Assembly: GCA_044892525.1 (NCBI GenBank) | Contig: CM097886.1 | Coordinates: 78,864,001 to 78,928,000 of the forward strand | Origin: Schmidtea polychroa | Taxonomy: Eukaryota | DNA: 64,000 bases | Reading direction: 5' to 3' | Shown here: piece by piece, positions 1-64,000 of the stretch | Layout: every line of letters begins with the position of its first letter | Numbering within the stretch: position 1 is the stretch's first letter | Program-made: the position numbers and the translations under genes | The notes under the pieces: generated by a model | Databases searched by the model: none | Seen by the model: the letters and a program-made list of their open reading frames with translations, nothing else | Told to the model about the DNA's origin: nothing

Positions 1-49
1 CACTTGCCTTTCTCTTTCTCTGCTGCGGCTTCGATTACGTTTTTTACTC

Positions 50-1450
50 AATTTTGCGAAGAACGGCTTCAGGAACGTCAAAGAGAAAATGTTTTCTGCG
101 CCAAGTCGAAAACGAATCTTTGTGACAAACAAACCTGAAAGCGAGAAAGCTCATTCGGAATCAACGCTTGCCTGTGATATTTTCAAACAGATTCGAAAAT
201 GTTTTTTGGATCACAGTTCCTTGCTTGCCACTTGATTTGAACAGCTTAAACTGATTTTCGAGGACAGTATGTTGTGAGCGTTGGCTTTGGATAGAAAACT
301 GTTATGTCTGTTGCCTCATTTGCGAATAATTTGCTGACGACGAACACTCCAGATTTTCCAGCTTCCGTAGAAATTTTGAGTTTTGTTCGAATGTGAGTTC
401 CTCGACCTCCTCCGTTTCAACGTTATTGTTCTGCACAGCTACGGAAATTTCCCCATCATCATCGATGAATTTCAAAGAGACCTCCTTCAATGATTTGATG
501 ATATTCTTCTCAGACGACTTCTCGATAAACTCAGCGATATCAGGCTTCTTGAATGGATTTCGAAGCAACTTGATAGCATCTGACAGAACAGTTCGTCGTA
601 GGGAGATGCGAAATGTGAGTTGATTGAACAATTCACTACCGATTGCTGAATCGAATTTCTTGATTTCTGTTAACATGAGCCACAGAACAGCATCGGCAGA
701 GAACAAGTTTTAATCTTCTGCACAGAAAGCCTCGACTGCCTTATTGCATACTTGGATAATCTACATCGTTTTGTTTGCAAGTCTGATCGAATAATCCATC
801 AGTAAGAAAATTGCTTTTGACTTATGGCAATAAAAGATTCAAGCAACTACTAAGGATTCTTGCATCTAAATATGGTGTTCAAATCACGTATTATACCACT
901 AATATATTCGGTACTGACTTTTTATGTATTCATTGAATTCCAATTGTCTAACAACCATCGACTGAAAGACACGTTAGTTGTCTTCATATTCATAAGAGAA
1001 ATCATACTTTCTTCAAAAGGATGTTCCCTGATCAAGAAATATTGACTCTTCTTTTGTATATTATACCAAATCTTTGACAAATAACAACTTCAAATTTTCT
1101 TCTTTTAGTAAAACAAATCTCTGGTGAAGGCAATTCATTCAGTTAAACAAAAACTCAAGTAATTCGCTAAAAATTGTACAAATCTTCTTCCATATCCTTG
1201 TTCTTTTTATCAATTGGTCACTATGCTGTATTTGTGTGATTAACTTCTTCGATGATACGTCCAACACGCCACAGTGAAAGGATAATTTTTTCAGATTAAT
1301 TACTTCATAAAATCTTTAGAAACGACATTCCCATATGCCTCTTAAAGACCCATTCGCACTTCTAATAGTTTGTCACAAAAGTTAGAAAACATAATCCTTT
1401 TTACAGTTGTCCAATGACAAAATTTTTTAAATGACCTAGATGAAAATTTC
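50..1450 (-). pseudogene. Degenerate hAT-family transposase
   Basis: Minus-strand translation across frameshifts and stops gives AVEAFCAED*NLFSADAVLWLML..., ORF 302-706, and a hAT dimerisation-domain-like C-terminus ISQASVDSE*AFSLSGLFVTKIRFRLGAENIFSLTFLKPFF. Confidence 0.7.
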
Positions 1451-3530
1451 TCTCTCCAAAACTTTGTAATTTTGCAAAATCCAAGCTAGAAGTTTTGCGT
1501 TTAGCGTATGCGGTGGTTATGACTTAATTTTCATGTATGCAAAAACAGGGAAAGGCTTCGAAATTCTTTGACAGTTTTCCAATCTGTGATATAAGCAGGT
1601 CAACTGTCCGACAGGAAGTTGTTGATTTTACAAATACAATTATTGAATATATCTCGTTTTATGGACGCATGGAAATAGCCGTACATTTTAATGAATTAAT
1701 TTAATGCGTCTTTTTCAACAACTGTTAAAGACGCAAATGTAAAAGTATATAAAGTTCTCAAAACCCTTTATGAAATAATTTACTAATCCGGTTTTATCAA
1801 AGGCCCCCTATTAATTTATGTCATTTTTATTTTTATGTCTTTAGTCTCATATAGAAAGGTTACTTGTAATCTGTTGAAAACCTTTCAGAGCCCTTATATA
1901 ATAATTTCGGCATGCCACATCTCAAATAACTGCATTCTACATCTTTATTCATTTTATGTAGATAATAAATTTTGGGTAGGGGATTTATACTTTTCTCTCT
2001 TAAAATTCAAATATTACACAAATTTTTATTCATGCATTGATGAGACATGGTAATTTGCATAATCAAATACTTGCCCCCATTCTTGATTTTTCTTATAGAG
2101 ACACATAAAATTAATACTATCATACAAATTATATATATTGAAAAACATTTATAATATTTGTAATACAAGTTTTGTATACAATGTGTTTGCTTGAAACATG
2201 TAAAAAAAGTAATAATATATAAAAAGTAAAAACATTCTTAAAAGGAAACTTTTGCTATAAAATCGCCTTTACCTCGGCGATGATTAAACTAGGTGACAAA
2301 AACGAAAAATAGAACTTCTTTTCGGAAGTCCGAATGGATAATGTGGGACATTATCTTAAGAAATAAATCCTAAACATCATCCATGGTACCAGAACAAGAG
2401 CGGCAACAAACGCGGGCCCTGAGTGTATGGAAAATACAACGAGTTGGTTTGCTTAGGGTGTATGAAATTTTTCATGACACCAAAGTCCAAATGCAACATT
2501 TGTCTAGTTTATTTTTAATAGTTCTTTGAAATTTCGAAATGCGAATTTTATTTTTTTCATTTTATTTTCTTTATTTACTCAAATTAAAAATTTGTCTCTG
2601 AAAAGATAAATGTCAAATTTAGAATAATTGTTCCCAAACTTTGAACTAAATTATGACATTTAATTATGTTTTAACATAATACTTTCCCTACCAATTGGAT
2701 GCTCAATATTTTCTGTTCCCTCAGACTTTGGTAGAATATTAAGGCAAATTGGCTGGGGATATTCATGCTGTTCTTCCAAAGATTCAATATCATCATTCTG
2801 AAGGTCATTTCTATTAGGAGGATTCTCATGAAGCCCAACAATAATTCATATTCTTTGATATTGAAATGGTACTGACTTGAGTTGGCCCTTCGAATATGTA
2901 ACTCCTATTTCATTTGGACATATGAAAATACAAATGCACCTTATATGTTATACGACTTAATAAATTCAAGTAGACTTTTTTAGTTTTGCATCCGCTTACT
3001 GTACTAATATTTGTTAAATTTTGCAGATTTTTGTCAGGTGCAATCATTAGAAATTGGTTTTGATTTCTTACAAAAAGTTCTTACATTCATTTTGTCATGT
3101 AGTATTTTCATTTTGTACCAAAAACTACAGATTTTTTATTTATTTGTCTTTGTAACTTGATGCATATATTCCGATGTTAAGTGAAAAATAGCAGATGTTG
3201 GAGCTTCGAATTCTTGCGCAAGCAGTTTTAAATCTGATTAGAATAATATCTTTCTCAGTTGATTGGTGCAAAGATGTGCGTATACCTATTTGGTCGCTAA
3301 TTGGATCCCTCCATTAAATGTTTAGGAAAGAGTTTTGAACGAAATATCAAAAGATTCCTGCAATTCTTTTGTTTTTCCTTTTTATCCAAGTAATGAAGAC
3401 AAATTTCGAAAATTTACATTTTTTCACATTTCTTCAAATTTACAAATAGTAATTTAATTTTTCCAAATAATTTTTAAGGATGTTAAATTTTCAACAAATA
3501 AATTTAAAAGTTGAATATATAAAGAAAAAC

Positions 3531-3670
3531 NNNNNNNNNNNNNNNNNNNNNNNNNNNNNNNNNNNNNNNNNNNNNNNNNNNNNNNNNNNNNNNNNNNNNN
3601 NNNNNNNNNNNNNNNNNNNNNNNNNNNNNNNNNNNNNNNNNNNNNNNNNNNNNNNNNNNNNNNNNNNNNN
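3531..3670. other. Assembly gap (N run)
   Basis: Run of N. Confidence 1.
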
Positions 3671-5801
3671 CAATTTTACAAAAAAAAATTTTGTTTAGTT
3701 TTTTTAATAATTCATTTGAATATATAAACAAAAACTTTAAAAGTTTGTGTTCACCGAAATTTAATAATAAATTATAATTAGATTACAACTATAAAATTTA
3801 CAATTAAAAAATTACAATTAAATAATAATTAAGGATATAATTCTAAAAATTTCTAGAATTTTACAACTGATATAATATTTTTGATTATATATTATAACAA
3901 AGAATTTGAAAGGCTATCGCATACTTTCAACAAAAAATATTTCTACGAAAGAAAATTTCTTTTTGTTCCGAATTGTCTTAAAACTAAAGTCTGAAAGAAT
4001 CTAATTTGTATAGTAAAATATAATGCCGAGTACAAAAATTGACTGTATAAAAGATTGAAACTAATAAAAAATAGACTCCTCTTTTAGTATGTGATAAATA
4101 TTACACTTTTTTATAGAAAATCCAATCACTTCTAAAAAATAAAATATAAAATAACATAGGACATTTTGGAACTTTTTCGACACTTACAGGTACAGTAAAT
4201 AATACTGCTGTAGTTAAAGAAATAATGAAAGGATTTTTTTAATGTAAATGAAAAAAATAATGAAAATATAAATAGTAAAGTTTTTCTGTAAAAGATATAT
4301 TTCCCAAATTGATGATTCCTCATATTTATAATTAAAACAAGATTATTATTTTTTCTCTGTTTTTCAAAATATATTTTCATATTGATGACGCTTCCCACTT
4401 ATAATTAAAACAAATTGATTTGATTTTTTAAAATATTTTTTCCTCTTTGTTTTTCCAAATATATTTCCCGAATAAAACCATAATCTAGCTGAAACCAAAT
4501 ATATTTATTCCCATAATTAATTTCCTTTTCTCCCGAAAATCTCGAACCCCTAATTATATATCATATTGACTCAATCAATTAATATTAATAAAACAACAAA
4601 AATTCTGTAAAAACATTTTTATTTTTATTTTAAATTTTGAAAATCCTTGATAAATTGTCAATTAAAACTGAATGAATGATTTTTTAATTATAATTACAAG
4701 TTTTTAAATAATTTTCAGAAGGAAAAAAAACAACAACAATAATCAGTGATGATGAAGTAATATCAGAATGAAAAATAAATTTAATCGTTCAAAAATCTGA
4801 CTAAATCAACCGAAATTTGCATTTCAAGCTTACTTGGTTCGTCAAGAAATAATAGACACGCAACTCCACGAACTAATCAACGGTGTCGTGATATTTCTAT
4901 CAATTAAGGATGACATTGACTTTTAGCAGCATTCAAGGGTCCTCAGCCTTCGATAATCAGGTATTAAAATGAGTAATTGCACAAATGAGTCGATTTTTAA
5001 TTCTTGGTTGAAAAAATTATAAGGCAACCGAAATTATTTTTTGAAAATCTTATAAATAAAATTAAGTCTTGTAAAAATTGATAGTTAAAATAATAAAAAT
5101 TAATTAATATTCGTTTAGATTATTATAATCCCGATATTTTAGGAATTGCTAAAATTATTTTAATTAATTATAAAAATTAAAAACATGAATTTATATTTAG
5201 AATAAAGGTTCCTTAATTTGAATAATTATTATTTTATTTAACTTATAATAACTTACTGTGTCCATAGGTGTATTTAACCGCAAGCATTCAGGGCTCCGCA
5301 AAACTACAAATTTACACTTTTTTCTAATGACACCAAGTTTGGTTTCATAAATGCAATTTTAATAACAAACAAGTTTACAATCGCCAGTAAAACCTGACGG
5401 GATGTTTATAAAGCTCATTTTTTTGTTTTAATAGAGTAAAAATTTAACTCAGAAACTCAATATCTGAGAAAAGACTAAATAATGTCGTTATATATATATA
5501 TATATAGGCGATATCTTTGAAATTATTGATTGTGGTGAGATAGTTAGTAAGTTTGCAAAACGAAAAGCAAGAAAAAAATTTAATTAACTATTTTCACATT
5601 TGTAAGTTTTATTTCAAGTAAAATTCCATGTTTTTTTGTACTAATTTCTGATTGTTACTCCTATTATACGTATACTATCATTAATTATAATTATATTTTT
5701 ACAGATGTTCAACTTTTAGTTCAGAACTTTGTGATTATTATTGTTATTATAAATTTTATTATACATGTATTATATTCAAAATTCATTGGAAATATAACAT
5801 T

Positions 5802-6420
5802 CAGTGGCGTCACTAGGGTTGGTGTCACCCAGTGCGGTAACTCATAGGGTCATCTTCCTCGCGACACCCATAGACTTCATCTGAGTCCGCCAGTGCAAAA
5901 TAACAGTAACAGTTTATAAATATAGGTCCTATATTTACAAAGGCAATAAAAGAAAAAATTAATTCAAAGTCGTTTTGTAAAAGATTGTAAGAAGTTAAGA
6001 ACTAAGAACTACATAGAAAATATATTACTTTTTTAATTGTTATTTTAACATTAAATTTTATGTCATATTAAATCTTGACTAAATATGAACTTTCCTTTCC
6101 TGCAAACTCGTTAATTAGTTCATTGAAATCAACTTCTTTCGCCAAATCACTCTCAATTGATAATATTGGAAGATCAGAAGGCCTTGACTGTCCCATGGTA
6201 GATCACAAATAGTTCTTTATAAACTTTTGCTTTGAAAAACTCCTCTTACATGAAGCCACATACACACATGAGAGATATGAGAGAGATTCTAGGAAGTCTA
6301 ATTCAGCCATGAATTTAAAAACGTCAAGTACTGACCAGTCTTTGGCTTCTTTGAGACCAATCTCTGCTGCCTTCAGGTGCTTTCTCAGCCTTCGGTAAAA
6401 CAAACTCTATTGTAGGTTAT
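5802..6420 (-). mobile_element. hAT (ZMYM1/Tip100-like) element end with transposase C-terminal remnant
   Basis: Terminus CAGTGGCGTCACTAGGGTTGGTGTCACCC at 5802. Minus strand encodes SCKRSFSKQKFIKNYL*STMGQSRPSDLPILSIESDLAKEVDFNELINEFA, a hATC motif. Confidence 0.75.
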
Positions 6421-6995
6421 GTTAGACATGAACTAGCTAACTGTGCGAAAAAGTCACAGTGGAGTGCCGGGAGCCGATCGGTAGCCCAAAAATCGATGTT
6501 TTTGACAGTTGTATTTATGTTTAAATATTTAATTTAATAAATATTTATGTTTACCACCCATTTGTTAAATTCAACCACAAAACTTACAATAAAACTTACA
6601 AATATATTTTTTGTTAGTTAAATTAATTTTAATAAACAAAATTGCAAATCGGTTTAGTCTTTCTTGACTAGTTGTCCTTCTTTGCCATGCTTTCAATGTA
6701 TCTAATTGTCTGTTGAACGATTTTTCGTTTGGAAAAATGGTAAATGATACTCTAAAAACAAATAGGCAAATATATCTTCAAGTTCTCCGTGCTAAAACTG
6801 ACTTGTGGATACTTTTTAAGCGAAAGAAAATTGCAAGTTTTCCCTGCTAATTCTAAATGGGTGACAATAATTCATATGTGGTATCGGCGGCTCCAAATAT
6901 TGTCTTAAAATCATTGATAATACAGGATTGGAACGAAAGTATTGTCCGATAGAAAATAATATTTATTTAACGAATAAAGACAATATGTAAATTGA

Positions 6996-7414
6996 CAGGG
7001 CCGGCCTTCTCCATGAATGTGCCCGGGTGCAAATATTTTTTTGGGGCCCTCAACATAAAAAAGAATAGTAATACCAACGTAAACGTCCTTTTTTAAAAAA
7101 TACTTAATTTTTGTACTAATTTCTTTCTCAGAAACTAAAAAAATAATAATAAAATAATACAAAAACAATACAAAAACAAAAAATTATGAAAAAAGTACAT
7201 AAAACATATCTAATGATTTTTATACGTTATTTCTTATTAATTAAAAAAAAATTTAAAAAATATAATATTTAAAAAAGAAATAAAAAATAATTTAAATAAT
7301 TTTTTTATGTAAAATATAATTTATATAATTTTTTTCTCTTATTGAGGGCCTCCTGTAAAAGTGGAGCCCAGGTGCTTTGGAACCGCTGCACCCCCCCCCA
7401 TATGGCCGGCACTG
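6996..7414. mobile_element. hAT-type MITE
   Basis: TIRs CAGGGCCGGCC / GGCCGGCACTG. 8-bp TSD taaattga / taaattgt (7/8). Confidence 0.8.
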
Positions 7415-9603
7415 TAAATTGTAAATATATAATTCCCATATTATCCAAATACGGATATTTTGAAATCTTATTCTAATTCTATCGATTTTTTTCTGTTATT
7501 TTATAGAAGGTTAGATTATGCAGAGAATCTTTGTGTTTCTAAAAGAATTTAAAAAATTCTCAGGTTGGATGACTAAGAAGATTTCTGAAGACTTGTTGCG
7601 AAATTGCATTTGTGTAGAAACTTAAACATTTTTCAAAAAGGAAAACATAGCCGTTAAGATTGTGCTTATTTTTCTGATTTGTAATCATATATAAAGTTAT
7701 TATTTCTTCCTCTGAAAACAACTTCTTTAATTAAACAGATGAGCCGAGGAGCTGCATTTTAACTTAATTATTAAAGAACATTTTTACAATAGGTTGAAAC
7801 TACTAATTGGCCATACAAATCGTGAATATTGGCTGCAATACTGCAATACTGAAATACTGCAATACAATGAGCAATTTTTTCAAAAATTATAATTACCGCG
7901 CAGATCAAAAGATTGCTGTAAATATTGTTAAAAATTTGTGTTGATTAAAATTTAGGTTTGTATATAAATTAGTCTTTTAATTTCTATCAAATTCAGTTGT
8001 AGTTAGTCAATAAGTTTGTGTCATTCGAGTATGATTTTTATTGACTGAGTAGTAAAAAAGAAAAGATTTTCATTTAATTTTGTCGAGTAGTCCAAAATTC
8101 TTCATTCCTTAATTTAATCTATCAAATAATACCAATACTAAACTGTCATGTTCGCATTAGCAGGCCACTCGAATTCAAGTGAAATAATTGATGAAATTAA
8201 CTGTGGGATTTTTTTCAAGAGTCTTACCAAGATTTTTTTTAGTAATTAATTTTTTTAGAAACCTAAGTTTTGAATTTATACATAAAAAGAAACTGATTCT
8301 ACGACTTTAAATGATTATTCGACTAAGGCGTATTTTCTATTTAGGTGTCTTGAAAGTTTTTCAAAACACAATGTTATTGTCAAAACATGATCGAACTCTC
8401 AATACCGATGGTAATATGAGAGCTGTTACCCAGGCTATGTTTATTCAACTATTTGCTGTAACATTCGACTAAGAACCGCTGTCAGTGCACTATTTATTCG
8501 GTCTCATTAGATTAGAATTCATCAATTTTCCCTCTTAGACAGATCTCTGAAGTGGTAGATAAACACTCATCAGCTCTGATTATGTTCTCCTGAAAAAACT
8601 TTCATACAAACATGAATACACACATTTCTAAAGATTACTTGAAAAAATTGTCAATTCTGACAAAAAGAAATTTTCTACTTTTTAATTTTCAAAGAAAAAT
8701 GATTTAATTTGGCATTTTAATTTGATTTTTCAAATGAAATTTAAGTATATCAATGATGAAACAAACCGAAAATTGTTAAGATTTTTATGAATTTTAATTG
8801 GCGTTTTTTAAACTCTACAGTTAATAAAGAAATGCTCTTGATACATACTGTTAATGAATAAATGGGGGTGGTTTATAGATAGAATATTCACATCCTCACA
8901 GCTGTTCTCAATGGGCTCTTCTGCAATTTGCTATTGATAAACCATAACTGCTGGCATGATTTCAAGAGCTACTCCAGAGCGTCAACACAAAAGCTTATTT
9001 CTATAGGCAGTGCGATTGAATTAAATTTTTTTTTCGATGAGATGTAAATGGGAAAGAACTCTAATAAATGCGATATTCATTGACTCTATAGAAAATCAGC
9101 GGAATAAATTTAGAAATCAATCGAACAATTGATTATTTATCGATTAAAGATATAGTCAATAAAGGCATTAAAAGAGAAAAAAATGCTGCTTTTAATGAGG
9201 TAAATGTTACACTAAATAAAGAACAATTCTGATTGTAATCCAACTGTAAATTTTGTTGATTAAAATTAATCATGTGTAGAGAAATTATTGCTTGATGATA
9301 GAAAACAGTTTTCTTAGATCACAGATTCGAGATTCTCGAGTGGTTGTTGATAACTTTTTAATAATACGCATGATTATTATGATTGTATATGGAAATATTT
9401 ATTGGATTTATTTTCAATTAATAGATATTACATTTAAATTTATTGTATTATGTATATAGGGTAAAATTTATTCTAAACATAAAATTAATGTTAATTTATT
9501 GATTTATCATGAACACACTCAACAGAAAATATAATTCATTAAAAGAAACTATTTTTAATGAAGTAATCTATACCCAATGGGACTTTATAACTTCACTCAA
9601 CGC

Positions 9604-9711
9604 TCAAGTGGCTTGCAACCAATCATAATTAAGTATCGCACAGAATGATTATTTAGACTGATTTTTCAAGTGGCTGTAATTGTAGTCTATCAATATCTAT
9701 TTTGTGATTGG
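9604..9711 (+). promoter_or_regulatory. Candidate NK2.1 proximal promoter: two TCAAGTGGCT (NK2-type sites) and two CCAAT boxes
   Basis: TCAAGTGGCT at 9604 and 9666, CCAAT at 9619, ATTGG at 9707, about 400-500 bp upstream of the ATG at 10099. Confidence 0.45.
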
Positions 9712-10098
9712 CTGAAAGCTTAGAAACAAGTCATCGGTGTCATGCCAACAGCACACTAATTCGACATTTGTTGTAGAGTTGGTTTTTAATAGAGTTCGAT
9801 GCTGGATTCTCTCAGTTTTTGCAGTGAGTATTCTTCATCAGCGTTTGAGCACTCTTCACTCAGTTTCAACAACCATCACTGGATCGACTCAGACACTTCT
9901 AAGTGGATCACAAGTATCACATCAATATCGTAAGCCTTCCAGCAACAAGTATTTTCCACAACTAAACATTCTTCAAATATACACTTGTCAAATATTTCAA
10001 AACATCTCCAAATAACAATTGACACCGATTTTAAATTTTTTTCATACTTGCACCTCATTCAAGTAATTTAGAACCGAGTGGGTCACTTGAACTAGCCA

Positions 10099-13000
10099 AT
10101 GTCTTTGCAGCCTTCTTGTAGTACTGATGGTTCTTACTCGTCTTATCGCTCGTTCGGGCCTTCATTAATCTCATGCTCATCATTTTCAAATGCATATTAT
10201 GGTGCTGATATTGCGGGACTCTATGCAGCCGAGCCTCGACCATTTAATGTACCTGGCTATTCAACTAACCCTACAAATTGGTGTTGTAATATGTCAGGAG
10301 GAATCAACACAGATACTAGATCAGCAGGTAAATAAATTTTTAAAATGTTTGAATCATTATAATATTTTCAGTCTCCAAACTAATAGGTGCTTCAGATACT
10401 TCATCCGGCCCAACTTATAATCCATGCAATTTAATGTCACCCTTTTTCCCATCGAGTAGATATGACAGATCTAGTAATTTATTTTCTGGCAATTCACCAA
10501 TAAATGGAATGCTATATCAAAGTCATTCTCAAAGACGACGAAGACGCATATTATTCAGCCAAGCTCAAGTCTATGAGTTAGAAAGACGATTCAAGCAACA
10601 AAAATATTTGTCAGCTCCAGAACGTGAACATCTGGCATCATTAATCAATTTAACACCCACACAAGTAAATATTATCAATTGATTTCTTCAAAAATTTTAC
10701 AATTATCATTTTTTCTATTGAACATATTCCGACAATATTTATAAAATATATTTTTTATTCGATTGACCTTGTAAACAGATTGAAAATTTCAAGGAAACTT
10801 TGTAATAAAAATATATGCTGAGAATTTAATAATCATTTGTAATAATTTAGATTGTGAGGGCAAAATTAAAAAAAACTTTATTTTTATCTGTAGAACTATT
10901 CTTTAAAACAAAAGGTATTTCAACCACTAAAAAAAAATTTTTGAAAAGCTCAAAATGATTTCTCAAATTAAATATTAGAAAATTATTTGTGAATTTTAGA
11001 CAAATGACATTTGCAATTTTATTTCATCTAAATGTTAATTTGGGGTATAAAATTCAAATATAGTACTTAAATTTAAATTAAAATTTAATAATAAAATTTA
11101 ATGAATTATGTGAAAATTTAAAATTGTTATACACATGGTAATTTGCAATCTAAATGTAATCCTTACAAAAGCTTGAAAATAAAACTTGAGTCAATCATAA
11201 GCTCACAGATTTTGTGAACAATCGAGTGAAGTGCTGTTTCCGTATGTCTAAGCAGGTGTTTTTAAAGCACCTCTAAACTGAATGAGTAGTAAAAACAAGG
11301 CATTCAACGTTTCTTGAAACAAATGATTTCACATTATTTCATATGAGAAACTTTTATAGTATTTATTAGAGTATGATGTAATAACTGTTAGTTTTAGCAA
11401 AAACAAATTGCATAACCTAGTATAATTGCATGTATCTATCATTTTGACCTTTATTATTTTGAAGGTTCTCCTTAACTAATATAATTGTTATTCTATTTCT
11501 CATGAGAGAATAATGGATAGTGCAAAATTGTATACAAAAAATGATCTAGTTATATATTCTTAATAATTTAGATCTTTTGATTGCTAACAATTGAAAAAAA
11601 AATTTTATTTTTATTGTGACCAATATCTAGGTATCAGAATGGTCAACAAGGATATCTAAAAAAGCTTTTCGTTAAATTTATATTTAAAAATATTATTATT
11701 TTAATTTATCAATATATAATATGAGATTTGATATTATGTTACTGTCTTATTTTATATATCTTTCCACGTGTAATAGCGTTGAGTAAGACATTTTAATTTT
11801 TTTAATTAAAAACTATATTTATTAATAATATATTTCTGTGGCTTAATAGAAATAACAACAAGGTTAATATTAAATAAACAATTCAATAAAGAAAAATTTA
11901 AACAAAATTTGCATTCTTGTACCAATTAATTAAAAAAAAATTTATTATTAAAGCGAAATCAAATTAAGAACTTACAGCGATTGCCAATGATCAAATGTAT
12001 TCATACCTTTATGATATATTATAATTAAAATATTATGATGTTTGTTGATTGAATCCATTTCAAAACTAATAATTATAGAGAATGTTATAATTAAAACGCT
12101 AAATATTTTTAATATCAAAATTTTTACAATTCAATAAACTAAAGATTAAAGACTCTACAATTTAACATACTTAAGAGTTAGGGATTTATCTCAAAAATTA
12201 TTACAAATTTTACTGATTATTTTTGCAACTGGTTTGTTTTCGATTTGGTTGGGTTAATAAATTATTTCGGTAGGAATCAAATTGTGTCCTATATATGCTT
12301 ATAACACAGTAATTTGAGGGAACGAACATGAAAATGAATGGTGCATGTGAAAAATTAACAGAGGACATTTTTGAACAAGTACTTTTTCTATACCCTAACC
12401 CTTTGTAATTTGAAGAACACCTCAAATTAGTACAAATCTGATCTGACTCAAATAATCAAAATAACAACTCTTTTCTTTACATTTGTCAAACACTCAGTAA
12501 TTCTTTGTGAAACTAAATCAATACTATCCAAAGTTGTCTTTGCAAGACGTTTTCTTAGATCTAAATGGAAATTTGCCTAAGTTTTTCTTCAACTCAATTA
12601 CATAAAAGATAAACAATTTAAATTAATTTGCTTTTGAAACTTTCGCACCAATCCATTAAAATTTCTAAATTGAATTAATTTGTCAAGAAATAGAATTCTG
12701 TTTCCATATTGACACGATTGATTTAATCAATTAATTTGTTTGTATTTTTAAATAAAATCGCATAAGGAGTCCCATCGATTCCAAATTGTTATATTCGTAT
12801 TTATCCTTTCAATCGCCGCATGTCCATACTTTCCAATAATAATAATAGTTTTTATAATTTTTTAGTTTTTTTAATTAATTTTTTTGAATTATATTAACTT
12901 TTGATTTTTAATTTTTTCACATAAATCTTTGGGAATTTAAAATTTATTTTATTTTCATTTGTAACACTGATAAAATATAAGAGGTGTGATTATTATATGA

Positions 13001-13715
13001 CAATAAGGATAACCACAAACCCTTGTCACTTGATACTTTGATATATTTATATATTTAGGTAAAAATATGGTTTCAAAATCATCGATACAAATGCAAAAGA
13101 TCTCAAAAGGATATTGAAAAAGATCAACAAAAGCGAGAAATAACCGGAATGAGTACAATTCATAGTCCAGCTGACAGTGTGACAAGCGCAGATCATTGTG
13201 ATAATAGGCATAATGTATGTAATTTATTTCCAAATCAACAATCAAAAACTTCAGGATTGAGTACATCTTCCCCAATAATGAAAATTTCCGAAAACATTCC
13301 AGACAATTCATTGTCCCATGTTAAAGTGGAAGATCAAAACGACATGTCATTTGGATTTTCTAAATCTACTTTACCGGGGAAGTTTTCCGAAAAACCCAAT
13401 GATTCCCAATTAAAAGAGAGCATTTCATCGAGCGTTTCAATGGATTGCTCAAGCATGTCTCAATATTATCAACATTTACAATCAAGATATAATTATAATA
13501 TCAACATTTCTGATTTGCGAGCTCCCTCGCTTATTCCTGACTTAGATTCCATTAACAAATCCGAATCTTCATTGGTATTCCCATCAATATTCACTAGTAC
13601 GGAACAACTGTTACCAATAATTTCAGAATCTGGCACATTATACCCATCAGAATTTCCTAATTTACCATTCCCAAATAATGACTCCTATCACTTTAGTTCA
13701 AACAAACCATGGTGA
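10099..13715 (+). CDS. NKX2-1: NK2.1/scarecrow-type homeobox protein (~387 aa; exons 10099-10327, 10387-10664, 13059-13715)
   Basis: Spliced homeodomain [44 protein letters not shown]|[18 protein letters not shown] introns are phase-consistent. Protein ends ...NKPW*. The start codon is inferred (in-frame TAG just upstream). Confidence 0.93.
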
Positions 13716-14339
13716 AATTCAAAAATTATCTCACTAAATTATGCTTCAATTAAACTACTTATTGTTTGACAGTAAATAGTTATTTGTTTTTGTAAAACAT
13801 TAATATAATTTTCTAGTTCATCAATTCGTTAATTAAAATAAAAAGTCAATTTCAACATTTATATTAAAATACAACACAAAAATATCTATCACAAGATTGA
13901 ACCAAGCAAAACATTTTCACACTAAAAATCAATTTCGTTAACAAAATTTTAAAAATAATAATAATAATGATAATAATAATCTGAACTAGAATGTGTTTTC
14001 CTTTCGTACATGCCATGTACGACCTTGATACAATGAGGTAATGCATTATTTCGCTTTTAATAAAGTTTACGATCATGCAAAACGTACAATTTAGAGAAGT
14101 AGAAAATTCAAATGGCAATGATTTATAAATGGATGATTTATATCATTTCTAATGACATATTAAAATTGACAACATCAGCTGGAGCATAAACTAAAAAAAT
14201 AAATAAAAATGTATCAAATTTTATTGATCAAAATATTTGTTGCAATATTAATTTAAAAAAAAATCCATAGAATTTATATAGCAATTGTAATAAATATGTT
14301 TAAATGCAGAGTTTTGCCTTCATTTCATACAGAATTATA

Positions 14340-14960
14340 ATGAAGGCAAAACAAGGTAAGACCACCGTTTCAAGCATTATTTTTCAATATTCTTATATAA
14401 AGGAAGAATACAAGCAAATAGAAGAGGTGGTGTTCGAAATATAAAGTTGGGGGAAGTCGAAAAGAATGGGATAAAAGATCTTGTAGATGAAAATGCCTGT
14501 ATAAAGAGCATTTAAGGAAAGTGGGCAGAAGAAAACACGGTAGAGTCCAAATCTTCCATTTGCGGAGTATGTTAGGAGATTACTCTTAAACAGATGAAAT
14601 GCACTATAATTAGAGTTTAAGGTTCTTAACGCTTATTGAAGATATCGACAATAATAATCTTTGTGGATGAGGCAGGCTTCTGTGGGTAAACCCGCTATGA
14701 TAACTTCGCCGGTGTTAAGGACACGAAACATATCCATATAAGCAGCTATGTGTAAGACTGGGATTGTAAATTTTTAAAATAAAATTCATGCCTATAATAC
14801 AACAGATTTCATGAGCTACATTAGAAGTTTGACTGAAGTTTTAAATTCTAGAAAGGAGTAATCATTATGGATATCATAGCTTATGTGTTAAATATTTTAT
14901 TATTTACTTCTTCCTCGGTTCTCTCGTTCCTTAACCTCAATTGGGGGAATTTCGTTAAAT
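14340..14960 (+). pseudogene. Degenerate Tc1/IS630-like transposase
   Basis: Fragments TTVSSIIFQY, RGGVRNIKL, IIIFVDEAGF, RTRNISI*AAMCKTGIV, VIIMD, with many stops and frameshifts. Confidence 0.7.
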
Positions 14961-15440
14961 ATGCTGCACTAACTGATGAAGAAATGCTATTTAGGCTTAT
15001 TAATGAAAGTAGGGCCTTGATTAAGAAGTAATAGTTGACGAGTTACTGTTATTAAAAATAACTAAAATAAAAATTTTTTATATTCGTAAATAAATGTTTT
15101 CAAGATGTATTTTGTTTTTATCAAAGGAATAAACTTGAATAACTTATTAATGCGTTAAAATTAATTCTAATTTTGTTATATTATCAATTACAGTAAGTGG
15201 AATTTTTTTAAAAAAAATAAAAGTTTTGACAAAATTGAATGCAAATTTGACGAAATTGAATTCAAAATTGACGAAAATGGATGCAAAAAAAATAAATTCA
15301 GTTCATTTTAATTCCTTTTCAATAGTGAAATAATATTATTGCATGTTGAATTTGTATGTCTGATTATTCTGTTATGTATGTCTGAATGTCAAAGGTGTAA
15401 TATAGTATTATTGATGCATGCGTGTATCGTGCTCAAGATA

Positions 15441-16247
15441 CACCTAAACCTCGATTTGCCTCGTTAATTGGGACAGTAGAAAGACGACGCAAATCAAAAT
15501 AGTTTATCGTATTTGTTTATACCTTTTTTCATTAATTGGTATCTTGTAGTAAATTTCATGAAAAAAACCAAATTTTATTATTAAAAACATGTTTTATATC
15601 ATAAGTATATGAATATCAACAAAACTATAATTCATTATAAATTAAAACAGTACTTTAAATAAAAAAACTTAAAAAATTATTAAATTAAAACAAAAGTTCG
15701 CTAAATTCATAAAAATTATAATTTCTACATTTGATAATTTTTTAAATCCTTTAATTCATTTTAAACTTAAAGACCTCACATTGTTGCGCATCGTTGCATG
15801 ATTAATCTGTTATGTTTGGTCAAAATAAATTTTATTTTCGGTCTCTAAAAATTTTACATCTTAAAAAATTATTAAAATTTAACAATGCAAATTGAAATTT
15901 TAACGTGTTGTGCCTAAATAAAAATACCAAAATAATTATTAATTTTTAAAATATGTATAAAAATAATAATGAATNNNNNNNNNNNNNNNNNNNNNNNNNN
16001 NNNNNNNNNNNNNNNNNNNNNNNNNNNNNNNNNNNNNNNNNNNNNNNNNNNNNNNNNNNNNNNNNNNNNNNNNNNNNNNNNNNNNNNNNNNNNNNNNNNN
16101 NNNNNNNNNNNNNNNNNNNNNNNNNNNNNNNNNNNNNNNNNNNNNNNNNNNNNNNNNNNNNNNNNNNNNNNNNNNNNTTTTATTAGGCACCACAATTGAA
16201 ATTTTAACGACGCAACTTTGAAAACGACGCAAATTGAGGTTTAGGTG
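15441..16247. mobile_element. TA-flanked MITE spanning an assembly gap
   Basis: TIRs CACCTAAACCTCGATTTGCCTCG / CGACGCAAATTGAGGTTTAGGTG, each flanked by TA. Confidence 0.7.
15975..16177. other. Assembly gap (N run)
   Basis: Run of N. Confidence 1.
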
Positions 16248-17292
16248 TACATACAATATAATTACTTTCTACGGAAGGATAATCAGTTTTCTGATATTAA
16301 TAAATTATATGTCTCCAATGTCTTCCAATAAATATTAAACAATGATGATTCTAATACGGTCAATTTAATAAAAATAAAATTATAAAGCATCTTTTACCTC
16401 ATTTAAAACCATTCAATTTCACTAAAATCTTTAATTTTACATAGATAATATAATAAAAAATGACTACTGAGTTTTAAATTATGACTAAAAATTTAAAAAA
16501 GGAAAATTAACTAATTGTAAAACTTAAAAAAATATAGAATTAATATCTAAATTATTATATTTAATTAATAAATTAGACAATCTATCAAATATTATTGATC
16601 AACATATTGCAATATTAATTTCAAATAAATCCATAGAAATTAAAGCAATAAAAGCAATAAATATGTTTAAATAATAAGATTTTATTTTTTTTAAATAAAT
16701 TATTCAGTTCATTTGAGTTCCCTTTCGATGTTAAACACTGATGATTATAATATTATAATATTGTAAAATATTAAGATTAAATAGTATCCCAAATTTGAGA
16801 TTTGCACACACCCCCTTCTAATTGTTGATTGTTATTTACTTATATTTGATATTAAGCTGTGCATTTTCTTTGCGTATCTTGATGTATATTAATGCATATT
16901 CTGCTGTACCCGTTTCATGATGTATTATCATCCTTTTTCTTTTGTTCGTTACGTGACAGTAAACCCTGCTCAAACTCTTATTGTCGGATAATTGAACTCC
17001 AATTTTGAAAATTTATTGATTTGTACTAAAAGATTGTGATGTAAATCACAAAATGAACCGAAAAAACACAAAATAAAATATATTAATGTTTATGATATAT
17101 TATACTCAAATATCCAAAGTTTATAAATTATAGATAGAATTTAGAAATAAAAAAACTTTCACCAAATAATATCAATGATAGCCATCATGTAAAATTTGCT
17201 TACCTTATAAAACTAGAGAAATTTGAAGCCCAAAGTAAGGTACAAAAAGTGCATTATAAATCATTAAAAATAAATATGCTCAAAGACACGAC

Positions 17293-19747
17293 ATTACTCA
17301 CTAATTGGGAACCATTTCTATGCAGTGCTCACAAATTGGGAACCAGCTCTATGCATTACTCACTAATTGGTAACCATCTCTATGCATTACTCACTAATTA
17401 GTAACCATCTCTGTGCATTATTTGCTAATTGGTAACCATCTCTATGCATTACTCACTAATTAGTAACCATCTCTATGCATTATTTGCTAATTGGGAACCA
17501 TCTCTATGCATTACTCACTAATTAGTAACCATCTCTATGCATTATTTGCTAATTGGGAACCATCTCTATGCATTACTCAATAACTGGGAACAATCTCTGT
17601 GCATTACTCACTAATTGGTAACCATCTCTATGCATTACTCACTAATTGGGAACCATCTCTATATATTACTCACTAATTAGTAACCATCTCTATGCATTAT
17701 TTGCTAATTGGTAACCATCTCTATGCATTATTTGCTAATTGGTAACCATCTCTATGCATTACTCACTAATTAGTAACCATCTCTATGCATTATTTGCTAA
17801 TTGGGAACCATCTCTATGCATTACTCACTAATTAGTAACCATCTCTATGCATTATTTGCTAATTGGGAACCATCTCTATGCATTATTTGCTAATTGGGAA
17901 CCATCTCTATGCATTAGTCACTAATTGGGAACCATCTCTATATATTACTCACTAATTAGTAACCATCTCTATGCATTATTTGCTAATTGGTAACCATCTC
18001 TATGCATTATTTGCTAATTGGTAACCATCTCTATGCATTACTCACTAATTAGTAACCATCTCTATGCATTATTTGCTAATTGGGAACCATCTCTATGCAT
18101 TACTCACTAATTAGTAACCATCTCTATGCATTATTTGCTAATTGGGAACCATCTCTATGCATTATTTGCTAATTGGGAACCATCTCTATGCATTAGTCAC
18201 TAATTGGGAACCATCTCTATATATTACTCACTAATTAGTAACCATCTCTATGCATTATTTGCTAATTGGGAACCATCTCTATGCATTACTCACTAATTGA
18301 GAATCATCTCTATGCAGTGCTCACTAATTGGGAACAATCTCTATGCATTATTTGCTAATTGGGAACCATCTCTATGCATTACTCACTAATTGGTAACCAT
18401 CTCTATGCATTACTCACTAATTAGTAACCATCTCTATGCATTATTTGCTAATTGGTAACCATCTCTATGCATTACTCACTAATTAGTAACCATCTCTATG
18501 CATTATTTGCTAATTGGGAACCATCTCTATGCATTACTCACTAATTAGTAACCATCTCTATGCATTATTTGCTAATTGGGAACCATCTCTATGCATTACT
18601 CACTAATTGAGAATCATCTCTATGCAGTGCTCACTAATTGGGAACAATCTCTATGCATTATTTGCTAATTGGGAACCAGCTCTATGCATTACTCGCTAAT
18701 TGGTAACCATCTCTATGCATTACTCACTAATTAGTAACCATCTCTATGCATTATTTGCTAATTGGTAACCATCTCTATGCATTACTCACTAATTAGTAAC
18801 CATCTCTATGCATTATTTGCTAATTGGGAACCATCTCTATGCATTACTCACTAATTAGTAACCATCTCTATGCATTATTTGCTAATTGGGAACCATCTCT
18901 ATGCATTACTCACTAATTGGGAACCATCTCTATGCATTATTTGCTAATTGGGAACCATCTCTATGCATTACTCACTAATTGGGAACCATCTCTGTGCAGT
19001 ACTCACTAATTGGGAACCATCTCTATGCATTACTCACTAATTGGGAACCATCTCTATGCATTATTTGCTAATTGGGAACCATCTCTATGCATTACTCACT
19101 AATTGGGAACCATCTCTGTGCAGTACTCACTAATTGGGAACCATCTCTATGCATTATTTGCTAATTGGGAACCATCTCTATGCATTAGTCACTAATTGGG
19201 AACAATCTCTATATATTACTCACTAATTGGGAACCATCTCTATGCATTATTTGCTAATTGGGAACCATCTCTATGCATTACTCACTAATTGGGAACCATC
19301 TCTATGCATTATTTGCTAATTGGGAACCATCTCTGTGCAGTACTCACTAATTGGGAACCATCTCTATGCATTATTTGCTAATTGGGAACCATCTCTATGC
19401 ATTAGTCACTAATTGGGAACAATCTCTATATATTACTCACTAATTGGGAACCATCTCTATGCATTATTTGCTAATTGGGAACCATCTCTATGCATTACTC
19501 ACTAATTGGGAACCATCTCTATGCATTATTTGCTAATTGGGAACCATCTCTATGCATTACTCACTAATTGGGAACCATCTCTGTGCAGTACTCACTAATT
19601 GGGAACCATCTCTATGCATTATTTGCTAATTGGGAACCATCTCTATGCATTAGTCACTAATTGGGAACAATCTCTATATATTACTCACTAATTGGGAACC
19701 ATCTATATGCAGTGCTCACTAATTGGGAACAATCTCTGCATTACTCA
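17293..19747. repeat. 31-bp tandem satellite, ~79 copies, with higher-order blocks
   Basis: Consensus CTAATTGGGAACCATCTCTATGCATTA(CTCA/TTTG). Period 31 checked at 18901/18932/18963. Diagnostic variants recur at 310, 279, 217 and 248 bp spacing. Confidence 0.98.
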
Positions 19748-20625
19748 AAAATTAGGCAAAAAATAGAAAAACGATTTCTTTAGTTTGAACTTCAAATTTT
19801 TGGAAGAAAAAATTAATATAATCTTTAATATTTCTATAAATACTAACAATTAGAAAGTAGTTAACATTCTGTAAAATATAATTAATCAAAATATTTCATT
19901 AATTATTAGTTAATACCAACCATTTAAAACGTAATCAGTGAAAAGCTGACTGAATTTTGTCGGGCTGCAAAGTTTAGCTTGAAGCATTTGATTGAATATT
20001 ATTAAGGTGTCTCGATTCAATCGTATATTTTGATGGACAGGTATAGAAACGCCTAAGGTTTTCTAAAAAATAAATTAGTCTAACCTTTTTTTTAAACTGA
20101 AATAAAAATAGAATAGTTTAATAATAATAAAATGATTGAAAAAATAATTCAAATAATAGTGAAATTTGAGATAGGGTGCTCCATTTAAACCTCTGAACTC
20201 GGGTTCTGATTGTTCCCTTCACATAACCATTCACCACACTCATTCTCGATTTGATTCCATGATTTCACATTCCTAATTGATCGAAATTTTTTTTTCTCAT
20301 AATTACCTATAATCTCAACACTTTTTGCTAAAATTTGCCAAGATATTACAGATTAATCGAAAGAATCAAATAAACCGAACATCATGGTGCTGGAACAGAC
20401 TAAAAAACTGTGGCTTGTGCGGTTACAATAGGCAAATTCAAACCAATTATCTTGAGCTTTGCTAACTACAAGTTTTTCAATTATTATATCCTTTACACAA
20501 TTAAATGTCTCTAGTAAAATGGTTCTCGTGTTTTCTTAAAAGTTATTCATACTAATACTTCTTTCTATGCACGGTTAAGCCCAACATTTTTTATGAAGAG
20601 TTAACTCTTGACACACGGTAAAAGG

Positions 20626-20798
20626 GTTAAACAAGTAAATGATAATATAAGCATTTTGCTGCAAAGTATATATTGAATAAAATTGAATAATATTCGATTA
20701 TCAATTGATAAAGATTATTTTTATAATCGAAAATTAATTCATTTTATTCAATATATACTTTGCAGTAAAATGCTTATATTGTAATTTACCTGTTAAAC
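20626..20798. repeat. Long hairpin/foldback element (~65-bp arms)
   Basis: Left arm aaacaagtaaatgataatataagcattttgctgcaaagtatatattgaataaaat pairs with right arm attttattcaatatatactttgcagtaaaatgcttatattgtaatttacctgttaaac. Confidence 0.85.
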
Positions 20799-21782
20799 AT
20801 GTAATTAATGCTGCTACCAAGAAATCATTATTTGAAAATACTTCTTTCATCCATCTATCTTGAAAAAAACTACGTGAATTAAATTTTAATTTCATTATTA
20901 CTTTGAGAAATAAGTCTTTTGTCATTACGGCCCTTATTTATTGTCCCTTTGGTATATTAACCCTTTGTATCCTGAATTCTAGGACCATTAGTGTGGAATA
21001 TTATTCAGAAAAACTGGCTGTTTGTCTTTTTCCAACTACAAAGTGTTTTTTGAATTTTGGAAATGTGAAAATATTTTCGAGTCCAAAGGTGAAAAAGAAG
21101 AGTAAAATAGCAGCAACAATATTGAAAGAATTTAAGGTAAGAATTAGCATTAATAGTATTTAATTATCAATAAAAAAATATAAGGTTAAAACTCATTGTT
21201 ATTAATTAAACAAATTTTCATGAGACATTAAAAATAATTCAAATTACACTTTCATACAAATATCGCATCCCATTAAAATTTCAATTTTAAAGTTTTTAAT
21301 ATTTCATGCAAAAGATTTTCAATAATTTTTTAAAAAATGTTTCAACATTTCCCATTCCAGTTTCATTACGATTTTCAACTTTAAAATGTTTTTTAAACCT
21401 CATAATTAAATAACTTCTTGAATTCTATCCAATAAAATTTTAATCGATTTTTAAAATTGCTAACAGTAAGCATTTCTGAAAAAATCAATGAAAACAAAGG
21501 GAAATGAAAAGGAAATATGAATTATACCATTAAATTATTAATTACGGTTTATATTTTCCTTAATTTCAATTTCGGTTATCCAATTAATTATAAGAACTTT
21601 TTTCAATTTTTACATCTGATTTCTTTTCAATTGACATTGTATTTATTAAAAAAAATTAACTATTAATCAGTAGCCAATTCATAGTCAATTTTTTAATAAA
21701 TACAATATCCAATAAATTCAAAATATGTAAATTTATCAATTAATTATTATTAAATTATTAATTAAATATAATTAAATAAAAA

Positions 21783-24700
21783 TTAAATTATTCTTACACT
21801 GACATTCTCTGAAGATCGACTAGTTTCACTACTTTTCGATTTGTCATAGAAATTATTTCTCAATTTGGCATTAGGAGAAAATATTGATCGCCAACTACTT
21901 GATCTTTTAGGTTTAGTATCAAAATTATCTTCATCGATAAATGCATCTGAAATCTTTCGACATTGAATTTTATCGTGTAATTTTTGTTTATTTTCAATTT
22001 CATAAACTAGTTTCACAAATGTATCCCTTTGTTCCTTTTCGAATTCCAAATCTTCCCGAATCGCCAATTCTTCAACAAGTAAACCACTAAAATCTCGTAT
22101 AGAATCTTCTAATTCATCAAAAATGATATTGAGTTCTTTTGTAGATTTATTTGGCAAACCTAAGCATGTTTTTTAAAATTTTAATAGGTAACATGAAACG
22201 TGAAAAATATGCCAAAAATTTTTTAAAATTCAAATGAGAAGTGATTTAGCTATACGTGAAATGTATCTGATATCATATTAAAATTACATTTATTACGCAA
22301 ATTTAAGGGCGATAATATTTCATATTATAATTAAGTATAAAGTGATGATTTCTTGGTAGCAGCAGTTATTATTTAAAACAATAAAGTATTTAATTTAAGC
22401 CTTTTGCTGCGAATAATGTATTTAATGGAAAATTTTTCGAAGTTTTTTTTATTAAATACATTATTCGTAGCAAAAGGCTTAAATTACCACTTTATTGTTT
22501 TATATAATTAAGTATATAGTAAATAATTTTTACTACTGATTACCACACTTCGTAAATAAAAGAGCTTTTCAACAAAATTTAGAATTACAATCAAATGATT
22601 ACTGTTAATTCAATATCTTAACACTATTTTTAAGGGTTAAACTTGATTGTCTTTTTTGATTTGACTTTGTGACTTTCTTTCATTTAATAAAAAATCCCTC
22701 GCCAATTATGAATTCAGCCAAAATATTTCAATATCTATATTTGTATCAATATTCTTGTCATATTTGTGCTGTGTCCATTCCAATTTATGCTTTGAATTTT
22801 ATAGTTTGACATTAAATAACACCTGATATTGTTTATGTTCGTCATTTGAAAAATATTTGGGTTTATTGAGGTTTTAGTTTCAACATTTCGTAATTTCGGA
22901 CAGCATATCGAGATAAGAAAATTCCTTTTTTGTTTACTAAATTCTTTTTTCAAAGTCCACTGATTAATTCATAACGATATTATTTGATTTATTTTTATTT
23001 CTTTCTCATTTTTCGATTTTTCTCTTCATCATGCTCTTTGAAAGTTTGTTACGTCATTTTCTTTCATATTTATTCGTTTCCCCATAATTATTTAATAACA
23101 AGCTGTTACTCGTCAAAAATGAATCATGTTTTAGTTTCAATATATTAAATTCCCGGCTGAAAATTTATATCTAATTGTATTCAAAACATATAATCATAAA
23201 AAAACCTTATTTAATTGAAAAGTTCTTTAATGACAATATTTTTAGTAAATGTTTTCGAGTTATTAAGTAATTGCCCTGATATTGCTTTTTTGTCTCTAAC
23301 TAAAATAATTTTTTTAATAGCGTTATATCCAGAGAAACAGACAACGGAAATTAAGATAGATGATTATTATTGACAAAAAATAAAAGAACTAGCTTTTAAG
23401 ATATTTTCTCAAATAAGAAAAATTACTTCAGAAATTTCTTTGATTTTATTTAATGATTTTGGTGTTAATTGAATTTAGAATCTTTAATTTTTCAGAAAAT
23501 ATTTTCATATTTTCGACACAAGGGAAATTTTCATTAATAAAATAAATAATACCGAAAGTTGTTATTTGATATTTACTCTGTAGGAATCATCTAATGTTCA
23601 ATAATAATTTCAGCATTTTTAGGATTATTTAATAAATATTTCAATTTATTAAAATTAAAAGTTTTACTCAATGGAATTTTCAATATTTTGTTTTGAAATT
23701 CATTTATTATTTAATATTTTTAATCGAAAAATAGTATTATTTTCTACATACAGAACAAATTTAGATAGTTTGCAATTACAAATTTCTATTACTCTATAAA
23801 TTATATGATATACACGTCAAAATTGACCAAAGAAAATCACAAAATTTAATTCAATTTAAAAGCTTTTAAATCGCAACATTTTTGTGTATGTTTCTGAATT
23901 TTCCTATAACACTTCCTAATTGTGTTTTCAACAAATGTTTTAGATTCTCATGATTTCTTTTTCGAGTATAGATAATTTTACAATGTTGAAAAATGATAAT
24001 TTCCAACAGAAATAACCCGATAAAAATTTTACAACAATAAAAATGTTTTGTAATTGAATTCTGCATCGAATGCTATAAAAACTTTGAAATTAAGATAAAC
24101 TTATCTTTGACAGACATACGGAAGTATGGAATTATGACGGTAATTATATAACTAAATATTTGTAAAAAATATAATAATAATAATAATAATATAATTCATA
24201 TCTAAATAGTAATTTATATTACACTATTAAAAATATGGACAAATATTTCTAATAACGTAAAAATTGTTTTAGTGTATTTATTGATTATTTTGTTATAAAT
24301 CATAATCAATTTTTATTTGTTATTACTACTTCCGTATTACTACTTATTTTTATTTCCTCTCTGTTGGTTGCTTGTCTCTAAAAATAAGTAAAACTTTCGA
24401 AACACTATATTTAAATTGATTTAATTAGTGAATGTATTCATAATATTTTAGAAATAATTTAGTTAATCAATTTACGATATTCCTAAGTGTTTCTTTCGTG
24501 CATAATTTATTATTTGGTATATAAGCAATTAGAAATGTTTTATCGAAAAAAATTGCAGAAAAATTAGAATTTTAAAATAAATAAAATATAATAAGCCAAA
24601 CGTGATGTTGGAAATTTTATGAAAAATTTCTCAAAAGATAGAATTTGATATAATCGATGAATTTTTTGTCGTAAAATATAATTAATAGGAATTACAGTGC

Positions 24701-27700
24701 GCGCCATTCCACTTAGGGCAAACCAATTTTTTCACTATTTATTTAATATATTCCCCTTATTTACTTTTGCATGGTGTTGGTTTTACTTTGATTCGCTTGT
24801 ACATCGTATTACATTTGAACTTAATACTATTATTGAACTATCCATTTAGGAGGCAAAAATAGAAAATATATTTTATAAATATAATAAAAATTGGTTTGCC
24901 TCAAATGGAATGGCGCACTCTAGAAGAATATGTTTATTTAAATGTATTGAATATTAAGTTTGCTTAGTTTTGTACTGAATACGCTATCTGTTTACAGGTC
25001 ACTTTTGAGTAAACTATATAATAGAAAATTTCTAAGATTTCAAAGGAAGCAAATGATAAATAAGTGACATTTGTTGGGAATTTCAAAATATTCGTTATTC
25101 ATGCTACAGTAGGCAAGGTTAGATCATTTAGGTCTCGAATACGTTCAGAAGCCAAATAACTATAGAAATTGAAAATCCTATTTCAATACAGTAGGAATTG
25201 AAATTGACAAAATGATCATAAAAGGAATTTGGTGGGTTTATATTCCTAATTAAATCTATGGGCATTAATTTATTTAAATTACAGATTCTCTGAAGCTGGA
25301 CATTATATATATATCTAATTGCAAATTTAAATTAAAAATTTTGAATTGAAATAAAATTTGTCATTTTTGGTCATTTTTAACGTGTTTTACCTAATAATAT
25401 TATAATTTAATGCTGTATTTTCGCAAATGTAACGCGTGTGGTATATCCGCATATCTTCCTGTCTACCATCTATATGCCATATATATTTAAAATTTTTCTA
25501 TTGAATTTAACTTACCTTATATCAAATCTTACAGTATATGTGAGGGTGTTGGTTATATCCCCTGTGCGAAAATATAGTAATTGTAAACTATCTAAATTTG
25601 TTCTGTATGTTAAAATAATACTTTTTTTCAATTGAAAATATAAAATAATAAATGAATAATATAAATTACTATTTAGATATGAATTATATTATTATCATTA
25701 TCATACTATTATTAAAATAAACAGTACAAGCTTTGTGATACCCAGTGCAAATCTCAATAGTTTCGAGCTTTTGGCTCTGATCTGTACTATGCAGGAGACG
25801 CTAAGATATCTCTTCGCGCCAAGTAAGTATACAATATTGCTTATTCAACTCTATTGCACACTTTCCCCGGTATACTGGAAATCACATCACTTGCAAATCA
25901 GCTTGGTCACAGAAAAAATCTGTAAACTTGTAAACATGGCGTATGAAAAATCATAATCACTTCTGCGAACTAAAAAATTCCATACTTCCGGATGTTTTCA
26001 AAGAAAAATTTATTTTAATTTCAAAGCTTCTATAGCAAGGGTGGGCACGCATGAGTTCAATGAGAGACATTTTCCGAAAATTTATTTTTTAAAGAGCCAC
26101 CATAGTGAACTACATATTTTTTTTTATTTCATTAATTTGATTAAAAAAGACTTACTTCATAGTGTCGACGTAAATTGGTTACTTTGTAGTTGGAAATTGT
26201 AACTTTACAAATAAGACACAACGATTTACCATTATTGTCAATAAAAAAAAACTTTTCTGTCCATTCTTCTTGAAAAGTTCTATTTTCTTGTTTGTATTTT
26301 CGTTTTTTGATGTTTTCTGAGGTCATTGTAATAATAAATTTGAATAACTTATATTACTGAAATTTAAACAAAATAATAAAAAGACAAATTTAATTTTAAT
26401 TAATTTAAAATTTTAAAATGCTTCATAAAAAATCTTCTTTCCAAATTTTTCAAAAAACACGAATAGAAAACTATACTAAAATATACAAACGACCGCAATA
26501 TTGTACAAACAAAAATACTAACTAATCAAAATTCACTAAATTTCACTAAATTTATTTTCTTTGCTTCTCTCTCGTTGTTATAACAAAGCGCCGCCTACTA
26601 CAAAATAATTTTAAAAAGCAGTAAAATGTGAAAAACAATGTTTCGTTAATTTTTAACATTTATGAAAATACAATTGCAACAAAAATTTTTTTTTAAAAAT
26701 TCAGTTGAAAAAATTTCAAAATAAAAAAATCGAATTCAATTTTCAAATTCTATTATCAAAAATTCAATTATCAATGAGCCGCAGTTTACTCAACGAAGAG
26801 CCGCATGCGGCTCTAAGAGCCGCATTTCCCCACCGTTGTTCTATAGCATTCGATGCAGAATTCAATTACAAAACATTTTTATTGTTGTAAAATTTTTATC
26901 GGGTTATTTCTGTTGGAAATTATCATTTTTCAACATTGTAAAATTATCTATACTCGAAAAAGAAATCATGGGAATCTAAAACATTTGTTGAAAACACAAT
27001 TAGGAAGTGTTATAGGAAAATTCAGAAACATGCACAAAAATGTTGCGATTAAAAAGCTTTTAAATTGAATTAAATTTTGTGATTTTCTTTGGTCAATTTT
27101 GACGTGTATATCATATAATTTATAGAGTAATAGAAATTTGTAATTGCAAACTATCTAAATTTGTTCTGTATGTAGAAAATAATACTATTTTTCGATTAAA
27201 AATATTAACACATTGACGGACAGTAGAAACAAGTGAAGTTCGAAAATTGACACCATATGTTTTTGTAATTTTTAGAATATTAGAAGTATAGTTTTACTCT
27301 TTCTGCTTAAATAAACTTAATTTTGAATAATTTAGCACCTTTAATAAGGTAATTTAAAAATGTAAATGACAGGTTTAATGGCTCAAATAAGCAAATTTTT
27401 TGTGTCTAAAAACAACCGTTTCGTTTTTGACGGCTATAGACGCAAGTGTCCGTCAACGTGTTAAATAATAAATGAATTTCAAAACAAAATATTGAAAATT
27501 CCATTGAGTAAAACTTTTAATTTTAATAAATTGAAATATTTATTAAATAATCCTAAAAATGCTGAAATTATTATTGAACATTAGATGATTCCTACAGAGT
27601 AAATATCAAATAACAACTTTCGGTATTATTTATTTTATTAATGAAAATTTCCCTTATGTCGAAAATATGAAAATATTTTCTGAAAAATTAAAAATTCGAA

Positions 27701-30700
27701 ATTCAATTAACACCAAAATCATTAAATAAAATCAAAGAAATTTCTTATTTAAGAAAATATCTTTAAAGCTATTTCTTTTATTTTTTGTCAACAGTAATTA
27801 TTAAATAATTATTAGGAGTAAAATAATCATGGGGAAATGAATGATTTTTGAAAGAAAATGATGTAACAGACTTCCAAAGAGCATGGATGAGAAAAATCAA
27901 AAAATGAGAAAGAAATAACAAATAAAGCAATTAATGAAAAAATGAATAAAGCGTACTTTGAAAAGAAAAATGGTAAACAAAAAAGGAATTTTCTTATCTT
28001 GACAGGTTGTCCGAAATAACGAAATGTTGAAACTACAACCCCAATTAACCCAGATATTTCTCAATTCAATGTCAAAACTATAAAAATCAAAGCTTAAATT
28101 GGAATGGATATAACACAAATATTGATGCAAAAATAGATATTGAAATATTTCGACTGAATTTATAATTGACGAGTGATCTTTTATTAAATGAAAGAGAAGT
28201 TACAAAATCAAATCAAAAAAATCGATCAAAAAACATGGTCTTTGAAACCCTTTCTATATTTCACTCTCTTAATTTTAACATATTTTAAATATAATTATGT
28301 TACTCTTTAATCCGAAGTTTATGAATAGATAAGAATTTATATTGAAATAAAGAAATAACACTAGATTTGACATATCAATATTTTTAAAATTAACACACTT
28401 TCGTGATTGGATCGATCTGAAATTTTGGTAGCATTCTGTGTTCTCGACAACAAATCTACTTGCCAAATTTCAGCTCAATCCGATCACGGAAACTAGGTTA
28501 ATTTGGCTTCACAAAATTTGCGTGGCACATACAAACATACATCAGCGAAGTTAATATAGAGTAAAATGACAATAAAGTTTAACCGTTAATAACCGTGCTA
28601 AGATATTGAATTAAAAGTAGTCGACAATAGAGCTCTATTCCTCACGAAATGTTGTAATAAGCACTAAAATCGTCAAGTTGTTACTAATTTGCTGTGTTTG
28701 TAATAAAGAAAAGAGGAACTGTTACGATAAATGTAAGATTTTCATATTATTTGCTTCATTCCAAGCACTCTTGTAATCAGATTAAAAGTTGTTTATTTTC
28801 TATTTTACCTAGTAACTCCAACAAAACGTTGAAAAATTCCTAAATCTGAGTTATAGGAAATGAGAAAATTCCGGAAAATAATGTAACTAAAATAGCATGT
28901 CTGAATATCCAAAAAATAAAATTTCGTCGTCTCTAAGACAAAATTTGAAATAATATGTCGTTTCATTCACAATTCATCAATAAATGCCATAGAAAACTGA
29001 CATATTCCAAAAATTGCACTTTAATATCACGACAAGTGTAATAATTTCAATAATTCAAAATATTAGCATAAAAATCAAGCGACAATTACTTTTTCTCTAT
29101 TAAGATTCTCAACTGATTTCTAGAAAATAAAATAATTCCATGTTGGAGAAAATATTTAGAAAATTTTCTATCATCCAATGATTTATCAAAATTAAATTTT
29201 CAATTCTGCATATTTTCATTCAAAAATTTCTTATCAAGAATTTCTAGATAAGAAATTTTTGAATGGAAAATTAATTTATAGGAAATTTTCTAAATATTTT
29301 ATCCAAATTATAATTTATTTTGTTGTTTTAGAAATCATACTAGTAAAAAGACAATTTTATGAATGTCAAAAATTGAATATATTTTTAAAAAATCGAAAAA
29401 TAGCATCTATATAGTAATCTGTGATTATATTCATTCACCATTATGTCTTTGTATCAGGCGCGTAGACCGAGATAGAACTGGGGAATAAATTCCCAATTTC
29501 CGAAGAAAAAAGAAGAATATAAAAAATCATTGCAATAACAATATCAATATCACAATTTTCAATCCTTAGTATTTGTAACAGATTTGTTATTTTTCAGTTT
29601 CAAAGTGTCTTTTATATTTTGAACGCTATCAACTTTGTTATGCAAAAATAGTTCTAATTTGTTTTCGTTCTCAAGCATTGAAAATTTTATTTGTAAAGCA
29701 AATTATTTAAAATCCTTTTAATCGTTTCAAAAACTTCATTTAAGGAAACAATGAAAATGAAACATTAATAAACAAGATGGCTGGGAATTTTTTATCAGCA
29801 GATGTAGCAAATTTCTTAAAATAGAAATTACGTGACACAGTGATTCCAGTTACAGCAGCAGAAGTGGAGCGTTCCTTTTTAGCAAAATGAAGCAAGTCAA
29901 AAATAATGACCGAAACACAACAAGGAAAGAAGACAGAACGGACTGATGTTTTTAAGTTTTCATCGAGAAATTTCGATATCCTTAATTGAGTTTGTAACAA
30001 AGTTCCGCAAAGGAAAAAATCCGATGATTGTAAAGCAAAAATTTAAAAACATTCCAAACACACGTGCTCACAGAATTTTGCACATTGATTTCCGGATCCA
30101 ATGAAATATGGCTCAAGGATTGATTGATAATTTGGTTGAGTTGTTAATAAAGAATGGCTATTTAAATTCATTTCTATTAAGGATGATAAAAGAGACTGTT
30201 GATAGATTTGTTAAGCATCCTAACGATTCATGTTTAGGTGTAATTTATCTTGTGTGTGTAAATCGGATGGTAATTAACATTAATAATGTGTGAAAGAATG
30301 ATGTTTTTTCCTTCCCATATTACAGGTATTGTTCTAAGTATCTCAATCGATTTTACTTTTATGGCTTCAGTAAACTTAAAACTATAGCCAAAAAATGACA
30401 AAATTCACATTGTTAATAGGATTTGTGGAGTGTTTTGTCAAAAGATAAAATGTTAAAATGTCTAGTGTATAACCGTTTGACATGAACCAAATGATGTTCC
30501 AGTAGATTAAGTAACATTTCAAATAGTCAATCGACAATCAGTAATCAATAAATATTTGATTTCGGTGATTTGATTCTCATTAATTGATGTTTTGTATGTA
30601 CCACGATGCATCTTATTATGTCAATCAGATTTCTGTCTTTGATAGAATTTCTGTATCATTTTAAGTGTTTTTGATGCGTTTATTTGATTAATTCATTATA

Positions 30701-33700
30701 AAAATCGAAAAAGTTAAAAAGTACCGTAATAGCAGTGAAAATCTAAGAATGGTAAATTACGGTTAATATAATGCAAGCGCCTATTTTAAGACATATTCCG
30801 AAAACTTCTTGATCTCAGAAGTATACTGTATTTTTCGAACCATAATATACAATTGTGGTGCATCTTATCGTCCGAAGGTAACAAAAGGCACCATATCAAT
30901 GGGTCACGAAAAAACTCATTACTCAGTAGTTTTTGCTTGTCGCACGAACAGAAGAAAACTAGCTATTGTGTTAATCTTCAAAAGTACGTTATCGAAAAAT
31001 AGAATTCCTAGTGGCATTATTATCCATGTTCAAGAAAGAGGCTGGATGGAGGAAACAGGAATGAAATGTTGGAGACAAAAGATATATGCAAAAAGGCTAC
31101 GATGTTAGTGTGAAACCATCTATATGAATTACTAATTAGTTGGGAACCATCTCTATGCAATACTTGCAAATTGGGAACAATCTCTATGTATTATTCGCTA
31201 ATTGGGAACCATCTCTATGCATTATTCGCTAATTGAGAACCATCTTTATTGATTACTCATTAATTGGGAACCATCTCTATGCAGTACTTACTAATTGGGA
31301 ACAATCTCTATGCATTACTCACTAATTGGGAATCATTTCTACGCATTACTCACTAATTGGGAACCATCTCCATGCATTACTTGCAAATTGGGCACCATCT
31401 TTATGCAATATTCGCAAATTGGGAATGAATACAGAATTATCTATCATTCCTGGAGGCCTCACAAGTCTATTGCAATATTTGGATGTATTTATCAATAAAC
31501 CATTTAAACATCTTATGTACTAAGAGTGGGAAATGGATGACAAAAGCCAAATTACGATGTCACTACAATAAGTATGAAACGACAAATAATCTCAGAAGTT
31601 TGTACTTGGATAAAAAAAAAATCACGAAAAGCTGTGGAAGAAGTGATGATTATAAAGTAATTTAAGAAATGTGAAATAACTAATGCAATGGATGGTATTG
31701 AAGATGAAGTCGTTTTTGAAGGAGTGACAACAATTGTTCAGAAGAAAGTCCTATGAAATGTGACATTGTATGGAGAGTGAATTGGGTTTTATTGTCCTGT
31801 TTCTATCACCATAATTTTATAATGCCCATAATTATATGAAACATCCTAAAATTATGAACTCATTCAAAAAATTACATTCGCATTAATTATGAAAATGACA
31901 GTGACTAAGATGATTTCTAAATATTAATTAATGAGATAATTTCCTCTCAATTAATTAATAGAAATCTGAAAAATCAGAAGAATGTGTAGGAGAGATTAAT
32001 CAATTAGCACTGACGACATGGAAATCAGCACATTTATCAAACAGTTTCCCTAATTGTGTGCATCAGAGAAATTTGTGCATGAAATATGCAATACAGCTTG
32101 AATTTATTCTATTACAAATCTCAGATTCTTTTATTTTGAAATAAGTTTGTTTATATTGTGTATGCAGTCGTCTTTGATAAATATTTGAATGATGATATCA
32201 AAACGCTTAAAATCTATGAAAATGGATTCGAAATAATTTCACAATTTCACTAATCGAATATAACAATACGGATGAATTCTGTTTTCAAATGAAATACTGA
32301 ATATAAAAGCTTCTATTTTGATTTTTAAATGACAAAACAAAACTTATCGAATTAATTTTCTTTCGTAAATTTTTTCATTTCATTAACGGGTTTAAAAAAA
32401 TCGTAGAGAATATTTGATTTTAAATTTAAAATTGTTCTTATATTGATTAAATATTCGTTGGTCAGTATACTTATTTTGGTAAATGTTACTTTTAAATGTT
32501 CTCTTAAAATGTTCTTTTAAATGTTTCCTATAAATGTTTCTTTAAAATGTTCCCTTAAAATGCTCCTTTAAACTGTTATCTTTAAATGTTTCTTTAAAAT
32601 GTTCCTTTAAATGTTCTCTTTATATGTTCCTTTAAATGTTTCTTTAAAATGCTCCTTTAAACTGTTATCTTTAAATGTTCCTATAAATGTTTCTTAAACT
32701 GTTCCCTTTAAATGTTCCATTAAAATGTACCTTTAAAATGTTCTTTTAAATGTTCCCTTTAAATGTTTCCTTAAAATGCTCCTCTAAACTGTTCTCTTTA
32801 AATGTTCTCTTTAAATGTGCTCTTTAAATGCTCCCTTTAAATGCTCTTTTAAACTGTTCCCTTTAAATGTTCCTTTAAAATGCTCCTTTAAAAGTTCTGC
32901 AATATCTGTGACGACTAAGCGGGAATTTCATCATCGATTATTTTTCGAAATTTTAATATTATAAGAATTAATTTTTATTGAAAGTCTTAAAAAATGGATT
33001 GATTTTGATAATGATCAATTCCTCCACTCAAATATTCGAATAAGGCTTTACTAAAGCAATTTTAGTGTGCTCCCACTCCCTCCTCTCCTTCCCCTCCCCT
33101 CCGTTTCCATTCCAACAAGAGGAACTCATTTTTATTTTAAATAACGAATAAATAAATAAACTTTTTATATAATGTTTTGTATGCACAAACTATGATGTGT
33201 TTTTATAGATTTATAATGCATTTATTTGAACCCGAAACTGTGGTTTTTATAACGCCAATAAATCTCAAAATAAAAATGAATGTTTACCACTTGTTAAAAT
33301 AATTATGCTGTAGAAAGAACGAATAATGAGTTACGGGCTGTATTGAACCAAGCACAAAAGGAAATATAAAATCTACCGATATTACTTCTTGAACTGCCTA
33401 GAACTTTCGAAGTACCCTTTGTGTTTCACACATTGCAACGGTAATTTCTATAATTTAGTTATTCATTGTTTCAATCGGTTTGATTGAATGATTTCTCATA
33501 CATTGGTCCCACACAGTGACAGATCATTAAACTGGGGGCAGGGGGAGGGGCGATAAGGAAATACAATAGTTTTTCATATATATTTTTTAATTGTGCTGCC
33601 CTTTATTTCTGCTTTATAAGAAAAATGACATTTCATCAAAAACGTTCAACTGATAATGCCATAAAAACATTAGATAGTTTAGTTTTTTAGACCAATAAGG

Positions 33701-35035
33701 CACCTACTGTTTTGATTGGTTGATTTTATCACATAAAATCATTTGGACCTAAAACTTGCCCCCCCCCCTGACTGCTGGATGATTCATATCCATCCTCAAA
33801 TCCACAAAGTGTCCATTTACCTATAAATGGATATATTTCAAGATCACTATGGTCTTTGTAACAATAATATGAATGGAAAAATAAAGATTATTTGAAATAT
33901 TTTAATTTAAATATTTATAATTACAAAAATATTTACTTGCAAACCATTCGGCAGGTCGAAAGAGTAAAGACTGCCGAAAATTGATTGCTTCCTGACTTCC
34001 TATGAAATCAGAATGTTTAAGGTCTGATCTGAAATCATTTGAAGATATTTCTGCACTACTAATTCCCTATTAGATAAATAAAATATTTATATAATTAACC
34101 GCTAGCACCATAATTTTATCTATTTCTTCTATGACTTCATCGGCAGTTTTTATTGGCTCATAATCACATGGCAGGCAGGATGTAACCAAAGAGTGGTGAT
34201 CCATTGCCAATGCCAATTCTTCGTCATCTGGTAAATCAAGATTTTGATTTAAAACATCCTAAATGAATCAAAAGTCTAAATTAATAAATTAATCCTTTTT
34301 GTCTGGAAAACTCAATGACTATTAAAATGCTTGTCAGAGTCAGAACATACCACTCTGGGAGATACTGCCATAAATAGAAAAAAATTAGTTAAAATTAAAC
34401 ATATATTATCATTGTTCAAGGGCTATTTTATAATTAATTATGATTTTTATAATTAGTATTCAATTGATGGAACATTTTAATAATATTAATCAAAAGGATT
34501 TTATATGAGATATAAGCTTAGAATTAAAAATAAATGTATTTATTTCAAACTAATTCTTTTATATAAAACATCAATTAAATTTCGTAAAACCTTTTAGTAA
34601 AAACAAATACTGAAAATATTTACCTCTTGTTCACAAATGTGTATAGCATTTTTAAATTCTTCATATGATTTAAATCTTTTCCAATCTAAATCGAGCGTTT
34701 TACTAACAGACCCAGTTAACGATAACCAAATTCTAATTAATAAATTGTAATGAAATTTATTAAAAAGTTGCTAACTGATTTTTATCTACTAAATCTGACG
34801 ATTTGTTATACTTATCTGAAATTGGAGAAAAAGAATCCATTTTTTCATCACTAGTAAAACATTCTGATATGACTGAATCAAAATTATTAACCAAATTTTC
34901 CAATGAAGATTGTAATGATTTATGTTTAGAATTCGCAATATTTTTGAAGTTATAAACAGGGACATTTCCATTTAATTCATCATTTAAATCATAATCAAAA
35001 TCTAATTTAGCTAAAGGTGATAAAATATCATCCAT
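21783..35035 (-). CDS. unc-76: FEZ/UNC-76 (fasciculation and elongation protein zeta) homologue, multi-exon with an ~11.8-kb intron (33936-22160); 3' end uncertain
   Basis: Exons encode FEZ motifs SSLENLVNNFDSVISECF, IWLSLTG...LDW, DDEELALAMDHHSLVTSC...EPIKTADEVIEEIDKIM, and ELEDSIRDFSGLLVEELAIREDLEFEKEQRDTFVKLVYEIENKQK. Splice phases are consistent, e.g. A|GT across the long intron. Confidence 0.88.
22375..22501. repeat. Long hairpin (~55-bp arms), same family as 20626-20798
   Basis: aaacaataaagt..aatttaagccttttgctgcgaataatgtatttaat pairs with attaaatacattattcgtagcaaaaggcttaaatt..actttattgttt. Confidence 0.85.
22650..24135 (-). repeat. Left arm of large inverted duplication
   Basis: Reverse complement matches 25970-28225. 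The ORF-track translations 23866-24066(-) and 26853-27068(+) differ at only 2 of 66 residues. Confidence 0.92.
24695..24920. mobile_element. Tc1/pogo-type MITE
   Basis: ~35-bp TIRs CAGTGCGCGCCATTCCACTTAGGGCAAACCAATTTTT / AAAAATTGGTTTGCCTCAAATGGAATGGCGCACTC, flanked by TA. Confidence 0.8.
26036..26838 (-). mobile_element. Non-autonomous hAT (Charlie/SPIN-like) element with GTF2IRD2-like transposase N-terminus
   Basis: Perfect 8-bp TSD ttctatag. TIRs CAAGGGTGGG / CCCCACCGTTG. GAGCCGCATGCGGCTC subterminal motif. ORF MTSENIKKRKYKQENRTFQEEWTEKFFFIDNNGKSLCLIC. Confidence 0.92.
27209..27460. mobile_element. piggyBac-like MITE
   Basis: TTAA TSD. TIRs CACATTGACGGACA / TGTCCGTCAACGTG. The empty site (single TTAA) is visible in the left arm near 23712. 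Confidence 0.92.
28270..28560 (+). mobile_element. Possible DINE/HINE-like non-autonomous Helitron-type element
   Basis: gatcgatctgaaattt...aaatttcagctcaatccgatc inverted motif, ACATACAAACATACA tract and GAAGTTAATATA end. The resemblance is from memory only. Confidence 0.35.
29115..29337. repeat. Imperfect foldback hairpin
   Basis: Core ttttcattcaaaaatttcttatc / gataagaaatttttgaatggaaaa. Outer arms aaaatatttagaaaattttcta / taggaaattttctaaatatttt. Confidence 0.75.
29455..30030 (+). mobile_element. hAT remnant (dimerisation domain)
   Basis: CAGGCGCGTAG terminus-like motif. Translation VIPVTAAEVERSF-KMKQVKNNDRNTT...GLMFLSFHREI. Confidence 0.6.
30821..31720 (+). pseudogene. pogo (POGK-like) DDE transposase remnant, interrupted by the 31-bp repeat
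   Basis: GHEKTHYSVVFAC...KLAIVLIFK...IIIHVQERGWMEE, and after the repeat NTELSIIPGGLTSLLQYLDVFINKPFKHLM. pogo-like left end TA|CTGTATTTTTCGAACCATAA. Confidence 0.85.
31112..31428. repeat. ~10 diverged copies of the same 31-bp monomer as 17293-19747
   Basis: e.g. ctaattgggaaccatctctatgcattattcg, ctaattgggaacaatctctatgcattactca. Confidence 0.95.
32485..32895. repeat. Degenerate 13-14-bp minisatellite (~30 units)
   Basis: Repeated TTTAAA(A/C)TG(T/C)TC(C/T)(C/T) units. Confidence 0.9.
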
Positions 35036-35953
35036 TGTTTACATAAATTCAAATAAGTTATTTATCATAACCTTCATTTTCAAATTATTAAAACATACAA
35101 AGTTGAATCAATTTAAGATAAATAATAAAAGGTTTTTAATTATAATTCTTTAAAATAATTACAATAATTATAAAATCTTAATATATTTAGTTTGCTAATT
35201 TGTTCATCACATTGATTGGATAGTAAATCGGCATACATCAATATAGAAAACTACGTCAATAAAATTGAACCAAATTTAAACGTCAATTTATATCCTTGAA
35301 AGACATTATTCAGATACCGAATCTGGTAACGTTTCCCAATAAACCAAATTGTCACTTATATCTTGCTCCCGTAGTCAAAAAAGGCATGCATACCATAACA
35401 AGTTTGTTTGAACTCTTCAGCGTCTGACATTTTACTTAATTTTATTTGTATTATATAGGACTATTTAAAAATGTTTACAAGACAGAAGCACTCGAGCCAA
35501 TTAATCTAAGTAATTTTGAAAACTTTCATGTAATAGATGTAGATGAGAGAATACTCCAAGTCCAAGTTAACATTGTAGGTATCCTTCAAATATGATGTTA
35601 GAAATAGTAAGAGAACAAGTCAGTTTTACTACCCAACCAGAAGTTCAATGTAACCCAAAATGAAATTACATCTTAAATTAAATCAATATCGACCATTACC
35701 ATCCTTTTGTACAATACAGCAAAAACTGAAAAACCCGGTCAGCGTTTTCTGCCGTATGCCTGAAAAGCAACTCATGTAAATGTACCTTTAAACTAAGCAT
35801 CAATAAACACTATCCCATAGAAATATCAGCATTAACCGACAAAAGCTGTAAAATAAATAGGCTATTATTCCCTCATGAATGTGTAAAGCATTATCAACCA
35901 TACATGTTTCGATTCATAGTGTTCAATATACTAGCGACGCTTCCAATTTTATT

Positions 35954-36457
35954 TTATACAATATAACCAGCTTTAACCATAAAAATTTTATTGTCAACCA
36001 AACTACCTTTCTGGCTGTCTTCATAAAAGATAATTTCAGCTTCATTAGCATAGTAATAGTTAACCAACCTAGAAAACTTGTCGATTAGACTAGTGTTTTC
36101 AATTTGAACAGTTTGACAAATGATTCGTTCTAGAGGTGATCTTACTTTCACAATTAAAGTTAAGGAAAACAATTTCTTAATATATCCTTCTGCTAAGTTG
36201 AGCAGATTGTTGTCAAAATTAGCATACGAATCAATAAGATAAAAGTTCTCTACGTTTACGTTTAAACGGAAGGCTTTCTCAGAGTTTATATGTTGTTCTG
36301 GTATTTGTACTTGTATTGTGACTTTATTTATTTCACATTGGGAATGGTTGTCTACGTTACTTTTGCAAATTCCCCTAAACCATTTACCATTCAATTGAAC
36401 ACGATTCATATTTCTTTCGTCTTTAATATGAATTATAATTATTTTTGTCGATGTCAT
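35954..36457 (-). CDS. Orphan ORF (167 aa), probable first exon of an uncharacterised gene
   Basis: ATG-initiated 504-bp ORF in ~75% AT DNA with normal globular composition. Plausible further short-intron exons run toward ~35650 (e.g. VHLHELLFRHTAENADRVFQFLLYCTKG). No family recognised. Confidence 0.55.
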   Translation of the reverse strand: MTSTKIIIIHIKDERNMNRVQLNGKWFRGICKSNVDNHSQCEINKVTIQVQIPEQHINSEKAFRLNVNVENFYLIDSYANFDNNLLNLAEGYIKKLFSLTLIVKVRSPLERIICQTVQIENTSLIDKFSRLVNYYYANEAEIIFYEDSQKGSLVDNKIFMVKAGYIV

Positions 36458-37199
36458 GTCTCTGGTTACAGCTCGACGTAACTTTTGTTGAATCCATATT
36501 CATTTCAACTATTTTCTTTTAATTCAAAATTAAAAATTCTTGGCAACCTCCTAATCAATAAATTTTTTCATCAATAATGATATAAAAATAATAACAACCT
36601 GCCCGTGTCTGTGTGCGAACACAAATATAAAAACAAGAAAACTCAACAATAAACGCGTACAAAAGCGCGAAGACACAAACCACATAGACAGTCAGATAGA
36701 AAAGTCACTCCTCCACCTGACTGGTCGAAGCACATAGTATAAGATCAATTGAAAAAATTCGATGCACATGGAATTTTCATAAGACCACGAGACGTACTTT
36801 TGTTGGTTTTTGTGTGAATCCTTGGTCACAAGACGTGGTCACTATATTATTTTTTGTGTAACTTCAACTATGCTGCCATCACGGTTATATTATCCTATAA
36901 AGTGTTGAGTTTAGATTACCCTACTGTGATCGGCGATCTATTAATAATTTAAATAGATTTTATTTTGTTATAGTTCCATTTTTAAAAAGTTCCAAGAATA
37001 AGTAGCTCAACATACTGCTTAAACAACCAGACGCGCTGAGGCGTTGATCAGAAAATTTCGGCACAATATGTCGATATTGTTTGGGCCTGACCACTATCAC
37101 AAATTCAACAAGTCAGAGAAAGCAAATTGAGAAGGATAAAGTGACCATATGGGAATTGAATATTATAATACAGTAAAATGGCAGTAGGTCTCGAACTTA

Positions 37200-37480
37200 A
37201 AAAAATGCCCTCACATTTATGAAAGACTATGGCGATGGCACATCTACAAGGTGCATTATCTCTTCCTAACTCTTTTGTCAATCAGCATTATCCAGTCAAT
37301 TATTTTTCAGGCTGCATGTCCGGTAAAAAACGAAAGAAATCAGCTAAAGCGGCTAAACGAGGCCCGGATAAAATTCTTTCGACGAGATTTGACCATCTTC
37401 ACACATTTTCTGTTATGCACAGACCTTCTTTCAGTGGTAATGGTTACTTCATATTTCTGGATGAATTTCGAAATACCTAG
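37200..37480 (+). mobile_element. Possible copia-type integrase remnant
   Basis: GCMSGKKRKK...FDHLHT..MHRPSFSGNGYFIFLDEF resembles the copia C..GK...H(S)D..GPM..S..G.RYF..F.DD motif. LWRWH lies upstream. Confidence 0.4.
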
Positions 37481-38072
37481 TTTTGACAATAAAACCTGCA
37501 AATTTATTTACATTAACAGTCGTATACTGAGTATTATAGAACAAAATTATATCATTTGCGAAGGTTTTCTTACTTAAATCTTTGACCAACAACGAAACTA
37601 AAAGATAAGATTTAGTAAAACAAGGACAAATCTTTCAAAGAAACTGGAAACTATAGTTAATATTTTAAAACCAAAATTATTATTAAAAATCATTATTAAA
37701 TTTTGTGATCTTTTTAGCGATCACACCTTATCACACTGTAAAAACTTTAAAATGAAATTTTTGAAATGAATGAATGATTTGGTAAATTTTTTTTTCTTAA
37801 AAAAACTCCGTAACCAAAAGGATAAAATCAAAATTTTCCAGAGTTTTTTAAATATATTCTTTGTTTGAATAACTAAAATAGACTTTTTAACTGTCAATAT
37901 TTAAAATTTTAAATGAATTTATTTATTGGATTTTTTATTGTTTTACATAAATATTGCGTAATAATACTGAAATCTATAAAAAAATTAGTATAAAATGATG
38001 ATTTTCAATTCTTTATAACTATCTTAGGATTAACTTATCATTTTAAATTAACGTTGTATATATTTTTAGACT

Positions 38073-50330
<12,258 letters not shown>

Positions 50331-50468
50331 TGGAATTAAATGAGTGCTAGCATATAATAAAGCTTAAAGTAGCTCAATTGGTTTATTTGCTTTTATCGGG
50401 TTGTAGTATTCAAACTAACAACTTACGAGATAAAATGTTAAATTATATATTATTTAAGATATCATTTA

Positions 50469-51785
50469 CGGTGGCGTAACAAGCATAACTGGCGCCTGTG
50501 GCACGATACTTGAAATTCTTTTTAAAAAATTTGCACCTAAAAATCAATAAATGCACTTTTAAATAAAAAAAATTAATAATCAATAAACGTGAAAGTTGAT
50601 AATGCGACTTGACCTTAAAGGGAGATGGCCTCTGTCGCTAATCAGCGCGTGGTAACTAATGGTGGCTTCTATAGTGTGCTATACGGTTTAAATAAGGACA
50701 GCCTCGTGTTAGGCTTTAAATTGTACTACATTTATTTTGAAATATGTGGAATTCAGGAATAATCATTTCGATATTATTATTGGAATTTAAAGTAGCAACA
50801 TTTTGAAATCCAGTACGTCAGAAATTACAATGAGTGTTTCTATTGCATTTTCTGTAGTTTTCGTTTAAAAAAATAAAAATATGTCATTAGTTTAGAAAAA
50901 TAAAGTGTTGAGAAAGAAAGAAGAAAGAACGCTTTATATACGAAGATGTTTGATTGATTTACTACAAACATATTTTATCAGACAAATCAATAAAGAAAGT
51001 AATTAATTACGGCATTACTTCGAATATAAGCAGTACTTTTTACTTATATTTTTAATATGCAAAATTAAGGTAAGGCTTATGTTCGGAGTAATAAACAATT
51101 TATTCGTATTCGAGAAATAGAAACAGTATTATATCTGTTTCCACTTTTAGAAAGGTTAAAGCCTTTGTAGTGAAAATTTAAAAAAACTGATGTATATATT
51201 AATGTAGTTCCTACCCAAATGTTTTGATTTTCTAATTCGGTAGATGTTTGACTTCAGTCGTGTTTCATCGTGTTTTTTTTATTTATTATCGATTATATTA
51301 TGAATAAGCGCTTCACGTATTATGATGAATTCAAAAGAAAAGTTATTTTGGTGCCTAAAAAATTGGAAATCGCGCAGCCGGTAAAAGATTTATTGTCGGC
51401 GAAAAGAATGTGCGTCGATGGAGAGGAAGAGAAAAGAAAAATTATTTTAATGTAAAATACACAGGAAATCTTTCTAGGGGGCTTATAAACGGAAGGTATC
51501 ATACAATTTGCGCAACTGTCTGCTTTTATGTGATGGAATTACGAAGTGACAAGGGACTCAGTTATGGTTAAAGCTAGAGAGTTATCCTATTTAAAATACC
51601 TATCATAAAACCTCCTGTAGATTAAATTCGAGGGTGGCTTTTATTTGAAGTAATACGGTATATTACAATAACTATTAATTTATATAATATATTTCCCAAA
51701 AATCGACTGAAATAAAAATTGAAATTTTCCAAAAATTCTTGTTTTAGGGAACTTTTTGGTTCCTGCCCTCCTCGCTACGCCACTG
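50469..51785. mobile_element. hAT non-autonomous element with nested pogo
   Basis: TIRs CGGTGGCGTAAC / GCTACGCCACTG. TSD atcattta / atcatata (7/8). Confidence 0.75.
51010..51658 (+). mobile_element. pogo (POGK-like) deletion derivative with HTH remnant
   Basis: TIR-like CGGCATTACTTCGAATATAAG / CTTTTATTTGAAGTAATACGG with TA flanks. RFTYYDEFKRKVIL...NVRRWR...MVKAREL. Confidence 0.7.
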
Positions 51786-51919
51786 ATCATATACCCCCAG
51801 TATTTTCAATGTGTAGTTTTCGGCACTTTTTAAATTTTCATTATTTTTCGAATAAATTTTCTTAAATTTTACTTGCCTTTTAAATGTCTAATCAAAAATC
51901 TACTTGCTATTTCAATCGC

Positions 51920-52480
51920 AGCCTATATATAGAATATTTTCTTTCGCCAATTGATCCCGTTGCTAACCGCAGTTTGTAATGTCCTAAGTGCTCTAATGAG
52001 CTCTCTCCTTAAACTACTGATGATCTGGTGTGACTTGGGTTTAGGGACTACCGATAGAAAGCTTATTTTCGACTTTGACTCAACTTGGTAGATTTTATGT
52101 CGCCTCAATGATACTCCAATATACTTAAGTTATAAATCTGATTTTATTAACTGTTTGGTTAAATTGTCGAAGTTTGATTTACGGATGAATAGGTTTATAA
52201 ATACATTCAATGTTGTTATTTTCATTTACTTCCTGGTAGTGGTTTTAACTGTTGTTTAGGCGTACGAGGCCGCATTCCTTTGGCGATAATTATTCAGTTC
52301 TCTGTGCTCAAGGAGTTGACTTTGTGTTAACTCGACCTCTGATCACGAATCTCAATTTGCTCTTGCAATAATTGGCTCGTTTTAACATTTTGATGGTTTG
52401 GTTTGAATCAAGTTACTTCTAGTTCTCAGTGACGCGGTATAGGTTCTTAGTTTGAGACTCTCTTCTGACATACCTACATT
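51920..52480 (-). mobile_element. Possible gypsy-type 5' internal (PBS/gag) remnant
   Basis: Minus-strand GGTATGTCAGAAG resembles the PBS at 41140, followed by a decayed ORF. Confidence 0.3.
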
Positions 52481-54414
52481 TCAGATATCACAATCGATTG
52501 TATCGATTGTATATAAGAGAAAATAACTTTCATAAAACAAATACTGATGATAGATTACGAAGTGTGCATTAGAAATTACAAAGAAGACCGTTTATTTTTA
52601 AAAAGAATTACTCCAAGGGCCAAAAATATGGCATTTTTCCCGGAACAACAAGTCCTGATAGAGAAATTATCTTTGTTAATATGGTTTAATATTTAGCTTT
52701 AATTGAAGTAAAATGACATTTATGTAGTAATATAATAGTCGGATTTGAAATTATCAAAAGGTTGAAATGCACTACGATTAATTTAGATCAGGAGTTCCCA
52801 TAATTTTACTAAAGTGGTCAAATTCTAAATTACAAATTATTCGGCGGGCCAAAATAGAAAAATGTTTTTTTTAAGTTATAATAGACTTCTCCAACTTATA
52901 ATATATTATTCTATTTCATGGAAATGTCTCACAAGAGAATGCTGCCTTTACTGAGAAGTTATATTTTCAATTGCTTGAAATTTGCTATAATGTAAATCTT
53001 TGAAGTTCTAAGTATAAATAGGTTTGCATTTATCTTCAGTTTACTTGAACTGAAATTTTCTTTTAATAAAGATACAAAATAATTTTTAGAATTAAGATCT
53101 CAGATCTTACATTGGCGGTTCACGAGCCGCATTTCAACTGTTTGATAGCCGTACTTTTAGAATCACTAGCTTAGATAATATCATGGAGATAAGAGAAATG
53201 TCAAACCAAAGATAAATGAAAACTTTAGTAAAAAATTGTCAGAAGATAGAACAAAATTATATAATCTTGTGTTTCAGGTAATAAAACAGGCGAATTATCT
53301 GCAAATAAACCAAATATTGAATGATGTATTCTTAAAACCGCAACCTTTCAATACGAATGATACATTTTTCATAACCAGACTTATGTATATCATAACTGAA
53401 AATAAGTGTAAACATGCAATTGATAGAAAAAAACTTACAACTTAAATTAAAAATATATAATACTGGAAATATAGACAGGTGTCATATCCATAATAAACAA
53501 ACAGAATCCATAGAAATAATTAAGAACTAGAACTAAAACTAGAACTAGAACCAAAATGCGGTATGCCTTATCCAAGATGAAAGAGCTCCACCGAAATCTG
53601 GCTGTGCCAGATGCAACAAACAACGTAGATTTTTTCGATTACAAACATAGAAAAATTATATAAATTTATTTACTTGTTATTATTTTTTTATGCATAACAG
53701 TTACGTCGCCATGCACCCCTTCCCCTCAATGGTCACAGAAAAGAATTCATTATACATTGAATCGTTATAGCGCTCGCTTAATTATTTTTCGTGTAATTTT
53801 TCTAATTGGAAAGGTTTATTATTTACTTTTGTTAGCCTTTTGATATTATTAATAATTATAAATAATTGATATTTAACATAATTTTTATTCTTAAAATTCA
53901 AAATTATGGATCGTTGGTAATTTCAACCGAAAGAATAAGTGATTGTAGTAACAATCACCATATAGAAAATAATGAAATTAACAAGAGTGAATCATCTTCA
54001 ATTCTTAAAGAATCTATTTAGAAAAAAGTAAGGAAAATTCGCAAGTACGACAAAGAATATCTTAAATTCGTATTTTGCGTCTTCCATTCTTCCATTTTGC
54101 GTCATTTTTCCTGAAAATCTAACTTAAGTAAGCATTAATCTTTAAATTTTACCAAGTGTTTACATTTGCTATTATTTAAAAAAAATTTTCATTTATAAAA
54201 TAATTTTTTTATTTAAAATATTTATTTTTGTAAGCTGATTCACACACTGATTTTAAATATTTTAAAATTGAAATTAATTTTTATAAAAGATTCACTTATC
54301 TTGTAAAGTGTAAATGAAATGTTATGAAGAGGAGATTTATTTTCATTTATTGAAAAATATTTGTTTTAATATTTATGTGGATCTGATAAATAAAACACTA
54401 TTATTTTTAAGTAG

Positions 54415-55267
<853 letters not shown>

Positions 55268-55610
55268 TGTCTTATGTTTTATCAAAAACTCTAGTGCTGA
55301 ATAATATATACAGATTATCATAACGAATAACTAACTGTGTTAATATTGTGAATATAATTTAATTTTTGTTTATTTAAATATATGCATATTTTGTTTTAAG
55401 GGAAAACAGTGTTTCATTTCCATGTTCTCATTCTGAACATAATTTTTTAGAGGTATTTTTAACCCAAACGAACACGACGAAGCAGGTATATACGCTAATT
55501 CAAAATGTACAATAAAAACTGTTATTAATAATTTACATTATAAGAAAACGATTTGTTTTATTAAGACGATAACACACACAAATAGAGGTGCTAAACTTGA
55601 ATTAATATCC

Positions 55611-55960
55611 ATCTACACCAGCCATTTTTAACCCGCGGCCCACCAACAGATTTTTTGTGGCCCGTGAGCGTTTTTTGATAAATGTCTGATTTGCTTATAA
55701 ATGTACATATTTTAACTTTGTTTAAACTGAGTGATGAAAGCTAGGAAATTAATTATAAAACATCATACGCTTCATATATTATAAATAAAAAAATTATTTT
55801 AAAATAGCAGTGTTGAAAGGGTAACGAAAAATTGAAGAACATCGAATGTTCAATGAAAGTTTGACCAAAAATTACTTCTTTATTTTATATAAAGAAAAAC
55901 TAATTTGTCTGATCTGTCAAGAAACTATCGGTGTCATGAAAGAATATAACTAATAAAAAA
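55611..55960 (+). mobile_element. Charlie/SPIN-like hAT remnant (GTF2IRD2-like N-terminus)
   Basis: CCAGCCATTTTTAACCCGCGGCCC end. EHRMFNESLTKNYFFILYKEKLICLICQETIGVMKEYN*. Confidence 0.7.
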
Positions 55961-56462
55961 TTAGCTGAACAGCTCAGTCGATATTCGCTCGAATTTGATC
56001 TAGTGGAAACCATCGGCTCTAATAAAGGTGTTTCTCAGTATCATTGTGTAACCGGACTTAATCCATTGTATCCTCATTGAAAATGGTATATTTTATCCCA
56101 ATTAAAACACATGACTTGTTTGAAAGTGCGGTTCCAAAGTTCATATAAACTAAGACTTCGCGGAAATGGATCCAAACTAAACCAAATGGATAGGGTACAC
56201 GTTGACGAATACGTACACGTTTTTTATTCAATATTTTAATAATCACAAAAGTGAATTTTTAATTTTTTGTAGTATTTTCCAATTATGGTGTACTTGTTAC
56301 TTTTGTAAATATTTTTTAAATATATTTTGTAAATATATTTTATGCTATTTTTTTATTTTGTTATTGTTTTTCTTTTAATTTTCTATGCTTTATTTTTGCT
56401 TCGTTTTTTGAGTTTAAATCAACTTGGTTCGAGTTCCTAATGTTGCATTACCAATGCATTAA

Positions 56463-56700
56463 CCCTCTCCGTATATTTGTCGAATATATTCGACATCAAA
56501 GCAAGATGTCACTTCCAGTTTCATAGGCCATTGCAAAAGTACATCGTTTTCACCGCGCATTATGAAAAAGAAAACAGAAAGATGTGTCCCTTTTCCAGCT
56601 TTGAATCCATCGGGATGAAGCTGAAGGCACATTTTGTAACCGTTTTTGTGGGAATAGAACGGGTCACTATAAATATCAGCATTATTTTTTACACGGAGGG
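56463..56700. mobile_element. piggyBac-like MITE
   Basis: TTAA|CCCTCTCCGT ... ACACGGAGGG|TTAA, with internal palindrome GTCGAATATATTCGAC. Confidence 0.8.
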
Positions 56701-57347
56701 TTAAATCAATAAAATTCCTATTTCAGTTAATGCGGAACAATAGGAATTTTCATTAATTTTACCGTTTCAAAACCTCCAATTGAAATTTTATGTAATATTT
56801 GCTCCGATGAAGTTCCTTATTTTGTCCAACATTACTTTGTAGAAATAAATAATATAATAGAAAATCCTCCATATTCTCCATAATTTGATCATTTACACTT
56901 TCAGTACCGTCGTTTATTATTTTAATTAAAAAATTAAATATTAAATTAAATAAAAAAATTACTTTTAATTGAAAAATATTACTACTATTAATTAATAATA
57001 TTATTAAATGAACTATTAACATTATTAAAGCAATATAGTAAAAACTATTTTATTATAACTTTGTTTAATTAATATACTTTTCTCATTTAATTGAACGAAA
57101 ACCTATAAAACTACTTTGAATTGATAGTATTAAAGACAAATTCAGGCATATTATACTGACAACATTTGATTTAGAATCTGACTATAGACATTTATATCTT
57201 TAAATTTTGAATAAAAAAAATAATTTTTTTGTATTGTTGGAAAACTTGTATTTTTATTTCATCGACGTCAAATTCCTCAAAATTAAATTATTTAATTAAA
57301 TTTTTAACAATCTTAAAATTATATTTACAATATATTTTTATTTTCAG

Positions 57348-58265
57348 AAGATTTTTATTTATCTCTATTTCCGAAAGCCTTTTTCATTTACAACCAACAA
57401 GCAATACGATGCAAAGTTATTACCAATAAAGTCCGTTATTTAGTCAAGCTACAATTTGTTGAATATATTAGTGGAAAAGTTTATTTAATTTTGGATAGTG
57501 ATGAATATTCAATTCCTGATGATATGCCAGTTGGGACATACAATGTATCATGTATAGTAACATATAATCATATGTTATATATTCATCAACAGAAGTATAA
57601 TGTTATAGGTAAAAATATATTTATTTTAAGAAATTAAATCGTGTATATAGTGAGGCCAACGAAACTTTACATAACACCAACTGAAATTAAAATTAATGAA
57701 AAAATAAGTTGCTATCCTTATTCCGCTTATATTCCTCCAACTCTGAATGAAATCCAAGTAGTTGTAAATTGGTTTTTAGAAATCGATTCAGACATTTTTG
57801 AGTTTATGAATTTTACACCATATGTGATTGAAGACAATACTCTAAAAATTAAAGACGAAGGATCATTTGGAACATATTCAGCCCGATGTTCTGTAAATGT
57901 AACTATTTTTTATCAAATTTTTAATCTAACGGCTAATCTAACTTTTAAAGTAACAGGTTTTTTTAAACTCAAGAAAATATCATTTATTTTATCATTTATT
58001 TATAGGTTTTAGTAAGCCAATAATTATGGAAAAACAACATAGAGTTCCATTATTCTTTTTTCTTTACGTCACAACAATGATTTTTTTATCTCACTATGCT
58101 AGTTGTTATTTATTAGCTTATGAAAAAACACTTAAAAGAATACGTGATATTGAACTGCTTGTTATTTTACAATCTATTCAAGTTCTTCAAAAGGAAAATG
58201 GGAAAAAGGTTATTTTTCCTTTTAATTTTCATGAATTTTTATTCTTTTTTTCTTTAATAATGTGA
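57348..58265 (+). CDS. Orphan single-pass membrane protein with two Ig-like domains (exons 57348-57608, 57651-57956, 58006-; 5' and 3' ends uncertain)
   Basis: Three exons join in frame over 42- and 49-bp GT-AG phase-1 introns. Paired Cys motifs IRCKV...GTYNVSCIV and ISCYP...GTYSARCSV, several N-x-S/T sequons, then a hydrophobic segment VPLFFFLYVTTMIFLSHYASCYLLAY. Confidence 0.7.
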
Positions 58266-58689
58266 GAATGTAATTAAATCAATTGATATTGCTATTAATT
58301 TAATTGTGTGAATGTATGTTATTGATAGATGTCACGCACGCACCTTATGGAGGGTTTGATGACTTAACCCCCCCCCCCCCCCCCACCAAGCTCAAAATGC
58401 TTGCACAAGTTCAAAATTACGCCCAAATGTTTTTTTATCGTGTACACGCCTGAATTTGTTAAATGAGTCGGCGTTTTTCTTTTTCAATACCGAAGTCAAA
58501 CGGCTGATGCATGCTAAAAACTGGCATAGAAATCTTTTAATTTTAAATTTAATAATTAAATTTAAAATACATTATTAAATTAATTAAATTAAAATGATTG
58601 TTTAAATATTCAAAAAATACGATTCATTCTTCTTTCGAACATGGCAACCGTTAATTCTTAATTAAAATCTATTAAAAAAATGTCAAACA

Positions 58690-60125
58690 TTCCAAAAACT
58701 GAACTCATCAACAATTTTGGTATAATCTCCAGATCAGGTATCAAAGTTTTCATGGAAGCCTTGATTGCTGGAGCAGATGTTTCTATGATCGGTCAATTTG
58801 ATATCGGTTTCAGATAGAGTACAAATTATTACCAAAAGCAACGAAGAGGAACAAAATATGTGGGAATCATCAGCCGATGGATCATTCACAATTAAAATTG
58901 ACGACAGTGAACCAATTGGCGGAGGAACAAAATCGGTACTTGTTCATTATCGGGACCCCCCAGTTCATTATTCAAAAATTCGGTGAAGTAATAATGTTGA
59001 GGATACCTAAATGACAAATTAGAAACAAATAAATAAAATTACTTGGGGGAAGATCGCCATGACAAACGGGACGATCTATGAGAACTCAGAAAAGAAAACG
59101 AAAGCAAAAAGAAATGAAAAATGAGGAAAAGGAAGGAAACAAAAGAAATCAAACATCAAAATAAAAACTAAGGTCAGTACTAATTAATTAGAACAAAAAG
59201 AAAATGGAATTTCGAAATTGGGAAAATAGGAAAAACAACAATACTCTTATCTCGATAGCTTGTCAGTGATAACCGAATTATTGGGAGAAGGCGGCTTAAC
59301 AAAAAAAATGGAAAAATAAAATAAAAATAAAACAGTCATGGGCGGCAGGAGAAAGAAAGTGGAAAAAAGGAGGTGGCACAGCAGAAGCAGGAGAGGAGAA
59401 ACTATAGAGAGGACAAATTATAAAATTAAGAAGACGTAGTGGAATTGTATTAGCGAATAGTTTGGAGAAACCATTGAGAGAACAATTTAGAAGAAATATT
59501 TGAATAAAATTGAAACAGAGAAACTAAAAAGAAAACAGAATTAAAGAGAAGCAGCAAGAGTTTATTCAGTTGATAATAGAATAAAGTTAGTCGAGTAAAA
59601 CCAAGTCAAAATAAGAGAACAACCATTTAGAATTACCAATTATTACACTTCTCAGTTGTGAGAGAATTTTCAAACCAAAGTTATACTAGTGTGCTATTCC
59701 TCACATAGTGTTGTAATAAGCATGGTATAATAGTTAGCTTGTTGAGTCAATTTTATCAGTGTGAAAATATTTGTGATATTCAATAAAGTTTCCAGTGTTA
59801 ATTGTTATTTGTGGGTCAGCCAAAGACACGCTTGGAGTCAGAGTAACATTTAAATTTCTCACCAACTCAATAACCCAACAATAATAATAATATTTTGAGT
59901 TGCTGAGTGTTACCCATATATGTTGGATAAACTTGTTGGATAAACTCTGAGTACCCAAAAATCATTCTTCATATGAAAGAAGATCAAGTTGAATATTTAG
60001 ATGGGAAGAAAGTTAAAGAAATTATCAAAAAGCATTCGCAATTCATTGGCTATCCAATAAAATTGGTTTGAGAAAAGAAAAGAGATACTGAGGTAGCTGA
60101 TAGTAAAGTTGAAGAAGAACCAAGA
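58690..60125 (+). pseudogene. HSP90: Truncated HSP90 pseudogene split by a 1-kb insertion
   Basis: [39 protein letters not shown], a frameshifting deletion, [30 protein letters not shown] | [39 protein letters not shown]. Confidence 0.9.
58935..59955. mobile_element. Unclassified 1021-bp insertion in the HSP90 pseudogene
   Basis: Termini GGTACT / AGTACC. Flanks caaaatc / caaaaatc (8-bp TSD with one A lost). Interior is purine-rich and gag-like. Confidence 0.7.
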
Positions 60126-61086
60126 ATGACAATGAAAATACCCAGATACACTTTATTCAATAAATATAATGTACGAATTTGTTTTATGTTCCTACAGGCT
60201 AAACGTACCGCAATTTATGCCCTTTGGTGTATCAAAAATTCAAATTCTTTGTCTTATTTGTAACTTTTACATACCTTTTGTCATTAAAGTTTTCCAATTT
60301 TATTCATTATACATAGTTTTCAAAATTTCAATAAAAATCTTTTCAACATTTTATTCTCAATTCAATTAGAAATATGGAAAATATTGTTTTGGTCAAAACT
60401 CATTATCGAAAAACATTTATAATCAAATTGCAAAAGTAATAAACGATAAGAAGAAAGGATTTGTTGACAAAGTATCTAAGTCATTGACTTTTGATCAATC
60501 AATTATGGATTCTTTTCGGGCTTCTACGCCAGTAAGTATGGTTGTTTATTCAAAATATCTCCAATTAATTTGATAAATATGTAATAAGATTTCCAAATAT
60601 ATTAAATATTTAGTAAATTACTAATTTTCTGAATTTCACGTCTAATGATATGTAATGCGCATCCATTTATATTATCTTTTAAAGTTAGTTTAATTATTGG
60701 AAATATTTGTATCGAACAATATCTTGATTTAAAATATTGTAGATTTTCAATGAAAAACTAAGGACTAGCGATAATTTTTGTTTATTTTCTTAGGGTTTAT
60801 TTATCCAGCAAAATAGCTATTGGAGTGTGATACTTATTGAGAAATAAAACTTTAAAAAATGTTGAAAATTTTAAAATAAAAATAAAAATATAATAAATAT
60901 TTAAAATTTTATTAATGTAATTTAAAATAAATTTTACTTTAATTTAAATTTAATTTTAATTAAATTTAATTTGAAAATTATATTTATATTAAAATTTATA
61001 AAACAAATTACAAACTTATTTTTCATTTTAAAATAAATTAGCTTGTTTAGATATGAATCTGTTCTCGTAAAATTATATATGTAATT

Positions 61087-62491
61087 TAGGTTTGCCAGAT
61101 TTTCATCAAGACAAACCGGGACAATAAAAATTTATTCAAAAATATAAAAAATTCATTGTAACAAAAAACTTAATATATAATATTAATTGAAAAACGTCAA
61201 TAAAATAAATAAAACTTAAAATTAATAACACAAAAATAAAGGAACTAAGTATTTCTAATACAAAAATGGAAATACAAAAGCGTGGAAATACATTATTAAA
61301 ACACTCCTAATCATATTTACGGCTTGATCTTAAATTTGTATTGTAAGAACTTTGAAGCAAGAAGTATAAAAGAACTAGCAAAGGCAGCTGGCATTGAATT
61401 AATTTTCTCAAGCCCATATCACCATAACACGAATGGTATTATTGAAAGACAATTCAGAACAATCAGAGAGTATATTAACGCGTCATTGAATGAAGGAGGA
61501 AGGAAAAACTGGGCTGATATAGTGCCAGAAATAGAATATACGTTAAATGCAACAGTTCAAAAAACAACGGGAGTAAGCCCAGCAGAGATTATATTTGGGA
61601 GGAAAATCGACAGAATGAAATGGTACTCGAATAAAGAAATAAATAGAGAAGATATGGAAAAGAGAATAGAGGATAAAACACTAAAACCAAAAATAAGCAA
61701 AACAGTGAGGGATTTTGAAATGGAAGATGTGGTCTTGATCAAACAAGAAATTCGAAATAAAGACGATGCAAGGTGGGAAGGGCCGTACAAAGTGATAAAG
61801 AAAATACATGAACGGAGCTACTTACTTAAAGATCAAAATGGGAAGATGGTAGTCAGAAATGTTGAGAAGATCAAACATTTTAAAAAAGGGGGATGTGAGG
61901 AGTTAAAATTAAAATACTAAATTAAATTAGTTCATGATTAAAATTTGTAAAGTTTTAATTGAAACTTAAATTATTTTAAGATATTAAAATTGAAATGATA
62001 ATTGAAATTTTAAAATAAAATAATTTTTAATAAAATTGAAATTCAAGTATGAATGCGATGGTATGTTGATATTTGGTTGAAATTAAAATTTAGAAAATTT
62101 GTTTATATAATCAGATTTAATGAAATATAATTTTGGATTTAATAGTCTTAGTAATTTATTTTGATGACCGAAGAATTAAATGTTATAGCTTCTAACAATT
62201 GTAAATAAAAAAGTGACTTTAGATTAAACAAAAACAAAACTTAACCATCTGTCATTCATAACAAAAACAAACTACCCAACAGAAAAAGTTTCATATTAAA
62301 ACCCATCGAACAAGATAGCTAATTCGAAAAATAGAAAAAGTGCAATAAATAAACGAAACTTTGGAGGCAGTTGTCCTCCAAAATTTTTAATTTTGTTTGC
62401 AATGCAAAATAACCGGGACAATTGAGCATCCCGAAGACCTCTTTCGGGACACCGGGACAATCCCGGAAAACCGGGACGTCTGGCAACCCTA
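61087..62491. mobile_element. hAT non-autonomous element containing an LTR-retrotransposon fragment
   Basis: TIRs TAGGTTTGCCAGA / TCTGGCAACCCTA. Perfect 8-bp TSD atgtaatt. Subterminal CCGGGACA motifs. Confidence 0.9.
61324..61920 (+). mobile_element. Ty3/gypsy-type integrase C-terminal ORF with PPT and 3' LTR start
   Basis: SSPYHHNTNGIIERQFRTI (catalytic E region), WADIVPEIEYTLNATVQKTTGVSPAEIIFG, and the GPY/F-type motif WEGPYKV. PPT AAAAAAGGGGGA (61882-61893) is followed by TGTGAGG. Confidence 0.92.
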
Positions 62492-62592
62492 ATGTAATTC
62501 CATAAAATTTATTAAAAATATTTTGTTGTGAAATACATCTATCTTTATTTCTTACATCACTATATTATATTAATTTTATGACTTATTAACAA

Positions 62593-62620
62593 CTAGCAGT
62601 TGTACCCGGCTTCGGCCGAG
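62593..62620 (-). mobile_element. Helitron 3' terminus
   Basis: Reverse complement CTCGGCCGAAGCCGGGTACAACTGCTAG resembles the hairpin+CTAG end at 42778-42805. Confidence 0.55.
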
Positions 62621-63383
62621 TTTACATTTATAATAATAATTCATTCAAATTAACTTTTTGTTTAATGATGTTATTACGTTCTAGTATTAATTTTATGGGG
62701 ATCCGTCGAAAGAGCGCACGACAAAAGAGCACTGACATAAGAGCGCAAAATAAAGATCGAAAAACAATATTTAATAAATAGGAACAAGAAAATTAACTGA
62801 GATCAGATGACATCGTTTGATGTTAACTCTTTATTGTTTCATTAAAAAACTAATTGTTCAATTTCTTTAACTAAAAAACTGGTCTAATCAACTGAACGTT
62901 TGCGGGCATCTTAACTAAAATAGACTATCAACTGAAGTCTTATTATTTCAAACGCAATCTAATAACACATACAAAGATTTTAAATGTTAGGCCTAAAGTG
63001 AGAATATAAAATGAAATGAATTGTAACAAAATGAAAGGAAGTTCAAACGAATAAAACGTTTCTTTATAGTTGCATAGTCGTAGGTAGTCTTAGGTCGGTG
63101 CTTTTTTGTCTGGGTGCCTAATTTTATAACAGCTTAAATTCCATGTTTAATTCACAATGAGAAAAGCTTTCAAAATAAATTTCAATTTGTAAAATCGAAA
63201 ACGCACTCCAATTTAAATCGAAAAATAACTGGCAATATTTTCCTAATTGCAAACTGGTTCACTAATCAAATAAAATTCAAATTCTCCATGTTTGAATTCT
63301 GCTTTGAAAACTTTTGACTAAATTATATTACTATGGAATTCTATGGTGACAAACAAACAAACTTTCATCTTTATATATTAGAT

Positions 63384-63743
63384 CAGGGGCGTGCAAATGG
63401 TGGCCCGTGAGGCGAATTTTTCTGGCCCGTGGAAATCGAAAAACATACGAATAAATTGAGTTTTATACTTTGATAGCTAAAAGGCTCTGCGATTCTTCTT
63501 CTTTTAATTGTTCCTATAAAATTTTCATGGATATTATTGTACACTATGCTAACTAGCTGCAGTAATTAAGCGTATAGTGTCCTGTTTTTTTAGATTAAAA
63601 GGTAAACCCTAAGAAAAATTCCGCTGAAAAGAAATTGGGTTTTTATATTTGAGAGGGGGTTTTTTTTTAAAAATTTTTTCTGGCCCTATAAAAATAATTT
63701 TCCTAAAAGTGGCCCTCGGACCACTTTTGGCTGCACACCTCTG
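63384..63743. mobile_element. hAT (Charlie-type) MITE
   Basis: TIRs CAGGGGCGTGCA / TGCACACCTCTG. Perfect 8-bp TSD tattagat. Confidence 0.9.
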
Positions 63744-64000
63744 TATTAGATTAAATTAAAATCGGAAGAAGTTAACACGAGTAATACAGTGAGTAGAATA
63801 GTCATTTAAACAATTATTTATGTCAAATTACAAAAGCCGTACAGACAAGAAATGCCGGGACAATATCCCACTATGAGCTCAATTGCATAATAAACATTTC
63901 GACTCAAATTTTGAATATAAAAAAAGGAATAAGCAATTTTTGATTTAAATCTGTAAATTATTTAATTATTGCAAAAATCCACGAAGCCTGGAGACATCGG

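Follow-up and report, generated by a model that had tools for sequence, protein, structure and literature searches.

In the window analysed here (the whole stretch of DNA, 64,000 nucleotides in length, of which the N stretches at 3531-3670 and 15975-16177 lay outside the analysis), the remains of a pogo/Tigger-type transposase are interrupted by a short array of tandemly repeated 31-bp units. The transposase is missing about 31 codons (about 93 nt), the second catalytic Asp among them, and an 11-nt partial unit plus ten 31-bp units occupy the gap. The same monomer recurs in a second array of 2.4 kb, located 13.8 kb upstream, and this larger array is probably the daughter of the embedded one, judging by a short piece of transposase coding sequence that appears to have travelled with the repeat. 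We consider it somewhat better than an even chance (a probability of roughly 0.55) that the repeat was born in situ within the relic and was subsequently copied upstream and amplified.

The sequences on both sides of the embedded array are pieces of a pogo/Tigger-type transposase with a DDE_1 domain (Pfam PF03184). The left piece (30896-31102, + strand; ...GHEKTH...GWMEETGMKCWRQKIYAKR) was recognised by tblastn with five relatives (in which it ends at 31096), by BLASTP, and by Pfam, and it belongs to a reading frame that is open from 30767 (30767-31105) and closes with a stop at 31106. Its BLASTP match to P0004, a 450-aa protein with BrkDBD, HTH_Tnp_Tc5, and DDE_1 domains that itself reaches 102.5 bits on DDE_1, has an E-value of 5e-21 at 43 % identity. 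The right piece (31425-31520, + strand; MNTELSIIPGGLTSLLQYLDVFINKPFK), identified by tblastn and Pfam, keeps the third catalytic Asp motif as QYLD (31473-31484), stands in the +1 frame relative to the left piece, and runs into a stop at 31521. A C-terminal part (31565-31720, + strand; ...FKKCEITNAMDGIEDEVVFEG), found by tblastn to P0004, P0042, and P0060, is in yet another frame and contains an internal stop at 31658. With the five relatives, tblastn placed the pieces at 30896-31096, 31416-31535, and 31565-31720, and it returned no further copy of the relic within the window. On the DDE_1 profile, the left piece covers positions 9-71 and the right piece positions 100-128, with scores of 18.5 and 13.5 bits, respectively, each of which taken alone is below the 22-bit cut-off. 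Judged by this homology, the relic is a member of the pogo/Tigger-type DDE_1 family.

A complete catalytic D-D-D triad is absent, as the array stands in for the segment of the second Asp. Nor can the first Asp motif (NMDET in relatives) be recognised, the open reading frame having NCGAS there, and BLAST alignments begin only at GHEKTH. Furthermore, tblastn revealed nothing beside the relic upstream of 30893 that would correspond to the N-terminal ~200 residues, which carry the BrkDBD/HTH and HTH_Tnp_Tc5 domains in full-length relatives. By its sequence, the element is a 5'-truncated relic and not an active member of the family. At a likeness threshold of 80 %, the Logan contigs of four runs from the organism cover the pogo flanks at single-copy depth only, which indicates that the relic is a single copy with no near copy (≥80 % identity) for comparison. 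In a representative protein search, the relatives are only 40-55 % identical, and neither a word-based search nor an exact-protein look-up of the open reading frame from the window returned a closer pogo-family protein.

Several observations were made in the surroundings of the relic. The most conserved C-terminal part (31637-31749) is matched by several other contigs of the organism at ~85 % identity (16-17 differences in 113 nt), and these matches show that diverged pogo-family members exist elsewhere in the genome. At 51365-51481, a weak tblastn match (E=0.005) to the DNA-binding N-terminus of pogo relatives, at residues 29-56 of P0041, may represent a separate pogo fragment. Just upstream of the relic, at 30594-30647, one contig per run in all four runs swaps 52 nt for 103 other letters at ~30-50 % of the local word depth, which reflects a structural variant or else a paralogous copy of a repeat; the stretches 30522-30594, 30647-30691, and 30728-30774 likewise match other contigs. 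In addition, a second, unrelated tandem array is located at 32480-32898, 0.8 kb downstream of the relic, with periods of 13, 26, and 51, a unit of approximately TAAATGTTCCTTT, and 75-79 % matches.

The site of the interruption can be defined by comparison with 22 relatives that span it. In these proteins, the interval from ...VWxxR to NTxxAVIPGG measures ~31 columns and holds [SA]LLV[WLMF]D, that is, the second catalytic Asp. A first, sequence-only reading of this DNA had proposed that the array occupies exactly this site and that the gap in relatives amounts to about 30 aa with the Asp motif inside; both proposals are borne out by the break between DDE_1 positions 71 and 100, the arrangement of the tblastn pieces, and the alignment of the 22 relatives. 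The same reading had counted about ten diverged 31-bp copies between the pogo segments. Tandem Repeats Finder reports a period-31 repeat at 31114-31425 (10.1 copies, 81 % matches), and the in-register layout yields exactly ten 31-bp units at 31114-31423 (+ strand) with zero indels. Each unit matches the consensus at 25-30 of its 31 positions, and all ten monomers differ from one another. The 31 nt adjoining the array on either side match the consensus at only 9/31 positions, so both edges are sharp. Across the 64-kb window, a search with the consensus at ≤3 mismatches returned 69 matches against none expected, all of them within the two arrays and on the same strand.

Unit 1 is preceded by 11 nt (31103-31113, + strand; TGTTAGTGTGA) that are in phase with it and are best read as the worn tail of a partial monomer (TGCTAATTGGG, 7/11). 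As the 25-mer 31103-31127 aligns ungapped at 18/25 positions to the large-array segment TGCTAATTGGGAACCATCTCTATGC, with no closer source in the window, these 11 nt look less like pogo codons than like part of a worn unit. Counted from 31103, the length of the embedded array corresponds to a non-integral number of units. A proto-monomer was not found elsewhere in the 64 kb, where the best match (21/31) is at chance level. Within the retained pogo pieces, the best candidate is CATTACTCAGTAGTT (30917-30931, left piece), which agrees with the monomer core CATTACTCACTAATT at 13/15 positions; at p=0.08 for the 207-nt piece, the similarity is not significant, and the comparison of the monomer with the retained pogo parts gave p values of 0.08 and 0.48. 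A CENP-B-box-like motif, which might have tied the monomer to the pogo-derived CENP-B, has no match in either array.

The sequence-only reading went one step further and derived the monomer itself from the transposase: slippage would have duplicated the codons around its second catalytic Asp (KPSLLVWD), which were held to be still legible in the first unit. If this were so, the 31-bp unit would be a remnant of the relic's own active-site codons. We regard this origin as unlikely, even though the position of the array is right for it and the native codons would be the natural seed of a repeat born in situ. The two strings on which the proposal was built do exist: AAACCATCT (K-P-S) is found at 31113-31121, starting 16 nt past the conserved Arg codon and within ~2 nt of the place of the relatives' residues before LLVxD, and TTAGTTGGGAAC (L-V-G-N) is found at 31136-31147. 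Also in its favour, one frame of the consensus reads A-L-L-T-N-W-E, which is loosely like [SA]LLVWD, and the BLAST alignment of one relative continues for 18 codons within the last units. However, K-P-S is shifted by one frame against the left pogo piece, L-V-G-N is not in frame with K-P-S, and 14 nt separate the two, as opposed to the 3 that the motif permits. A Pro in the triplet before LLV occurs in only 2 of the 22 relatives.

Three similarity tests gave no support beyond chance. A profile HMM of the gap region, built from the 22 relatives, did not report the consensus monomer and scored the frames of the array at null level. A Smith-Waterman comparison of the periodic peptide of the monomer with the 22 gap regions reached a score of 19, as compared to a mean of 22.4 for random genomic 31-mers, 87 % of which did equally well or better. 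A frameshift-tolerant profile-to-DNA alignment, in which array units could be jumped over freely, scored 78.9 bits versus 79.1 +/- 3.2 for null arrays with permuted columns, 49 % of which reached the real score. The power of such similarity tests is low: in simulations, a true origin was detected in 47 %, 21 %, and 10 % of cases at 10 %, 20 %, and 30 % decay, respectively, and the null results consequently remove support from a codon origin without refuting it. A further point against it comes from the flanks. After a plain tandem duplication, ~62 nt of native sequence should still flank the array, yet only ≤17 nt (left) and 0-4 nt (right) are present, and the slippage model would require a frameshift, 11 surplus nt within the motif, and 40-55 nt of additional loss. 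The derivation from KPSLLVWD codons is accordingly unproven, not refuted. The array may or may not be what inactivated the transposase, as the same reading proposed, for the relic has also lost its N-terminal half, has no recognisable motif around the first Asp, and bears additional stops and changes of frame.

The K-P-S letters, moreover, fall within a 25-nt stretch (31101-31125, + strand) that is polymorphic and resembles a diverged partial monomer, which also speaks against their being preserved transposase codons. In run X2, another sample of the same organism, these 25 nt are missing at 31101 at a depth of 46.2 of 46.2, as seen in the one X2 contig that crosses the junction (record 12, spanning 30999-31288). 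With the 25 nt removed, the junction becomes colinear with that of the large array through the flank, the partial unit, and the first full unit (score of 39 versus 16 for the reference allele), and its phase agrees with the large array to within 1 nt, while the reference allele is out of phase. The 25 nt nevertheless appear old and have no donor within 7 mismatches, although the X2-like junction is the colinear one. These conflicting signs on the polarity of the indel, together with the non-integral unit count from 31103, suggest that at least one array edge has been reworked.

The large array (17292-19747, + strand), delimited by Tandem Repeats Finder and the consensus search, comprises 78 full units plus edges, shows higher-order periods of 62 and 93, and contains many identical units. 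Its consensus is identical to that of the embedded array. What links the two arrays beyond the monomer is the non-satellite sequence that abuts both of them, each time on the left and in identical orientation. Directly left of the embedded array, the junction flank at 31077-31102 (+ strand) consists of the pogo codons (Q)KIYAKRLR, and the 25 nt directly left of the large array (17267-17291, + strand) match it at 20/26 aligned positions; this homology between putative parent and daughter extends over 26 nt and is confined to the left side. When the 40-nt left flanks of both arrays are aligned locally, the score is 13, which is equalled by 0.1 % of all 40-mers of the window (p about 0.001), and of 5969 random segments aligned with the junction as anchor, none scores as high. 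No homology was detected between the right flanks, and permissive blastn for longer flank homology gave AT-rich noise only.

A similarity of this size could conceivably be a coincidence, in which case the two arrays would be independent, or the large array would be the older one and the donor to the relic. The match is limited to 20 of 26 positions, its sequence context is rich in A, a few other places in the window that are likewise A-rich (five among the matches listed) score equally well against the pogo flank, and the right flanks are unrelated. On the other hand, the p of about 0.001 applies to the one relevant flank, which is on the same side, has the same orientation, and ends at the array. 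The two versions also differ in character: the pogo flank encodes QKIYAKR in frame and gains +11.0 bits on columns 13-19 of the relatives' profile, a level reached by random in-frame genomic 21-mers at a frequency of 1e-5, whereas the corresponding letters beside the large array reach only -3.8 bits and read as random. This difference argues that the flank is native to the pogo element and was carried to the large array, and not the reverse. An older large array is further at odds with its lower diversity, which is consistent with amplification from few founders. Overall, we consider chance flank similarity, or a transfer in the opposite direction, to be quite improbable.

The variation among monomers points in the same direction as the flank. 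The small array has 22 variant letters, and 11 of them recur in the large array, as compared to 4.7 expected (p=0.0006). Differences per 31 positions amount to 5.96 within the embedded array, 4.94 between the arrays, and 3.46 within the large array, and the embedded array holds the intermediates CTA, CTG, and TCG between the main types of the large array, CCA and TTG. By these patterns, the large array appears to have been amplified from few founder types. The earlier proposal that the embedded array seeded the 2.4-kb array agrees well with the pogo-derived left flank, its fit to the transposase profile, and the greater diversity and intermediates of the embedded array, which is probably the parent on this evidence. 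As a separate observation, RNA-labelled runs hold words of the large array (a share of 0.31 in X12 and of 0.07-0.11 in X13-X15), and the large array may be transcribed, for example, within an intron.

The distribution of the repeat bears on where it came from. The commonest monomer words have a summed contig depth of ~78x single-copy in X1 and ~60x in X3, values near the window's 88 units, though word depths in Logan contigs are not copy numbers and are indicative only. The only array flanks among the loose ends listed are those of the large array, and the repeat was found only in runs labelled organism A. This suggests that the two arrays hold nearly all copies of the repeat in the organism, with a third, small array being possible, and birth at the pogo site is favoured by this locality. 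A rather unlikely, yet coherent, alternative is that the repeat was born elsewhere and imported, for instance, when a break in the relic was repaired from a lost or unseen array and ~93 nt of pogo sequence were deleted (deletion plus filler). The loss of native and gain of foreign sequence, the sharp edges, and the non-integral unit count would all suit such templated repair, and the monomer shows no similarity to pogo beyond chance in the tests run. Against an import stand the lack of a visible donor, the contig depths that suit the two arrays of the window, and the restriction of the repeat to organism A; the sole other array, moreover, bears a pogo-derived flank, which makes it a daughter and not a donor.

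With the repeat family being local and its oldest traceable seat lying inside the relic, birth at the pogo spot is favoured, and we infer a history along the following lines. An old, single-copy, and already decaying pogo relic would have lost most of the segment around the second catalytic Asp, and the array would post-date the death of the element. About 31 nt at the site, which may have been decayed pogo sequence or repair filler from the deletion, would then have been tandemly duplicated and expanded by unequal exchange. Later, at least 25 nt of the pogo flank together with several monomers of at least two variant types would have been copied 13.8 kb upstream, presumably by templated break repair or template switching, and this copy would have been amplified into higher-order repeats from few founder types. 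The extra loss of 40-55 nt that a birth in situ requires counts against this history. The process as a whole is neutral repeat turnover in a dead transposon and implies no function.

It is well documented that tandem repeats and satellites may arise from transposable elements or reside within them (PMC6947457; PMC9659126; PMC3879986), one example being the MITE DTC84 with its central repeats (PMC3879986). The present locus resembles such cases in having a short array inside a transposon and a larger daughter outside of it, and in the combination of slippage and unequal exchange. In a tabulated overview, satellites derived from coding sequence originate from LINE-1 ORF2 and CR1 ORF2, and the DNA-transposon sources are TIRs, UTRs, and MITE cores (PMC9659126). 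Unlike the latter, the array described here is located within the catalytic domain of a transposase, and the origin of its monomer from the element is only a candidate. It also differs from repeat-carrying transposable elements in that the element is a single-copy relic that does not spread the repeats through the genome.

Internal-deletion derivatives of cut-and-paste transposons such as P, Ac/Ds, hobo, and mariner carry filler DNA that stems from abortive gap repair. As in these derivatives, an internal segment of the transposase is replaced by unrelated sequence with sharp junctions; in contrast to them, the filler is a tandem array without a known donor, and the event may long post-date the activity of the element.

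For the spread to the second locus, the closest parallel is provided by the Rsp-like/1.688 satellites of Drosophila simulans and D. mauritiana, in which one junction, joining a truncated monomer to non-satellite sequence, is present again at another locus, and this recurring hybrid junction unit was taken as the seed of a new cluster via template-switch repair, interlocus conversion, or circular DNA (PMC7403614). The junction described above is likewise shared with a second locus, but only two loci are involved, 13.8 kb apart, and the flank that travelled along is transposase coding sequence and not another satellite. Satellite spread in gene-rich regions is also described for Tribolium (PMC11610590). 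The locus is, in this sense, a small and clean instance of a repeat associated with a transposable element and of spread through a shared junction, i. e., of a type of event that is already known, and it leaves the knowledge of transposons or satellites unchanged.

Should the 31-bp unit after all turn out to be a codon remnant, the locus would record base pair by base pair how a tandem repeat arose from the active site of a transposase, together with its first daughter array and the piece of transposase still attached to it, and the catalytic domain of a DNA transposase would join the coding sequences known to have given rise to satellites. Independent of this, few satellite families can be traced to their first locus, and here ~90 units in two arrays are at hand, the parent-daughter relation of which is legible from 25-26 nt of transposase coding sequence that travelled with the repeat. 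The locus illustrates in compact form how a local repeat array may seed a second, larger one nearby.
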